A stretch of DNA of 64,000 nucleotides from a virus. Position numbers and translations under genes: made by a program. The notes beneath the pieces are model-generated. The model did no database searches. It was not told where the DNA came from and saw only the letters and a list, made by a program, of their open reading frames with translations. The stretch is from positions 48,474 to 112,473 of the IMG/VR virus record IMGVR_UViG_3300025093_000013. One strand, 5' to 3'. Within the stretch, counting starts at the first letter, position 1. Every line of letters begins with the position of its first letter. This document shows positions 1-64,000 of the stretch, piece by piece.

Positions 1-367
1 CCGAGATCTTAGTCTTGGTTTTCATGAAGCATCCGCATAGGTTGCATTGCTTCTCATTTAAAAGTTCGGGGCAAGCCTTACAAATAGCGAACCTTGCTTC
101 TGCTGTTTGTTCTTCTTCTAGCTTGAAGCCATTCCTAGCCCATGCCCACATAGTTCCGAAGAACATGTTAAGCTTTTGAGTAAAGGTAGTGCCAGTATCA
201 GATGCATTCAAGAAGACTGCAAACACAGACCAGAACTGGTCGCTTTTCTTTCTGAGCTTGTACTTTAAAGTTGATTGCTCAAGGGCAATGTACTTATCTT
301 TCATTGCCTGATATTTGTTCTGCCAATGACCAATCTTGTTTTTTAGGTCGTTTAGATCCTCACTCAT
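1..367 (-). CDS. Partial Cys-cluster protein (DUF6171-like), runs off the left edge; not in ORF track
   Basis: Manual translation from ATG at 367: MSEDLNDLKNKIGHWQNKY...ARFAICKACPELLNEKQCNLCGCFMKTKTKIS; the R-x-x-I-C-x-x-C...C-x-x-CGCFM-x-x-K pattern is common in small phage proteins. Confidence 0.75.
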   Translation of the reverse strand, partial: MSEDLNDLKNKIGHWQNKYQAMKDKYIALEQSTLKYKLRKKSDQFWSVFAVFLNASDTGTTFTQKLNMFFGTMWAWARNGFKLEEEQTAEARFAICKACPELLNEKQCNLCGCFMKTKTKIS

Positions 368-380
368 GATATATAATTAT

Positions 381-518
381 ATGAAGAAGTTAGACGAGGT
401 TTTCAAGACTCGAATGCAGAAGGCTGCATTCAATGCTTACAGGGGTCTTAGAAAAAAGAATCCTATTGCCAAGCGCACAATGAGCAAGCTGAATCAACCT
501 ACGAAAATTGGTAGCTGA
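381..518 (+). CDS. Small basic protein (45 aa), possible head-internal peptide
   Basis: ATG at 381 directly after TATATA (370-375); MKKLDE followed by a K/R-rich tail. The ORF-track start at 336 overlaps the divergent gene and is less likely. Confidence 0.45.
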   Translation: MKKLDEVFKTRMQKAAFNAYRGLRKKNPIAKRTMSKLNQPTKIGS

Positions 519-1177
519 TTTCTTTCTATAAAAGCTTCTCTGTTCTTGTGCCAACTATCCCTGCCTACAAGCTCGCCGTGTGAGTTATGTAGAATGGAAA
601 TAGGTACGACTTTGTTTTTGAGTTTCTTCTTGTGTGCAGACACTGTATAGTGTATGTCATAGAAGTCCCAATCACCTTCAAAGTATTCAGGCTTCTCTAA
701 GCCTACTTCTCGAAGGACTCTACCGCTTGCTGCAAGAAAGAGGCCATCCATGCATACTACTTGGTCTGGCTTTCCATAGTAGGTCGAATCTGCTGTGAGT
801 ATATCATCACCATGGAATACATGACCTCTATGCCTTCCTTGCTGCCATAGTTCGTGATTCCACCACACTGCATCTCTTGAGAGTGCTGTGGTTCCTGCGA
901 CTCCAACAAAGCCTGTCTCTACTTGCAGACAAGTTTGAACTATAATATTTTTGAAAACTTCTGGGTCTGTGAGTATCTCTATATCGTCATGACATAAGAT
1001 AACAATATCATTGTCCTGGATATCAAATTTTTTAAACGCATTTGAATAACCGCTGAAGATAGACTTCTGACCCACTAAGAACTTAGTGCTGATACCAGCC
1101 CTAGATAAGTAAGAAGATAATTTTTTTGTGGTATTACTAAAGTTCTTACTGCGTGTACAAATAAAAGCGTAAATCAT
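494..1177 (-). CDS. Glycosyltransferase, GT-A fold (GT2-like)
   Basis: SIFSGYSNA, ILCHDDIEI (DxD-like), GFVGVAG, DGLFLA, WDFYD motifs. Confidence 0.85.
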   Translation of the reverse strand: MIYAFICTRSKNFSNTTKKLSSYLSRAGISTKFLVGQKSIFSGYSNAFKKFDIQDNDIVILCHDDIEILTDPEVFKNIIVQTCLQVETGFVGVAGTTALSRDAVWWNHELWQQGRHRGHVFHGDDILTADSTYYGKPDQVVCMDGLFLAASGRVLREVGLEKPEYFEGDWDFYDIHYTVSAHKKKLKNKVVPISILHNSHGELVGRDSWHKNREAFIERNQLPIFVG

Positions 1178-2726
1178 GAGACTACAAACAAAAGAAGATT
1201 ACAAGAAAGAGTATGCTAAATGCAAAGAGGACCCTGTATACTTTATAAGTAATTATATCAAGGTGGTCCACCCAGTTCGAGGACTAGTTCCATTTAATTT
1301 GTATCCCTTCCAGAAAACCATCATCCACGCGATAGAAGGAAACAGGTTCAACATACTTAGGAAGTTTAGACAGGCTGGTTGTACAACGATTGCTGCTGCT
1401 TACTCCTTATGGCTTTGTTGCTTCAAGTCTCACCAGACCATTGTTATCTTGTCTGTAGGTGACACGGAATCTACTGAAGTTCTGGACCGTATCAAAATTA
1501 TGTATGACGAACTCCCAGGGTGGATCAAGCCTAAGTCTACAACAATCAACGCACACAACCTTAAGCTAGAGAACAACTCTCATATCAAGTCTCGTCCATC
1601 AGGTAAGCAATCAGGTCGTGGTCTTTCTGGTTCACTACTTATTATTGATGAGGCTGCCTTCATTGAACACATTGATACAATTTGGGCTGCTGTTTATCCC
1701 ATTATTTCTACTGGAGGTCGTGCTTTCGTCCTGTCTACTGTTAATGGTATTGGTAACTGGTATTACGACACTTGGACAAGGGCTGTCGAGGGCGCTAATG
1801 CATTTAACCCAATTCAGATAGGATGGCAGGACCACCCCGAGTACGCGCGTGTAGAGGGCTTTGAGTGGCTCTACAAGGAGATGGAGGAGAGAGACCCTCC
1901 TGCCATTATCGAAGAGTGGGAGCCCACTACAAGGGCTAACATCAGCCATAAGAAGTGGCTACAAGAATACGAGTGTGAGTTCCTTGGAACTGGTGATACA
2001 TTTATCGAAGGTCAGATACTGCAAGCACTGACGGAGAATGTGAATGATAACTTCTATCGTAAGTACAATAACCGAATGTATGTGTGGAAAGATCCAGACC
2101 CTAACTCGACATATTTCATGGCGGTCGATGTTGCATTGGGCAGGGGTCGTGATTATTCTGCTTTTCAAATTATTGATCTTTATTCAGGTGAGCAAGTGGC
2201 TGAGTTCTACTCAAACACCACCCCTATAAATGAGTTTGCCAAGATATGTTTCGATGAGGGCAACTATTATAATTTATGTCCCGTTCTGGTAGAGCGTAAT
2301 ACGATCGGTAACAACTTACTAGACTATCTCTTCGACCAGTTGGAGTACGAGAATGTCTGGTTTGACGAAAAACGAAACATGGGACTCCAAATAACAGCCA
2401 AGAACAGAGATACGATCCTGGTGGAAATGGAAGAAGCTATTCGCATGAGTGAAGTTAAAATTAACTCCAAGAGAACCGTCCTAGAGCTTAATACCTTCAT
2501 TATCAGCGATAATGGCAAGGTCAAGGCAGATACTGGACAAAATGATGATCTTGTTATGAGTTTAGCACTATCTATATACGGAGGCCGAAGATACCGAGAG
2601 GACAACCCTGAGATCATTAAATTTAATCCTTCCAAAGAGAAGAGACCTCCAATGCCATTAAAATCTCAGAAGATCATGACCTCTAGAGGTAGCATAGAAG
2701 AAGACATAACATGGGTAATCAAATAA
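1176..2726 (+). CDS. terL: Terminase large subunit (T4 gp17-like)
   Basis: KCKEDPVYF, LYPFQ, RQAGCTT (Walker A variant), LIIDEAAF (Walker B), STVNG, QEYECEF, VDVALGRGRDYS and DDLVMS nuclease motifs. Confidence 0.97.
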   Translation: MRLQTKEDYKKEYAKCKEDPVYFISNYIKVVHPVRGLVPFNLYPFQKTIIHAIEGNRFNILRKFRQAGCTTIAAAYSLWLCCFKSHQTIVILSVGDTESTEVLDRIKIMYDELPGWIKPKSTTINAHNLKLENNSHIKSRPSGKQSGRGLSGSLLIIDEAAFIEHIDTIWAAVYPIISTGGRAFVLSTVNGIGNWYYDTWTRAVEGANAFNPIQIGWQDHPEYARVEGFEWLYKEMEERDPPAIIEEWEPTTRANISHKKWLQEYECEFLGTGDTFIEGQILQALTENVNDNFYRKYNNRMYVWKDPDPNSTYFMAVDVALGRGRDYSAFQIIDLYSGEQVAEFYSNTTPINEFAKICFDEGNYYNLCPVLVERNTIGNNLLDYLFDQLEYENVWFDEKRNMGLQITAKNRDTILVEMEEAIRMSEVKINSKRTVLELNTFIISDNGKVKADTGQNDDLVMSLALSIYGGRRYREDNPEIIKFNPSKEKRPPMPLKSQKIMTSRGSIEEDITWVIK

Positions 2727-4474
2727 ACGAAAACGCTGGTCCTGGGCTAACAACATGGACACCAGTTGGTGACGGTAGTGTGCAAAGCATGTACACCACT
2801 GGTTACATGTCCAAGATCTTTGCAAAGTTCTTTGCTACTGAGGCGCAGAGAAAGCTTGCCATAGGAGGCGACCCTCGTAACATTGAGGGTGATCTTATTG
2901 TAAACCCAAAGGGTCTTGATAATATCCTTAGCCCTCTTTGGTCCTACACCCGTGGTCTTCCATTCTTACCTGAGTCTGAACTTAACAGGAAGCGTAGATA
3001 TGACGAATACGAGAAGATGGATGATTATCCTGAGATTACCGCTGCTCTTGATATCTATGCTGATGATTCTACTCAGAAAGATCTAAGGAACAAGAGATGG
3101 AAAGTAGTATCTGATAGCATCGATGCCATCGAAGAGGTTGAGAGACTGTTCGATAGAATCAAGCTAGAGCGTGTATACTACGATATTGTAAGGGGCACTT
3201 GCAAGTATGGTGACACTTTCATTGAAACTGTAGCTAATGCTAACGATATGACTGCTGGCATCATGAAAGTTAAGGTGCTGAACCCTTACTACATCATGAG
3301 AATAGAAGATAAGTTCGGATATCTCAAGACATTTATTCAAGAAATACCTCATGGCTCACAGGACACAGGAAGTTATGCCCAGAGTAACTCCTCTTACATC
3401 GAGCTAGACAAGAATCAGATCGTCCATTTCCGTCTGAACACCTCTGATCCCAAATATTACCCTTACGGTAAGTCTATTCTTGCTGGTGCAATCCGTGTTT
3501 ATCGCTCTCTCAAGCTCATGGAAGACGCAATGCTTGTCTATCGTCTCTCTAGAGCGCCTGAAAGACGCATTTTCTATGTCGATGTAGGCAACCTACCTGC
3601 CTCAAAGGCTGAGGGTTTCCTTGAAACCATGAAAACACGCTTCAAGAAGGAGAAGTTCCACAACAATAATAAGGTTGATGGTCGCTTCAACCCTCTTGCA
3701 GTCGATGAAGACTTCTTCGTACCCGTCAGAGGCAACCAAGGAACTAAGATTGACACCTTACCAGGGGCACAAAACCTTGGTGAAGTCGATGATGTCAAGT
3801 ATTTCCGTGATAAATTGCTTGCAACACTTAAGGTTCCCAAGGATTACATCGTTGAGTACGACAAATCACCTGAAAGAAAGGCAAATCTTAGCCAACTTGA
3901 TGTAAAGTTTGCTCGCGTTATCCAAAGAGTACAGGATTCCGTGTGTGTTGGCCTTGCTGACATCGCAAAAAGGCACCTAACTATGCTTGACTACCCTGCA
4001 AGTGTCGTTAGACGCCTAAAAATCACCCTTCCTGAGCCTTCTGATGTCTTTATCAAGCGTAAACTAGAGATTGATGAGGCAAAAGCCCGTGTTGTACAGG
4101 CTGTAGTCGGTACAGGACTCTTCCCAACCAGCCGTATCTACAAAGAATACTATGATATGACTGATACTGAGATTGAAATGGTCAAGAAAGACCTTGAAGA
4201 CGAGCAACAGAAGCAAAATCAGCAAGAACTTGAGCAACAAGCGGGTCAAGCCCAAACTCAAGCGGCTGCTGACATGGCAGTTGCCGATAATCAAGCTCAA
4301 AATGACTTAGCAATGCAACAAGCACAGCAACAAGCGCAACCAGCGCCCCAAAAAGAAGAAATTGACAGCCTGACTCTTCTAAAACGGCAATATTTGATGA
4401 CTGAGGGCATTGACTCTGCAAAATACCGTGCAATCGACCGAGTTCTGAAAAATAAAAATAAAATCGACGGCTGA
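2711..4474 (+). CDS. gp20: Portal vertex protein (T4 gp20-like) with Gln/Ala-rich C-terminal extension
   Basis: PEITAALDIYADD, LKLMEDAMLVYRLSRAPERRIFYVDVGNLP, EDFFVPVRG, IDTLPG, DVKYFRDKL motifs. Confidence 0.97.
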   Translation: MGNQINENAGPGLTTWTPVGDGSVQSMYTTGYMSKIFAKFFATEAQRKLAIGGDPRNIEGDLIVNPKGLDNILSPLWSYTRGLPFLPESELNRKRRYDEYEKMDDYPEITAALDIYADDSTQKDLRNKRWKVVSDSIDAIEEVERLFDRIKLERVYYDIVRGTCKYGDTFIETVANANDMTAGIMKVKVLNPYYIMRIEDKFGYLKTFIQEIPHGSQDTGSYAQSNSSYIELDKNQIVHFRLNTSDPKYYPYGKSILAGAIRVYRSLKLMEDAMLVYRLSRAPERRIFYVDVGNLPASKAEGFLETMKTRFKKEKFHNNNKVDGRFNPLAVDEDFFVPVRGNQGTKIDTLPGAQNLGEVDDVKYFRDKLLATLKVPKDYIVEYDKSPERKANLSQLDVKFARVIQRVQDSVCVGLADIAKRHLTMLDYPASVVRRLKITLPEPSDVFIKRKLEIDEAKARVVQAVVGTGLFPTSRIYKEYYDMTDTEIEMVKKDLEDEQQKQNQQELEQQAGQAQTQAAADMAVADNQAQNDLAMQQAQQQAQPAPQKEEIDSLTLLKRQYLMTEGIDSAKYRAIDRVLKNKNKIDG

Positions 4475-4489
4475 AAGGCATTAAAAAGC

Positions 4490-4495
4490 TATATA
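4490..4495 (+). promoter_or_regulatory. Putative late promoter TANATA (TATATA)
   Basis: The same TANATA element recurs in short intergenic gaps before + strand structural genes. Confidence 0.45.
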
Positions 4496-4523
4496 TTTAG
4501 TAATCTGCATCTGCACCAATAAA

Positions 4524-6059
4524 ATGGAAAAAATATTCAACAAGCGAGATAGAAAAATCTCCAATCTTACTCTCATGGCCGATAGTCTCGGCTACGCTCT
4601 ACGAGAGAATGTTTCTTTATTCTCCGTAGACGATAACAACGCCACTGCTACATTTATTACAGAGGCTGGGAACATCATCGAAGGTAATTATTACTTTGGT
4701 GAGGAAATGGTCCTTGACAATATTCAAGTTGAGTCAGGGGACATGTTCAAAGAAGAAGAGAAATTTGATTCTTTCACCAGGGATCAAATTTCTTCATTAG
4801 TGGAGAACATTTATAACGACGAGCTTGTTGGTGCTGGTGATATCTTCGATACGCTTATCGAGTCTTGGAACTCTAGAGTAAAGTTCAACAAGACTGTCGA
4901 GCGTCTTGAGGAGAAATCACAATCTTTCAACAACACCTTTAACATCGTTGAGACAAAGGAGTTTGAGAGATTCGTTGAGGTTTCCGAGAACATCTCCAAG
5001 TTCCTACAGGAGAACGCAGAAAAGATTACAGCTATCCCTGAGATTGTTAACGCAATCCGCCTCTCCAATGTTCTATCCGAGGCTTTCGACATTCCCAGAC
5101 TTACTCTAGAGCAGCTAGGTGAGCAAGGTGACTTCAGTGTCAAGCTTGGCGAGAACCGTGACATTTACGAGATGGTATGCAAGCAGGAGCTTGTCAAAAA
5201 GGAGATCCTTGAGTCCAAGAAGTCCTTCGATACCGTGTGGGTAACTGAGCCCTCCATCTCAAACCTTTCTGTCAAGATGTACGAGAGCGACGATGAGATT
5301 GAGAAGGCTCTTGTTGAGGCTTTCTCTAATGTGCCTTACCTTGCACTCATCTCAAAGAAGCAGCTATCAAACACAATCGCAAAGAACCTTAGCACACTTC
5401 ATGAGCAGGTTGGCTACACAAAGTCTGACCTAAAGGAGTATGTTGCCAAGCTCTTTGAGATGAAGAAGCCTCTCAAAGAGCTTGTTTCTAACCTACTTCA
5501 AGAGAAGTACGGTGTCAATGTAAACAACCTCAAAGAGACTCCTACCTTCAAGACCCTTCTTAACACTCAGGTTCTTATCTTCGAGTCACTTGCAAAAGTA
5601 GCTCCAAGAAGCAGTGTTATCAAGGAGGCTTTCTCTGCCATGGCTGAGATGCTCAAGGGTAAGAACGGTGTTCAAGCCATCGATGTCAACCAGGGCATGA
5701 AGTACCTTTTCGAGAACTCAGGCTTTGCCGAAGTTTACGAGGTGCAACCAATTGTTTCTAACTTCTCTCTCAACGAGTCCGTCACCGAAGACGAAGAAGA
5801 TCTTGAGATGATTCTTTCTGAGCTAGTCTCTGAAGAGGACGAGGAGAAGAAGAAAAAGAAGAAAGCTAAGTCTTCCAAGAAGAAAGATGACGAAGACGAA
5901 GAAGAGGATGATGAGGACGAGAAGAAGGAGATGTCTTCTGATGACGCAGCCGAGGCTGTTAGTGAAGAAGAGAACACGATGACAACTCAAGAACTCATGA
6001 AGGCTCTTTCTGATATTGAAGACCTAGTTTCAGGACCACAAGATTTGGAGGATGAGTGA
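4524..6059 (+). CDS. Putative prohead core/head-associated protein, acidic with a low-complexity C-terminus
   Basis: Follows the portal gene; Glu-rich with many L/I-x-E sites; poly-E/poly-K tail; codon usage resembles the major structural genes. Confidence 0.6.
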   Translation: MEKIFNKRDRKISNLTLMADSLGYALRENVSLFSVDDNNATATFITEAGNIIEGNYYFGEEMVLDNIQVESGDMFKEEEKFDSFTRDQISSLVENIYNDELVGAGDIFDTLIESWNSRVKFNKTVERLEEKSQSFNNTFNIVETKEFERFVEVSENISKFLQENAEKITAIPEIVNAIRLSNVLSEAFDIPRLTLEQLGEQGDFSVKLGENRDIYEMVCKQELVKKEILESKKSFDTVWVTEPSISNLSVKMYESDDEIEKALVEAFSNVPYLALISKKQLSNTIAKNLSTLHEQVGYTKSDLKEYVAKLFEMKKPLKELVSNLLQEKYGVNVNNLKETPTFKTLLNTQVLIFESLAKVAPRSSVIKEAFSAMAEMLKGKNGVQAIDVNQGMKYLFENSGFAEVYEVQPIVSNFSLNESVTEDEEDLEMILSELVSEEDEEKKKKKKAKSSKKKDDEDEEEDDEDEKKEMSSDDAAEAVSEEENTMTTQELMKALSDIEDLVSGPQDLEDE

Positions 6060-6484
6060 TGCGAGAAGGATTTAGACCATATACAAAACTAATTACACTA
6101 AACAGTACAACCAGAACAAGCGTTGCATTTAGAGATACAGGAAACAACTCTATCAACTGTAATTACATTAAAGTCGAGCCTGTGAGTGGTACTCCCGATG
6201 ATGGGCTTTTCTATGTAACTCCTACAGGCCCTTCAACTGAACTAGGTGCCTCTAACACGCTTGCAGCAACTGCATTGCCTGTAGACGCGACTGCTTCTGG
6301 TAACTGTGGTGGTGTAGCCTCTTGCTTGAATGGAACAGTCGTGCTATCTTTGATTAGCCCAGATTTCTCCAATTCATGTTTCATATCTCAAACAACAACT
6401 GACCCTGTAGTATATGGAATTACTTATGGAGTTGTTCAGGAATCTAATAACTTAAAAGACTCTAGAGAATATAGGGGCAAATAG
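6056..6484 (+). CDS. Hypothetical virion protein
   Basis: Overlapping stop/start coupling with neighbours; S/T/G-rich beta composition. Confidence 0.6.
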   Translation: MMREGFRPYTKLITLNSTTRTSVAFRDTGNNSINCNYIKVEPVSGTPDDGLFYVTPTGPSTELGASNTLAATALPVDATASGNCGGVASCLNGTVVLSLISPDFSNSCFISQTTTDPVVYGITYGVVQESNNLKDSREYRGK

Positions 6485-6894
6485 TGTTTAAGTCCTTTTC
6501 AACTCTAAAGACTGTTCTTGATGACGCTGATGTTTCAGCCAGGGCAAGAAGAGTATTTAGAGATGCTCAGATCGTTTTCTCTGACTCTACAGGCCCTGTG
6601 ATAGCAGTTTTTGGTATTGGTGATTTAAAGGGTCGTAAAGGAAACGATTACAAGGCTGCTTTTTTCAGAATTAGTTCTACTAGGATAGCTCTTAGAATAT
6701 TTAATTCTAGTGGCACGGGCATTGAAACCCATGTTGGAAACTCGACGGGCTCTGGTGATGAAGTAGAACAAATGGTAGCTGCCGCCGCAAATAGCCCTTA
6801 TGTTAAGATTAGGTTTGTAAAGAATAGCTCTGAAAGCTTTTCGCCTTCAATTAACTACGCTGATGCAACATCATTCAGAGGTGGCGCAGGTTGA
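6484..6894 (+). CDS. Hypothetical virion protein (GTG start)
   Basis: TAGTG stop/start overlap; the C-terminal F-x-GG motif resembles sheath-like domain ends. Confidence 0.55.
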   Translation: MFKSFSTLKTVLDDADVSARARRVFRDAQIVFSDSTGPVIAVFGIGDLKGRKGNDYKAAFFRISSTRIALRIFNSSGTGIETHVGNSTGSGDEVEQMVAAAANSPYVKIRFVKNSSESFSPSINYADATSFRGGAG

Positions 6895-6907
6895 TATATA
6901 ATATATC
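6893..6907 (+). promoter_or_regulatory. Palindromic AT element GATATAT-A-ATATATC directly before ATG (putative promoter, leaderless)
   Basis: Perfect 7-bp inverted repeat containing TATATA/TATAAT; no Shine-Dalgarno before 6908. Confidence 0.45.
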
Positions 6908-9775
6908 ATGGCAGACCAAATACCTTTAAGAATAGTTACTGTCTCAGGTCAACCCTTTATTGGAGAGTTTCAATCAGGTGACACCGTTGGAGTCGTTCAT
7001 GGTGGAACTGGTGCATCAAGTATAGCTGGTCTAAAAACCGCCTTAGACTATAACCTAACTGGTTTAGACGATGTTGCTGTAGGGTTCCCTGATGCGTTAT
7101 CAGCTAACCAAATTATTGTTTGGAACGGGACTGCTTGGGTAAACGAATACAACGACAAGACTGAGATGCGTGTTCGGAACGGCAACGAAGTTGCCATGAG
7201 CAAGGGTGATGTAATTGCCATTAAAGATTCTCAGAACGCTAATCTTGTAAATGTTATCCTAGCAGATGCATCTCAAACATCTGCTATGCCTGCTCTTGGT
7301 GTTCTTGAGCAAGACCTTGCTGTAGGTGAAGAGGGTATTGCAATTACTTTTGGCAAGGCTCAGGGTCTTAATACATCGGGTCTTACAGAAGGTGCAACTG
7401 CTTATGTGAGTCCTACAACTCCAGGGGGTATCACTACTACTAAACCCACCTCTGGAGATCACTTTATTCAAAACATAGGTATCGTTATGAGAGCAAATGC
7501 TTTTAACGGTGCTATTAAGGTTACTGGTATTGGTCGTGCTAACGATATACCTAACGCGGAGATTACGACACTATCAGGTGATGCTGATTATGTTTACATT
7601 GATGATGGTGGTGTTTGGAAAAAGATTACTCCCGCAAACCTAGGTGTAGGTAGTGGAGGTGGAGGATCCGCATCCTTATCAGGTCTAACTGACACTAATA
7701 TTTCATCTCCTTCACATAATGAATCTCTTGTTTGGACATCCTCCACAGGAGAGTGGATCAATGCTAGTGTCGCAGGTGGTGGAGGAGTAACGGATCACGG
7801 GCTACTTACAGGTCTAAGCGATAACGATCACCCACAGTATGTTCTAACTACTATCAATAATGATCTGTCAACTCTTGTAACAAACATAGAAACCTCTACA
7901 GTTGATATATCAGGTTACATAGCTGCCAATGAAACCACATGGTCAACTGACAACGATACAACAGATCACACTGCTCTGAGTAATATAGGCACAAACACTC
8001 ACGCCCAGATTGATAGTCACATAGCCTCAGGTTCTGTACACTTTACAGAAGCGAGCATTGATCATGGATCTATTGCTGGTCTAGGTGACAATGACCATCC
8101 TCAGTATGTTCTTTCTGCTACTAATAATGCTCTATCAAGCCTTGTAACGAGTGTAGAAACATCTACAGTAAGCCTTTCTAGCTATATTGCGGCTAATGAG
8201 ACTACATGGTCAACTGACAATGACACGACTGATCACACTGCCTTAAGTAATATCGGTACTAACACCCATGCTCAAATCGATAGCCATATTGCTTCAGGAT
8301 CCGTACACTTCACAGAAGCGAGTATTGACCATGGATCTATTGCTGGACTAGCAGACAATGATCACCCTCAGTATGTTCTTTCGGCAACTAACAACGATCT
8401 GTCTACGCTTGTCACTAGCGTTGAAACATCTACTGTAAGCCTTTCAAGCTATATCGCTGCTAACGAAACAACTTGGTCCACGGATAATGACACAACAGAT
8501 CATACTGCCTTAAGTAATATAGGAACTAATACCCACGCTCAGATTGATAGCCATATTGCGTCTGGGTCTGTACACTTTACAGAAGCAAGCATTGACCACG
8601 GATCTATCGCTGGTCTTGGTGATAACGATCACCCTCAATATGTTCTCTCTGCTACCAATAATGCTCTATCAAGCCTTGTAACGAGTGTAGAAACATCAAC
8701 AGTTAATCTATCTGGGTATATTGCAGCTAACGAGACAACTTGGGCTACTGATACTGACACCACTGATCACACTGCTCTAAGTAATATCGGTACTAATACA
8801 CACGCTCAGATTGATACTCATATTAGTAACCACACCACCTCAGCAAATACTTGGAATGGTACTTACCAGACGGTATTTGATAACTCGGGTAGTTGGGGTG
8901 GTGGAGGAGGAGTCACCGATCACGGCGCTTTAACGGGTCTAGCCGACAACGATCACCCGCAGTATGTGCTATCTTCTACTAACGCTGCGCTAAGTTCTCT
9001 TGTAACAGATACCACAGACGCAAGCACATTGTTCAGCGGAAACATTACTGTAACAGGAACTACTGCAACTCATATAGGAACTCTAGGAACTACTGACGCT
9101 GCTACATTCGGATTACAATCAAGCGGTAACACTTCCATAATTGCACCATCTCTAATATTGAGTGCGACTACAGCCTATCAATTCCGTAAGAATGGTAGCA
9201 CTACATTCACTGATACAGACTTCCCTCAGTCTTGTAGGGATTGGGACTCTACCTACAACACTGTTCTTAACAGTTCAGGTTCTTGGGGTGGTGGAGGCGG
9301 TGGAGGCGTAGCCGCTGGTATTACTGTTGTTAACACGGGAACAGATAATATTAACTCTACTGGTGGTGCCCTTGTTCCATTAGATGTAACCGCTGGATAT
9401 CCTGCATATGGAAGTTATGCTACAGACTTTAGTTACACTCCTGGTAATGCCTATGTAACTATCAACACAGCAGGAACTTACGAGGTAACATTTAATGTTG
9501 GTTACATTTCAACAACCACTCGATGGAACGGTGTATTAAAAATATACAAAGGTACTGGTGGAGCATCCCCAAGTGCGTGGATTGGTTATGGAGCAGGCAA
9601 GATGGGTTATGTAAGAAACTCAAGTGGTCATAACGAGTCCTCTCTAATTGTAACCTGTCTTGTAACCTGTTCCGCTAATGATACTGTAGGTGGTCATGTA
9701 ATTAACGAAGCCACTAGCGGAACATGTACTCTGGTTGCTAACGAAACATTCATGACAATTAAGAGGATGTCTTGA
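6908..9775 (+). CDS. Fibre/decoration protein with a capsid-cement-like N-terminal region, His-rich 89-aa repeats and a C1q/BclA-like C-terminus
   Basis: GVVHGGTGA, LTGLDDV...WNGTAWVN, KGDVIAI...PALGV...GIAITFG, repeated DHGxxxGLxDNDHPQY, C-terminal VTINTAGTYEVTFNV. Confidence 0.75.
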   Translation: MADQIPLRIVTVSGQPFIGEFQSGDTVGVVHGGTGASSIAGLKTALDYNLTGLDDVAVGFPDALSANQIIVWNGTAWVNEYNDKTEMRVRNGNEVAMSKGDVIAIKDSQNANLVNVILADASQTSAMPALGVLEQDLAVGEEGIAITFGKAQGLNTSGLTEGATAYVSPTTPGGITTTKPTSGDHFIQNIGIVMRANAFNGAIKVTGIGRANDIPNAEITTLSGDADYVYIDDGGVWKKITPANLGVGSGGGGSASLSGLTDTNISSPSHNESLVWTSSTGEWINASVAGGGGVTDHGLLTGLSDNDHPQYVLTTINNDLSTLVTNIETSTVDISGYIAANETTWSTDNDTTDHTALSNIGTNTHAQIDSHIASGSVHFTEASIDHGSIAGLGDNDHPQYVLSATNNALSSLVTSVETSTVSLSSYIAANETTWSTDNDTTDHTALSNIGTNTHAQIDSHIASGSVHFTEASIDHGSIAGLADNDHPQYVLSATNNDLSTLVTSVETSTVSLSSYIAANETTWSTDNDTTDHTALSNIGTNTHAQIDSHIASGSVHFTEASIDHGSIAGLGDNDHPQYVLSATNNALSSLVTSVETSTVNLSGYIAANETTWATDTDTTDHTALSNIGTNTHAQIDTHISNHTTSANTWNGTYQTVFDNSGSWGGGGGVTDHGALTGLADNDHPQYVLSSTNAALSSLVTDTTDASTLFSGNITVTGTTATHIGTLGTTDAATFGLQSSGNTSIIAPSLILSATTAYQFRKNGSTTFTDTDFPQSCRDWDSTYNTVLNSSGSWGGGGGGGVAAGITVVNTGTDNINSTGGALVPLDVTAGYPAYGSYATDFSYTPGNAYVTINTAGTYEVTFNVGYISTTTRWNGVLKIYKGTGGASPSAWIGYGAGKMGYVRNSSGHNESSLIVTCLVTCSANDTVGGHVINEATSGTCTLVANETFMTIKRMS
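7793..9006 (+). repeat. Intragenic tandem repeat, 267-bp (89-aa) period, about 4 units plus a partial fifth
   Basis: DHG units begin at 7793, 8060, 8327 and 8594 (exact 267 spacing) and at 8918. Confidence 0.95.
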
Positions 9776-10593
9776 TGGGATATCTTGTAGACGCAAACGG
9801 TAAGTTTATTAACTCAGGTGGTAAGATTGTATTTAGACAACCTGTTACTGAATCTCCACCACCTCCTGCTTCACAAGGTACAATTCTACAAACAAACCTA
9901 CAAGCACACTTCCACGCTGGGGATTCTGCTTCTTACGGAGGAACGGGTACAACTTGGTCTGATCTGACCACAAACAACAACGATCTTACTCTGACCAACG
10001 GGCCTACTCATGTAACCAGCCCTGTCAGTGCGTTTGATTTTGATGGTACGAATGACCTCGCTAACGGTGGAGATGTTCTCGACTGGGGTACAGGAGACAT
10101 TACAATAGGTATTTGGATGAATGCTGACACGGTTACAGCAGGTTATCAATACATTCAATCCAAGTCAGCAAGAGGTAACAGTGCCAGCCGTTATGGGTGT
10201 GGTATTAACAATGCTGCTCCATTCTTCTTCGTCATGACCACGGATACTGGCGATGGTTCTATGATCTGGACAGGCTCAAGTAATGTTACTATCTCTACAT
10301 GGCACTACCTAACCTTTACTACGAACAGAGCAAATAGTCAGGTCAACATGTATATTGATGGAAGTCCTATCACAGAATCAGGTAATGCTGCCGCTGCGGA
10401 CTTAGATAGAACAGAGGGAGAGAATATTAACTCTACCTTCCCATTTTGGATTGGTGGCACACCTAACTCAGATGGTGTTAGTAACTTCTTACCATTCAAC
10501 GGTAAGGTAGCAGAGCTTCACTGGTACAACGCTCGCTTATCTGACGCACAAGTGCTATCAAACTACAACGAAACTAAGATCTTCTACACTTAA
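9772..10593 (+). CDS. LamG/concanavalin-A-like lectin domain virion protein
   Basis: ASYGGTGTTWSDL, FDFDGTND, TWHYLTFT, MYIDG, FNGKVAELHWYNARLSDAQVLSNYN. Confidence 0.9.
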   Translation: MMGYLVDANGKFINSGGKIVFRQPVTESPPPPASQGTILQTNLQAHFHAGDSASYGGTGTTWSDLTTNNNDLTLTNGPTHVTSPVSAFDFDGTNDLANGGDVLDWGTGDITIGIWMNADTVTAGYQYIQSKSARGNSASRYGCGINNAAPFFFVMTTDTGDGSMIWTGSSNVTISTWHYLTFTTNRANSQVNMYIDGSPITESGNAAAADLDRTEGENINSTFPFWIGGTPNSDGVSNFLPFNGKVAELHWYNARLSDAQVLSNYNETKIFYT

Positions 10594-10817
10594 TCCAGTT
10601 TAGTGCCTTCTTTAAGAAGGTTGATAATCTTCTCAATGTATCCATCCTTTAATACACGGACGGTGTTGTAGAAGTTCTGCATCTCTCTCATCTTTAGCAG
10701 GGTGATGGAGGGATCTTTCTCAAGCATTTCGAGAGTTCCTTTGAGAGATCTAATAGTTGCCATCTCGGCTTCTGTTAGTCTTCCGCGAGCCTTTTTGAGT
10801 TCTTCTTCGCTTTTCAT
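10590..10817 (-). CDS. Hypothetical small helical protein
   Basis: ATGA-coupled to the helicase gene; fills the gap. Confidence 0.65.
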   Translation of the reverse strand: MKSEEELKKARGRLTEAEMATIRSLKGTLEMLEKDPSITLLKMREMQNFYNTVRVLKDGYIEKIINLLKEGTKLD

Positions 10818-12178
10818 ACCTTTATGACCTCATGTCCTTCAGAGACATAGGTTGAGAATCGTTTATTTGCGTGGGCACCAATATATTTTCCTGTATCCAT
10901 GAAATCATAGACATATACCACTTCCTTAGTGTCATGGCGACGAAGAGAGCGTCCGAGTGCTTGTATGGTTGCAATAGGACTCTTAAGGCCGCGAGCATTG
11001 ATGAAATGTGTGATTTCGCGTATGTTAACTCCTGTTTGCAAAATCTTCGTTCCAATAAGGATTGAGTTTTCTCCACACTCTGTAAACCGTCGAATGGTTT
11101 CATACCTACTGCCGAGATCATCTTCACCTCTAAGGAAATAACAAGATCCTCCAATTCCCTCTTGAAGGATGTGACCGTGTTCAAGGTCTCTGACGAGTAC
11201 AAGTATTCTGGCTTGTTCATGGTTTGATCTGATATCATCCACGATATCTTTGATCATGTTATTTCTGATTTCGTTGTTGACAATAAGTTCTTCGTAAACT
11301 CCTCTGTACCCTAGCTCTGAGTCATCAACTTCAGACTCAGGAACTTTGAGCATTTGTATGATTGGTTTGGTCAGGACATTATCCTCGATAAGATCTTGAG
11401 TTGTCCTGCATGTGTATATAGGTCCGAACGCTGATATAAGCGTCCATCGAGGGATTGGGTCCTGCGGCACTGTGGCAGTGAAACCGTACCTGTAAGGAGC
11501 GTTAGGAAAGCTCTCAATAGCTGCTACGGTGAACTCTCCGTTAGCAAACTCATGAACCTCATCCACCATGAGCACCTCGGCATCTGTGACATAATTGTCG
11601 ATAATTCTTTCAATGCTTTGGACGGTACACAGCATGATGTCACCATCCTCGTAGCCCTCACCAAAGCAGACACCTACATTGTTGAAACCACACTCGTTCA
11701 CAAAGAAGTCGTAAGTTTGTTTTAAGAGGGACTTGGCATTGAATAGGATGACCATCTTCTTGCCCATGAGAGACTTGACGATGCCAGCCATAATTAAAGT
11801 TTTGCCTGCACCAGTAGGAGCCTTGATGATACAGCGATGATTATTCAGCGCGTGTTGGATCGATTCATGCTGATAATCAAAATAAGTAAAAGGATCGATA
11901 GATTTAAGAGGAAGAGACTCTGGGCGTTCATTCTTATATTCTAGCTCAGGAACACAATCAATCTTCTCTAGGTCGGCCAGGATAGAAGGTAACATGCCTG
12001 TACCGAACTGACCACCTCTGGTAAAGAAACGCTTCTTACCATCCCATTGACGCCTCTTGTAGGCTGGTGTAAACTCAGCCCCAGGTATCTTGAAGCTATA
12101 TAAGTTACTGAGAGCCTTTAGGATCTTAGGATTATCAGTCTTGAGTTTGGATTTCTGTGTTCCAATCACAATTTTCAT
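10814..12178 (-). CDS. uvsW: SF2 DNA helicase, UvsW-like
   Basis: F-x-P-x-YK-x-x-x-WDG N-terminus, APTGAGKT, VDEVH, GFTAT, TGVNI, IQALGRSLR, VYDFMD. Confidence 0.92.
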   Translation of the reverse strand: MKIVIGTQKSKLKTDNPKILKALSNLYSFKIPGAEFTPAYKRRQWDGKKRFFTRGGQFGTGMLPSILADLEKIDCVPELEYKNERPESLPLKSIDPFTYFDYQHESIQHALNNHRCIIKAPTGAGKTLIMAGIVKSLMGKKMVILFNAKSLLKQTYDFFVNECGFNNVGVCFGEGYEDGDIMLCTVQSIERIIDNYVTDAEVLMVDEVHEFANGEFTVAAIESFPNAPYRYGFTATVPQDPIPRWTLISAFGPIYTCRTTQDLIEDNVLTKPIIQMLKVPESEVDDSELGYRGVYEELIVNNEIRNNMIKDIVDDIRSNHEQARILVLVRDLEHGHILQEGIGGSCYFLRGEDDLGSRYETIRRFTECGENSILIGTKILQTGVNIREITHFINARGLKSPIATIQALGRSLRRHDTKEVVYVYDFMDTGKYIGAHANKRFSTYVSEGHEVIKV

Positions 12179-12180
12179 AC

Positions 12181-12201
12181 TTTATTATAGACTATAATAA
12201 A
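12181..12201. promoter_or_regulatory. Perfect inverted repeat TTTATTATAG-A-CTATAATAAA, back-to-back TATAAT elements for divergent genes
   Basis: 10-bp arms with a 1-nt spacer occupy most of the 36-bp gap between uvsW and the gp26-like gene. Confidence 0.65.
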
Positions 12202-12214
12202 GCGGAGTTTTTAT

Positions 12215-12925
12215 ATGCCAGCAGCAAAGAAGAAAACTGTAGACGAGATGGTGGATGACATCTTAGCTGATGTCCCCTACAATGCACAAAATACTGTAAC
12301 TCTCCCCTCAGGTGGGGTTGCTACACTAAGACCCATTACCTTTGAAGAAGAGAAGCAGATTCTTTCCCTGTCAAAGAAAGGAGTAGATCCTTCCCAAGTG
12401 CTTCTTGAAAACTGTGTATCTGATATTGATAAATCAGATATCCTCCTAGTTGACAAGATATATCTTTTGTTCAAGCTTAGAGAATTATCTTTTGGTTCTG
12501 TTTACAAGTTTGTTGTTGGATGCCCTTCTTGCCACCAAGAAAACAGGATCTCTGTTGACCTAAACGACATGCCTGTAGTTTCTCTGGAAGACATGGGTAG
12601 GGAAGTGGAGATACAGCTTCCAATGTGTAAGAAGCCTGCTAAGGTAAAGCTCGCCTCAATGAGTGACGAGGTTTACATGTCAGACCCTGAGCTTCTGATG
12701 GATAATCTTTGGAGATTTATCATCAGCATCAATGATGTGGAAAATGACATGGTTATCCAGAAGGCTATCAAAAAACTTCCTGCGGGGGACATTAACACCA
12801 TAATGTCAACTGTAATGTGCGAGGGGTACGGTCTAACCACTGAAATCCGTGTCCTCTGCTCTCACTGCGGCCACGACTCAGTGATGGAGTTGCCTCTAAA
12901 TAAAAATTTTTTCTCAGCGAGCTAG
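12215..12925 (+). CDS. T4 gp26-like baseplate hub/tail assembly chaperone
   Basis: TLPSGG, RPITFEEEKQIL, DKIYLLFKLRELSFG, CPSC and CSHCG Zn pairs, ends NFF; GGAG RBS. Confidence 0.8.
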   Translation: MPAAKKKTVDEMVDDILADVPYNAQNTVTLPSGGVATLRPITFEEEKQILSLSKKGVDPSQVLLENCVSDIDKSDILLVDKIYLLFKLRELSFGSVYKFVVGCPSCHQENRISVDLNDMPVVSLEDMGREVEIQLPMCKKPAKVKLASMSDEVYMSDPELLMDNLWRFIISINDVENDMVIQKAIKKLPAGDINTIMSTVMCEGYGLTTEIRVLCSHCGHDSVMELPLNKNFFSAS

Positions 12926-13110
12926 AGGAAAACAATCTAGAAAATCTATTTAGAGAAGCCTATATACTTGTTAGAAGGTGTAAAGTCCCCTACAGCGATG
13001 TAAAAACTATGGATCGCCAAGAAAGGGGCTTCTTCTTGGGTTTCCTCAAAGAGGAACTCATGGCTGAGGAGGAATATATAAATGAAGCTAAACGGGGTAG
13101 AGGTCGTTGA
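12910..13110 (+). CDS. Start-less gp51/gpT-like ORF, probably a -1 frameshift extension of the upstream chaperone
   Basis: -1 frame reads FLSELEENNLENLFREAYILVRRCKVPYSDVKTMDRQERGFFLGFLKEELMAEEEYINEAKRGRGR*; slippery A_AAT_TTT / T_TTT_TTC at 12904-12913. Confidence 0.75.
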   Translation, partial: FLSELEENNLENLFREAYILVRRCKVPYSDVKTMDRQERGFFLGFLKEELMAEEEYINEAKRGRGR

Positions 13111-14005
13111 GAGACAGAATCAACCAGGGGTTTTGAGCAGAAACGCCCTTAGATTAAATCTATACAATAATGGAACTTACTTTGATCCTTATGCAGTAAG
13201 CTCTGTAAGTCTATTTTTCAAGAAGGAGAATGTTTCCCCAAGCTCTGTTCTTGCTTCAGGGACTCAGCTTATCTCTGATTCAGCGGCATCTTCCGTTAAG
13301 TTCAGATGGAGATCAGATAACGCTAATGGGTATGTGGCTGAGTCTGAATTCTCTACAGACGCTTCCGATGCATCTGGAGTTTATCGAACTGATGTGGGTC
13401 GCTTTGTAGTTGTCCTAGACGGAACACAGACCGTATCAAGTCTGGATAGAAGCGGGACCACAATAAAAAATACCGCCAGCAGTGTCGGTGATTACATTGA
13501 TGTATGGACCATAAAAACAGCCGCATCCGCTGACTGGAAAGTCTTTATCAATAACTTTACTCTGTTTCAAGACAACATTATAGCGATCACTGAGCCTCTT
13601 ATGATGAAGTCTAGAACCAGCCTAATGCCAAACAAGGTTAGACTGGATGAGGTTGTAGAACTAAAGGTTCCTGTTGAAATTACTGTTACCAACAGAAACA
13701 TAGACGAGAGTATCAAGAACGCTCTCAGCCAAGGAGTATTAACGGAACCTCAGTTTAGGATCCTCAAGCACAACGAAGATAGTAATCTTCCCGCTAGAGT
13801 AGAGGTCTCTGGATACTCAGCTACTTCTTCTCTGGTCGAGACTACCTCGGATAACACCATGATCTTCAAGCTAGACACTAGTGTCCTTACAGACGGTAGT
13901 ATTACTGACCTTGGAGCAGGGACAGGCACCTACTCAGTTGAGGCCAAGTACACTCTCCTCAACGAAACTATCATCTCACCGATGATGTATTTCACAGTCC
14001 GCTGA
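13082..14005 (+). CDS. Hypothetical virion protein, two beta-sandwich domains
   Basis: GAGGAGG upstream; GVYRTDVGRF...GDYIDVWT and GTYSVEAKY...FTV patterns. Confidence 0.65.
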   Translation: MKLNGVEVVERQNQPGVLSRNALRLNLYNNGTYFDPYAVSSVSLFFKKENVSPSSVLASGTQLISDSAASSVKFRWRSDNANGYVAESEFSTDASDASGVYRTDVGRFVVVLDGTQTVSSLDRSGTTIKNTASSVGDYIDVWTIKTAASADWKVFINNFTLFQDNIIAITEPLMMKSRTSLMPNKVRLDEVVELKVPVEITVTNRNIDESIKNALSQGVLTEPQFRILKHNEDSNLPARVEVSGYSATSSLVETTSDNTMIFKLDTSVLTDGSITDLGAGTGTYSVEAKYTLLNETIISPMMYFTVR

Positions 14006-14924
14006 GAACCATATTAGCCCAATCGTAGGGCTTGTAGCTCTTGGCGTAATCTGTGACTAGGAACTGCTCGTCACCAGCAGCAATCAGCATATCGTTCCAG
14101 TCCTTGAAGTTGGCACCTGGGAAGATGTGATTGAAGGTAGGCATACAGCAACGCTTACGGAGCCTCTCAAAGCGTTCTAGACCTTCACGACCAGCATCGT
14201 CGTTGTCGTAGGCTACTACAATTGGACCCCTGTACTCACGCAGATATCGTATTTGAATGAGCGAAGGGGAGCAGCCGTTGGTACATGTCGCATTAAGACC
14301 GCACTCCTTGAGTGCGATGGCATCAAAGGCACCCTCAGTGATGTATAGTGGCTCGGTGCTCTCGGTATCATAAGGGAGAAGGACATGGGAGGACTTAACA
14401 CCCGCCTCACTGGGAGGGTTGAGATACTTAGGGGTCTGGGGTCCAAGCGCACGGGCTGTAAAGTAGAAAAGTCCGTGTTCGTCCTCGAAGGGGATAATGA
14501 GTCTACCTGCGTACCGTCCTGAGGAGGCATAGTAAAAGCGAGCAGGATTAAGATTACGATTGCGAACATAGTAATCCGCAGGGCTGTCCTCTTCGATTGG
14601 ATTGAACTCTTCATATTCTAGATTCTGTATCTCAGGCGTAATGATTTGGGCGCTAGACTCTTCGGGAAGCTGACCGTTCTCGATGCAGTAGCTGTAGAAG
14701 ATCTCCTTGCCACGATGGTAAGGGACACCACGAACAATGGACACAAGCTGGTAAAAGTTACCTGTCTCACCAGATTTGAAGCATTGCCATAGGCCAGTCT
14801 CAAGGTTGACGGACATGTGACGCTTGTAGTCAGAGGTATCAATGACTGAGTTACAAACCCACTCACGACCGCCGCTCTGAAGGCGTCCATCCTTGATGTT
14901 ATTCTGTACCCACTCGCTAATCAT
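13992..14924 (-). CDS. DNA primase (DnaG/gp61-like, TOPRIM)
   Basis: Degenerate Zn-finger (VCNS...HMSVN...WQCFKSG), RLIIPF, FTAR, KYLNP, ITEGAFDA, YDNDDAG, KDWND. Confidence 0.92.
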   Translation of the reverse strand: MISEWVQNNIKDGRLQSGGREWVCNSVIDTSDYKRHMSVNLETGLWQCFKSGETGNFYQLVSIVRGVPYHRGKEIFYSYCIENGQLPEESSAQIITPEIQNLEYEEFNPIEEDSPADYYVRNRNLNPARFYYASSGRYAGRLIIPFEDEHGLFYFTARALGPQTPKYLNPPSEAGVKSSHVLLPYDTESTEPLYITEGAFDAIALKECGLNATCTNGCSPSLIQIRYLREYRGPIVVAYDNDDAGREGLERFERLRKRCCMPTFNHIFPGANFKDWNDMLIAAGDEQFLVTDYAKSYKPYDWANMVLSGL

Positions 14925-15700
14925 TTCTTGCGTCTTGGTCTGGTCTTACACTCGTCTAGTCGGCCCTTCACGACCTCTGGGTCATTATAGAGTGGGCATA
15001 TGGATTTGTAAGAACACCAGTTGCAGAAATCGTTCTTCTGGGGGTACAGGTCATCACTCTTGCATTTGCGGATGGTCCACACATCATCTACAACAGACTT
15101 AATGTGTTGCCTAATAGTCGCCTCGGTGTAGGTAGCCGCGACAAGATTGTTTGATAGAGGATAATAGTGGGCGAAGGTAATGTTTCGTATAGGGACACCC
15201 GTAAGCTTGTGTGCTGCGTAGACATAAGATTTCCCTTGGCTATCATTGAAGAGTTCGAATTTGGTCTTCTCTCGTCTGGAAGTCTTGTAATCCACGACAA
15301 GAATATCTCCTGTTGGTGCTTTGATAATCCTGTCAATATATCCTTCATGTTTGATTCCATCAGCAATCTCCTCTGCGAAGTGATGCTCCACGATGGACTC
15401 CTTTGGCAGTGACGCATTGAACCGCAGGAAGTTCTTGAAGCATTTCTCGATGTCCTTGTTGTACTTATCTGGGAACTTATACTTGTCCTTTATATCGTTA
15501 GCCTTAGCCCAAAGCTGGTCGATAGAGGTAGCCCCTGTGCTATGCTCAAATACCTCATGGATGAATGAGCCGAAGTGCAAGGCTCCAGTATTGCCAGGAT
15601 CTGTGTCTTCGTACCTGTTCACATAGTTGTATTTATATTTGAGTCTGCACTGGCGAAAGGTTTCTCTCTTTGAGTTGCTAATTGTGTTACAAAACATCAC
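14921..15700 (-). CDS. PD-(D/E)XK nuclease, Cas4/AddB/RecB-like with Fe-S/Zn staple
   Basis: S-x-S...QCRLKY, GSFIHEVFE, GYIDRI, VVDYKT, Q-x-x-x-Y, C-terminal CNWCSYKSICP. Confidence 0.9.
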   Translation of the reverse strand: MMFCNTISNSKRETFRQCRLKYKYNYVNRYEDTDPGNTGALHFGSFIHEVFEHSTGATSIDQLWAKANDIKDKYKFPDKYNKDIEKCFKNFLRFNASLPKESIVEHHFAEEIADGIKHEGYIDRIIKAPTGDILVVDYKTSRREKTKFELFNDSQGKSYVYAAHKLTGVPIRNITFAHYYPLSNNLVAATYTEATIRQHIKSVVDDVWTIRKCKSDDLYPQKNDFCNWCSYKSICPLYNDPEVVKGRLDECKTRPRRKK

Positions 15701-15975
15701 AGTATCATAGGGTAATAAATCTCGATCTCGATAGCCTGGAAGAAGTCCTGAACCTGCTCCTCAGAGTATTTGCACTTCTTGGTCATATAGTGGTACAGAC
15801 TCCTCTTTTTTAAAGGTTTCTTGTCAGAAACAGTCTTCAAGAGCTTATACTGAAACTTCTTGATGAAGGATGTAGAGAATCTATGTCTCCACTTACTTAC
15901 AAACTTATCACTAAAGGTATAGTCTAGTAAGTCTATAAACTCTATAATTTCATAGTTATCTATACTCATCATCAT
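15697..15975 (-). CDS. Hypothetical protein
   Basis: First gene of a coupled minus-strand operon; overlaps the next start. Confidence 0.7.
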   Translation of the reverse strand: MMMSIDNYEIIEFIDLLDYTFSDKFVSKWRHRFSTSFIKKFQYKLLKTVSDKKPLKKRSLYHYMTKKCKYSEEQVQDFFQAIEIEIYYPMIL

Positions 15976-16004
15976 TAATAAATATTACTATATAATACAG
16001 GCAC

Positions 16005-16466
16005 ATGGCTGAGATTTCGAAAAAAGATCCTAGATTTCTAGAGATTCAAGAAGAAAAACTTAAAAGGGCCCTGGAGATAGATGAAACGGGACTTGACCTG
16101 ATCTCTGCTAGGGTCCCTTCGGTCAATAGTATCAGCCCTGGTAATGTAGTAAGTTTCTCCTACAATAAATCAAGTTACATGGCCCTTGCAGTGTCTAATG
16201 GTAGATCAGGCCCTAGTAGTGCAGTATTCAGGAGTCGAGGTACAAAGAATAAGCTGTTCTCTTGTTTCTTGGTGGATCACCTGTCTAGTGAATCCTTAAA
16301 GATTATTATCGAGTCCCTAAATAGATATGGGAGCTTCACAAAGATAGCTTCCTACAGGTACATAACTAACCTATTCGGACTTTTTGTAGGCAGGGAGAAT
16401 TACAGAACATTTATATCAACAGGAAGGATGTCGAATCTAACCAGGATATTAACTAAAGGAAGGTAA
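16005..16466 (+). CDS. Possible DNA end-protector (T4 gp2-like)
   Basis: PGNVVSFSY, FLVDHLS, NYRTF pattern resembles gp2-family motifs; TATATA/TATAAT upstream. Confidence 0.4.
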   Translation: MAEISKKDPRFLEIQEEKLKRALEIDETGLDLISARVPSVNSISPGNVVSFSYNKSSYMALAVSNGRSGPSSAVFRSRGTKNKLFSCFLVDHLSSESLKIIIESLNRYGSFTKIASYRYITNLFGLFVGRENYRTFISTGRMSNLTRILTKGR

Positions 16467-16468
16467 CC

Positions 16469-17986
16469 ATGGCAGACCCTAATGACCCCACTGGACCTCT
16501 TGGAAGAGGTTTTGAAGAGTTCAAGCGTCAAAGTCTGGCTCTAGCTTCTGCTTTCAATGGGCTTACAGGCGTATTCGAGCTAGGCATTAGAAGTTTAGGC
16601 GTAGCTGGTGCGGAAATTTCTAAGGCTTTAGTTGAGGTTACTAAGGTTGACCAAAGACTAGCTGTAATCAACTCTGATCTAAATTCCGTTCTTGGAGGAA
16701 ACACAGACGCTCTCGAAGGAACCACCGCAGGGTTAGAGAACGCAACAAGGGCACTTACAGAGTTAAGGATTGCGGGCTTTCAAGGAACAAACAAAAATCT
16801 AGTAGATCTCGCTACTAGACTCAAGCTATCGGGCCAGAACACTGCTGCCTTGTTTTCTCTGTCTCAATCCTTACTTGGGATGGGCAACCTGACTGAAAAA
16901 CAAATTGATAGCTTTGCCAAGAATGTCATCGACCTATCCAAGAGCTTTGGTGTAACGGGTGACTCAATCATCGGAGCGGTAAACGAGCTATCCAACAATC
17001 TCAGTGTTCTAAACATTGGTGGCGGTGCAGAAGCAGCAGCTAACTTTACTGCAAGGTTGGCAGCCGTATTAGGTCCTGAAAACGCTAAACTAGCAGGGCA
17101 GTTTGCGAAGACCTTGACAGATGTAAATACTGATCAAAACCAATTAGCGATCCTAGGTCTAGAGGGTTTAGCCAATAAACTGTTCCAAGGTATCGAGCCC
17201 TCTGCTGAAGAATTAAGAAGTAGCCTTGATAGAGCAAGAGAAGTTTCAAGAAGCATCGTAGGAGAGCAAGGGCAAACCACGCTTAGAAGTCTTCAGGCGG
17301 TCCAAGGTATTCTTGGTGACTTAGGCCCTGCATCCATCCTGATAGCTGACAAACTTGATGATGCAAGCTTCGCAGCAAAGAGCTTTGGAGACAAGATCTC
17401 GGAGTTGTTCGGAGTAGTAAAGCAAAATCTTCTTGCACCTTTTAATCGAGCCATTGCTGAGTTACAACCATCCTTTGAGTATTTGATTAAAGGTCTAGCA
17501 GCCGCAGCGACATCATTCCTAAATTTGCTTGCAGCGTTTAATCCTTTGATTGCAGCCGTTGCGCGTGTTGTAGGATTCATTGGTAGAGTTGTTGGAGGAA
17601 TCCTTAATGTATTTGGGGCCCTGGTGGCTACTGTTTCCAATATTTTTGGATTTGACGCAGGTTTAGGAGGCTACGGTAAAGTTCTTGATACTTTACTCGG
17701 TCTCAAGAATTCAAGCGAAGACAGCGCCAACTCATTAAAAGAGATTGGATTAGCCTCGAAGGAACAGAGAAGAAGAGAGCTTCTAAAGACTCCATCAGAA
17801 GAAGGTGGTCTCTCGTTTATAGAGAAGAGAAGACTGCAAGACTTAGACGCTCTGGTCAGAAGCGCAGAGGTTCCATTCTTAGCAGAGCTTCTCACAGTTA
17901 ATAAGCAGCAGTTGATTGGTCAACGAGAGTTGATTGACGAGACGAAAAGAAAAGAAACGAAAGCAGTAGCTAGTAGGAGGAGATGA
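16469..17986 (+). CDS. Tail tape-measure protein
   Basis: Ala/Leu/Gly-rich helical protein with an amphipathic/hydrophobic stretch near aa 335-395; precedes tube-initiator and LysM genes. Confidence 0.75.
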   Translation: MADPNDPTGPLGRGFEEFKRQSLALASAFNGLTGVFELGIRSLGVAGAEISKALVEVTKVDQRLAVINSDLNSVLGGNTDALEGTTAGLENATRALTELRIAGFQGTNKNLVDLATRLKLSGQNTAALFSLSQSLLGMGNLTEKQIDSFAKNVIDLSKSFGVTGDSIIGAVNELSNNLSVLNIGGGAEAAANFTARLAAVLGPENAKLAGQFAKTLTDVNTDQNQLAILGLEGLANKLFQGIEPSAEELRSSLDRAREVSRSIVGEQGQTTLRSLQAVQGILGDLGPASILIADKLDDASFAAKSFGDKISELFGVVKQNLLAPFNRAIAELQPSFEYLIKGLAAAATSFLNLLAAFNPLIAAVARVVGFIGRVVGGILNVFGALVATVSNIFGFDAGLGGYGKVLDTLLGLKNSSEDSANSLKEIGLASKEQRRRELLKTPSEEGGLSFIEKRRLQDLDALVRSAEVPFLAELLTVNKQQLIGQRELIDETKRKETKAVASRRR

Positions 17987-18882
17987 TGAAGGAAATAGTT
18001 GACAGGCAGTTAGAGAATAGATCTAAGTTTGTTTTCAGCTTTAACAAGCGAGACGGTAAGGCCCCCATTATCAGAACTTTACACTTTGCTGAGAACATTG
18101 ATATAAAGGAGAGTGTGCAAACTAATTACTCTGAGTATACTCCTTTGGGAAGCAACGGCTCTGTCTTTACATTCTTAGGAGCTAGGTCTAGATCATTCGA
18201 TGTAAACTTCAATATTACTCTTCCTAACATCATGATGTATACTTTGGTAAAGCCTCCTACGGAAACCAAAAAGTCTAGAGTGTCTAAGGCGGATTACTTT
18301 GAAAGAGACAATGTGGATAAGACCTCTAACTCCATCAAAAGCGTAGAGAGTATTCAGTCTAACATAGAGAAGTTTGCGAACGATTTTATCAACAATGTTC
18401 TTCTAAACGGTAACGATGTTCAAACCTATGAAGAACTGCCTGCACCTTTAGCAAACGAAGTTAGCAGAGGCATAACAACGGGAGCGGGAGCAGACACCAG
18501 ACTAACTGCTATACTAAAGTGCATGTACTGGGTGAACTTGATTAGAAGTAGTGTGATGACAAGTTCTAAAAAGCCATCACTAGGTCCACCTATTGTTAGC
18601 ATGGTTCATGGTATTCTTTACCAAAATGTTCCATGCATTGTAACAGACTACTCAATATCTCACGACCCCGCTGGAGGTTACGACGAAGTAACCATGCTTC
18701 CTAGAATACTGAAATTTAGTATGAACCTAAGGGAGGTTAGACTTAGAGGGTTGGACTTCAACCCAACGACTCCTGAATCTTCTAAGATGATGCCAGGATG
18801 GGACTCATTCATTGAAGAGGGCTTTGCCACATTCGACCCCATGAATGCAGTACAAAACACCACGGATCAAGGTACTATATAA
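17983..18882 (+). CDS. Tail tube initiator / baseplate tube-cap protein (gp48/gp54-like)
   Basis: ES-x-x-x-NYSEYTPLG...F-x-G-x-x-SRSFDVNF, PPIVSMVHG-x-LY-x-NVPCIVTDYSI, LPR-x-x-x-x-x-x-L-x-E. Confidence 0.75.
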   Translation: MMKEIVDRQLENRSKFVFSFNKRDGKAPIIRTLHFAENIDIKESVQTNYSEYTPLGSNGSVFTFLGARSRSFDVNFNITLPNIMMYTLVKPPTETKKSRVSKADYFERDNVDKTSNSIKSVESIQSNIEKFANDFINNVLLNGNDVQTYEELPAPLANEVSRGITTGAGADTRLTAILKCMYWVNLIRSSVMTSSKKPSLGPPIVSMVHGILYQNVPCIVTDYSISHDPAGGYDEVTMLPRILKFSMNLREVRLRGLDFNPTTPESSKMMPGWDSFIEEGFATFDPMNAVQNTTDQGTI

Positions 18883-19169
18883 TGGCTCAAACAAGATACA
18901 ATGAGGGTGTGATTACCGTGTCTCACAAAGGTAAAGATATTACTACCTCTGTGGGATCTCAAATGGACGATTTCATTTCGACCATGGATACTCGCTATAC
19001 TTATCAGATCGGTAAGATACCTGCTGAACACGATGTAAGGCCAGACTTAACATCATTTGTCTTCTATGATACTGTATCAAGGTGGTGGTTGATGCTACAG
19101 TTCAACAACATAAATGACCCTTTCGAAGGATACACCGCAGGTAAGTTTATAAAGATACCTAACTTATAA
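18882..19169 (+). CDS. Baseplate wedge LysM-like protein (gp53/P2 X-like)
   Basis: RPDLTSFVFYDTVSRWWLMLQFNNINDPF...G-x-x-IKIP. Confidence 0.88.
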   Translation: MAQTRYNEGVITVSHKGKDITTSVGSQMDDFISTMDTRYTYQIGKIPAEHDVRPDLTSFVFYDTVSRWWLMLQFNNINDPFEGYTAGKFIKIPNL

Positions 19170-21805
19170 TGCAAGGTCTAGGAAGAAGAGATAGATTACC
19201 TATAGGGCCTCGATTTGATGAAGTCGAGAGCCCTCAAATCATTATATCTGGTAGAGACCCCGAAGGAGATCGCCTTCCAAATGAGGAAGATATTATTCTT
19301 TCCACTCAAGATGGAACTTTAATATCTTACACCGAGGGTTGGGATGGAAAACAAACAGAGGTAACTATAGAGCTTCTTGATCCTGATGGGATTTTCATAT
19401 CTAAAATATTTTCATTTTACATTGATAACCTGAGAGCTTACTTTCAGAACTTTTCTTCAGTGGAGAGGAGCACGGCTAGAGATAAGCAGATAGTCCACCT
19501 TTTTAGAAAAGAGTATGCAATCAATCAACGAACCTTAAGTGAAAAACGATCAATTGGTACTTTAAGAAGTGCTGATGTTCCTTTTACCATATTGGAAGAT
19601 GAGGATTTTGCCGCTTCAGCGTTTAATGCGGCCCTGTCTAAATTAGAAAAAAATTATATAAATCAGGGTGACACGATGACTGTTTTTCCAACCGACCCTA
19701 CCGTTACTAAACTTCAAGAAGCCTTGGATACAGTCGGACTTAACCCAGAAATGTTTATCAATGTTGGCTATGGTCATGAGAGTGGTAAGAACTACTCTGG
19801 ATTCAAAAAGCTAACAATGAAAAATATTGTTCTGAACCAAGATAGTAACAGAGAGCATACCTTAGCTATCAAGTTTGTTCCTAACTTGCACGCGGAATCT
19901 GCTTCAGATAATGACGAGCCTATAGTTAGAACCGATAGTGAAAAGGGAACAGATCATGTATTCCCAACTTCTACAGATAAGAATGAAGCTCCAATTCTTC
20001 TAAAAGCTAGGTACACTAACGATGGTAGTGTTATAGGTTTCACTAGAGATCTATCATCTACTTTAACATCTAAAAGACCTAAAGAGGTTTTTGTAAATAA
20101 TACAGCCAATATAGTTTTCTTGATAGAAGATCTTTTGGAGAGGTATTTGATTGATAATCAGGGCAATAGAAGTGTAGTCATGTTAAGCCCAGCTATGGAG
20201 TTGGCAATAAAAAAGCAAACTGAGTTAGCAAGTTTAGACCCTACTGCATCGGTTGCCCTCCACAATCTAAGTGTGAAATTAGCTAAGTGTGGAATTAGAG
20301 TAAAGGTTTCTCAAGAAGAGGTTCGGGCTAGAGGTTATGTTAATAATCCAGAGCTTCTAAGAAGAAGAGGATCAAGAAGAGAAGATCTAATAAATGTTAA
20401 TCTAGAAGGCTTAGAAGATAATACTATTGATATAATAAAAACAGTTGATTACAGCTACTCACTATTCTTAGAAGTTAATGAGAATGAAAGTAGAAAAGAT
20501 AGGGTCGAGGATGTTATAAGACTTTTATACAAAGAGTTTCAAGTATATCCTAACGACATATCTTCTCGGGATGTAAAAAACTCTGGTCAAGTCAGAGCTA
20601 TTTTTGATCAGCTTTATACAAAAAAGAGAGAACTAGAAGCAACTTCAAGCGAGCAAATATTGGAGGCGCTTGCACCCGCAGACCCTAACAGTGAATTAGG
20701 TAAAGTAGAGGCAGCAGCAACAGTATACATAAAAAAAGGTCTTAACAATAGCTATAGAGAGCTAAATAAGCCTTTTGAAAAGTTAGGTAATGTTCTTGTA
20801 ATCGGTGATGACTACATCATAAAAGGATTGATGTTCCCCAAGGACATAGCATTTACTAGAGGTGAGTACGAACAGTATTCTAATTACATAAAATCGAACC
20901 TAGGATTTCTTAGCAACGAGACTATCTTTACTAATCTAAACTGTAATGCGGTTAGATTTATAGAGGGGTCCAGAGGACAAGGGCTGTCAAAGTATTTAGA
21001 AAGATGGACCGCTTCTCAATCAAGTGTAGCACATCAAGAAATACTTATACCTGATGAATACGCATTAAGATTCTTGCCTAATCAATTAGAAACTATACTT
21101 AGAACTACCCTCTTGTTCATAGCAGGCTCTGAAAATTCAAATGTCATAGAGGTAACTTCTGAGGAGAATAACTTTGCTTTTGCGGAGTACCAAAGCTTCT
21201 TTAGTATAGGTAATAAGAAAGGTATTAAGAGTGCTAGAGAGTTTTTCTCTTACGACTACAACAAAGCAAATTATTTATATAACCTTTCCGACGCCCAGAT
21301 TGAACAAATAGTAGGAAATGTCATGAGAGGTATTTACGGGGATACCTCTCTCATGAGGGTTCTAGAAGAGATAAACCAACGGCCTGTAGATGAAACACAA
21401 GCAGCACAAGACTTGAAAGACATGTATAGGACTATAATAAATGAGATTAAAGATTCTGCTCAAGTAAAAAATAAAAATATAGATCCTAAAGCCTTAACGA
21501 ACTACTTACTCTACACTCAAAGTCTCGCTCAGAACGCAAGAAAGCTTGTCATAAAAACAAGCCCTTCGTTCTTCATAGATGAGACCACAATAAAAGATCC
21601 AGTCATATTCTTTCATAAGAACCCTTTCATCACTAGCTCTCAAAGCCGCATCTCTGCCTTGAGTATTCTAAATGGCCTATACCAGATAATCGGATACAAG
21701 CATGTTATAAATGGATCTGAGTGTTACACTGAAGTAGTTTTACTAAGAAATCAACTAGCGGAGACCTTTGCAATATCCTCCAACATAACTGACATAGAAG
21801 GGTGA
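19169..21805 (+). CDS. Putative baseplate hub (gp27/P2 D-like), enlarged
   Basis: Lies between LysM and spike genes; IELLDP N-terminus, INVGYG, C-terminal NGLYQIIGYKHVI...YTEVVLLR. Confidence 0.6.
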   Translation: MQGLGRRDRLPIGPRFDEVESPQIIISGRDPEGDRLPNEEDIILSTQDGTLISYTEGWDGKQTEVTIELLDPDGIFISKIFSFYIDNLRAYFQNFSSVERSTARDKQIVHLFRKEYAINQRTLSEKRSIGTLRSADVPFTILEDEDFAASAFNAALSKLEKNYINQGDTMTVFPTDPTVTKLQEALDTVGLNPEMFINVGYGHESGKNYSGFKKLTMKNIVLNQDSNREHTLAIKFVPNLHAESASDNDEPIVRTDSEKGTDHVFPTSTDKNEAPILLKARYTNDGSVIGFTRDLSSTLTSKRPKEVFVNNTANIVFLIEDLLERYLIDNQGNRSVVMLSPAMELAIKKQTELASLDPTASVALHNLSVKLAKCGIRVKVSQEEVRARGYVNNPELLRRRGSRREDLINVNLEGLEDNTIDIIKTVDYSYSLFLEVNENESRKDRVEDVIRLLYKEFQVYPNDISSRDVKNSGQVRAIFDQLYTKKRELEATSSEQILEALAPADPNSELGKVEAAATVYIKKGLNNSYRELNKPFEKLGNVLVIGDDYIIKGLMFPKDIAFTRGEYEQYSNYIKSNLGFLSNETIFTNLNCNAVRFIEGSRGQGLSKYLERWTASQSSVAHQEILIPDEYALRFLPNQLETILRTTLLFIAGSENSNVIEVTSEENNFAFAEYQSFFSIGNKKGIKSAREFFSYDYNKANYLYNLSDAQIEQIVGNVMRGIYGDTSLMRVLEEINQRPVDETQAAQDLKDMYRTIINEIKDSAQVKNKNIDPKALTNYLLYTQSLAQNARKLVIKTSPSFFIDETTIKDPVIFFHKNPFITSSQSRISALSILNGLYQIIGYKHVINGSECYTEVVLLRNQLAETFAISSNITDIEG

Positions 21806-21806
21806 C

Positions 21807-22937
21807 ATGAAATTACTAACAGCAATAGTTACAAGTGTGTTCGATCCTCTCGATCCTACAATGATTCACTGTTCAATCATTGGAAGTGACGAGGACGGGT
21901 CTTTCTCTGAACCTGTGCTGTATACTTCTCCCTGCAATCGAAGTCAGTATCTTGAAGCAGGGGGAGCAGGGCTTACGGCCTATCCTAGTAGAGGGGATCT
22001 TGTTCTAATCGCTAAGGCCGACAACGACTCGTCTTACTTCTATATGTCAACGGTAACTGGCGCTACCCCAGAGGACCTAGAGAAGGGTATCAGAAATTAT
22101 CCCTCAGACAAAAACATAGCAACCCTAGACACTAACAAAAAGTCCCTGTCGCTCCGAGATAATGTTGGAGGTGTTGTTGAGTTCGTAGACAAGTCCAATA
22201 ATACTTCTAGAAGATCCTATGTCAAAATCTCTGATGGCCCTGATAACATAACTCTTAACAGGCAGTACCAGAACGAGTCGATTCACCTTAGAACAAGGGG
22301 TGGAGATACTCAGATCAGAATGAACGGGCCTAGGAAGTTCTCTGGAGTAGATCATGGCCCAGGTTCGCTATTAGTTCAAGGTGAGCGTAATACTGTTCTG
22401 AAAAGTAAGAAAGGCAATGTAAGGGTGGAGGCTGCGGCTGAAGCTAGATCAATCATGATCAAGAACAACGCTCAGTTTATTGGTATGAATGTCTCCAATG
22501 CCACTGACCCTTTCTCTGGGCAGATTACTATGGAGTCGCTGTACAATCAGATTTGTCTTAGAACATATGGGTATGGCCCATTTGCAAGTCCCTTTAACGG
22601 CATCTTCTTGCAGTCAGGTATAACACCCGTTGTTGCTGTAACAGACCCTTCCGTATCTCCTACAGGTGGAGCAGTTCAAGCCCATGGAGGACACATTGCA
22701 CAAATGATCGCAGGTGGCCCTCTGTACGCTGGAGTAAGGTGTACGGGAGAACTAGCACCAGAAAGCCCAGGGGTAGCAGCGGTAGACATACAAGCACCTA
22801 TAATTAACCTTACCGCAGCAACAGCTATAAATATTAATGCGCCTCTAGTTAACTTCCAAAATGGCGTAACTGGTCTTCCTATTGTACCAAGACCCACAAA
22901 CCTAGACGCACAACCACCAGTACCAGGAGCAGGCTAA
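21807..22937 (+). CDS. Central spike (gp5/gpV/VgrG-like OB fold plus beta-helix), no lysozyme
   Basis: AIVTSVFDP...YTSP...AYPSRGDLVLI; C-terminal IQAPIINLTAATAININAPLVNF repeats. Confidence 0.7.
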   Translation: MKLLTAIVTSVFDPLDPTMIHCSIIGSDEDGSFSEPVLYTSPCNRSQYLEAGGAGLTAYPSRGDLVLIAKADNDSSYFYMSTVTGATPEDLEKGIRNYPSDKNIATLDTNKKSLSLRDNVGGVVEFVDKSNNTSRRSYVKISDGPDNITLNRQYQNESIHLRTRGGDTQIRMNGPRKFSGVDHGPGSLLVQGERNTVLKSKKGNVRVEAAAEARSIMIKNNAQFIGMNVSNATDPFSGQITMESLYNQICLRTYGYGPFASPFNGIFLQSGITPVVAVTDPSVSPTGGAVQAHGGHIAQMIAGGPLYAGVRCTGELAPESPGVAAVDIQAPIINLTAATAININAPLVNFQNGVTGLPIVPRPTNLDAQPPVPGAG

Positions 22938-22938
22938 G

Positions 22939-25776
22939 ATGGCATCAAACCCTAATATATTCGGAGAAAGCTTCCCCGTAGGCTCAAACTCTATCCCAAC
23001 CTTCGGAGTACCAGCATGTATGCTAGAGCTAGGTCTTGAAGCCTTAAGCCTCCTACCAGGGGATGCCCTAGCGACCATAGCTTTGAGTATGAACGAAGGC
23101 GTCTTAGCTGCTAGATCAGTTATTGCCGATATCAAAGCTGAGATCCTTGAGTTCCTCGGTCTTGCTCAAGATGAGATAGACGGTCTATCCTTCTTCAAGA
23201 TTGACGCTGGCTGGGCAGCGTTGGGTAACGCGATAGGAGCGGTTGCAGGAGCTTTGTCATTCCTAGACGAAATCGCTAGTACCGCACAAGCTATAGGTCA
23301 AGACATTGAAGCAATCAAGGATTGCCTTAGTGACTACGAAACTCATCTCCAAAGACAAAGAGGCAGCGATGCTGCTTTAGCTCCTACCGAAGCACAGTTG
23401 GCAATCTACCAAAGCCAAATCGATTCAGCCGAACAATTCATCGATGATGCCGTGGTTGTTTTAGGACAAATATCAGAGATCCTAGCTGGTAGAGCAGCGG
23501 GAACTTTGGTCGATCCCACAACCCTAACAGATACCATAGAAGAAGAGGACGAAATCTTCAGATTAACCTTCGGCCCTCCAAAGTCCACCAAAGGAACTTT
23601 CCTTCTGTCCGTTGATGGTCTTTACTACGACTCACAAAACAGAACTTACGCAGCGTCTGGAAACATTCCAACTCTAGAGGACCTCCCTTTCATTGCAGAT
23701 TCCTCAAAGTGGAAGATGGACCATTCTCCTAACCTAGGAGGTAAAGGAACCCAGATAACTCTGAATGATCTTGACAGGTATGTTGACACAATACTTGATG
23801 TGGAGAAGATAGATGAAGCAGACTATCTTCAAAACTATTACACCAAGGATCACTTACTAGAAGTTCTTGAGGGTCAGAAGAACCTCGTTGTAAGTGAGTT
23901 AGACGCTCAAAGGAAGGATATACTGAATACTTACGCGACTAGCTCCGCTGTGTATATTAACATGCAACAGCAAATCTTCTCAGAGATCGAGCTATTCGAT
24001 ACCAAGATTCGCAGAAGAAAGAAGCAGATTGAGCTTGCCGTCAAGGCACCTGATCTTTTCGGTGTAGAGGTGTCGTTCAAGCCTGGAGAGATCCCAATCA
24101 ACGACTTCAGCTACCTTAGCGACATACACCTCAACATTGCCCTTGAGAAGCAGCGTAAGCTCGTTCTAGACCAGGGAGACATTAGCGGTGTAGTTCTACC
24201 CTTCAAGCCTGTATTTGCGGGAGGCGGCTCTATGGGCAACAATGTGGCTATCGCACCACTAGAGGTAAACAAGAATATTATCGGCGCTCTAGCAAGTGTT
24301 GGTGAATACTCTGATTCTACTCCCACTATTGCTCCTGTTCTAACTGTGAACGATCCTATCGTGACAGAGGATTTGGTTGCGGTATATAACTTCTTAGAAA
24401 CAGATGTCGAGGACACAGGGTCTACAACTTATAATGTAGCTAACTGCACTGGAGATTCTCGTCAAGACATGCAGCTAGTGGCTAAGACTAAATCGGCTGC
24501 ATTCCCTAAGGGTCTTGCTATCCCTAGATTTAGCGGTATTGTAAAGTTTGCTGGGGATGATAACTCATTCTTGAGAAGGGAGGAGCATGGAACTTATGGA
24601 AGGCTGCCTGCCACAAACGAGATGCAAAACCTTCTGTACAACCCTAGTGGGTGTGCCTTTGATTTCTGGCTGCACATGCCTAACTTTACTTCAGGTAACA
24701 ACGACTTTGAGGTAAAGGTATTTGACCAAGGTTTAGATGCATCCTCTGAGATAAGCTCCCTAAACCTATCTCAGCCCAACGCTTCTTGGACAGACTTCAA
24801 TTTCTACAAGGCGATCATCTCCAATGAAAATACAGGTGGTCCAACGGTAGGTAACTCAAGTAGCGTAGTAAACGATTTTACTACAGATCATGTGAGAAGC
24901 TTGTTCATAGGGTTTACTAGAGACCCTGCGTTTACAGTGAGTGCTATTGATGAGAACTCTGATGGTAAATTCACGGGGGCGGATTCTTACCCAGGACTGG
25001 CTGGGACACTAAACCCAGTTCAAAGCTATTCTAGTCTGGACGCCTCTGACACGGTAAACGCCACCTCAGCCACTTATTTCATAGTTGCTCCTATGCAATC
25101 ATTTAGTAAGGATGGGTGTTCTTTCATTAGAAGAGATAATTGCGCTCCAGACGAGTCTATGTTTAGAGGTTTAGCAATTCCCATCGATAGATCTGTAGAA
25201 GGAGATAGCATAGCTGATTGCTCGTCTACTTTTGTTCATATGAACATAAGTTTTGATTTTAGCAAGGACCTCTTGACAGTTTTCTTAAACGGAAAAAGCC
25301 TTTACACAATAAGCATTTCTTCTGAGTTTGGTATTGATAAGTACAAGACTTTGGGTATACCTACCTTCAAGAAGTTGGGTAGTAATCCTAGTTTTGATTA
25401 CCCAGGGGTCATACCTCAATCAGAAAGTGAGGATTTCCTACAAGGTCCTAAGAATGATCCTTTCTTTACTCCCTGGATGGTTGGAGGTGGCTGGACCGAT
25501 GGTATTAACCTAACTGTCGAGGCAAACAAGGGCGCTAATAGTAAAACAGGCGACCTTAATAAGTATGGAACAGATGCCTCAGAGGTAGCTGGAACAGGCT
25601 TTATATCAGACCTTTCCAGTGTTCAAGGTGGGTTTACAGGCCCCTCAAACGGACTTCAAAGTGGCTTGGGGGGTCACCTTGGAAGTTTGAAAATTTACTC
25701 TAAACCCCTATCTATTAGTGAGGCTTTGAAGAACTACAACGCTCACAAAACCTTTTTCTCCAACATTGAGGTCTAA
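22939..25776 (+). CDS. Baseplate-associated protein with coiled-coil and C-terminal LamG-like domain
   Basis: LVAVYNF, AFDFWLH, FVHMNISFD, VFLNG, LGSLKIYSKPLSISEALKNY. Confidence 0.65.
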   Translation: MASNPNIFGESFPVGSNSIPTFGVPACMLELGLEALSLLPGDALATIALSMNEGVLAARSVIADIKAEILEFLGLAQDEIDGLSFFKIDAGWAALGNAIGAVAGALSFLDEIASTAQAIGQDIEAIKDCLSDYETHLQRQRGSDAALAPTEAQLAIYQSQIDSAEQFIDDAVVVLGQISEILAGRAAGTLVDPTTLTDTIEEEDEIFRLTFGPPKSTKGTFLLSVDGLYYDSQNRTYAASGNIPTLEDLPFIADSSKWKMDHSPNLGGKGTQITLNDLDRYVDTILDVEKIDEADYLQNYYTKDHLLEVLEGQKNLVVSELDAQRKDILNTYATSSAVYINMQQQIFSEIELFDTKIRRRKKQIELAVKAPDLFGVEVSFKPGEIPINDFSYLSDIHLNIALEKQRKLVLDQGDISGVVLPFKPVFAGGGSMGNNVAIAPLEVNKNIIGALASVGEYSDSTPTIAPVLTVNDPIVTEDLVAVYNFLETDVEDTGSTTYNVANCTGDSRQDMQLVAKTKSAAFPKGLAIPRFSGIVKFAGDDNSFLRREEHGTYGRLPATNEMQNLLYNPSGCAFDFWLHMPNFTSGNNDFEVKVFDQGLDASSEISSLNLSQPNASWTDFNFYKAIISNENTGGPTVGNSSSVVNDFTTDHVRSLFIGFTRDPAFTVSAIDENSDGKFTGADSYPGLAGTLNPVQSYSSLDASDTVNATSATYFIVAPMQSFSKDGCSFIRRDNCAPDESMFRGLAIPIDRSVEGDSIADCSSTFVHMNISFDFSKDLLTVFLNGKSLYTISISSEFGIDKYKTLGIPTFKKLGSNPSFDYPGVIPQSESEDFLQGPKNDPFFTPWMVGGGWTDGINLTVEANKGANSKTGDLNKYGTDASEVAGTGFISDLSSVQGGFTGPSNGLQSGLGGHLGSLKIYSKPLSISEALKNYNAHKTFFSNIEV

Positions 25777-26217
25777 ATGGCAAGCATAGTATATGGACTA
25801 ACACCAACTAAGCAGACTGTAAAAAGTATAACACAGCCTGTGGATGATTCCATATATGGGCTAAGATTTCCTCTTGGAAAGGGGGATATCCTTTTTCAAA
25901 AGTCTTCAAGAAGGGAATTACTAAAGGGTCAAGTAACTCAGCTTTTATTCACTAGCCCAGGCGAGAGGGTGTTCTTACCTAATTTTGGTGTTGATCTAAG
26001 ATCCTATGTATTTGAGCAGCTAGATGATTCATTAATAGCTAATTTACAGGCCCAGATTAGCAATCAGATAAGGCTGTATATCCCCAACGCTGAGTTAGTT
26101 TCTATTAATGTTAGGACTGATGATGGGCATTACTCAGGTATCCCAACTCTGGTGGTCTACCTGAGTGTAAAAGAAAAAGAAACCAATGAGATCATACCTC
26201 TGGAGTTTGCGACATGA
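25777..26217 (+). CDS. gp25: Baseplate wedge/sheath initiator gp25-like
   Basis: GLRFPL, LLFTSPGERVFLPNFGVDLRSYVFE. Confidence 0.93.
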   Translation: MASIVYGLTPTKQTVKSITQPVDDSIYGLRFPLGKGDILFQKSSRRELLKGQVTQLLFTSPGERVFLPNFGVDLRSYVFEQLDDSLIANLQAQISNQIRLYIPNAELVSINVRTDDGHYSGIPTLVVYLSVKEKETNEIIPLEFAT

Positions 26218-27800
26218 CCGACAATATACCATACACAACGGCTGCATCGGACTTCATGAAGTCTATTGTATTCAAAGAGGATGAGAAAACCTCTTTGATT
26301 GATTTCACAGCTACAGACTTCATAACTCTTAGAAATAGACTAATTGAGTACATCAAGGCTGTTTACCCTCTAGATTATGATTTATTTGCTGAGTCTGATT
26401 TAGGCATGATGTTTGTCGAGCTTATTGCTTACATGGGCTCCGTCATGTCAATGAAGACAGACATGATAGCACATGAGATGTTCCTGAAGACTGTAAAGTC
26501 TCCTGCAAACCTAAGAAAGATATTTGAAATAATCGGAGTTAGATTAAGAGGCCCAGGAGCAGCATCGGCTAAAACAAGGCTAACTGCCGATGCAACAATT
26601 GGTGACTCCGAGTTTACTGTCCCTGCTGCATCTAGGGTATTTCAAGCTAACTCTACTCTAGATGGTCAGCCCGTGAATTACACTTTGTACTCCACCACAA
26701 ACGGGTTTATTGATAATCCAACTAATACTGCGGACCTGACCTTTTACAAGACTGATTCAGAGGGAGATCTAGGCAATGAGTGGAACAACGCTGTTCTTGT
26801 AGAGGGTTCTCTAGCTGTAGATACGGGAATCTTCTCCGATGTGGATGTTCTTAAGGAAATAACCCTAGCTAATAGCCCCGTTGTTGACGGAAGTATTCAA
26901 GTCTTCCTTTCAAACGCGGGCGATGCAAGCGGGGTTTACAAAGAAGTAAACTCATTACTATCAACATCTTCTTCAGACTTGAAGGTGTTCCAAACTGTCT
27001 ACACTGATGATTTCCAAGCCACTTTACAGTTTGGGGATGGCGTCACGGGCGTCCTTCCTCCTAATAATTCAAGCTACATCATAACCTACAGAGTGGGTGG
27101 GGGTCAAAGAGGTAACGGGCCTACCAACGCTGTTAACGGTAATTTTACCACTCAGGAAGGGTCTGGAGTTTCTCTGACTAACACCAATCCTTTTACAGGA
27201 GGAACAGAGGCCGAGACAATAGATCATGCAAAGAAATATGCAAAGCTAGTTTACAGACAACAAGACAGATTAGTGTCCTTGGATGATTATGTGACCTTCG
27301 CTAACATCTACAGAGATACGCAAGGGCAAAGGGTAAAGGCAACTGCAACGACAAGAAAAGCCTTTAGCTCTGCTAATGTAATTGATGTGTATCTTCTACA
27401 AAGAGCTTCACCTACTCAACTACAAAAAGCCTCTCTTTCCTTTAAGCAAGCCATGCTCGAAGCCATGGAGAACAAAAAGATGATGACAGATGAGATTGTT
27501 CTAGTAGACGGTCTTATTAGGACAGTTGATCTTGATGTTAGAATAACCATGGATGAAAGATTTGAGCCTAATGAGACTGATATAAAATCAAGAGTAGCCA
27601 GAGCTATTAACGGATACTTTAATGTAGATAAAAGAGACTTTGGGGAAGACTTCTTACCTTCAGATGTTTCAAGAGAAATATTCACCTCGGTTGATGAGGT
27701 CCGTATTGCTGAGATAACTAATTTCAATGAAAAAGTTTCCCTGGATATCAATGAAATTATTCAGCTAAACAACTTTACAATAACTGTCAACTATGTCTAG
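26214..27800 (+). CDS. gp6: Baseplate wedge gp6-like (P2 J-like)
   Basis: DFTATDF...ESDLGMMFVELIAYMG, QFGDGVTG-x-x-P, YRVGGG-x-x-GN, GGTEAET, QDRLVSLDDY. Confidence 0.93.
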   Translation: MTDNIPYTTAASDFMKSIVFKEDEKTSLIDFTATDFITLRNRLIEYIKAVYPLDYDLFAESDLGMMFVELIAYMGSVMSMKTDMIAHEMFLKTVKSPANLRKIFEIIGVRLRGPGAASAKTRLTADATIGDSEFTVPAASRVFQANSTLDGQPVNYTLYSTTNGFIDNPTNTADLTFYKTDSEGDLGNEWNNAVLVEGSLAVDTGIFSDVDVLKEITLANSPVVDGSIQVFLSNAGDASGVYKEVNSLLSTSSSDLKVFQTVYTDDFQATLQFGDGVTGVLPPNNSSYIITYRVGGGQRGNGPTNAVNGNFTTQEGSGVSLTNTNPFTGGTEAETIDHAKKYAKLVYRQQDRLVSLDDYVTFANIYRDTQGQRVKATATTRKAFSSANVIDVYLLQRASPTQLQKASLSFKQAMLEAMENKKMMTDEIVLVDGLIRTVDLDVRITMDERFEPNETDIKSRVARAINGYFNVDKRDFGEDFLPSDVSREIFTSVDEVRIAEITNFNEKVSLDINEIIQLNNFTITVNYV

Positions 27801-30800
27801 AAAGTTTAGTAGAAGGAACTACTCAGAGGCACTGGATAAACTAGTGCCTCAGATTTATAATGAAGAGGATCTTAAGCTCGCTGAAGAGAAGCAGGACCTT
27901 CCTTCTAAGATACTTGATGCTGATGCGGATCTAGTCCTAAAGTTTCTTGACATAAACGGTCTTATCTATGATTACTCTGATAATGACGGTAGAACTTACC
28001 CAACCCTTAACTTAGAGTTTTCTTCTTGGAATACCTCTTCCTATTCAGATAGAACTGCGTCCTCTACTAACGCCTACTCTGGATACTCAGAGGGGTTAGT
28101 AAAGTATTTCATTCCTCAAAATAAGTTAACTGAGATTACTCCTAGCGAGTTCGACCTAGAGATCTTAAGTCCTTTAGGGTATGATATAAACGACTACGAG
28201 ACCTCCGCAGCCTTTAGAACCTTTGTAAGTGGAACCTTGCTGCCCCAGCTACAACTAGGAAGTGGACCCGCATCCAGCCCTTCCCCTGCTGTGCTTCCTA
28301 CGGAATTTGGATCTACACATGACAAGGCCGCTAATTACCTTATCGATTCATTAGGCTTGTTCGCCTTAATGAATTATGATCAGTATTATACTGACAAAGT
28401 AAGAGAACTAATCTCCGATAAGTTCACAGATAAATTCTATAACTTCAAGAAAACAGTTACCTTAGGTGACGCTCTAGAAGTCTTGAAGAGGTTATCTTTT
28501 GTTTATACTGATTTACAGCCAAGGGCATGGAACGATGAATTTAGAGTCTCAGCGACAACCCATTTAAGCGGAACACAGTCATTAGACAAGTACCTAACTT
28601 GGAACAATATACTGTATGATCTACCTTTAACGGAAGAGGATGAAACTTTTACAAAGGACTTTTACATAAAGTTCTTTGAAGACAAAAACTTCACAATTCC
28701 TTATGTAACCGAAGGTCCTTTGAAGAAGTTCTTAACTGCTATGGGCTTCTTGATAGGAGATATTGATAATGAAGTATTATCACTCGAATCTTTAAACTCA
28801 ATTGAAGAGTGTCCTGCTAAGTATCTTCCATACCTAGCTGATCAAATTGGATGGGAATTTTATACGAGTAATAGCGAGTCTTGGAGAAGACAGCTTCGAG
28901 ACGCTCGAAAGCTGCTTCAAAAGAAAGGAACTAAGCAAGGGCTCATTGATCTACTGAAGTCCATTTTACCAGCCACTGAGATTGATTTTGATAATGGGTT
29001 CTCTGAATACTACGAGTCTTACATTCCTTATCTGATTTACTACCTACTTAAAACTGAAGCAGATCAGTTAGAGTCTTTTAGCGTTTGGAATCAGACAAAG
29101 GCTAATGAGTTCGCAGGAGGAGAGTTTGATCCTAGCGACTTGGATAAAAACATTAGATTTGTAGTTGACCATATTCTTCTAGAGGCAGTATACGAGTTCT
29201 CGGATTTATTTAACATTCAAGGATACGCTTTCGCTCCTGACAACCCTAAGTTTACTTTCAACTATAGAGATAGGGATTTCAACATACCTCCATTTGAGGA
29301 CGAGCGATTCTACAAGGATTGTGACCTAACATATGATCTGGTAAAGTTCTTCAAGGAGAAGATGGTATGTTTAGGTGTTGAAGATTCTATATGTGATTCC
29401 TTCGAGAGTTACATTCTCTCAAATACTATCGATGGGGATCAAGATCCTAAACTCTACAACAATGGGTTCTTGTTCTTGACAGAAAGCTTACAGCAGGCTC
29501 CTAATTACGATAGAGTAATAACTGATCTAGAGAGCAAGCTGTACGATTATCTCCCACTATGGAACGGTAAATCCTCTCAATTCACTTTGCAGGTATCATC
29601 AGGAACTTTTGACGATAAGTTCTTTGTACAGACTGCTTATACGACTGAAGACTTCTTTGAGTCACTAAAAGCTATTTCTGATTTCGTCCCAGCTAAGGCA
29701 ATAGAGAGAGTCGATGTAAACCTTAGAAGGACTGATGCTTTAGATTCGTTTACAAACACTTATCCAAGGGCTTCCTATAGAATGTTGGACACCCCAAGTC
29801 CAAGTGGTGCCATGGCTTCCTTTGAGATATCAACTCTCAACATGAGGTCCAATGTTCTAGGGTTAGTGGGAAGTAGTGTCGATCCAAATTATGTAAAAGA
29901 TCCACGGAGTACGAACGACTACTCGGCTCTACCCGTGTTCAAGAGAGACAGATTAAGTTTTTCTCGAACATCTACTAATGACGCTTACATCGATGTAAGC
30001 TCCGTTTACACTGTTAGTGGTCCTTACGAAGAAGTTGCTCCTAGAACTGCGGTTAGAAGGCGAGACCTACAGAAGAACCTTTCAAAAGGGCAAATCTTTA
30101 GAAGAGATGGGTTTAATCCTCCTTCGTTCTTGAATACAACTACTAAAGGCACGGGGACCAGTTTAACAGCCCTAGGTGATCTGAGTTCTTTCGTGGAGTA
30201 TATTCCTCTAGGACTAATCCCAAGCTCATACACCTTCACCCCTGTCCCTGACCACAAGAATGTCCCAGAGGTGTACGACGAGTGCCAAACAACCGCTTCG
30301 AATGATGTTTTCAATGGTGTTAGAAGTAAGTACACATTCAAGACTAGAGGGGCTGTTGATACCTATAACTTACCTTTGGATCACGGGTATGCTAATAATC
30401 TTGTATTCAAGTACAGGGATAACCTAGACGAGATTTATAAGCTTATCGTAGATCTCAAGGATGAGGATCTTGAGCTACAGGCGAAGTTAACTGTTGATAA
30501 TAATCTTAATGTTATTAAGAATATAAACTGGAAGGACGAGTACGAGTCTATAAAGAATAGTCTCTGGAATGATTTGGATTACTCTATAGAAAACGACTTC
30601 AACAAGATGAGGATGGATTTCTACAAGAGGCTTCCAAATGAAATGAACAAGACCTTCCACTACCTTTACTTAAACGACTATGTAAAGCAAGGTAGAGGTA
30701 GCCTGTCTAATGCTACTTTGGATGATGTTATATACGGGGGAGCGTCTCTTATATCCCATATCTACGGTCCAACATTCTTCAATGCTTTACATAAGCTCGA

Positions 30801-33549
30801 TGGATCCGCAGTAGGAAATGTCTTAGCCTCGATTGATGCTGATAGAGATACTGTATTTGATAGAAAGACAGAGATAATTAACAACAAGATAAAGTCTCTT
30901 AACGAAGACTTCGAGTTCCAAATAAGGTACTGTGACAATAATTTATCGGATACGGATTTCCAAGTAGGAACTGCCCCAGAGTCGTTTAGCCAAAACTACA
31001 TTAGTGGTGTAGAGATTCATACATGGAAAAACTCTGCTGCTAACAAAATGTTTGTGTACGACCTGTCTTCTGATGAAGGCTTCTTGTCTGAAAACTCAAC
31101 GCTACTTGATGGAAACCTTTTAGGTATGAAGTCCAAGGAGTTCTTACCAAGACTAAAGTATACCTTCAAGTACAAAGAAGCAGGAGATACCGACAATTTC
31201 TTACGCCCTGAACATAACTTTTCTGTAGAGTTGAGTTCTCTTTTCCTAAGAGAGGACAGCTTCCAGACTGACCAAAGAACGGCTTCTGTCTGGATTCATA
31301 CAGAGAAGGAAACCGACTTCTACGGTAAGAGTATTTTCTGGAATTATATGCCTGACGGCACCTGGAAGATTATAGATTCAAGTTCTGTAGAGGGAAGTGA
31401 AGGTATTGCGTATGTGAGAAACAATTTAGTTCACAACTTTGCTCACTCTAAGAAAACTATAGAGAATAAGGTTGAGATTAATTCATGCTACATTGATAAT
31501 GTCAATAGAGAGGTTCTTTACTCACTTGTAAATGAGGACTTTTATGTAGATAAAGTTCACTTCAATACCTTGAATAGGCACATTGCAGTTCCTCTATCTT
31601 ACTACCAGTATAAGCAACAAGTTCACCGTTCTGATCAGAACTACATGATCGAAGTATTCCCTTCACTTACGCAAGATGATTCACAGTTCTGGGCCACCAA
31701 AGGAATCAAGTGTGTTGATGAAACCATGAGGTTAAGAGCCTCTGTTCAAAAGAGCTTTGAGATACCCGACTACTCACTGTCACTAACGGATACTCAAAAG
31801 AAAGTCGAGTTCTTCTATCCTGATGGAGGCGCAGTCCCCTTAGGAACCACTGTTTATATCACTAGGGATGGTGAGGTTTATGATGGGCCTAAGGAGCTAA
31901 CCATATCAGTATCCAAGGGAGGCAAGAGAATACTATACTCAAAAGCTTTCATTGGCACTACGGATTATGTCCCAAATACGGATGGTGAGATTGAATATCG
32001 TGAGGTTCCTTATGAGGGTTATGCACAAATAAACGGTTACAACCCTTGGGATGTTATAGTTATCCAAGGCAAGATAACTAGTGTAGAACTTTTAAACATC
32101 GTACAGAATAATGTTATAAAAGACTCAACTTTATCCTCCTTTGGATTTACGGGAGATATGATTGAAGCAGTTCAGGTTAGGAAAGATCCAAGAATTTCTG
32201 GAGGAATTTCAGAGTCTAGATATACAGATTTGGGATTCACGCCCCTGACCACTTCTACTGTTTTTACGGTTACTAATGTTAAAACCGAGACTCCTTTTGG
32301 AGATAACTACGCCATCCTCTCTGCTAACGGTATGGACTTTTGGCAGACAACAGAGTTAATGGCATCTTATATCAAGAACGATATCGGAGGTTCTTATCTA
32401 TTCAACACGGGACAAATATCTCTGAACCCAGAACTGTCTTCTAATTATTTATCTAACGAAGAAGTCGTACAAAGTACATCATTTGGAGAAACCTCAGGAT
32501 ATGTAGATACTGATTCAAGAACGGCCACCACCGATCATCACAATTTCTTTATAGAGGCTTCAAAGAAGGATAGGTTCGACAATCAATACGATTTCCCTAG
32601 AGATTTGGTTTTCTATGAGCCCATCTCTGACGGAACTAAAAATAACTTTGTTATATTAACAGCAGTATTCGCAGTAACTGACAATTCTCCTTCTAGAATC
32701 GGCCTCGACATGGGTATTGGAGGATTTTCACCTCACCATCAAAACAATAGAACTGTGAGTGTTGTTTATAATGTATCAGGAACTTCATCTGGCTTCACTG
32801 AGAAATTTAGCTGTGAACCTTCTAGGTCGTTAGATATTAACAGTAGAGCAATAAGACCTAGTGCGGGCACTCTAAACGACTTCATAGGCGTGTCCGAGTT
32901 TCCTTTTGTAGATGATATTCGTGAATTAAGATACCCAGTGGCACCTTTTGGAACTTTAAGGGCTGGTATGGCTGGGGGTTATGATGTTGACAACAAGTGG
33001 AAGTTAATGTTCATAGCTATTGATTGTAAGAAGATGGAGGAGTTTTCACAAAACTATCCAAACATTGATAGTTATTTCCCTAATAGGGCTGCTGAAACTC
33101 TCAACACCCCTGCTAAATTAGCATTTTCTATGATGATGGATCAAGATCAATCAGTTTCTTCTGGATCTGTAGAAATAGCTCACTTGGGCATTCATTCAGA
33201 CATGTTAGATCCTGATTATCAATTCCCTTTATCATACTTTACAAATACTACTGTCTTAAATTCACAGACTAATTCCTACCCCTCAATCCGTGGAACTGAG
33301 CTTGGAAACTATATTACCAAAACAGTGGATCAGGAATTCGTTAGGAAGCCTAGAAATCTCCTATCTATCTTTAGATTCTATAATGATATTGCTGACGACC
33401 TTCAGTCTAGGGACAACACAAAAACTGAAAAGATGTATGGACCTAATGGCGGCGGTAGATCCAACTATAGAATTCATCCAGCCGAGTTTGCGGACTCGTC
33501 AACCTTCCTCTCTAATGGAAGGATAGATAACTTGAACATTACGAACTGA
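27793..33549 (+). CDS. Very large baseplate wedge gp7/P2 I-like protein with added domains
   Basis: CPAKYLPYLADQIGWEF...WRRQL...KKGTKQG Tail_P2_I-type motif; follows gp6. Confidence 0.75.
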   Translation: MSRKFSRRNYSEALDKLVPQIYNEEDLKLAEEKQDLPSKILDADADLVLKFLDINGLIYDYSDNDGRTYPTLNLEFSSWNTSSYSDRTASSTNAYSGYSEGLVKYFIPQNKLTEITPSEFDLEILSPLGYDINDYETSAAFRTFVSGTLLPQLQLGSGPASSPSPAVLPTEFGSTHDKAANYLIDSLGLFALMNYDQYYTDKVRELISDKFTDKFYNFKKTVTLGDALEVLKRLSFVYTDLQPRAWNDEFRVSATTHLSGTQSLDKYLTWNNILYDLPLTEEDETFTKDFYIKFFEDKNFTIPYVTEGPLKKFLTAMGFLIGDIDNEVLSLESLNSIEECPAKYLPYLADQIGWEFYTSNSESWRRQLRDARKLLQKKGTKQGLIDLLKSILPATEIDFDNGFSEYYESYIPYLIYYLLKTEADQLESFSVWNQTKANEFAGGEFDPSDLDKNIRFVVDHILLEAVYEFSDLFNIQGYAFAPDNPKFTFNYRDRDFNIPPFEDERFYKDCDLTYDLVKFFKEKMVCLGVEDSICDSFESYILSNTIDGDQDPKLYNNGFLFLTESLQQAPNYDRVITDLESKLYDYLPLWNGKSSQFTLQVSSGTFDDKFFVQTAYTTEDFFESLKAISDFVPAKAIERVDVNLRRTDALDSFTNTYPRASYRMLDTPSPSGAMASFEISTLNMRSNVLGLVGSSVDPNYVKDPRSTNDYSALPVFKRDRLSFSRTSTNDAYIDVSSVYTVSGPYEEVAPRTAVRRRDLQKNLSKGQIFRRDGFNPPSFLNTTTKGTGTSLTALGDLSSFVEYIPLGLIPSSYTFTPVPDHKNVPEVYDECQTTASNDVFNGVRSKYTFKTRGAVDTYNLPLDHGYANNLVFKYRDNLDEIYKLIVDLKDEDLELQAKLTVDNNLNVIKNINWKDEYESIKNSLWNDLDYSIENDFNKMRMDFYKRLPNEMNKTFHYLYLNDYVKQGRGSLSNATLDDVIYGGASLISHIYGPTFFNALHKLDGSAVGNVLASIDADRDTVFDRKTEIINNKIKSLNEDFEFQIRYCDNNLSDTDFQVGTAPESFSQNYISGVEIHTWKNSAANKMFVYDLSSDEGFLSENSTLLDGNLLGMKSKEFLPRLKYTFKYKEAGDTDNFLRPEHNFSVELSSLFLREDSFQTDQRTASVWIHTEKETDFYGKSIFWNYMPDGTWKIIDSSSVEGSEGIAYVRNNLVHNFAHSKKTIENKVEINSCYIDNVNREVLYSLVNEDFYVDKVHFNTLNRHIAVPLSYYQYKQQVHRSDQNYMIEVFPSLTQDDSQFWATKGIKCVDETMRLRASVQKSFEIPDYSLSLTDTQKKVEFFYPDGGAVPLGTTVYITRDGEVYDGPKELTISVSKGGKRILYSKAFIGTTDYVPNTDGEIEYREVPYEGYAQINGYNPWDVIVIQGKITSVELLNIVQNNVIKDSTLSSFGFTGDMIEAVQVRKDPRISGGISESRYTDLGFTPLTTSTVFTVTNVKTETPFGDNYAILSANGMDFWQTTELMASYIKNDIGGSYLFNTGQISLNPELSSNYLSNEEVVQSTSFGETSGYVDTDSRTATTDHHNFFIEASKKDRFDNQYDFPRDLVFYEPISDGTKNNFVILTAVFAVTDNSPSRIGLDMGIGGFSPHHQNNRTVSVVYNVSGTSSGFTEKFSCEPSRSLDINSRAIRPSAGTLNDFIGVSEFPFVDDIRELRYPVAPFGTLRAGMAGGYDVDNKWKLMFIAIDCKKMEEFSQNYPNIDSYFPNRAAETLNTPAKLAFSMMMDQDQSVSSGSVEIAHLGIHSDMLDPDYQFPLSYFTNTTVLNSQTNSYPSIRGTELGNYITKTVDQEFVRKPRNLLSIFRFYNDIADDLQSRDNTKTEKMYGPNGGGRSNYRIHPAEFADSSTFLSNGRIDNLNITN

Positions 33550-35396
33550 TGAAAGGGCATGTAGAGATATTCACTGAGGTAAATGGAGAGAAAGTAGTTC
33601 TCCACGAAGACTCCAATTTGATTGTGGATGGAGCAGGGGAGGCTATTGTGGATATGCTCACCTATACCCCAGGCATCGCGCTGTCTAGTAATGAGGAGTC
33701 TACTTCAAATAATGTCGTAGCCGAGAGGGCTCTGGATACTTCTAATTTCATTATCCAAGGCATGACCTTCGGCAAGGGTTTAACTGGATATAAAACTAAC
33801 TTACACACATATAAGAGGCATAATCTTATAGCAAGTGCGAATGACCTCGTAGGAATCACCCCAGGGTATAGAAGCGGTGTCACCATAGAACAACTTCCAG
33901 GGGATCATATATATGATTTCTCTAGTAATGTATTCTTTGCAAGCTCGACTGACGGTGCTAATGGAGGATATTTTGCATTCGGTTCAAATGTATTCGATCA
34001 AGGTTACATCGACTTACTTTCGGGCCTACCTAAAGTTTTTTCCATAGATGTAAAGCTTGATCTTAATAACTCTCCTAATCCTAGAGGGTCAACCGATGAT
34101 GGCCCTCAGTTTGTCCCAGTATCCTTTGATATAAGTAGCGGAGGAGAAAGAAGTTTTTGCACTGCTTTGTTTGCTACTGAATACAGAGCCGTAACTATAG
34201 GAGGCGTTGAATATAAAGCAGGAGACTTAATTTCTTTTTATAATGAAGGTATACGGGGTGGTGCTAGAGCTTATCCTAATGCTTTATTTAAAGACTTGGG
34301 GGCTGGTTGGAAAAGAATCATGTTTGTCATACCAGAGGCGACTACTTATGATTCTACAAAAGATTTTCAAATTAAAGTATTTCCTGTAGGTAGTGTTGAG
34401 TTAGAAAGCACTGATTTAGGAGGAGGATTTAAAAGCATAGTAGGGGGCATGTTGTTTGCTAGACCTTCCTTGAATGTAGGATCTCTTCCAATAAATTATT
34501 TCCTTCCCAAAGAGTCTGTAACTACATCATCTACTGATTTCTCAGCGTTTCAATTTACTCCATCCTCAATAGTTCTAAAAGAAGATGGGTATTACCTTCC
34601 TAATAATACGGGCACAGTAACTAACGCATCTCTTGGATATAATGTCAGCGCGTCTTTACCAGCCATGCCTCATCCAAATGATACTTCTTTAGAGCCTAAT
34701 ACCTCTACAGCATATCAAGACTCCGTGGATGTTAGTGGGCTCTACAATGGGCATAACTTAAACACGCTTCAGTTAGTTGGAAAAACAGTTAAAAAGATAA
34801 CTGATTTCGTTCCTTCTTCTTGGAGTATCGGGGGCTTACAGAGCAACATAGATGACATTGAAATACAGAAGGACTTTAGATGGTTTGGTTGCTTTGCGGA
34901 TGAAGCGAATGACCCTGCTTATCTAGTAAGCTCGATAGATCAGCAAGCGTATGAAAACCCTCTTAGAAATAGAACCTCTTCTGGAGATAGATTTAACAGT
35001 GTCTCTAGCATGGATTATAATGGTTTTCTTAGAGCTTATTACTATAACACTGGAGAGGGCACCGACAACAACTCCAAGTTACTGGTATCATCACTTTCTG
35101 ATTTCTCATCCACGGGTAGAGTTACTTACAGCGTCAAAATAAATAGAACTGATGTGGAGATGGCAAACTACTTCGGTGGCATCTTTGATTTAGGATTGTA
35201 CACAATGGACCCTAACGCTACGAGGGTCAAGAATGGAATAGACTTATCCAGATCTATAGATAAGGATCCTTGGACTGGAGACGATATGGAGTTTAGGTTA
35301 TTCGCTCAAAAATCCATGAACTATGATATTACTCACGGTAACGGATTTAATTCAAAAGATTCTATAACAATAAACTGGACGATTGATTTCATATGA
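33549..35396 (+). CDS. Tail collar/gp8-like baseplate protein with a large insertion (paralog 1)
   Basis: KGHVEIF...NLIVDG N-terminus; DLGLY...LFAQK...INWTIDF C-terminus. Confidence 0.65.
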   Translation: MKGHVEIFTEVNGEKVVLHEDSNLIVDGAGEAIVDMLTYTPGIALSSNEESTSNNVVAERALDTSNFIIQGMTFGKGLTGYKTNLHTYKRHNLIASANDLVGITPGYRSGVTIEQLPGDHIYDFSSNVFFASSTDGANGGYFAFGSNVFDQGYIDLLSGLPKVFSIDVKLDLNNSPNPRGSTDDGPQFVPVSFDISSGGERSFCTALFATEYRAVTIGGVEYKAGDLISFYNEGIRGGARAYPNALFKDLGAGWKRIMFVIPEATTYDSTKDFQIKVFPVGSVELESTDLGGGFKSIVGGMLFARPSLNVGSLPINYFLPKESVTTSSTDFSAFQFTPSSIVLKEDGYYLPNNTGTVTNASLGYNVSASLPAMPHPNDTSLEPNTSTAYQDSVDVSGLYNGHNLNTLQLVGKTVKKITDFVPSSWSIGGLQSNIDDIEIQKDFRWFGCFADEANDPAYLVSSIDQQAYENPLRNRTSSGDRFNSVSSMDYNGFLRAYYYNTGEGTDNNSKLLVSSLSDFSSTGRVTYSVKINRTDVEMANYFGGIFDLGLYTMDPNATRVKNGIDLSRSIDKDPWTGDDMEFRLFAQKSMNYDITHGNGFNSKDSITINWTIDFI

Positions 35397-38300
35397 AAGG
35401 CTTAGTTACAATAACAAAAGTTTACAGAGACGGCACAAAAGAACCAGTTTGTGTTAAGGATCCTAACATTCTAACTCAAGGGTTTGCTCTTGACATGGCA
35501 AACCTTATGACAGCAGGCGCGAACACTACTACTCAGAACTACAAGTTTGGATACTTTCAACTAGGAACAAGCTCTTACTACTCCGCTCCCGTGGAGCCTG
35601 CTCAACACTGGACGGATGCGTTACCCTACACTACTGTAAGGAATTTCTCAAGGTTGAACAGCCCTTTAGCGACCACCGCAGACTACGGTAGCGAAACCGC
35701 TCTAGAGCTAGTAACGAGAGATTGTATAGTTTACAAAGAAGACTTTGTTCCCCTAAAAGATATTGAGTACACTAAAGAGTCTGAGGTTTTGGGGGTTCTA
35801 AACGAAGATAACTGCTTCCCTCTTCAACTTCCAGGCGATGATGAGAATGGTGTTATTATAAAGATAACACTAGACTATGGAGCCTTGAACGGAAAGTCTC
35901 TGCAAGAGTTTGGTTTGTTTACAAGAAACCCTGAAGCTAATAGATCGGAAGACAATCCTATCCTAACTTGCTACAAGTCTATTCAAACACCTATTGAAAA
36001 GACTGATGAGTTCATGTTGGAGATTGATTGGGCAATTCAGTTTGTAGGAACAAGGAAGTTAACAGAGGATGCTGCTAGGCTAATATCCATGCACCCAGCG
36101 GGCATTAAGAGAAAGGTAACGAATAGAGTAGCAGTTCAAAATGTAGGGTATGTTCAGGAGGGAGATAAGTTTGATGTAACAATAGAAACTCCCATACCTA
36201 CCTCCGAGGATGCTTATCTGTATTACAATGTTCTAAGTGATGGCGTTTATGATTATGATCATTACGCAGTTTCAGGAACTCATTGGGCTATAGTTGATTC
36301 AGACGGTAATCATACTTCCGCTTTTAATTCTCCTTTGTTCTGGCCTAAAGGGACTACGAATACCACCTTTACTGTAAGTGCTCTGGATACGGGAAGGTTC
36401 TACGGGCAGAAGTCTTTGGCATTTGAGCTATCTTCATACACAGGAAAGGACAAGTACATCGATTTTCAGGAATCTTTAGATGGTAATGTGGTTGTTTATC
36501 ACATAAGGTCCTCCCATACTCCTAACTCTTTGGAATTCTTAACAGTTCTTCCTTCTACTCAAACGCACCCAATTCCAGTCAGCGGAACCATATCAACAAA
36601 TGGCCTCCATGCTCCCGTAGAATGTTCTGCATACTTAGATGTCTCTACAAACGCCTCTTTGTATAGATTAGGCCGAAGAGTAGCGGGGGTTACTAGTTAT
36701 TTTGATGGAGTGTTTGATTCTTCACGGACATATCATGCATTTCCTATGGAGGCATCCACTGAGGTATTCGCTTTATCATCTTCAACTGCTGCTGAGTTTA
36801 ATGTGTCCCTCCTAAACACCCCCTCAGGAGAGCCTGTTTACAATCTAAACACTTACTCTCTTGATCCCAGAGGTTATTTCCAAAGGCCAACAACCACAAG
36901 CGGGATAGGCGTTCCCCCTAACATCAATTACCTAGACATAAGTGCCAACAGAGATGATATCAATGTTAAAAGTGGGTTAGGAACTTGGACTCAAGAGAAC
37001 GGCATGTTTACTACTGCTAACCTAGAGGGTTGGCCTGGGGCTAACTTACACTCTGGGTTTGATGTGTACAATACTCAACCTCCTGATGGGGTCTTGATGC
37101 GTCAATTTCAACTTAGTTCGCAGCCCGATGGTATACTTCCTGCAAATTTCTTCTATAGCCCTCAGGAACTATATGTTTGGCCTAGAAATGAAAACAAGTT
37201 GTTCGAGCCCTCATGTGGAAAAAGACGCCCAGGGCAGTATGATTATCTGATGGACGGAACGGGAGAGAGACCTGGGGGAGATTACTACGATCAAGTAGCT
37301 CCTTATGATTCAAGTCTCTCCACTGTCGTATTCTCCACATATATTAAGAAAGTAGATGATATTACAAAGGATCCCGTAAGGACTACTGATGCATCTGTTA
37401 TTAGTAATGAGTTCTTTCAGATGGATGTTGTTGTTAGGGGGTATGTTGGAGTTGGATTCTATGCATCCCAGAAATCTAAAAATGCCCAGTTCCAGTGGAA
37501 CTCTCAGGGCGGCATAGACCCTATTCGCGTCAAGGCTGCTCACGAAGGGGCTTTTAGACTCTCAAACCCAAGCTCCCTTGAAATTCTTTTCACCTCTGCC
37601 ACAGGAGCGAATACTTTCTTGGCTGACAGCGATATTGGACTACAACTCTCTTCCTCACAATATGGAGTTCTAGGAACCATTGAAGGAGAGAGGCAGGACT
37701 TTTTCCTTCCAAACAAGTCTGGGGTCCCAGTATTCACTGGCTCTATTAATGTAACAAGTTCATTACCTTATTCTTTCCCATTTGCTGATCTAACAGGTGC
37801 AGGGCACACAGTCAGTGCGGTAAACGGAAGCCTTCATTTAAGTAGTGTAGATCCTCCTCAAGTTAATCAAGGTCCTTTTGGATTTACTTCAAAAGGCATA
37901 GGAGAGAGGTACGACTGTGGAGTGTTCTCTGGGACCAATAACGGAGACACTAACGCATCTAAGGATATGGCTGCCTACGGGTATACTGATCCCTTATGCA
38001 AGGATGGTTGGTATAGAGTTTGGGTGGCTGCTGATGTTCCTGAGGACTTTTACGAAACATCAATATTTGCAGAAGCAAGCCCAGAGGTATCGGGCGCTTT
38101 CCACGAAAGAAACATATTCCCCTCAAGTGCGGGTCTGAGAGATGCTACGGGTTGGCTTGTAGGCGTTGATCCCCCTAATTACAGAGAGGGAGATACAGGA
38201 AACAAAGGAAACTTCTATCAGGTCCCCACGGTGGCCTCTGGGTGTCTAATCGCTTGGAACCAGTTTGAAAGATATCCTAAAACAGGAGCTTTCCATAAAG

Positions 38301-38422
38301 GACATTCTAGTGGGTACATGCCTAGACCCTATCAATCTAGACCTTTCTCATTCTTTACTCCTAGATTTAACGCATTCACTGATGATACGGGAACTTCTTC
38401 GGTTACCCTGACAATAACCTGA
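35393..38422 (+). CDS. Tail collar/gp8-like protein with Calx-beta-like and CBM-like extension (paralog 2)
   Basis: KGLVTITKVYRDG...GYFQLG...EFGLF...PIL...IEKTDEF...WAIQF, then VQEG...AVSGTHW...WPKGTTNTTFTV, DGWYRVWV. Confidence 0.65.
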   Translation: MKGLVTITKVYRDGTKEPVCVKDPNILTQGFALDMANLMTAGANTTTQNYKFGYFQLGTSSYYSAPVEPAQHWTDALPYTTVRNFSRLNSPLATTADYGSETALELVTRDCIVYKEDFVPLKDIEYTKESEVLGVLNEDNCFPLQLPGDDENGVIIKITLDYGALNGKSLQEFGLFTRNPEANRSEDNPILTCYKSIQTPIEKTDEFMLEIDWAIQFVGTRKLTEDAARLISMHPAGIKRKVTNRVAVQNVGYVQEGDKFDVTIETPIPTSEDAYLYYNVLSDGVYDYDHYAVSGTHWAIVDSDGNHTSAFNSPLFWPKGTTNTTFTVSALDTGRFYGQKSLAFELSSYTGKDKYIDFQESLDGNVVVYHIRSSHTPNSLEFLTVLPSTQTHPIPVSGTISTNGLHAPVECSAYLDVSTNASLYRLGRRVAGVTSYFDGVFDSSRTYHAFPMEASTEVFALSSSTAAEFNVSLLNTPSGEPVYNLNTYSLDPRGYFQRPTTTSGIGVPPNINYLDISANRDDINVKSGLGTWTQENGMFTTANLEGWPGANLHSGFDVYNTQPPDGVLMRQFQLSSQPDGILPANFFYSPQELYVWPRNENKLFEPSCGKRRPGQYDYLMDGTGERPGGDYYDQVAPYDSSLSTVVFSTYIKKVDDITKDPVRTTDASVISNEFFQMDVVVRGYVGVGFYASQKSKNAQFQWNSQGGIDPIRVKAAHEGAFRLSNPSSLEILFTSATGANTFLADSDIGLQLSSSQYGVLGTIEGERQDFFLPNKSGVPVFTGSINVTSSLPYSFPFADLTGAGHTVSAVNGSLHLSSVDPPQVNQGPFGFTSKGIGERYDCGVFSGTNNGDTNASKDMAAYGYTDPLCKDGWYRVWVAADVPEDFYETSIFAEASPEVSGAFHERNIFPSSAGLRDATGWLVGVDPPNYREGDTGNKGNFYQVPTVASGCLIAWNQFERYPKTGAFHKGHSSGYMPRPYQSRPFSFFTPRFNAFTDDTGTSSVTLTIT

Positions 38423-38473
38423 TGCAAATAATGGATTATTCTATCACATATAATAAATATATGAGAGGCTGTT

Positions 38474-39094
38474 ATGAGTTCAGTAAAGTTTAACCCTAAA
38501 GGACACCTTGAGATTTGGAAGGTCTACGAGGATGGATCTAAGGACCTACACTGGTCTGAGCAAAATGTAATCACCTCTGGTATGGGTGTTGGGCTTGCAA
38601 GTCTTTTTGCTGCCTCGGGGTCCTCTAACATAAAAGATTATCAAATAGGTTACTTTCAGGTTGGGGTCAGTGGAGATATCAATAACTATGGAAGTTCTTC
38701 CTATGAGTTATCCTCTCCCTTGGAGTCTGCTACCAACTACGGTGTTCTTTTATCTCCCGATGGTGAACGAGATAGTTCCTCAATAGCTTTTACAGATGTT
38801 GTGGATCTGAATCCTCTAAAGAACGGGGTAGTCGTGGCTGGCACGGAGCCCTTCGTTAGAATTAGATACAGCAACATACATAGAATATCCAAGAACTCGG
38901 TCAGATTTACTTTAGTCATGGCACCTAGATCAGGTGTTGCTGTGACTCAACCCCTAAATGAAGTAGGTCTTTTCATGAGAAATCCTCTGGGTAACTCTGA
39001 GGACAACCCTATCCTAGTGGCCTACAGACCTTTCACAGCAATCAAAAAGACATCAGCCTTCACTCTAGTCTTCCTCTGGACAATCCAATTCTGA
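38474..39094 (+). CDS. Tail collar/gp8-like protein, minimal form (paralog 3)
   Basis: KGHLEIWKVYEDG...NVITSG...GYFQVG...NEVGLF...PILVAYR...IKKT...WTIQF; TAAATA at 38454 and GAGG RBS. Confidence 0.7.
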   Translation: MSSVKFNPKGHLEIWKVYEDGSKDLHWSEQNVITSGMGVGLASLFAASGSSNIKDYQIGYFQVGVSGDINNYGSSSYELSSPLESATNYGVLLSPDGERDSSSIAFTDVVDLNPLKNGVVVAGTEPFVRIRYSNIHRISKNSVRFTLVMAPRSGVAVTQPLNEVGLFMRNPLGNSEDNPILVAYRPFTAIKKTSAFTLVFLWTIQF

Positions 39095-39095
39095 T

Positions 39096-42000
39096 ATGGC
39101 ATTTATACCCGCAGACCTTTACACAGCAAGCGCAGGAGTTGAGCTTTACAACTACTGGAACCCTTTTGTAACCAAGCACGATGCAAGCTCTTTCTACAAT
39201 TGGGAGGAGGATAACCTTCCACTTTATGATGTTGAGGAGAGAACTGATTTCCTTTGGGAGCGATTAGGTTTCCCAGCTTCCTCCATCCCAGGAATGGCTT
39301 TATGTGTATCTTCATCCTCACCAACTGGTAACAATAATGTCTTTACTTCATTATCAGCGGCAGTGGATGCGCTCCCTGAAGTAATTAGAATGCCTACTCT
39401 CATTGAGGTAGCCGTTAGCGGTGATTTAGGGACCCTTGAGTTAAAGAACATTAAGTGCGTAGGGGATGGTAAGCTTGAGATTATTAACAGGGTTTTCTCA
39501 CCTATAACTAGAGGCCAAGCCACCGTCACTGCTATTGGATCCACTGCAACGAGAAAAGCAATTACATCTGTAATTGCGGGCGATATGTTCGATACTATTG
39601 CTGCTACCTCCGCATTGTCAGTTTCTCAAAACACTTCGGATCTTTTCGGAAATGGGTCGATTGCCTACAACGGTGCGTCCTTTGTAATTCAATCTAACGA
39701 GTCTGGGGGTGGTGATTTCAGACCAGATCAGCTTTCCGTAAACTTCCATGCGGGTGGCACTCAAACTTTCCTAGATAACTCAACTAGCACAGTTTTAGTA
39801 GGAGACATCGCCTCTGACCCAGCTAACAGTGATATTAATGACAGTGCGTCATCACTAGACTATTCTAAAACAGGAGGAGGAGCTACCCTTCAAAGAACCG
39901 AAGTTGGAACTTTTGTTGTAGGTGCTAACGCTGTTGGAATGTTTACCAATAACACTCTTAGAAGTGTTAAGGTTTACAACTGCGATGGTCCAATTTACAT
40001 TAGAGGCTTCGCTGTTCAGGGCGCAACAGGTCTTGGTCCTACTCCAACTTATTACGAAGACTACGGAATGTCCATCAAGAACTGTAACGACATAGTTATT
40101 GAGAACTGTGGCGTTACAAGATCTAAAGTAGGCGGTCTATATGTCTCCAACTCTGATGTTACTCTAAACCGTAGATTCTTCTCTGGAAGAAACTACGATA
40201 CTAACAGAGCAAGCACAACTAATTACGGTGTTAATGCCGTAAACTCCACGATAACTTTATCATCTGACTCATACTCAAACGGGTTAGATGCGGTTTATGT
40301 CGCTTACCAGCATGACTACGGAGTTTACTTACAGAACTCTAGACTAGTTGGAGGTGGAAACACAGTTTCTACAGCCAGGGCATCCTTAAAAGCTTGCTAT
40401 AACGCGGAGGCTGGCATTAAACTAGTTAACTCCGTTATGGACCTTGATTGTGATGTCGATGTTTACTCAAATAAGATTGGTCTGGAAGGAGTCGATTCAG
40501 AAATCACTCTAGATGGGTTTGTTTGTCAGTACAATGATTACAAAGGTGTTGTTGCTGACAACTGTAAGATAGCCTACGGTAAGGAAGCTGTCAATACAGC
40601 TACCGCCCTAACCTCTACTTTCGGTGCAGACGGTATAGCTTACAACTACAGAACAGCATATCATGGAAACGGAGTTCACTTAGAGCTTAACAATTCCAGA
40701 TACATCCCTTACCTTACAGAAACTCTTGACACTAGCTGCCCCTTTACTTTGTTTGCACATAACATTGGAATAGATGCACTTTCAGTAAAACCAGCTATTA
40801 ACCTTAACAACTCAAAGGCAAGTCTAGTCCACTCTAGAATATCTTCTGTTGCGGAAGGCGGAACTCACAAGCCTGAGTTTGCCTTGAGCCCTACTGTTCC
40901 TGCATACGGTGCTGCCATCTCTGGAAGAAATAATTCTGAGGTAGAGTTGCTTGGAAGTTATAGGTTAGCCACGGTTATAACTGGTCCAAGTGCTATTACT
41001 AGAAGGGACGCAGGTATCTTTGTGGATAAAAACTCTAGCTGTAGAGTTTCTGGTCCATTCTTCATAGGACAGTATGGAGTAGGTATGTACGCTGCTGGAG
41101 GATCCGAGATAACCTTCTGTCCTCACACTGAAGACTCACAGTATGGATTTGCATCAACCTCTTTTGATCTAACTGGTCAAGTAGGAAACCATACTTCTGT
41201 GGAAGTTCATGCTTACGGCCCTTGTATGGTTGTAGATGAGGACTCCACCATAAACATGAGAGATCTTGGTGATGCTTTCTCCATGTACCCACTAGCTAAT
41301 CAAAGTGACGATTATCCAGCAGGGTATCATGGTGATGTTTCCGCTTATACTCATGCGGGCGGTATGTTCTTCATGCCAAACCCAAATACTGCAACTGTTA
41401 CTGGTGAAGTTCTTCATACCAACAACAGTGCTAAGATTACTTACACCAGCGAGCCCACCGCTAACTTCGCATTCCAATCAAACCAAACCTTAGGTAATGG
41501 AAAGTATAACCGTTACTTAGCCACTGTTGCTAACTTAGGTGCTGATCAGGAGCAGGTATCTAAAGGTGGTGTTTGTGTTCAGGCACTAGGTAACAGTGTT
41601 GTTAATGTAAACAATGTTAGTTTCAATGCTGTCTCTGCTATTGGTGATGGTGCCTACTACGATGCCCTTAACAGCCCAAATCTTTGTAACAACCTAAGAA
41701 TCTGGTCATTTGGAGGAGGTGCTACTCTTAATTGCAACCATGTCGCTGTAAGTGGAACTTACCCATCTCAGGCAGGGTATCACGGTCCAAAAGCTATTTA
41801 CTACAATGAAGATGACCCCGTAGGATATGTTCCTTCTGCATTGCACACCTCTGCTTTCGGACACTATCCTTACGGATATAAGTACAGCTTAAGTACCCTT
41901 AGTGGAGTAGACTTTAGAACAAATAGCTCGCCTAGTGCAGGAGCAGATCCTATCACAGGAAAGCTTCGCAATGAAAACTTCAACCATCTAGAAGCGTCTA

Positions 42001-42734
42001 CCGTCGGTGGTACGAGCCCTTTCTTCAGCGGCCTTTCCGTTCTAGACCAATACGGGGCTGGCATGAATGTATACACGACATTCACAGGTCTAACAGGTAT
42101 CGGAGTTTCGGCAGGAGGAACAGGACAATACCTACCTGAAGCTGTAAGGTACTATCAAGCAAGGTCAGGTCAAACAGGATTCCCTGATGGCCTTCCCTAC
42201 TCAACTTCTATCTCTGCAATACAATCAGGTCCTTACTTCTTTGGAAGGACTTCCCATGAAAATACAGGACCCTTTAGATTATACTTAGAGCCTGATCCCT
42301 TTGCACATAAATTACGGTATACAAACTGCTCTAGCCTCAACGATAACAGATTGTATCAAGTGTATTCTCAAGGCTATCATGCATCGGGGTCAATGTCGGC
42401 TACTGATTTTGATTTATCAACCTGGGGTGGTAGAACAGGGTTTTTATCTAGATTCGGAGGGGCTTACAGGTCACTTCCTACTGGCGGAGCTTTGTATGTA
42501 GGCGTAGAAGATATGGTAAGGACTGAGAACTATAATATTAGGTTAGACGAATCTTCTGCACATGCATTCGCAAACTCAAAACATTGCTCTAATGAATTTG
42601 CAGGAAGACCGAAGATGGTTGATATCTATAGAGGAACACTTGGACAGGGAGGCGCTTTGAATGAAAATGCTAATACCGATTCGGGAGCAGGGTTCAAATC
42701 ACCTCACACATTCGATCTTAGGAGAAACTACTGA
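39096..42734 (+). CDS. Tail fibre/tailspike with right-handed beta-helix (pectin-lyase-like)
   Basis: FTSLSAAVDALP head motif; repeated G-I/V-x-x-x-NS-x-x-x-L coils. Confidence 0.75.
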   Translation: MAFIPADLYTASAGVELYNYWNPFVTKHDASSFYNWEEDNLPLYDVEERTDFLWERLGFPASSIPGMALCVSSSSPTGNNNVFTSLSAAVDALPEVIRMPTLIEVAVSGDLGTLELKNIKCVGDGKLEIINRVFSPITRGQATVTAIGSTATRKAITSVIAGDMFDTIAATSALSVSQNTSDLFGNGSIAYNGASFVIQSNESGGGDFRPDQLSVNFHAGGTQTFLDNSTSTVLVGDIASDPANSDINDSASSLDYSKTGGGATLQRTEVGTFVVGANAVGMFTNNTLRSVKVYNCDGPIYIRGFAVQGATGLGPTPTYYEDYGMSIKNCNDIVIENCGVTRSKVGGLYVSNSDVTLNRRFFSGRNYDTNRASTTNYGVNAVNSTITLSSDSYSNGLDAVYVAYQHDYGVYLQNSRLVGGGNTVSTARASLKACYNAEAGIKLVNSVMDLDCDVDVYSNKIGLEGVDSEITLDGFVCQYNDYKGVVADNCKIAYGKEAVNTATALTSTFGADGIAYNYRTAYHGNGVHLELNNSRYIPYLTETLDTSCPFTLFAHNIGIDALSVKPAINLNNSKASLVHSRISSVAEGGTHKPEFALSPTVPAYGAAISGRNNSEVELLGSYRLATVITGPSAITRRDAGIFVDKNSSCRVSGPFFIGQYGVGMYAAGGSEITFCPHTEDSQYGFASTSFDLTGQVGNHTSVEVHAYGPCMVVDEDSTINMRDLGDAFSMYPLANQSDDYPAGYHGDVSAYTHAGGMFFMPNPNTATVTGEVLHTNNSAKITYTSEPTANFAFQSNQTLGNGKYNRYLATVANLGADQEQVSKGGVCVQALGNSVVNVNNVSFNAVSAIGDGAYYDALNSPNLCNNLRIWSFGGGATLNCNHVAVSGTYPSQAGYHGPKAIYYNEDDPVGYVPSALHTSAFGHYPYGYKYSLSTLSGVDFRTNSSPSAGADPITGKLRNENFNHLEASTVGGTSPFFSGLSVLDQYGAGMNVYTTFTGLTGIGVSAGGTGQYLPEAVRYYQARSGQTGFPDGLPYSTSISAIQSGPYFFGRTSHENTGPFRLYLEPDPFAHKLRYTNCSSLNDNRLYQVYSQGYHASGSMSATDFDLSTWGGRTGFLSRFGGAYRSLPTGGALYVGVEDMVRTENYNIRLDESSAHAFANSKHCSNEFAGRPKMVDIYRGTLGQGGALNENANTDSGAGFKSPHTFDLRRNY

Positions 42735-45211
42735 TGCCTAATCACTACGCAGAAAACCAAATCGACCAGAACAAAAAGCAATGGATCGAGAGTGCTTACA
42801 AGTTTACACAGCCTGTAAGATACTTTAAGAACAACGACCCTTACCATTGGGAGATTGATAACATCCCAATCAAGCAGCTAGAGGAGAATGTCCTTTGGCT
42901 CAAGGATCAAGTGGAGGCAGGTTCTCAAGTATCTGGTATAACTCGTAGTGATCTCGCTGAACTAAAGCCTGTTGCCACTGGATCCTCTAGAACTGTAAGA
43001 GTTCAAAAAGGTCGATTTACTGCTAGGATTAACGATGCATATGGGAAGGGCATCCAAACCCTTATAAAAACTGCTAATGCAACTGTAGATCCAAACGCCC
43101 CTTCTGACAGGAAGTTTAAGTTCAATCTTCCAACGAACATTCTAAAGCAAATCGCGGGTGATGTTGTAGGAGAAGCACTTTACTTCAACGGTCTTTACGA
43201 GCATTTACAACATCATCAAGTAAACCCAAGCCAAGGAAACCTTTCTTGGACTGCTGCTGCTTTGACCACCATAGCAAGCACACCAAAGAACAAGCTCGCA
43301 GTTTGGAGACAAGGCCAAACTATGTCGAACCAAGTTGAAGGTTTGGCCGAGCAAGCAGTAGCTTTCACAAGAAGATGGGGTGGTGCAATCAGAACTTCAA
43401 TCGTCAATGTAAAGGATGATATTGAGATTCAAGTTCCTGCATTCTCAGATACTGATTACTCTAACAACACGGGTTATAGCCCTGCGATGAGAGCGGATCT
43501 TCTTTTCGTCTACGCCCATCCAATCGATGCTGATTCTACTACGATTGCCCTTCCTGATGGAGAAGGCCCTACAACTATCACTGAGCCCAGACTCGGACTT
43601 CTAAAAGGTGCAGGCGTTGTATCTCTAAAAGGTTTTGGCGAGTACACTGGTTACGATAGCACTGATGCCAATGACGCTGGGTTCTTTGACAGCACTCTTT
43701 TCACAGCCAACCAAGAAAATAGTAACGCATTCTTTAGGGAGACAGACGCTGTTTCAGAGGAGGGACACTTCCAAACAGTATCACCTCTTGCTGATCTAAC
43801 TGTAGAGCAAGGAGCTTTCGCTGATGTTTCCGTTAGCTTCCCATCACCTGATGATGTGATGAACCTTACTCCTCTTTTCCAAGAGGGTCTTGAGAATAGC
43901 TTCGCTCTTGTTGGACAATCAATTCTTCCTATTGCTTATGTCATAGTTAGAAAAGGCAAGACTGTTATTGAAGATTCTGATATCATTGATATCCGTCCTT
44001 TCTTCAGAACAGCCGAGCTTTCTTACAATGAGCGTGCTGGTGTTGCTGCTGCCAACCCACCTCTTTCTTTTGCCAACCCTGCTGTTGGTAAGACTGAGCT
44101 TAACTCCACAATGGTAAAGGCTGTAACTCAGCTAAAGACTTATGTTGATAGCGCAGTCGGTGGTATTGATACTGGCACTGGTGGTAGCACTGGTGGTGGA
44201 GGTTCAAGATTCATCACTAAAGGTGCTATCTTAGGAGGCACTAAATTTGGTGTTGAAGGTGCCTTACTAAGTTTAGCAGGGGCTAATGACGACTCTACCA
44301 TTGGTAATGAACAGGAGGCAATATCCTATCTTCAAAATAAGCATGGACTTATAGGTCTTCCCGAACTTCCTCGATTGCCTGGTTGGGACTTAGGAGGATG
44401 GACAGCTAATTTAAATGATACCACCGACTTAGGATCTTTAAGAAATGATAGAATCAACTGCGCTATTAAGCTGAACAATGGTTCATTCCAAGACTTCACT
44501 GGTAGTGAAATAACCCAAAGTGTTGCTGAATCCCTTTATGATAGAATAGATAACAACAATTTCAGACCGATATCAGATGGAGTTGACGAATTTTTAGGGG
44601 GAACTGAAATAATTTATTATCTTAGAAAAAGGTTAAAGGTTACACTACCTTTAAATGTCATTGATTATGATGTCAATGCTGTTTTAAGAAATTGTGTCCC
44701 CTCTAGCGGTTCTGGTGGAACTCGCAATAGGTACTCTGGGATTGCTATTGAAAAGCATGGAATAGTTGGTAATGAGGCTGAGTTTACTATTTATGTTGCT
44801 TTTACTCCTAACGCTGCTACTGAGTTTTTCAGTACATTTCCAGGTACAGTAGGTGTTCATAGAGATCAAGTTTTAAATGATAGCTCTTTTGGCCAAAGAG
44901 CTTTCTGGGCTCCTATGAACAGCAAGTCTACGGTTGCCCAAAGAGGCAGAGATGTTTTCTCCGCATTCTCAGTTTTTACTGAGTATTACACGCAAGAGTT
45001 TAGAAATGTTAGTACGGGATCAAATTTCAAGGCTAACAATTCTAGCGATGCCGTTAATCTCAACTTCTACCAACCATCTTGGTCTGCATTAGTTCCCCTT
45101 TTAGTTACATACCCAACTGTAGAGTTTACTGTCACGGGTCACACTCAAGTTATGGGTCAGAACTATATATTCGACACTCAAACCACAGGTGGACAACCAA
45201 TCATAACATGA
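42734..45211 (+). CDS. Tail fibre/baseplate protein
   Basis: WEIDNIPIKQLEEN anchor motif shared with the preceding gene; RADLLFV and LPIAYVIV...DIIDIRPF motifs. Confidence 0.7.
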   Translation: MPNHYAENQIDQNKKQWIESAYKFTQPVRYFKNNDPYHWEIDNIPIKQLEENVLWLKDQVEAGSQVSGITRSDLAELKPVATGSSRTVRVQKGRFTARINDAYGKGIQTLIKTANATVDPNAPSDRKFKFNLPTNILKQIAGDVVGEALYFNGLYEHLQHHQVNPSQGNLSWTAAALTTIASTPKNKLAVWRQGQTMSNQVEGLAEQAVAFTRRWGGAIRTSIVNVKDDIEIQVPAFSDTDYSNNTGYSPAMRADLLFVYAHPIDADSTTIALPDGEGPTTITEPRLGLLKGAGVVSLKGFGEYTGYDSTDANDAGFFDSTLFTANQENSNAFFRETDAVSEEGHFQTVSPLADLTVEQGAFADVSVSFPSPDDVMNLTPLFQEGLENSFALVGQSILPIAYVIVRKGKTVIEDSDIIDIRPFFRTAELSYNERAGVAAANPPLSFANPAVGKTELNSTMVKAVTQLKTYVDSAVGGIDTGTGGSTGGGGSRFITKGAILGGTKFGVEGALLSLAGANDDSTIGNEQEAISYLQNKHGLIGLPELPRLPGWDLGGWTANLNDTTDLGSLRNDRINCAIKLNNGSFQDFTGSEITQSVAESLYDRIDNNNFRPISDGVDEFLGGTEIIYYLRKRLKVTLPLNVIDYDVNAVLRNCVPSSGSGGTRNRYSGIAIEKHGIVGNEAEFTIYVAFTPNAATEFFSTFPGTVGVHRDQVLNDSSFGQRAFWAPMNSKSTVAQRGRDVFSAFSVFTEYYTQEFRNVSTGSNFKANNSSDAVNLNFYQPSWSALVPLLVTYPTVEFTVTGHTQVMGQNYIFDTQTTGGQPIIT

Positions 45212-45212
45212 T

Positions 45213-48200
45213 ATGGTATCGGTATTTCAAGACTGCTTTAGAAGAATATTCTCTTACCAGGGGACAGGACCAGACGCGCCTGATCCTGGGGCAGGAACTG
45301 ACCCTGATGACTGCATAGATAATGATCCTACATGTTGCGCTCAGAATCCAAACGATCCTGACTGCGACGATGATACTGGTGGTGATGATCCTTGTTTAGA
45401 TGTTGTAAGTCTATACGGTTGTGGTGATGAGAGACCTTGTGCTGACACAGGTTGTTGTGAGGGAAATGTCCCAATAATTCAGAATATCACCAGAGGACAA
45501 CTCAACGCTCAGTATGGAATACCCTGTGATGCATCCTTAGAGGGTTGTGTTGATATTGGAGGGCAGAAATACCACCTAGATGCTTGCAACGAATCCTGTT
45601 GCCCTAGCAAGCCTTGTGGGTTTATTCAGTGTGCAGCATCTCAAGATGGTTGCGACCAAACTGATGCAGATGGTTGCTGTGAAGATTATCCGCCTCCTTT
45701 CCACATAGCCCAAGATGAAGTATGTGCAGAGTTTGAGGGGGCGGCTGAACAATACTTTGGAAGGGAGCTTTACTTAAGTGTAGAGCAGTGTGTTGCTGAT
45801 GGATGTATTAGTGACGAAACCTGTCAATATTGGCAATGTACAGCTTTAGATCAATCAGAGAATCTAACGGAATGTACCATAGTAAATCCTACTTTAGTTG
45901 ATCTTGGTGTAACTGATTGCGAGGACGCCCCTGATGAAATACAGTACAACGGTAGTCCTGCCTATAAAAGTAAAGATGATTGCAATGCAACATATCCTTG
46001 TTGCCCTATGCCCGTCTACTACCAATGTGACACTGAGTCTCAATCAACTAAGTGCGGGACATGTAATCAGTATACACAGCCAGGATCTTGTGATCTTGTA
46101 ATTCGTCCCGATATATTTGCTGATCAAGCTAGTTGTGATGCAGAGTGTCCAGGCACAACAGAAGTATACATATGTAACAATCCAGAACAAGGTTTCTGTG
46201 ATACTGTTAGTGATTTCTGTACTGCTGATGATCCTTTAGGTAATGGAACTAATTACTTCCTAGAGTCAGGAGCTTGTAATGCTACATGTTGCGAACCTGC
46301 TACTTATTGGTACTGCCCTGTAGGTATTGAAGGAGGGCAGTGTCAAAGCTATGTCGATGATGATTGTATCATAGACTCAGGAAATGCAGGTCCTAACGGA
46401 GAGAGGGTCTTTAAGACAAAACAGGCTTGCGAAAAAAGCCAACAAACTTATTGTTGCGAAGTAGAGCCCTCGAAAGACAACTACACAAATATAAATTGTG
46501 AATTTAATGATGGTAATTGTGTAACTACAGGTGAATGTGCTACTCCTGATAATGTAGATGTTGTATTTACTGACCTTGTAGAATGCTCACAATCAGTTTT
46601 GGACTGTCAAGATTGTTATGATGAACCTGTAGGACAATCTCTCACTGAAGTAATAGCTGCTAGGCTACAGTTCGCTTACGATGGCGGTAATAGCATTGAG
46701 ACTTACTACTGCCCAGGAGAGACCACAAGAACCCTTAGCATATCATCAAGAAATGCACTAGGTCCTAATTTATCGGATGATCCTTCTTACAGTAATTTAG
46801 AAGATTTCCAACTACTTATAAATGGAAATGTAATAGAGACAGAGGTTGTAGGCATTGATCTAACTTGGACATACGAGATAACTTTAACCTCTGGGCCTTT
46901 TACTTTGAACTATGAGTTTAAGGATCAGTGTGGGACTGTAGTGGCTGCCATTCCAGTTAACTATACTCCAGTTTCTTGTCTAGACTCGTTAGGATCTTTT
47001 CAAGAGTGTTTAAGTCTCAATTCCACCCCAGACCATCCTTTTACATATCCTTGTGCCACTGATCCTTGCGACAGCCCTTTCTCTAGTGATTTCCCAGAGT
47101 GTGATACTGGCGGTGGAGGTGGAGGATCTGGTCCTATACAAGGACAAGGCACTCCAAGGGATCCTCTTAAGGATACTGACTCAGCCGCCCCAGGCATTCT
47201 TAACAGTCCAGGGGTGAACTACCTCAGGGAGATGAACAGGGTTATTAAGACTCCTAAAATCCTTGATGTCTTAGGTAACGATGAGTTTGTAAGAGCCCAG
47301 AGTGCGTTCACGCCCATGTACAACGATAAGCATCTAACCATCTTCTCCGATCAAGTACATGCTTCTATTTGGGCTGTGATGAACATTGATACTGAGCCTG
47401 AAGCCACAGAGAGGGCGTTTGATGATGTGTCTCTTAATTACATTTACAGGAGCCTCAATGATAATCTAAAAAAACGAATAGATTTACTTGAGGATTATGA
47501 CGGTAAGCCTTTGAGACCTAAGATTCTTAGAAGAATTAGGATATTACTATTTGAGGGCAGACTTGATGAGTTTGATGAGCAGGGTCTTTTCAGTATGAAT
47601 ACTGTTCACGATAAGACCTCAAGATCAAACAATATATCCAATGAGAACAACCTTGTAGATCTTGTAAACAGAAAAGCCAAGCCTCTCAACCCTGATGTTT
47701 ATGGTGGGTTCAATAAAGAGAGGATGAAGATTTGGAAGACAGTGGCTACGGATCTAGAAAAAGCTATCGCTTATGTTGATACAGACTCAGTTCTTAGGTT
47801 CATAGACATTAAGCAAGACGATAGTTACGAGATCTTAGACTCTAGTGGGGATGCTACTACAAAGTATATTAATGAAGGAGACTTCATTACATACTACAAA
47901 ACTGACGGGTCTAGAGGATTCCTCGACCTTGATACCTTAATTGAGCAAGCGGTTGTATTTGATTTTGAGGATTTGAGAAAAGCATTTGGTATCGTAAACG
48001 AAGATTATGCTACGGTGCTTTCTGTTTCTAGTGATGAGAATTCGTTCGTAGAGGAAGAATACTCTCTAAGCGATGCGAGACAGGATTTCTACTTCTTTAA
48101 ACTAGAGGTTAGCACACTTGAAGATGTATCTAGGACCAACCCCCTGGTAAGGATATCAAAAGCAAACTATAAGTTGGTTACTGATGCCGATGAGATCAAC

Positions 48201-49025
48201 GAGTGGATTGAGTACAAGCCTTGGCCCTACATGCATTTCAATATGGAGGCCAGTGATCCTTTCTTCGACCACATGTTAGATACGAGTAATATGACTGCTG
48301 AGTTCAAGGACATCAGCTTTGATAAGATTCAAGGATCAACAGATGATGTCCCAGTAATACCCAGAAGAATCCCTTGGCACATCGTTCTTATCCCAACTGA
48401 CAGGACAAGGTTCTTAATTGGATCTGGTAAGTCTAAGCTAACTGGCTATGGAAGTAGAAAAGCCGTGTTCCGACTATCTCCTGATAGAACCCAAACTTCA
48501 CAACGATGGGATCCTGAAATATTTAATGAGAAGGGTACAGATTTCTTCGGAGGTGTCGATCCTAGACAAGAATCAAAAAGTATCAAGGTAGAATACGATA
48601 GCTCAAAGCTTAAATCTGTAAGGAAATCTTACAAGAATGGTTCTGAAAAGCTTCCTAGAAAGCCTAGCGCAGCAAGACAACTATTCAAAGCAATCAGAGA
48701 CGCCAAGGCTGATGATAATAACTTTATCGATGAGGCTAAGACGAGAGTTGAATGGGGGTCAGTATTCAAGAACCTAACTCCAAACGAGCGCAAAACCCTC
48801 TACAGCGATATCGAGGACTATGATAAGAAAAGAGATCAGATAGCAACAAACACTTTTGCAACTAGCGAAACGGTTAGGGAACGCTTTGTACAAATAACCG
48901 AAGTATTTGATAAGGGCCTGAACAATGTTGATGATTACGACCCACCCCCAGTCAAGAAAAGAGAACGGGCTGTGAAAATTGAGGAGCCTGAAGGTGGCGC
49001 TGAAACACCCGAAATATTACCATGA
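45213..49025 (+). CDS. Large protein with Cys-rich modular N-half and Cys-free C-half, probably virion-associated
   Basis: About 61 Cys (hand count) before the GGGGGG linker near 47110 and none after; lies in the tail operon. Confidence 0.8.
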   Translation: MVSVFQDCFRRIFSYQGTGPDAPDPGAGTDPDDCIDNDPTCCAQNPNDPDCDDDTGGDDPCLDVVSLYGCGDERPCADTGCCEGNVPIIQNITRGQLNAQYGIPCDASLEGCVDIGGQKYHLDACNESCCPSKPCGFIQCAASQDGCDQTDADGCCEDYPPPFHIAQDEVCAEFEGAAEQYFGRELYLSVEQCVADGCISDETCQYWQCTALDQSENLTECTIVNPTLVDLGVTDCEDAPDEIQYNGSPAYKSKDDCNATYPCCPMPVYYQCDTESQSTKCGTCNQYTQPGSCDLVIRPDIFADQASCDAECPGTTEVYICNNPEQGFCDTVSDFCTADDPLGNGTNYFLESGACNATCCEPATYWYCPVGIEGGQCQSYVDDDCIIDSGNAGPNGERVFKTKQACEKSQQTYCCEVEPSKDNYTNINCEFNDGNCVTTGECATPDNVDVVFTDLVECSQSVLDCQDCYDEPVGQSLTEVIAARLQFAYDGGNSIETYYCPGETTRTLSISSRNALGPNLSDDPSYSNLEDFQLLINGNVIETEVVGIDLTWTYEITLTSGPFTLNYEFKDQCGTVVAAIPVNYTPVSCLDSLGSFQECLSLNSTPDHPFTYPCATDPCDSPFSSDFPECDTGGGGGGSGPIQGQGTPRDPLKDTDSAAPGILNSPGVNYLREMNRVIKTPKILDVLGNDEFVRAQSAFTPMYNDKHLTIFSDQVHASIWAVMNIDTEPEATERAFDDVSLNYIYRSLNDNLKKRIDLLEDYDGKPLRPKILRRIRILLFEGRLDEFDEQGLFSMNTVHDKTSRSNNISNENNLVDLVNRKAKPLNPDVYGGFNKERMKIWKTVATDLEKAIAYVDTDSVLRFIDIKQDDSYEILDSSGDATTKYINEGDFITYYKTDGSRGFLDLDTLIEQAVVFDFEDLRKAFGIVNEDYATVLSVSSDENSFVEEEYSLSDARQDFYFFKLEVSTLEDVSRTNPLVRISKANYKLVTDADEINEWIEYKPWPYMHFNMEASDPFFDHMLDTSNMTAEFKDISFDKIQGSTDDVPVIPRRIPWHIVLIPTDRTRFLIGSGKSKLTGYGSRKAVFRLSPDRTQTSQRWDPEIFNEKGTDFFGGVDPRQESKSIKVEYDSSKLKSVRKSYKNGSEKLPRKPSAARQLFKAIRDAKADDNNFIDEAKTRVEWGSVFKNLTPNERKTLYSDIEDYDKKRDQIATNTFATSETVRERFVQITEVFDKGLNNVDDYDPPPVKKRERAVKIEEPEGGAETPEILP

Positions 49026-49306
49026 CAAGCATATCAATCATAGGAGATTTATCTAACCTGCAAAACGCTGCTTTAGTATTAGCTAATTGTGACCCCACTG
49101 TGACCTATGAAGGAAAACCTGTGGCTGTAGTAAATGGAGCTTCAGTTCCAGTTCATAACCATGGGGATTCACCAAAGATAACTGCTCCTAGTGATGGGTC
49201 TGCAACAGTGAAAATCGGAGTAAACCCTGTGCATAGAGTCGGGGATGCTCGAAGTTGCGGTCATTTTACAGAAGGGGAATCAAGAACAGTTAATATCTTC
49301 ACCTAA
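49022..49306 (+). CDS. PAAR-like spike tip protein (T4 gp5.4-like)
   Basis: IGD...TVTYEGKPVA...HNH...GSATVKIGVNPVHRVGDARSCGH...V. Confidence 0.85.
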   Translation: MTSISIIGDLSNLQNAALVLANCDPTVTYEGKPVAVVNGASVPVHNHGDSPKITAPSDGSATVKIGVNPVHRVGDARSCGHFTEGESRTVNIFT

Positions 49307-49343
49307 AAAACAGGAAAAATCACTAATTAAATTTAACTAGGTA

Positions 49344-49375
49344 TACATATTTACAGACGCTTAGAGCGTCAGGAG
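49344..49375 (+). promoter_or_regulatory. Head-operon promoter TACATA, 5' hairpin GACGCT-TAG-AGCGTC and AGGAG RBS
   Basis: TACATA 49344-49349; 6-bp stem 49356-49370; AGGAG 49371-49375. Confidence 0.55.
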
Positions 49376-49381
49376 TTTATT

Positions 49382-49879
49382 ATGAACAGAGATCAATTAA
49401 GAGAAGCCGTACTCGGCACCTCAGCCTGGAAGAAGGCTGGTTTACTTACAGAGTCCGTTGCTCCCGTTCAGGAGCAAGAGGTCATCGAAGAAGCTAAGGC
49501 CGAGGAGACTGCTCCTGAGGCTCACACTTGCCCTCTCTGCGAGTCCACCCTTGAGGGTGAGCTTTCCGACGAGGTTCTTCTTGAGCACGCCGAGCAAATG
49601 CTAGGCGTCTTCCAAGAGGCAGAGCAACTTCTCGCTGAGGCCGAAGAGGCCGAGGAAGGCGAGGTTGTTGAAGAAGAGGAGGAGGCCGAAGAGGTCGATC
49701 TTCTTGAGGGTCTTAACGATGATCAAATCGAAGCTATCGTTGAATTCGTTGAGGGTTTGAGAACGGATGAGAAATTCGATCTAAAAACACAGAACCAAGC
49801 TGGGAAAAACGACGAACGACTCGTAGCAGCAGGGAAAAGATCTAAGTACGCCCCTAAAGGCTCTAAGTTAAATCCTTGA
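49382..49879 (+). CDS. Acidic prohead core-like protein with CPLC...H motif
   Basis: First gene of the head operon; Glu-rich; LRE/LTE/IEE/LLE/FVE sites; basic C-terminal peptide. Confidence 0.7.
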   Translation: MNRDQLREAVLGTSAWKKAGLLTESVAPVQEQEVIEEAKAEETAPEAHTCPLCESTLEGELSDEVLLEHAEQMLGVFQEAEQLLAEAEEAEEGEVVEEEEEAEEVDLLEGLNDDQIEAIVEFVEGLRTDEKFDLKTQNQAGKNDERLVAAGKRSKYAPKGSKLNP

Positions 49880-49896
49880 AAGCGAGGCTCTAAATA

Positions 49897-50313
49897 ATGG
49901 CTTCTCTTAAAGAAACAGGTATGGGGATTGGCGATTTTGCTCAAGCTTTGCTTAAGCAAGAGAAGGATAATCCTCAGCCTGTTTCACACAAAGCTCCCGT
50001 GAGGGGCAATGTGCCCGATATAGAGAATGTTCAAGTTCTTCAAGAAGATGTTAACGATGTTCTTGCTAATTCCTTCGGAGTTAGGCGAGATCCTGTACCT
50101 CAGGTCAACCTTCAAGAAGAAAGGAAGAAGCAGATTAAGGAGCAGATTCAAGTTAAGATTAACGAACTGAAGGAGCTTCTTAACGAGCTAGGTGTTACTA
50201 CTGGGACTACGACTGTAGGGAGCCTTGGCGCTCCTAACTACGCTGGAGGAAAAACTTATGAGCCTAATAGATCTGGTAAGAGGAAAAGAGCAGTCGTTAA
50301 ACGAAAAGTCTGA
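49897..50313 (+). CDS. Head-associated protein carrying a copy of the MCP N-terminal motif
   Basis: LQE and LNE sites; TGTTTVGSLG identical to the MCP segment. Confidence 0.75.
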   Translation: MASLKETGMGIGDFAQALLKQEKDNPQPVSHKAPVRGNVPDIENVQVLQEDVNDVLANSFGVRRDPVPQVNLQEERKKQIKEQIQVKINELKELLNELGVTTGTTTVGSLGAPNYAGGKTYEPNRSGKRKRAVVKRKV

Positions 50314-50695
50314 ACGATACCCTAGTGGTAGAGGTAGTTACAAAAGAAAGAATGTAACTAGCTCTCGTAAGAGTAAAGTTCCAATTTACGACACCATCAA
50401 GGCTGCTCTAAAGAAGACTAGCCCTGGTACTATTTTCTCTACAAAAGGCTCATATAGAATGTATGTCACAACCTCTGGGGGTTGGGGCAAGAGTAAACAA
50501 CAAAGAGTTTCTGGTAGAACAGCTAAAGGCTTTACACCAGGGAGTTCAACCCCAGGTTCTAGTTGGAAAAGCATTAAAAGCCATGCTGCTAGAACAAGAG
50601 TAAAGCATGGTGGCGCTACTGCTGGTAGGTTGAAGGCAGCGGCTCGAAGAAAAAAGGATCAACCAAAGAAGTACACAGCTAAAAGGAAAAAGTGA
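50258..50695 (+). CDS. Highly basic putative internal head (DNA-binding) protein
   Basis: ATG 50258 with GGAGG at 50245 (better than the track start 50225); SLNE then a K/R/S/G-rich body. Confidence 0.75.
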   Translation: MSLIDLVRGKEQSLNEKSERYPSGRGSYKRKNVTSSRKSKVPIYDTIKAALKKTSPGTIFSTKGSYRMYVTTSGGWGKSKQQRVSGRTAKGFTPGSSTPGSSWKSIKSHAARTRVKHGGATAGRLKAAARRKKDQPKKYTAKRKK

Positions 50696-51708
50696 TGTTA
50701 ATAGAAGATGTATTCATTATCGAAAACTTACAGGTCCTCAACGAAGGCAAAGGTGGTCCTATGCGAGTTCGTGGCGTTTTCCAGCGTGCAGACGAGGAGA
50801 ACAACAACAAGCGCATCTACCCCAAGGCTCTCCTTGAGCGTGAGATCAAGAAGCTAGACGAGGCCATGAGAGGTCGCCGTCTTATGGGCGAGCTTGATCA
50901 CCCTCAGCACGACAGCGTTAAGCTTTCAAATGTTTCTCACCTTATCACTAAGCTTGAAGCTAAGGGTAACGAGATTATCGGTGAGGCTGAGATCCTAGAC
51001 ACTCCCATGGGTAAGGTCGCTAAGGCACTTATCGAGGGCGGTGTTCAGGTTGGTATCTCTTCACGCGGTATGGGCACTCTCTCCGAGGGTCAGGACGGTA
51101 AGCGTTATGTCAACGAAGACTTCCGCCTTATCACCTGGGACCTAGTTGCTGATCCTTCTACCCGTGGTGCTTTCCCTTCTCTTGCTGAGTCCCGTCAAAG
51201 CGTACTCGTAGAAGAGATCATGAACGATGTTCTTCCTCGCGTGACCAAGGAGAAGGTTTTCGCTACTCTTCTTACTGAGAGCCTTAACGAGGCCAAGATG
51301 AAGAAGGCTAAGAAAGCTCCTGCCAAGAAAGGTGGCAAGAAGTTCCCTGACCTCAGTGGTGATGGTAAGGTTACCTTCAAGGACATTCTTATGGGCAGAG
51401 GTGTGATCGGTAAGGGCGAGAGAAAAGATGAAATGCAAAGCCCAGCCGCCATCCAAGCCAACAAAGAAAGAATGCGTAGAAAGATGGCAGGCATGGGACC
51501 CTCTGCTAGAAGAGCATACAAAGCTAGACATGGCATTGCGGACTCCACTCTCTTCTCTCGCGTTGGCTCTGTTCTTTCAGAGATGAACGCCCCTGAGAAG
51601 GCAAAACGAGTTATGAAGCTTTCTCCTAAGAGTCAGGCTGAACTTCATAGAAGAAAGATGGAAAGAGAAGGAAAGGATATTTACGGTAAGCCTAAGAAAA
51701 AATCATAA
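50692..51708 (+). CDS. gp21: Prohead protease (T4 gp21-like) with a long basic C-terminal extension
   Basis: GVFQRADEENNNKRIYP, GELDHP, VSHLI, ILDTPMGK, GISSRGMG, DLVADPST. Confidence 0.97.
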   Translation: MMLIEDVFIIENLQVLNEGKGGPMRVRGVFQRADEENNNKRIYPKALLEREIKKLDEAMRGRRLMGELDHPQHDSVKLSNVSHLITKLEAKGNEIIGEAEILDTPMGKVAKALIEGGVQVGISSRGMGTLSEGQDGKRYVNEDFRLITWDLVADPSTRGAFPSLAESRQSVLVEEIMNDVLPRVTKEKVFATLLTESLNEAKMKKAKKAPAKKGGKKFPDLSGDGKVTFKDILMGRGVIGKGERKDEMQSPAAIQANKERMRRKMAGMGPSARRAYKARHGIADSTLFSRVGSVLSEMNAPEKAKRVMKLSPKSQAELHRRKMEREGKDIYGKPKKKS

Positions 51709-51762
51709 AAAACGAGCACACCTATAATAACTGTATAGATAACAATAGATTGGAGTACAATC

Positions 51763-52386
51763 ATGGATAAAAAGAAAATAGAAGACATTGCTCAGTTACT
51801 TCCTGAGGGCATCACCGAGGAAACGATCACTGAAATCGCTGGTGTTATGCAGGGTTTAATTGAGGAAAGAGTACAGGAGGAAGTTAGCGATCTTACCGAC
51901 AAGGTTTTCGCTTACCTATCCATGAAGCGTCAGCAGATTCAGGAAGCCGCCCTTGAGGAGCTTCATGAGTCTAACGATGTTTACCGTGACGCACAAAGAT
52001 TCCGTGAGCTTATGGGCTTCATGGCCGTCGAGTTCCGCCCTGAGCATGTTGATGCTGAGAGTGAGAAGAGACTTGCCGAGGCATCTGAGCTTGTCGAGGA
52101 CAACGAAGTCCTCGCCCGTGAGCTTTCCGAGTCACTCAAAGAGCAAGAGCGCCTTGCTAAGACAATCCAACTGCTAGAGTCTAAGGTCTCAAAGCGTGAG
52201 TCAGAAGTTGCTTCTCTCACCGAGAGCGTTAACGCTTTAGCAGAGGAAAAAGAGACTATGTTGTTCGAGTCTACCGAGCAAGCTGTAGTCGTTACTAACA
52301 ATGTAGACGAAGAGGTTGAGGATCAAAAACTGGAAAGTATCGGAAATGAGTTCTTAACCGAAGAAATGCTCAAGCTTATGCGATGA
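51763..52386 (+). CDS. Prohead scaffold (gp22-like)
   Basis: Acidic coiled coil between protease and MCP; LTDKVFAYL; GGAG RBS, TAGATA at 51736. Confidence 0.8.
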   Translation: MDKKKIEDIAQLLPEGITEETITEIAGVMQGLIEERVQEEVSDLTDKVFAYLSMKRQQIQEAALEELHESNDVYRDAQRFRELMGFMAVEFRPEHVDAESEKRLAEASELVEDNEVLARELSESLKEQERLAKTIQLLESKVSKRESEVASLTESVNALAEEKETMLFESTEQAVVVTNNVDEEVEDQKLESIGNEFLTEEMLKLMR

Positions 52387-52411
52387 GCAATAACTAAAAG
52401 GATTTGTAGTT

Positions 52412-53929
52412 ATGGATTTAATGGAAATGGGTGCCAGTGACGACCTCGTACAGAAGTGGGGTCCTGCGCTAGACGGCATCGAAAATGATTATACTAAGAG
52501 AGTAACTGCACAACTTCTAGAAAACCAACTTAAGAGTGCCCAGCAAGAAAGCATCGATGAAGCTGCTGTTGGAACTGGTACTACTACCGTTGGTAGCCTC
52601 GGCACTTTCCAGAAGTTTGCTTTCCCTCTCGTTCGTCGGGTCTTCCCCGAACTAATCGCTAACCAACTCGTTAGCGTTCAGCCTATGAGCGGTCCCGTCT
52701 CACAGGTCTTCTACCTTGGTGCAGCTAGAGCTTACGGTTCTGACCGTGAGACTATCTACAGCAAGTACAACCTTACCTACAGAGGTCTAACCACTGGTAA
52801 GGTTCAGCCCACTACCACAGGTATTGATGTTGATGCTGGAACCTCCCCCACCTCTCAGGAACTAGGTGGTTCTGCTCTTTCAGAAGCCTTTGCTGACGGT
52901 AGCAACATGGCTTCCGCTATTGCTAATTGGCCTACTACTGCCCTTGCTCAAGGTTGGTCAGTCTCTGCTGGTGAGAAGCTTACTGGCACTGCAATTCCTG
53001 AAGTTACCCTTCAGATCGAGCAGCAGCCTGTTGTCGCTCGTACCAAGAAGATGCGTGCTCTCTGGACCCTTGAGGCTTCTCAGGACCTTAGAGCTTACCA
53101 CAACCTAGATCTTGAGCGCGAGCTTACTGATCTACTTGGTAAGGAGATTCGCCTTGAGGTTGACCGTGAGCTTATCGAGAACCTTCGTGGTCTTGCTTAC
53201 GACATCAGTGGCACCGCTGGTAGCCTCTTCAAGAAAGAGTACCTTGATCAAGCCAGCAACCAAGGTGGCATGGGTAACTTTACCAGCCCAGGCACTGCTG
53301 TCGATTCACAGTTTGGTGATTTCCTTTTCAAAGGAACTGACGGCACTGATCTTGGTCTTCCTACTTCCACCGCTGGATCCAACAAGAATGTTATCCTTGT
53401 AGACTTCGAGTCAAGTGCTCTTAACTTCGCTCCTCGTCATGTCGGTGATGTGTACGCAAACCTTCTTGCTGCCATCAACTTCGCCTCACAGGATATCTTC
53501 AAGACCACTCAGCGTGGTGCTGGTAACTGGCTTCTTTGCTCCCCCGTTGTTGCAACAATCCTTGAGACTGCTGCAAAGCTAACTGGTGGCATCGAGGCTG
53601 CTGATGGCCCAACTAACTTCGGTCCTGGCACTATCCAGTTCCGTGGTAAGTTCATGGGTCGTTACGACCTCTTCGTTGATCCTCTTTACCCAGAGGGCGA
53701 GATCATGGTCGGTTACAAGGGTGGTAACCCCATGGACGGTGGCTTCGTGTATGCTCCATACATCCCCTTCCAGGCTCTACCCACCATCACCGATCCTGAG
53801 AGCTTCCAGCCCAGAAAGGGCATCCTTACCCGTTACGGTAAGGCTGCTGTTGCACCAGCTTCCAGATTCTACAGAATCATTAGACTCGTAGGCGCTGATA
53901 GCTTGTTCAACCCCTTCCTTGAGAAGTGA
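52412..53929 (+). CDS. gp23: Major capsid protein (T4 gp23-like)
   Basis: LVQKW, TAQLLENQ, PLVRRVFPELIA, VQPMSGP, WTLEASQDLRAYH, EVDRE, YAPYIP, DPESFQPRKGILTRYG. Confidence 0.98.
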   Translation: MDLMEMGASDDLVQKWGPALDGIENDYTKRVTAQLLENQLKSAQQESIDEAAVGTGTTTVGSLGTFQKFAFPLVRRVFPELIANQLVSVQPMSGPVSQVFYLGAARAYGSDRETIYSKYNLTYRGLTTGKVQPTTTGIDVDAGTSPTSQELGGSALSEAFADGSNMASAIANWPTTALAQGWSVSAGEKLTGTAIPEVTLQIEQQPVVARTKKMRALWTLEASQDLRAYHNLDLERELTDLLGKEIRLEVDRELIENLRGLAYDISGTAGSLFKKEYLDQASNQGGMGNFTSPGTAVDSQFGDFLFKGTDGTDLGLPTSTAGSNKNVILVDFESSALNFAPRHVGDVYANLLAAINFASQDIFKTTQRGAGNWLLCSPVVATILETAAKLTGGIEAADGPTNFGPGTIQFRGKFMGRYDLFVDPLYPEGEIMVGYKGGNPMDGGFVYAPYIPFQALPTITDPESFQPRKGILTRYGKAAVAPASRFYRIIRLVGADSLFNPFLEK

Positions 53930-53948
53930 TAAGGACTGATACCTAAAC

Positions 53949-53987
53949 CTGCCCACTCCTCAAAATCAGAGGAGTGGGCAGTTTTTT
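53949..53987 (+). terminator. Rho-independent terminator after MCP
   Basis: 13-bp perfect stem CTGCCCACTCCTC/GAGGAGTGGGCAG, 7-nt loop, followed by TTTTTT. Confidence 0.92.
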
Positions 53988-54009
53988 ATTATGAGAACTA
54001 TATATAACT

Positions 54010-54216
54010 ATGAAGTATAAATACAGGAGCACTTGTAGGTTCCCAGTCTTGCTTGAAATATCAAACGAGTTGGTACAGGTAAGACCGAATCAGGTTGTTG
54101 AGAGTGATACTGAACTTAAGTACAGTATGCTCAAAGAAATAGTAAGTGAGCCTGTAAAACCCAGACGAACTAGAAGAAAGAAGGAGGACTCAGATGGTCG
54201 CGGTCGTATATCCTAA
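54010..54216 (+). CDS. Small hypothetical protein before neck genes
   Basis: TATATA at 53999 just upstream; basic tail; overlaps the gp13 start. Confidence 0.65.
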   Translation: MKYKYRSTCRFPVLLEISNELVQVRPNQVVESDTELKYSMLKEIVSEPVKPRRTRRKKEDSDGRGRIS

Positions 54217-55066
54217 GGTTACTGGTTATGGGAACAGTTTTACAAATGTCGCCAGCGACAAGTTAGGTGAACACAATCCTCCTTTTGCAGGAGAGATAGA
54301 TTTAGAGAACCTTAATAAGACCAAGCAGTCTGATGTAGTCGAGTTCTCTAACTTCGAGGAGCAAATAAGAGATTATGTTCTGGCTGCTCTTGGTCATCCA
54401 GTCGTAAGAGTTGAGCTAACAGACCATCAACTTAGACTTTGCATGGATGAGGCTATCACAGAGCTTGATTACCACGCTCCTCACTTCACAAGACAATTCG
54501 CTGCGTTCTGCACTTCTGCTAATTACAATGTGTATGCGATCCCTCCTTACATCTTGAAGAACCTTACTTATGTTACCTTCAAGAAAAGCCTGCTCTCCAT
54601 TCAGTCCCAGGCAGGAACACTTGAGTTCGATTTCTTCATCAAGTATTTCCAAGACAACTACCTATTTGATAACTTTTCAATAGGTGATTACTACCTTCTA
54701 CAGTCTACCCTAGAAACTACACGAAGGGTTCTGAGCCAAGACGGTGGATGGGACATTATCGATGGTCAGTTCTTGCAGCTATACCCCATCCCTTCTGTGG
54801 GTGATGTAGCCATCTTGGAATTCAGAGGATTAAACTCTAGGACCATGACACCTAAGATGCAGAACTGGCTGCAAAAATATTCAACTGCCTGTGCAAAGAT
54901 GCTTCTAGGCCAGATCAGAGGTAAGTTTGCTGTAGTCCCAGGTCCAGGGGGAGGCACTCAACTAAATGGTGCAGCCCTTGTACAAGAAGCAATGCAAGAA
55001 AAGCAAGCTCTGAAAGACGAGCTAATGAACGAGGTTGAAGAACCTCCCATGTTTACTACAGGCTGA
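54194..55066 (+). CDS. gp13: Neck protein gp13-like
   Basis: LGHPVVRVELTDHQL...DEA, LGQIRGKF, PGPGGGTQLNG, PPMFTTG. Confidence 0.9.
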   Translation: MVAVVYPKVTGYGNSFTNVASDKLGEHNPPFAGEIDLENLNKTKQSDVVEFSNFEEQIRDYVLAALGHPVVRVELTDHQLRLCMDEAITELDYHAPHFTRQFAAFCTSANYNVYAIPPYILKNLTYVTFKKSLLSIQSQAGTLEFDFFIKYFQDNYLFDNFSIGDYYLLQSTLETTRRVLSQDGGWDIIDGQFLQLYPIPSVGDVAILEFRGLNSRTMTPKMQNWLQKYSTACAKMLLGQIRGKFAVVPGPGGGTQLNGAALVQEAMQEKQALKDELMNEVEEPPMFTTG

Positions 55067-55629
55067 TGGCAAAGAGATTCAAAGTAAATAGACAAATGGA
55101 CAACCTTCCTAGAGTGGAAGGCGCTACTCCTTTATCTTTTTACGATCCCAACAACCCTGATGTTAACCTTTTCAATCTTGTAGATGATGAGCTTATTAGA
55201 ATATCAGGGTCTCCATTGCATTACTTTAAGTCCTTTATCAACGAAGATTATGACGATGTGTATTTAGAGGCTAGGAATAAGACTGTAGCATCCGAGCCCT
55301 TATTAGTTCATGGATATTACGAACCTTCTGTTGTAGAGGAGGTTCTATCCAACTTCGGTATTGAGCTTACAAACGACCAGCAGTTCGTGTTTAACAAGTC
55401 CTACATTGAGAATGCTCTTAGACGAGGACCTGAGATTGGAGATCAAATAAGACCACAGTTCCAGAACCAGAAATACGAGATCACCGAGGTTCAGGAAGAC
55501 AGCTTTGAAATGTACGGCGTATATCACATCGTATGCACCGCAAGACTCCTCCGCGAAGATGAAGGAACCTTGAACCAGCCTACCACAGACAGGGCTGACG
55601 ATGTAGGAGGCTACTTAGATCTTGAGTGA
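55066..55629 (+). CDS. gp14: Neck protein gp14-like
   Basis: ELIRISG-x-x-x-x-YF, DDVYLE, LSNFGIELT, PEIGDQI, YEITEV. Confidence 0.85.
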   Translation: MAKRFKVNRQMDNLPRVEGATPLSFYDPNNPDVNLFNLVDDELIRISGSPLHYFKSFINEDYDDVYLEARNKTVASEPLLVHGYYEPSVVEEVLSNFGIELTNDQQFVFNKSYIENALRRGPEIGDQIRPQFQNQKYEITEVQEDSFEMYGVYHIVCTARLLREDEGTLNQPTTDRADDVGGYLDLE

Positions 55630-56332
55630 TAGATATTACGAGTTTACGACAAAGGACAATACAGTATATCAAACTCCTGAGACTGGGTATGGTTATCTAA
55701 AAGATAAGGTAACCAAGATGTCCAAGAGTTTAAATATGACATCTAGAGTATACAAGGAGATGCTTAGATCCTTGTTGTCTGAGATACAGCTTGGATACAT
55801 TAACGACGAATCTGAGTATATAAATGTTAAGCTGCACCACGGTAGACAGGAACGAGCCGTAGCAAAGAAGTTTCAAGAGAACAATATTGTCCTACCCTAC
55901 TCCACGATTTTCCAAGCAGGAGTTTTATCGGACGATAATAAGCGTCGATACAGAGATGTGTTATTGTACAATTCTGTTTGGGATGACAAGGCTCAGAGGG
56001 CTGAAAGGGTAGTTAGTCTTTGTGATGTTCCTGTCATTTCTCAGTACACATTGAGTGTTTGGGCTAAGTATGTCTCGGACTTAGATCAGATTGCAGCCAC
56101 TCTAAGGTCTCAGTTCAATCCAGATCTTATCCTAGAAACGCCCTACGCTAACAATGTAAAGGCGTTCCTAGCTGAGGAGTCTGATATCTCTGCGGTGGAA
56201 GTTGGTGATAAGGAGGATAGGCTAATACAAAAGACATTTAATATAAATGTGGAGTCCTACATCCAAAGCCCTCGATTCAAGGTTACCTCAACAGGCAAGA
56301 TCATTCAGGTCAACACCGAGATTTGGATATAA
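55622..56332 (+). CDS. gp15: Tail terminator/sheath stabiliser gp15-like
   Basis: Position; GRQERA, IVLP, PV-x-x-x-YTLSVWAKYVSDLDQI...FNP. Confidence 0.75.
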   Translation: MSDRYYEFTTKDNTVYQTPETGYGYLKDKVTKMSKSLNMTSRVYKEMLRSLLSEIQLGYINDESEYINVKLHHGRQERAVAKKFQENNIVLPYSTIFQAGVLSDDNKRRYRDVLLYNSVWDDKAQRAERVVSLCDVPVISQYTLSVWAKYVSDLDQIAATLRSQFNPDLILETPYANNVKAFLAEESDISAVEVGDKEDRLIQKTFNINVESYIQSPRFKVTSTGKIIQVNTEIWI

Positions 56333-56383
56333 AATTAGATAAAACCGCATCCACAAGTCCTAGATATACTTAGGAGATCGAAA

Positions 56384-56560
56384 ATGAAGTCCATTACAAA
56401 CGACAGTTTACAATCATTTGAAATCTACTTGAAGTACCCTACGGGTACTAAGAGTGTTTTTATAGGGCCAAAGGAGACTATTGTGGTTCCCGCTAACTCT
56501 ATCACAAAACAGTGTGACAATCTTAACTTTAGAAAAATTCTTAGAATAAGAACAGTGTGA
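56384..56560 (+). CDS. Small protein (58 aa) upstream of sheath; below ORF-track cutoff
   Basis: TAGATA at 56361, AGGAG RBS; MKSITNDSLQSFEIYLKYPTGTKSVFIGPKETIVVPANSITKQCDNLNFRKILRIRTV*. Confidence 0.85.
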   Translation: MKSITNDSLQSFEIYLKYPTGTKSVFIGPKETIVVPANSITKQCDNLNFRKILRIRTV

Positions 56561-56570
56561 GGAATAAATC

Positions 56571-58616
56571 ATGGCAAAGTATGTGAGTCCTGGAGTATAT
56601 GTTGTCGAGAACGATAACAGTGATTATGTACCTTCTATCAACCCCAGTGTGGTTGGTATTGTAGGCTTTGCAAGCAAGGGTCCAACCGATAAGGCAACAC
56701 TTATCACTGATGAAGCAAGCTTAATCTCTACCTTCGGGGAGCCCCTCGCTGAGTCTAAGAATGGTGGTCAAGGTATTGAAGGTGGTGTAGAGGTTCTCGA
56801 AACCACTAACTCACTTTACTTTGTTAGAGCCGCTGATGGTGGTGACGAGGCCAGTGCTGGTGTTGATTACGGTGTCTGTCCTGCTGTTGGCCTTTCTAGC
56901 AACATTGGAGATACTCAAGCTGCTTACCTAAAGATATCAGTAAAGAACTCAGCAGGCACTCAACAGTACACAACTCCTCTTGAGGTCTTTGTCTCTGCTG
57001 CTGGCGACCAAGAAGCCGCTCTTAATTCAGCTTTTGGCAGCCAAATTGAAGCAGCTAAGATTAATCATATTAGAGTCGATGGTAATTCCTTCCTTGTTGG
57101 TGGTTGGGCTGGAAGTTCAACAGAACTAATTGTCTCAGCCTTCTCTGATGCCGCTTACACCACTGGCTTTTCAGGAGTTATACCACTGTCTTCTACAGGA
57201 ACAGGAGCCTACAACACCCCAGATGCTAGTCTTCAGGCTTGCTCAGTCACAGCCGCTGGATTAACCCTCTCTGACATGAAATACAAAGTAGAAAGTATCT
57301 ATGTTGGAACTGGGTACAACTACACTACAAAGGCTGATGGTTCTATCGCTGGAAACAGGGTTACTATTTCTACCACAGGTGGAACAAAGAACCAACTCTT
57401 TGTCGAGGAGGATGGTGTAACTCTTGAAGACTTCACAGTAGGCACCGTCGAAGATGACGATTTCATTGAAGACGAAATCAACACGGGTTCTACTGATCTT
57501 AAATCAAGTATTATCAAAGGCAACATTTTTGTTGATGGCGCTGATGTTACTACCACTGCTCTTACTGCTTACGGTGGCAAGGTGTCTGCTCTTGTCGGAT
57601 CGAATGTTGACGGTAATGGTGCCGCAGACATTAACCCAAGATTCGTTAAGCTCGTAGATGGTTCTTACCAATTAGCCAACGGAACCGATGGTATCCCATC
57701 TGCCTCCAATGATAAGGCAACTGCTCTTATCGGTGTTGATAACGACACGGGTAAGACTGGTATGCAGGTCCTTAACGATGATCTTATCGGTGTTACTGTG
57801 GCTGCTGTCCCTGGCTTTACCACAGAGAGCGTTCAGAACGCCCTAGTAACGCTTGCAGAGAGCACTAACCTCTTCCTTGCACTTCTGTCACCTCCTTACG
57901 GTATTACGAAGACACAGGACGCTATAGACTGGTCAAACGGCCTAGGTTACGGCATCACAGGTAACAGAAACAGTGCCCTCAACTCATCCTACGCTGCTAT
58001 TTACTGGCCTTGGGTTAAAGTGTTCGACGCATTCTCAGGAAAGGACAAATACTACGACCCAGTAATCTTTGCTATGCGTCAAATGTGCTTCACTGATAGT
58101 GTTGCAGAGGCATGGTTTGCTCCCGCTGGTCTAAACAGGGGTAGACTTACCAAGCCCACCGAGGTCGAGGTAACTCTTACCCAAGGTGACCGTGACGCAA
58201 TGTACAGCGGTGGTAATGTTATCAACCCAATCGTTAACTTCCCACAGCAGGGCATCGCAATCTACGGTCAGAGAACCACACAAAGAAAGCCAAGTGCTCT
58301 TGACAGAGTAAATGTTCGCAGACTAATGATCATCATTAGAAAGCTAGTCCTTCAGTCTACTGCACAGTTCGCTTTCGAGCCTAACGATCCTGTAACTTGG
58401 GATCAGGTCAAGGGCCTTATTACCCAGCTTCTAGATCCTATCAGAAGAGGCCGTGGTATCACCAGCTATCAGGTTGTTTGTGACTCAACCACAAACACTC
58501 CTGCCAGAATCGAGAAGGGTCAGCTATGGTGTAAGGTATACATCAGACCCACCAAGACTGCCGAGGTTGTTGTCTTCGAGCTAAACCTCACTGGTCAATC
58601 TGTAACTACTACATAA
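56571..58616 (+). CDS. gp18: Contractile tail sheath protein (gp18-like)
   Basis: SPGVYVVE, GIVGFASKGP, YAAIYWPW, WFAPAGLNRG, INPI, ALDRVNVRRL, FEPND. Confidence 0.97.
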   Translation: MAKYVSPGVYVVENDNSDYVPSINPSVVGIVGFASKGPTDKATLITDEASLISTFGEPLAESKNGGQGIEGGVEVLETTNSLYFVRAADGGDEASAGVDYGVCPAVGLSSNIGDTQAAYLKISVKNSAGTQQYTTPLEVFVSAAGDQEAALNSAFGSQIEAAKINHIRVDGNSFLVGGWAGSSTELIVSAFSDAAYTTGFSGVIPLSSTGTGAYNTPDASLQACSVTAAGLTLSDMKYKVESIYVGTGYNYTTKADGSIAGNRVTISTTGGTKNQLFVEEDGVTLEDFTVGTVEDDDFIEDEINTGSTDLKSSIIKGNIFVDGADVTTTALTAYGGKVSALVGSNVDGNGAADINPRFVKLVDGSYQLANGTDGIPSASNDKATALIGVDNDTGKTGMQVLNDDLIGVTVAAVPGFTTESVQNALVTLAESTNLFLALLSPPYGITKTQDAIDWSNGLGYGITGNRNSALNSSYAAIYWPWVKVFDAFSGKDKYYDPVIFAMRQMCFTDSVAEAWFAPAGLNRGRLTKPTEVEVTLTQGDRDAMYSGGNVINPIVNFPQQGIAIYGQRTTQRKPSALDRVNVRRLMIIIRKLVLQSTAQFAFEPNDPVTWDQVKGLITQLLDPIRRGRGITSYQVVCDSTTNTPARIEKGQLWCKVYIRPTKTAEVVVFELNLTGQSVTTT

Positions 58617-58633
58617 TAACGGAGGCATAATAA

Positions 58634-59254
58634 ATGGCAAGCCAATTTTTAGATCGTGAGAAAAGGAATCTTTCTGAACCAGGACTTCCTTTCATTTCAA
58701 CGGAACTAGATTCCGTAAGGTCCTATCAGTGGGAGTTCAGTCTGTTTATTCCTGAGGGTTTCCCAGGCAACAGTGTTAACTTCTCACGCGCAATTACTCT
58801 CGGTGCCAAGCAAATCAGCACCTTCGGTTTTGAGTACGAAGACATCGAAGTTAACAGAATGAACGATAAGGTCTACTACCCTGGTAAGATTGGGCAGCAA
58901 GAGCTTACCGTCACATTCGATAACCTTCTTAACTTCAAAGAGGGTAGACTTCTCCTAGACTATGTTGGTACTGTTTACAGCCAGCGTACTGGTAAGTCTT
59001 TCACTCCTGACACCTACAAGACCAAGGCTCGTATTCGTGAGTTCAACGGTGCTGGCGAGATCCAGTCCGTCATTGATCTCATCGGTTGCTACCCCAAGTC
59101 TTACACCAGAAGTGAGAAGAACTACAGCACCTCTGAGTTCGACACCATCGAGATGAAGTTCCGCTACGACTTCATCGAAGTTTACAACGGTGAGGTCGAG
59201 ACTCCTGAGGGTGTCATTGGAAACCTAGGTGGTACTTCAACTATCGCTCCCTGA
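58634..59254 (+). CDS. gp19: Tail tube protein (gp19-like)
   Basis: Follows sheath; RSYQWEF, YYPGK, LTVTF, YK, LIGCYP, FRYD. Confidence 0.9.
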   Translation: MASQFLDREKRNLSEPGLPFISTELDSVRSYQWEFSLFIPEGFPGNSVNFSRAITLGAKQISTFGFEYEDIEVNRMNDKVYYPGKIGQQELTVTFDNLLNFKEGRLLLDYVGTVYSQRTGKSFTPDTYKTKARIREFNGAGEIQSVIDLIGCYPKSYTRSEKNYSTSEFDTIEMKFRYDFIEVYNGEVETPEGVIGNLGGTSTIAP

Positions 59255-59273
59255 CACATAATCAATCCTTCTT

Positions 59274-59307
59274 GACCCAACCCAGCGTTTGTTGGGTTGG
59301 GTCTTTT
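59274..59307 (+). terminator. Rho-independent terminator after tube gene
   Basis: Stem GACCCAACCCAGC/GTTGGGTTGGGTC (one G-U pair), 4-nt loop, TTTT. Confidence 0.9.
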
Positions 59308-59318
59308 AATATAATACA

Positions 59319-61538
59319 ATGATGAACTTCGCCAAGCTATTACTAGAGAGTTACTCGCTTCGAGAGCAGCAAGATGATGTCATGCAGTTCTTGAAGAGTC
59401 AGGCTCCTCAGTGGAATCCTTCGAGTGGGACACCTAGACCTCAATCCGTTTCAGTCAAGTCACCTAATAACGAAAAGGCTAAACCAGTTTTAGTAGGTGT
59501 CAATCAAAAAGGTGAAGTTAAAATCGAAGCAGGCCCTTTAGGTTCTCAAATTGTTAATGCAAACAGAGGAGCGAATCCAAAGTTATTAGCCAAGCTACAG
59601 GCATGGTACGCAGGACAAGACGCAACCACTGGAAATGAACCTGTTGTTCCAGAAGATCCTGTCTTAAGTAGAGTTAGCGAAGAAAGCCAAGAGAGACTCA
59701 ACAAGCTAGAAGAATTGATGCCAGGGACAATAGATAAGTTCAAGGAAATACTAAAGGACTCGCAAGGTCTAGTAGAGGATGGGTTGATCTCGGAAGCAGA
59801 GCTTATCCAAAAGATCTTTGGAGGAAAAGACAGAGGTTCTCTAGCCTACAACTTACTTCAAGAGGTAGAAGGCGGTGGAGTTAAGTTTGAAAGAACTGAC
59901 AGTATCGGTTTTGCTTTGGATGATGTTGATATTAAGACCTTGGCTGGTTCAATAAACTCAATGGCTCAGTTAGCGAAGGCGTATAACAAGTCTAGGACCT
60001 GTGAGGCTACTGATAGTGATATGCAACAAGTAGCGGACAATGTAAGGCAGGCCCCTGGCAAGAGCGAGTTCTTCTTTGCTGCTCCATATGATGATAAAAG
60101 ATTTGGTGTTTCACTTAGCATAGCAGAGGGTAACCCTATCAACATGATGGCAAATGCTTACAACAGTAATGTAAGCGGGCTATGCACAGACAAAGTAGAA
60201 GACTCTGCGAACTATACCATACCTGAAAAAGAGATTGCGGCAAGAGCCTCTGATGCCCCAGGCAACTTCAGTAACATTGTAAAGGACGCAAGTGAGCTAG
60301 TACAGGTGGCAGGGTTCTATCTAGCCACTGGTCAAACTGATAAGGCTGCTGGTATCGTGACAGACATCATTTCCAAGTTTGGCGCTCAGGCATTCAATGT
60401 CCTGAAGATGAAAAGTCTTGTAGAGAAGGGAGAGCATATCCTAGACGAGAAATATCAGGAGCTAATCACAACAATGGATGATCTTGGTATTAACTTCAAG
60501 GGTGATGTAAAGGATGCAATCAAGGGTCCTCTTAGAACCTACCTTATCAACTCAATGATGTTTGTTAATGAACTCAAGCCCGACTACGCTGCAAGGGTAG
60601 GTGGTGTAGCAGGCAAGGGTGATAAGTCTGATGTTGATTATGTCATGAGAGAAAGACCTAGCATGGCACTGCCTGAAGGTAGCGTTACAGAAGTCAAATT
60701 TGAAGACTTGGATCCTGCACTACAAAGAGCGATCAAAGCATCAGGAGATGAGATACAGGACAAGTATTTTTTACTAGGAGACTCACTCAAGACATATATC
60801 AACGAGGGTCCTGTAAAACTAGGAACTGCGAGTAGACTGGGAGGAGAAGCAAGTAGACTTCTAGAGAATGGTAACGCTCACGGAGACTTTGTTTGGGATC
60901 AGCTAGGGGTTAGTGAGGCTGATAAGGCTGCTGGTAGAGAGATACTTAGCCAAATGGCTACCGTTCAAGATGCTGTCACTAAGTTAATGGATGGTAAAAC
61001 TAAAACAGCCAACTTAAGTAAACAGCAGCTTAAAACCTTTGTGTCCAAACAAGTAAAGGAGATCCTAGAGCAGGCTGGTATAACAGGTGAGCAAAAAAGA
61101 ATCATGAATGCTGCTCTTAAGGAGTTTGATAAGAACGGAAGTCCTAAGGCTGTAGGTCTTGTAGAAAGAGAACTACATCGTCTGCTCCTAGAAAAAGGCA
61201 TCAAACGAAAAAGCAACGGGCTCATTGATAAGAATAAATCAAAAGGTTCTCTCGTTGCCTTTGCAGCACTTCAAGCATCTATGGGTATGGATAGCACTGG
61301 AAAGAATCCCATGTCCAGCATCCATATTCTCTCAACAGGTAATACTTACAGAGAGAATCAGAACCAGATGATTGCAGAGCCACTAAAGGATTTACTAGAT
61401 CCAGACTCTAGACGAGATTTATCAACGGGAACTTCTACTTGGACAGTTACTGATGATGGTTCTACTGAGTTCAAAGCAGGTAAAGGAAAAGCAGAAGCTA
61501 ATTCCTACATCAATACTCGTCACTTAAAGAAGAACTGA
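59319..61538 (+). CDS. Large hypothetical protein, possible head-packaged PD-(D/E)XK-like nuclease
   Basis: N-terminal LLE/LRE sites; GKGDKSDVDY...LGDSLKTY motif. Confidence 0.55.
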   Translation: MMNFAKLLLESYSLREQQDDVMQFLKSQAPQWNPSSGTPRPQSVSVKSPNNEKAKPVLVGVNQKGEVKIEAGPLGSQIVNANRGANPKLLAKLQAWYAGQDATTGNEPVVPEDPVLSRVSEESQERLNKLEELMPGTIDKFKEILKDSQGLVEDGLISEAELIQKIFGGKDRGSLAYNLLQEVEGGGVKFERTDSIGFALDDVDIKTLAGSINSMAQLAKAYNKSRTCEATDSDMQQVADNVRQAPGKSEFFFAAPYDDKRFGVSLSIAEGNPINMMANAYNSNVSGLCTDKVEDSANYTIPEKEIAARASDAPGNFSNIVKDASELVQVAGFYLATGQTDKAAGIVTDIISKFGAQAFNVLKMKSLVEKGEHILDEKYQELITTMDDLGINFKGDVKDAIKGPLRTYLINSMMFVNELKPDYAARVGGVAGKGDKSDVDYVMRERPSMALPEGSVTEVKFEDLDPALQRAIKASGDEIQDKYFLLGDSLKTYINEGPVKLGTASRLGGEASRLLENGNAHGDFVWDQLGVSEADKAAGREILSQMATVQDAVTKLMDGKTKTANLSKQQLKTFVSKQVKEILEQAGITGEQKRIMNAALKEFDKNGSPKAVGLVERELHRLLLEKGIKRKSNGLIDKNKSKGSLVAFAALQASMGMDSTGKNPMSSIHILSTGNTYRENQNQMIAEPLKDLLDPDSRRDLSTGTSTWTVTDDGSTEFKAGKGKAEANSYINTRHLKKN

Positions 61539-62044
61539 TTGTGTATCTTAAGAAGGTCATCCATGTATAACATGATGTACTCTATACCTTCTTTACTTAT
61601 TAATGTAGTATATGAATCAGTATAGTTTATTATTTCTTCTTTATACCTAAGTATTGTTATGATAGGCTGCCGATCCTGGGCCATAAAAAGAATCGGTGCT
61701 TTATCTGCGGCGGCTGCGTCTTTCTCCATATGCTCGATCCACTCCCAAAGTTTTGATTGAAAATCTAACATGGAGTGAAAGCCTAGGTTGTTATACCCCT
61801 TCTTGCATTCTATAATGTATGCAAATGCTTGAGGAGTGATAAGATCTCCCTGGATTTGTAGATGTTTCGGTAGCGTATGTGTCGTTGCGAAAGCTCCTGA
61901 TCCTGGGGTCCGTGCGAATTCTTTGGTTTCGAATCTTTCATTGAGTATTTTGGCGACTTTGTTCTCGAAGGCCGCGCCCTTCGCCCTACTATTCTTTCGC
62001 TTGGGCTTGGTCCTGAGTTTCGATAAATCGTAATTATCTTCCAA
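61520..62044 (-). CDS. Holliday junction resolvase-like nuclease (Hjc-type), TTG start
   Basis: NSRAKGAAFE, FARTPGSGA, GDLI, IECKKGY, PILF. Confidence 0.88.
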   Translation of the reverse strand: MEDNYDLSKLRTKPKRKNSRAKGAAFENKVAKILNERFETKEFARTPGSGAFATTHTLPKHLQIQGDLITPQAFAYIIECKKGYNNLGFHSMLDFQSKLWEWIEHMEKDAAAADKAPILFMAQDRQPIITILRYKEEIINYTDSYTTLISKEGIEYIMLYMDDLLKIHNQFFFK

Positions 62045-62061
62045 CCTTATTTACCTCTGTA

Positions 62062-62070
62062 CTATTATAG
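62062..62070. promoter_or_regulatory. Quasi-palindrome CTAT-W-ATAG between divergent genes
   Basis: Reads TATTAT on + and TATAAT on -; the same element is at 63017-63027. Confidence 0.55.
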
Positions 62071-62073
62071 ATC

Positions 62074-62394
62074 ATGAGTTGGGACGAAGAACCTAAACTT
62101 GAACTTACCAGCATTAACAAATGTAGAATCCTTCGAAGGAGGAACGATAGAATGAAGATTCAATTTAATCTAACTAAACCTGAGGCAGAAGCCTTCAAGA
62201 ACTTTTTCAATGTAATCAACCAGGGTGGTCTCTCCGAGGAGGAGTTTACCAAGACTGCATTCATGGTTGGCCTTCAGTCCATGGAGCGGGCAGTGATCTC
62301 CCGCATGGCAGAAGAGGCCGAGAAGGCTGAGGGCGAGGCACAAGAGCCTGAGATCGTAGAAGAAGATGCTGAAACTACAGAAACTCAAGAGTGA
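62074..62394 (+). CDS. Hypothetical protein with acidic tail (alternative start 62152 after AGGAGG)
   Basis: Open frame with phage-like codon usage. Confidence 0.7.
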   Translation: MSWDEEPKLELTSINKCRILRRRNDRMKIQFNLTKPEAEAFKNFFNVINQGGLSEEEFTKTAFMVGLQSMERAVISRMAEEAEKAEGEAQEPEIVEEDAETTETQE

Positions 62395-62710
62395 AAATCA
62401 CCTGAACAAGGTGGTTCGGCAAGCCCGACAGCAGAAGTCTGGGGCGGTAGGTTTTCTAGTAACCTCCCCCTGGGATCCGCAGTCGGAGCTTATCAAGAAA
62501 GAACTGCATGAGGCGTGGGAGGACTTCGAACAACACTTTGATCTCTACGAGATCGATTACTTCGAGCTTCCTCATGCTTACTGCATCTTTAAAGCTAGGA
62601 CACCCAGCCTAGTATGTGTACTAGGGAAGAAGACAGTGGTGCTTGACAACCCAATGTCGATTAGGGCTGAGATGGACCTCGATACCCTCGCAGTTCCTCG
62701 AAAGCCTTGA
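62366..62710 (+). CDS. Thioredoxin-fold protein lacking CXXC
   Basis: FLVTSPWDPQSELIK aligns to the F-x-APWCGPC pattern; YEID, cis-Pro loop RTPSLV. Confidence 0.6.
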   Translation: MLKLQKLKSENHLNKVVRQARQQKSGAVGFLVTSPWDPQSELIKKELHEAWEDFEQHFDLYEIDYFELPHAYCIFKARTPSLVCVLGKKTVVLDNPMSIRAEMDLDTLAVPRKP

Positions 62711-63011
62711 TCTTCTCTGCGTACTTTTTGTCCTTAGTGTAAACAAGCTTTAAGTTATTTACGATAACAGTTGTAAAGAAATTGAAGGCGCTCCCTTTTT
62801 CAGGATTGAAATTTTGGAGCGTCTTCAATATTAACACAAAGCAGTCTTGCTTGGCGTCCTCAGGGTCCACATCAAAGTTGAATGCACCCATGACATTGGA
62901 TACCAACAGGTCGAACATAGAAAACAGTTCTTCTTCGTGAGCCTTGCGATCTTGGAGGTATAATACGATAAGCTCCTCGAAGCGTTTGTTGTCTATGTAA
63001 TGTCTACTCAT
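62661..63011 (-). CDS. gp55: Late-transcription sigma factor, gp55-like (short)
   Basis: HYIDNKRF, EDAKQDC, NFNPEKGSAFNFFTTVI match gp55-family HYVNN...NFDPEK...FAYFT motifs. Confidence 0.85.
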   Translation of the reverse strand: MSRHYIDNKRFEELIVLYLQDRKAHEEELFSMFDLLVSNVMGAFNFDVDPEDAKQDCFVLILKTLQNFNPEKGSAFNFFTTVIVNNLKLVYTKDKKYAEKIKAFEELRGYRGPSQP

Positions 63012-63016
63012 ACTTA

Positions 63017-63027
63017 ACTATTATAGT
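63017..63027. promoter_or_regulatory. Quasi-palindrome ACTAT-T-ATAGT between gp55-like gene and polymerase
   Basis: Lies in a 26-bp divergent gap; TATAAT on - is 8 nt before the gp55 ATG. Confidence 0.55.
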
Positions 63028-63037
63028 GTAAACCCCA

Positions 63038-64000
63038 ATGCAACTATCTAACCTCTATGAAGAAGCTCCTATCCACCCGTTCTGCCAAGGCTGCTCCCAA
63101 CTCAAAAGGAACAAGCCAACCCATTGCATCCAAGATTATGAATCTATGGATGAGGCTGATGTACTTTTTCTTTCTGATTCTTTCGTGTTTCATAATGGGA
63201 GGAGTAATCCTTTTAACAGCCGAGATGTGGAGACGCTTACTGATATCCTTGTGGCATCAGATCTCCCAGGCGACTGTAGAGTTTCCTTCTCTGCTGCTGT
63301 AAAGTGCCCTTCTGTGCGTGAATCAGACATGAAGACTGCTGATACTCACGCTTGTCGCCAGCACCTCTGGGCCACGATTGATCAGGTCAAGCCTAAGCTA
63401 GTGTTCGCATGTGGAAATCTTGCGTTCAAGATGGTGACTAAGAAGTCTGGTATCACAACCAAGAGAGGCAACGCATTCGATATCGATACTGGTAACCACC
63501 AGTTCGTATGCGTCCCTATCTTCCACCCATACGCTGTTCATACCGAGCCAAAGAATCGGTACATTTTTGAACAGGACATTAAGAACGCCCTTGCCAAGGT
63601 GATCACGGGCATCAAGGCAGAGAAGATTCCTGTGGATCTTATCATGTCCGACGATGATCTTGACAAGATACTTTGGCTGGCCGAAACCGACGAGGATATT
63701 GCAGTTGATACTGAGACTACAGGTCTGAACTTCCTGACCGATAAGCTTAACACGATTGCGATCTCTGCCAAGGACAAGAACTACGCCATTCCTCTGCTAC
63801 ACAAGGACACACCTTGGAAGGATACTGACTACATCCTGAATGTTGTCAAGAAGATTCTTGAGAATCCTAACAACCGCAAGGTCTTTCACAATGCGAAGTT
63901 CGACCTGAAATTCCTACACAATGTTGGAATCTACCCAACGAATGTCTATGATACTAAGCTGATGGCTCACCTGTGGAACGAGGATGTTCCCAAGAGCTTG
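63038..64000 (+). CDS. polA: DNA polymerase (family A type) with N-terminal family-4 UDG-like domain; partial, not in ORF track
   Basis: 321 open codons: CQGC...VKCP...ACR...KPKLVFACGNLA...RG...PIFHPYAV, then ExoI AVDTETTGL, ExoII FHNAKFDL, YDTKLMAHL. Confidence 0.88.
   Translation, partial: MQLSNLYEEAPIHPFCQGCSQLKRNKPTHCIQDYESMDEADVLFLSDSFVFHNGRSNPFNSRDVETLTDILVASDLPGDCRVSFSAAVKCPSVRESDMKTADTHACRQHLWATIDQVKPKLVFACGNLAFKMVTKKSGITTKRGNAFDIDTGNHQFVCVPIFHPYAVHTEPKNRYIFEQDIKNALAKVITGIKAEKIPVDLIMSDDDLDKILWLAETDEDIAVDTETTGLNFLTDKLNTIAISAKDKNYAIPLLHKDTPWKDTDYILNVVKKILENPNNRKVFHNAKFDLKFLHNVGIYPTNVYDTKLMAHLWNEDVPKSL

Follow-up and report, generated by a model that had tools for sequence, protein, structure and literature searches.

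Why should a small protein of a phage head module, which is not itself a capsid protein, carry the N-terminus that the major capsid protein is predicted to acquire by maturation cleavage? The question is raised by the open reading frame 49897-50313 in a window of 64,000 nucleotides, the whole stretch of viral DNA under analysis, which belongs to the 112-kb genome of an uncultured T4-type phage. Its product has the exact ten-residue stretch TGTTTVGSLG in common with the Gp23-family capsid protein encoded at 52412-53929. The small gene is followed by an overlapping gene (50258-50695), the prohead protease gene (50692-51708), a scaffold-like gene and the capsid gene, an order that is conserved in relatives and places the S77 protease gene between the two genes that bear the motif. 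The features concerned are the following.

49897..50313, + strand: gene of a 138-residue helical, prohead-core-like protein bearing the copy (open reading frame, conserved head module, AF2 model)
50179..50187, + strand: L95-N96-E97, predicted cleavage site of the head protease, where the last helix ends (conservation, T4 gp21 rule)
50188..50229, + strand: first 14 residues of the predicted released peptide, copying the capsid N-terminus (10-mer at 50200-50229)
50251..50310, + strand: K/R-rich end of the predicted peptide (translation)
50692..51708, + strand: prohead protease, Peptidase_S77 of the T4 gp21 type, presumed processing enzyme (PF03420, 2.5e-26; phrog_207, 4e-53)
51763..52386, + strand: scaffold-like protein, positional gp22 analogue (position and synteny in relatives; family searches gave nothing above threshold)
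52412..53929, + strand: major capsid protein, Gp23 family (PF07068, 1.2e-78; T4 gp23* chains, ~1e-33)
52553..52561, + strand: I48-D49-E50, predicted capsid maturation cut site (E50 invariant in 30 capsid sequences)
52562..52603, + strand: first 14 residues of the predicted mature capsid protein (10-mer at 52574-52603)

In the small protein the shared residues follow L95-N96-E97 and LGVT, in the capsid protein I48-D49-E50 and AAVG, so that four residues separate an L/I-x-E site from the 10-mer in both copies, and, counted from the first residue past the glutamate, the identity amounts to 11 of 14 residues. Re-reading of the sequence confirmed the coordinates, the glutamate spacing and the DNA of both copies as they had been reported in a first-pass annotation, as well as its observation that most third codon positions differ (6 of the 10 codons); its proposal that the identity is maintained at the protein level is borne out by codon analysis and by co-variation in relatives. 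The S77 protease and the conserved L/I-x-E sites in the small protein and the capsid protein are both present.

A trivial origin of such a short, G/T-rich match had to be considered. Among the 1032 stop-to-stop frames of at least 40 amino acids in the 112-kb genome (1031 besides the capsid protein's own), no other frame has a longer word in common with the capsid protein than this 10-mer, the runner-up being of 6 residues, while a shared 7-mer was obtained in 0.0145% of 200,000 shuffles of the small protein and a relaxed motif pattern found 2 matches in the genome, the small protein and the capsid protein only. The genome-wide word search and the shuffles thus rule out a chance origin of the 10-mer. 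Gene conversion is likewise ruled out by the codons: within the shared peptides 32 of 103 are identical versus 38 expected from codon usage, the two genes keep their signatures apart throughout ('gta ggg' in the small gene, 'gtt ggt' in the capsid gene), and where both encode Y-G-P all three third bases are different. Across orthologues, many synonymous changes have accumulated while the motif stays conserved. BLASTP extends the alignment of the two proteins across capsid residues 1-64; in hhalign the family profile of the small protein matches capsid columns 54-65, the 12 motif columns only, and the profile comparison with the motif taken out gave no alignment, by which an origin from partially duplicated capsid-gene or propeptide sequence is discarded. 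An overlapping-gene constraint does not apply either, as the next gene (50258-50695) covers only the last 56 nt of the small-protein gene, outside the motif.

The carrier of the copy is a protein of which all 223 homologues are annotated 'hypothetical', which matches no Pfam or PHROG family and for which a search of the ESM Atlas gave no lead. Its AF2 model comprises helices 11-24, 49-60 and 72-98, followed by a disordered tail; the last helix ends at the invariant glutamate, after which come the copy and then the K/R-rich end. E97 does not vary among 18 orthologues and occurs in at least 90% of 55, with L, I, M or V always at P3. The cleavage rule of the T4 protease, L/I-x-E, is as the first-pass annotation had stated it, and from this rule for gp21 we infer cleavage of the small protein after E97 (PMC9026906). 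Residues 98-138 include 9 K/R and 1 E, 27 residues lie downstream of the motif, and a basic tail is found in all orthologues.

The capsid protein is the product of the single Gp23-family gene of the genome, in which a gp24 paralogue was not found. Its E50 is located at the end of a predicted propeptide helix, 26-45, in an AF2 model of low confidence (pLDDT 42.6, shallow alignment). Within the capsid motif T58 and G64 are invariant and T59 is nearly so, and the stretch aligns to about residues 80-89 of T4 gp23. The copied element had been called the N-arm of the capsid protein; it is indeed N-terminal, but, as placed by alignment to T4 gp23* with the naming of PMC9958956, it precedes the conserved arm and belongs to the C-terminal part of the N-fist.

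Relatives are metagenomic and come from scans of viral contigs, which provided 42 unique pairs of small protein and capsid protein. The first-pass annotation had made its proposal depend on motif sharing between each small protein and its own capsid protein; such sharing is present and is accompanied by co-variation. Twelve distinct relatives share the motif in runs of 6-12 identical residues, and the core T-T-x-G-x-(L/I)-G is kept in clades where capsid protein identity is no more than 55-60%. Small proteins match their own capsid motif better than those of others (z=6.2, 42 pairs, p<=2e-5, permutation), also within the close clade (z=5.0) and after de-replication at 80% (z=4.2, 16 representatives); over all own-versus-other permutation tests p is <=4e-5, with shared ancestry not fully removed. 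In at least 6 lineages both proteins have changed in parallel: V is replaced by Y together with P and I in L017, L018 and L110 (YGPG...SIG), V by I in L012, the motif reads TTTTGALG in L105/L107, and N in L115, M in L026 and I in L014/L100 likewise occur in both proteins. A deep clade has a 'TQ' variant in both, a clade-level pattern that is suggestive but falls short of significance in the pairwise test (p=0.18).

The resemblance has its limits. Several lineages (L003/L004/L058/L122, L116-L120, L148/L149) carry a degenerate copy, so the match is not indispensable; a better copy elsewhere was not present on four contigs of such lineages, each only 34-59% complete. Among small-protein orthologues the distance from the glutamate to the motif ranges from 0 to 6 residues; T105, G108 and G111 are the most conserved tail columns. 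At V60 of the motif the residue is V, T, A, C or Q, depending on the clade. On inspection, the translated head modules of cyanophage S-RIM32 and of the 595-kb uncultured phage LR756511 showed no copy, nor did a search of the whole S-RIM32 genome reveal the capsid N-terminus a second time.

Protein-level selection maintains the likeness of the two copies and makes them change together, which implies that both must fit one same site, and the co-variation points to a previously undescribed capsid-docking peptide. As a tentative but quite possible reading, a piece of the small protein, released by the protease, would take the place of the capsid N-terminus at its docking site. The small protein would be a helical, scaffold-like component of the prohead core, and the S77 head protease would most likely cleave it behind L95-N96-E97, where the last helix ends, setting free a disordered peptide of 41 residues. 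The first 14 residues of this peptide would imitate the capsid N-terminus made by the same protease after I48-D49-E50, while the last 20, strongly basic, would be free to contact DNA. The shared site is most likely the place at which the mature capsid N-terminus docks on neighbouring subunits, as the N-fist of gp23* and residues 11-20 of gp24* do in T4 (PMC9546572, PMC9958956), and the peptide might act as a stand-in N-terminus, for instance beside the portal in the absence of a capsid partner. The copy, its conservation and co-variation, the absence of gene conversion and the layout of helix, glutamate, copy and basic tail are observed; presence in the head, cleavage, docking site and role of the small protein are what we infer.

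In the T4 head that is cleaved but not yet expanded, the homologous region is disordered (PMC9546572), and after expansion the element docks on neighbouring capsomers (PMC9546572, PMC9958956), the N-fist reaching the outer capsid surface (PMC9546572). As the T4 element ends on the outer surface, a simple internal tether of the DNA to the shell, which the first-pass annotation had contemplated, is less straightforward (PMC9546572); a free internal peptide would need to take the path of the capsid N-terminus outward, or else bind a different internal site.

Co-variation would also agree with any common partner, and the motif could bind the scaffold or the protease zymogen before cleavage, loading or positioning the small protein or coupling core and shell, with no role after the cut. 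The helical, scaffold-like AF2 model of the carrier is in line with this, as are the T4 core proteins gp67 and gp68, which are tied to head size (PMC9026906), and the T4 structure, whose authors take the inward gp23 N-terminal region to touch the scaffolding core and in which mutations of the region alter head length (PMC9546572). Such a handle in the prohead is nevertheless unlikely: in this family and in T4 gp61.1 (discussed below), carriers unrelated to each other, the copy starts right past the cut, which suggests that a free N-terminus matters, and the scaffold is 79-98% identical in the close clade while the variable positions of the motif change. If the common partner were instead the protease, the stretch after the cut would be a recognition element or exosite ligand, by which the small protein competes and thereby times or orders capsid cleavage. 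The copy always lies directly past an L/I-x-E site and the protease gene lies between the small-protein and capsid genes, but T4 gp21 is described as specific for L/I-x-E, on the P side alone (PMC9026906), the best-conserved part of the motif, P5'-P14', is past the normal substrate groove, other predicted substrates in the genome do not have the motif (the relaxed pattern occurs in 2 places), and conservation of the catalytic domain exceeds that of the co-varying positions, all of which makes a mimic of the protease substrate decidedly improbable.

About as improbable is an anchor on the luminal side of the shell, by which the motif would sit in an inner P-domain pocket and hold the basic peptide and DNA inside, the capsid N-terminus occupying the pocket transiently. 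It is suggested by the core TVGSL, identical to that of structurally solved encapsulin peptides (PMC10960027), and by the location of the motif in the disordered, Gly-rich and basic tail of an internal protein; against it, the likeness comprises five residues only and was noticed post hoc, V60 is variable across clades, the motif is away from the C-terminus, and the homologous T4 capsid segment is disordered in the unexpanded head. That the match has no function at all, as a low-complexity coincidence, a recent gene conversion or a remnant of a capsid-gene duplication, is disfavoured to the point of being very improbable. The G/T-rich composition and the loss of the resemblance in some lineages would agree with it, but it has against it the shuffle and genome-wide controls, a codon identity at or below expectation with gene-specific signatures, the persistence of the motif despite many synonymous changes in orthologues, the confinement of homology to the motif, and non-conservative changes occurring in parallel in both proteins.

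T4 head assembly is among the best-studied assembly pathways, yet mention of a non-capsid protein that mimics the mature capsid N-terminus was not found in the searchable literature. Maintenance of the imitation by selection, together with its co-evolution with the capsid protein, is the hallmark of a genuine physical interaction. Confirmation would give capsid maturation a further component or regulatory step, perhaps account for the completion of the lattice at symmetry-breaking positions, and offer a natural short tag to attach cargo to T4-type capsids.

Comparable short motifs are known from other shells of the HK97 fold. The TVGSL core is identical to that of the encapsulin targeting peptides of M. 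xanthus (LTVGSLRR) and Q. thermotolerans (TVGSLIQ), and encapsulin targeting peptides bind the luminal P-domain surface of the shell (PMC10960027). As in family-1 encapsulin systems, a short linear motif is displayed on the flexible tail of an internal protein, its binding being putative in the present case; in contrast, a Gp23-family phage capsid protein builds the shell here, the motif lies away from the C-terminus, and the shell protein bears the motif itself, which is not reported for encapsulin shells. The scaffolding protein of phage 80alpha and CpmB of SaPI1 share a C-terminal helix-and-hook because both address one and the same capsid-protein site (PMC5644958); there, two scaffold proteins have the motif and bind the capsid N-arm, whereas here the capsid protein itself has it in common with a core protein.

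Within T4, the position of the small-protein gene recalls gene 68, immediately ahead of the genes for protease, scaffold and capsid protein in the order 20-67-68-21-22-23, and gp68 (141 residues versus 138) also has L-x-E sites and a K/R-rich C-terminus; gp67 and gp68 are fragmented by gp21 and tied to head-size control (PMC9026906, PMC9958956). Homology to gp68 is rejected (hhalign with a 55-sequence profile, probability 0.3%, E 0.19), and a copy of the gp23 N-terminus was not seen by eye in the T4-type gp68 of phage ACG-C40. A stretch rich in T that closes with (I/L)-G and directly follows a protease site is, on the other hand, a feature of residues 11-20 of gp24* and of the gp23* N-fist, gp24 having L-R-E followed by STTTNSNSIG as the start of gp24*; those elements belong to shell proteins of the HK97 fold, whereas here a non-capsid protein carries one too.

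The closest parallel in design is T4 gp61.1 (54 residues, annotated hypothetical; NC_000866 18966-19130), for which a functional study was not found in the searchable literature and which is 17/37 identical to gp23 residues 57-93 (pair E 6e-9). The earlier statement that such an element had not been described holds for searchable papers, but since gene 61.1 has the same design it is not unique to this phage, and the idea becomes testable in a tractable laboratory phage. It is conceivable, if on the doubtful side, that T4-type phages generally encode such protease-released stand-ins, gp61.1 and the present protein among them, which are built into the lattice where symmetry omits an N-terminus (portal, pentons); were this true, a structural component of a textbook virus would have gone unrecognised. 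The PHROG search detected no homology between the two proteins, and they differ in that gene 61.1 adjoins the primase gene whereas the small-protein gene is located in the head module, that the leader of gp61.1 is a 10-residue capsid-targeting-like tag in place of a 97-residue helical part, and that its copy extends over about 28 residues (gp23 66-93) compared with about 14. The layout is nevertheless the same: a leader, a cut site (I-K-E in gp61.1), a copy of the phage's own gp23 beginning with the residue past the cut, and a charged tail.

The source of the window, a 112,473-bp viral record, is rated complete, and the plus strand of the window encodes a T4-type head module.

45213-49025, plus strand: 1270-aa Cys-rich ORF
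49022-49306, plus strand: PAAR protein
49382-49879, plus strand: acidic 165-aa ORF
49897-50313, plus strand: small ORF, 138 aa, carrying a copy of the capsid N-terminus
50258-50695, plus strand: basic 145-aa ORF
50692-51708, plus strand: S77 prohead protease (PF03420, 2.5e-26)
51763-52386, plus strand: scaffold-like ORF
52412-53929, plus strand: Gp23-family major capsid protein (PF07068, 1.2e-78)

In the small protein, L95-N96-E97 is followed after four residues by TGTTTVGSLG (50200-50229), and in the capsid protein I48-D49-E50 is followed, again after four residues, by the identical ten residues (52574-52603); the 14 residues directly behind each Glu agree at 11 positions. The identity of this 10-mer, claimed by the first-pass annotation, is not only confirmed but strengthened by a genome-wide word search, shuffling and relatives, and its statement that most third codon positions differ between the two copies is borne out, 6 of 10 codons being different there. 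Upon six-frame translation of the 112,473-bp record, the 10-mer is the longest capsid-protein word in any other frame, the runner-up having a length of six, while a relaxed motif pattern matches at these two places only. Among 200,000 shuffles of the small protein, a 7-mer in common with the capsid protein arose in 0.0145%. The copy is real and chance is excluded.

The GenBank phage collection holds no protein at least 35% identical to the capsid protein and no match to the small protein. Relatives were sampled from IMG/VR and metagenome contigs, giving 69 capsid loci and small-protein loci from IMG/VR (10), metagenomes (62) and a further clade (12), all collected loci having the head-gene order of the window. 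The small-protein family comprises 223 database proteins, all unnamed and none with a Pfam domain. Its layout is constant: a conserved N-terminal part marked by G-D-F-A and S-F-G, then a long helix closing in (L/I/M/V)-x-E with an invariant or nearly invariant Glu, then a G/T-rich motif and finally a K/R-rich end. E50 is invariant throughout the capsid family, as are T58 and G64. An AF2 model of the small protein (55-sequence alignment) has helices at residues 11-24, 49-60 and 72-98, no globular fold (pTM 0.23) and a tail disordered from residue 99, so that the protein, as modelled, looks scaffold-like; the predicted cut site falls exactly where the last helix stops. The capsid-protein model (pLDDT 42.6) was too poor to use.

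From these loci 39 unique small-protein/capsid pairs were extracted, and five more from a deep clade. Identical runs of 6 to 12 residues occur within 12 distinct pairs, and the core T-T-x-G-x-(L/I)-G stands behind the small-protein Glu even where the capsid proteins are just 55-60% identical to that of the window. Departures from the common form recur in both proteins of a locus: V is changed to Y together with P and I in L017, L018 and L110, with YGPGTTTVGSIG present in both proteins of L017, and to I in L012; L105/L107 share TTTTGALG, L115 an N before (I/L)-G, L026 an M, L014/L100 an I and the window itself a T. These parallel changes in separate lineages are independent events. When each small-protein tail was scored against every capsid motif, own pairings exceeded permuted ones within the close clade (z=5.0), among 16 representatives de-replicated at 80% identity (z=4.2, p=4e-5) and among all 42 unique pairs (z=6.2, p at most 2e-5), shared ancestry not being fully removed by permutation. 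The copy is degenerate in L003/L004/L058/L122, L116-L120 and L148/L149, and small proteins differ in the number of residues between Glu and motif, which ranges from 0 to 6.

Gene conversion as the source of this likeness was rejected. The identical-peptide stretches comprise 103 codons, of which 32 match between the two genes, compared with 38 expected from codon usage; across orthologues the V-G codons are kept as 'gta ggg' in the small gene and 'gtt ggt' in the capsid gene, and in the co-varying Y-G-P all three third positions differ. Each locus has therefore evolved on its own DNA lineage, with amino-acid identity restored by selection. Wider homology to the capsid propeptide, suggested by a BLASTP alignment spanning all of it, was also rejected, as profile-profile comparison of the two families aligned 12 motif columns and nothing else (E 7.5e-5) and no alignment was left after the motif had been cut off; the BLASTP alignment is carried by the motif alone. 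Segments of two different proteins that selection keeps alike and that change together must be under one common constraint. The interpretation in the first-pass annotation is partly supported: the mimicry of the capsid N-terminus is under selection, and the specific role envisaged there is a proposal.

Capsid residues 60-111 align in HMMER with residues 20-69 of the mature T4 gp23* chain. By this alignment the motif corresponds to gp23 residues 80-89 or thereabouts, ahead of the conserved arm and towards the C-terminal end of the 'N-fist', an element of 25 residues. In T4 the N-fist touches two subunits within its own capsomer and two in a neighbouring capsomer (PMC9958956). Region 66-105 of gp23 is disordered and inside in the cleaved, unexpanded head and shifts to the outer surface on expansion; mutations in this part alter head length, probably via scaffolding-core contacts, and gp24* residues 11-20 reach onto the neighbouring hexamer (PMC9546572). 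The gp24 of one T4-type phage has STTTNSNSIG as its residues 11-20, immediately behind L-R-E, so that a T-rich segment closing with (I/L)-G just after the protease site is an old feature of this capsid family. The first 23 residues of a T4-type gp24 at L079 (6144-7427) resemble the small protein where its last helix ends and the copy follows (window positions 50152-50238), in K-I-N-E-L, L-x-E, T-T-T and S-(I/L)-G-x-P-N. With 9/20 identities in BLASTP (E 0.07 for the pair, not significant alone) this likeness is probably in part coincidence, since K-I-N-E-L is confined to the subclade of the window.

The reading we favour, at somewhat below an even chance, is that the head protease would cut both proteins, that the freed small-protein peptide of 41 residues (50188-50310) would present the new N-terminus that the capsid protein also presents, and that it would dock on neighbouring subunits where the capsid N-terminus docks. 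It is supported by the start of the copy at the residue after the cut in two unrelated carriers, the small protein and T4 gp61.1, and by the known docking role of the homologous T4 element; topology is a difficulty, as the T4 docking site is external. In one version, the portal-side idea of the first-pass annotation, the peptide might serve at the portal, which is attractive because a portal in place of one penton removes five capsid N-termini. The pentons are probably also made of capsid protein, as the 112,473-bp genome lacks a gp24-like vertex paralogue beside its single Gp23-family gene.

It is rather unlikely that the motif serves, prior to cleavage, as a handle for some internal partner; this would link the small protein with the control of head size, a role proposed for gp68. 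Less probable still is a luminal anchor of the encapsulin-targeting-peptide type, despite TVGSL occurring also in solved cores of such peptides (PMC10960027). We give equally little weight to a protease exosite or competing substrate, against which stand the specificity of gp21, described as P-side-only (PMC9026906), and other predicted substrates in the genome that lack the motif. Little room is left for a motif without function, which we consider highly improbable.

The neighbouring genes have features of their own. Unlike in T4, no portal gene immediately precedes the core and protease genes; the Cys-rich ORF and the PAAR protein occupy that place. The acidic 165-aa protein, which recalls T4 gp67 in position and composition, has a C-P-L-C pair, a long Glu-rich run, a weak Rad50 zinc-hook match (E 8.5e-4, under the Pfam cut-off) and about 78 N-terminal residues highly conserved among relatives. 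The very basic 145-aa protein starts with an ATG in a different frame, so placed that its gene overlaps the last 56 nt of the small ORF, and both overlap and protein are kept in relatives (70-93% identical from residue 1). Its first 16 residues finish in L-N-E and so resemble a capsid-targeting leader of the kind that the head protease removes; the protein may therefore be internal to the head, either ejected or DNA-binding. At 338 aa the protease is longer than that of T4 (about 212); roughly its first 200 residues are covered by the family match, and a K/R-rich extension of about 130 comes after them; this extension is variable, as tblastn alignments in relatives are often limited to the first 200-230 residues. 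Directly after the capsid gene, a 68-aa ORF with a basic C-terminus (54010-54216, plus strand; relatives 29-93% identical) extends into the beginning of the gene for the head-tail adaptor (54194-55066).

Translated head modules of cyanophage S-RIM32 and of phage LR756511 showed no copy, and a search of the whole S-RIM32 genome turned up no further copy of the capsid N-terminus. In T4, the 54-aa gp61.1 opens with a tag like the T4 capsid-targeting sequence, has I-K-E at residues 8-10, then matches gp23 residues 57-93 (17/37 identical, pairwise E 6e-9) and finishes in a charged tail; the design is thus present in T4 itself. The small protein has no detectable homology to gp61.1 (zero matches in a PHROG search) or to gp68, and the literature searched gave no description of gp61.1 function or of capsid N-terminus mimicry. 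Head-internal proteins carrying short docking or targeting motifs are of known kinds, compared with which the small-protein form is new to the literature; the same design in T4 makes the finding directly testable.
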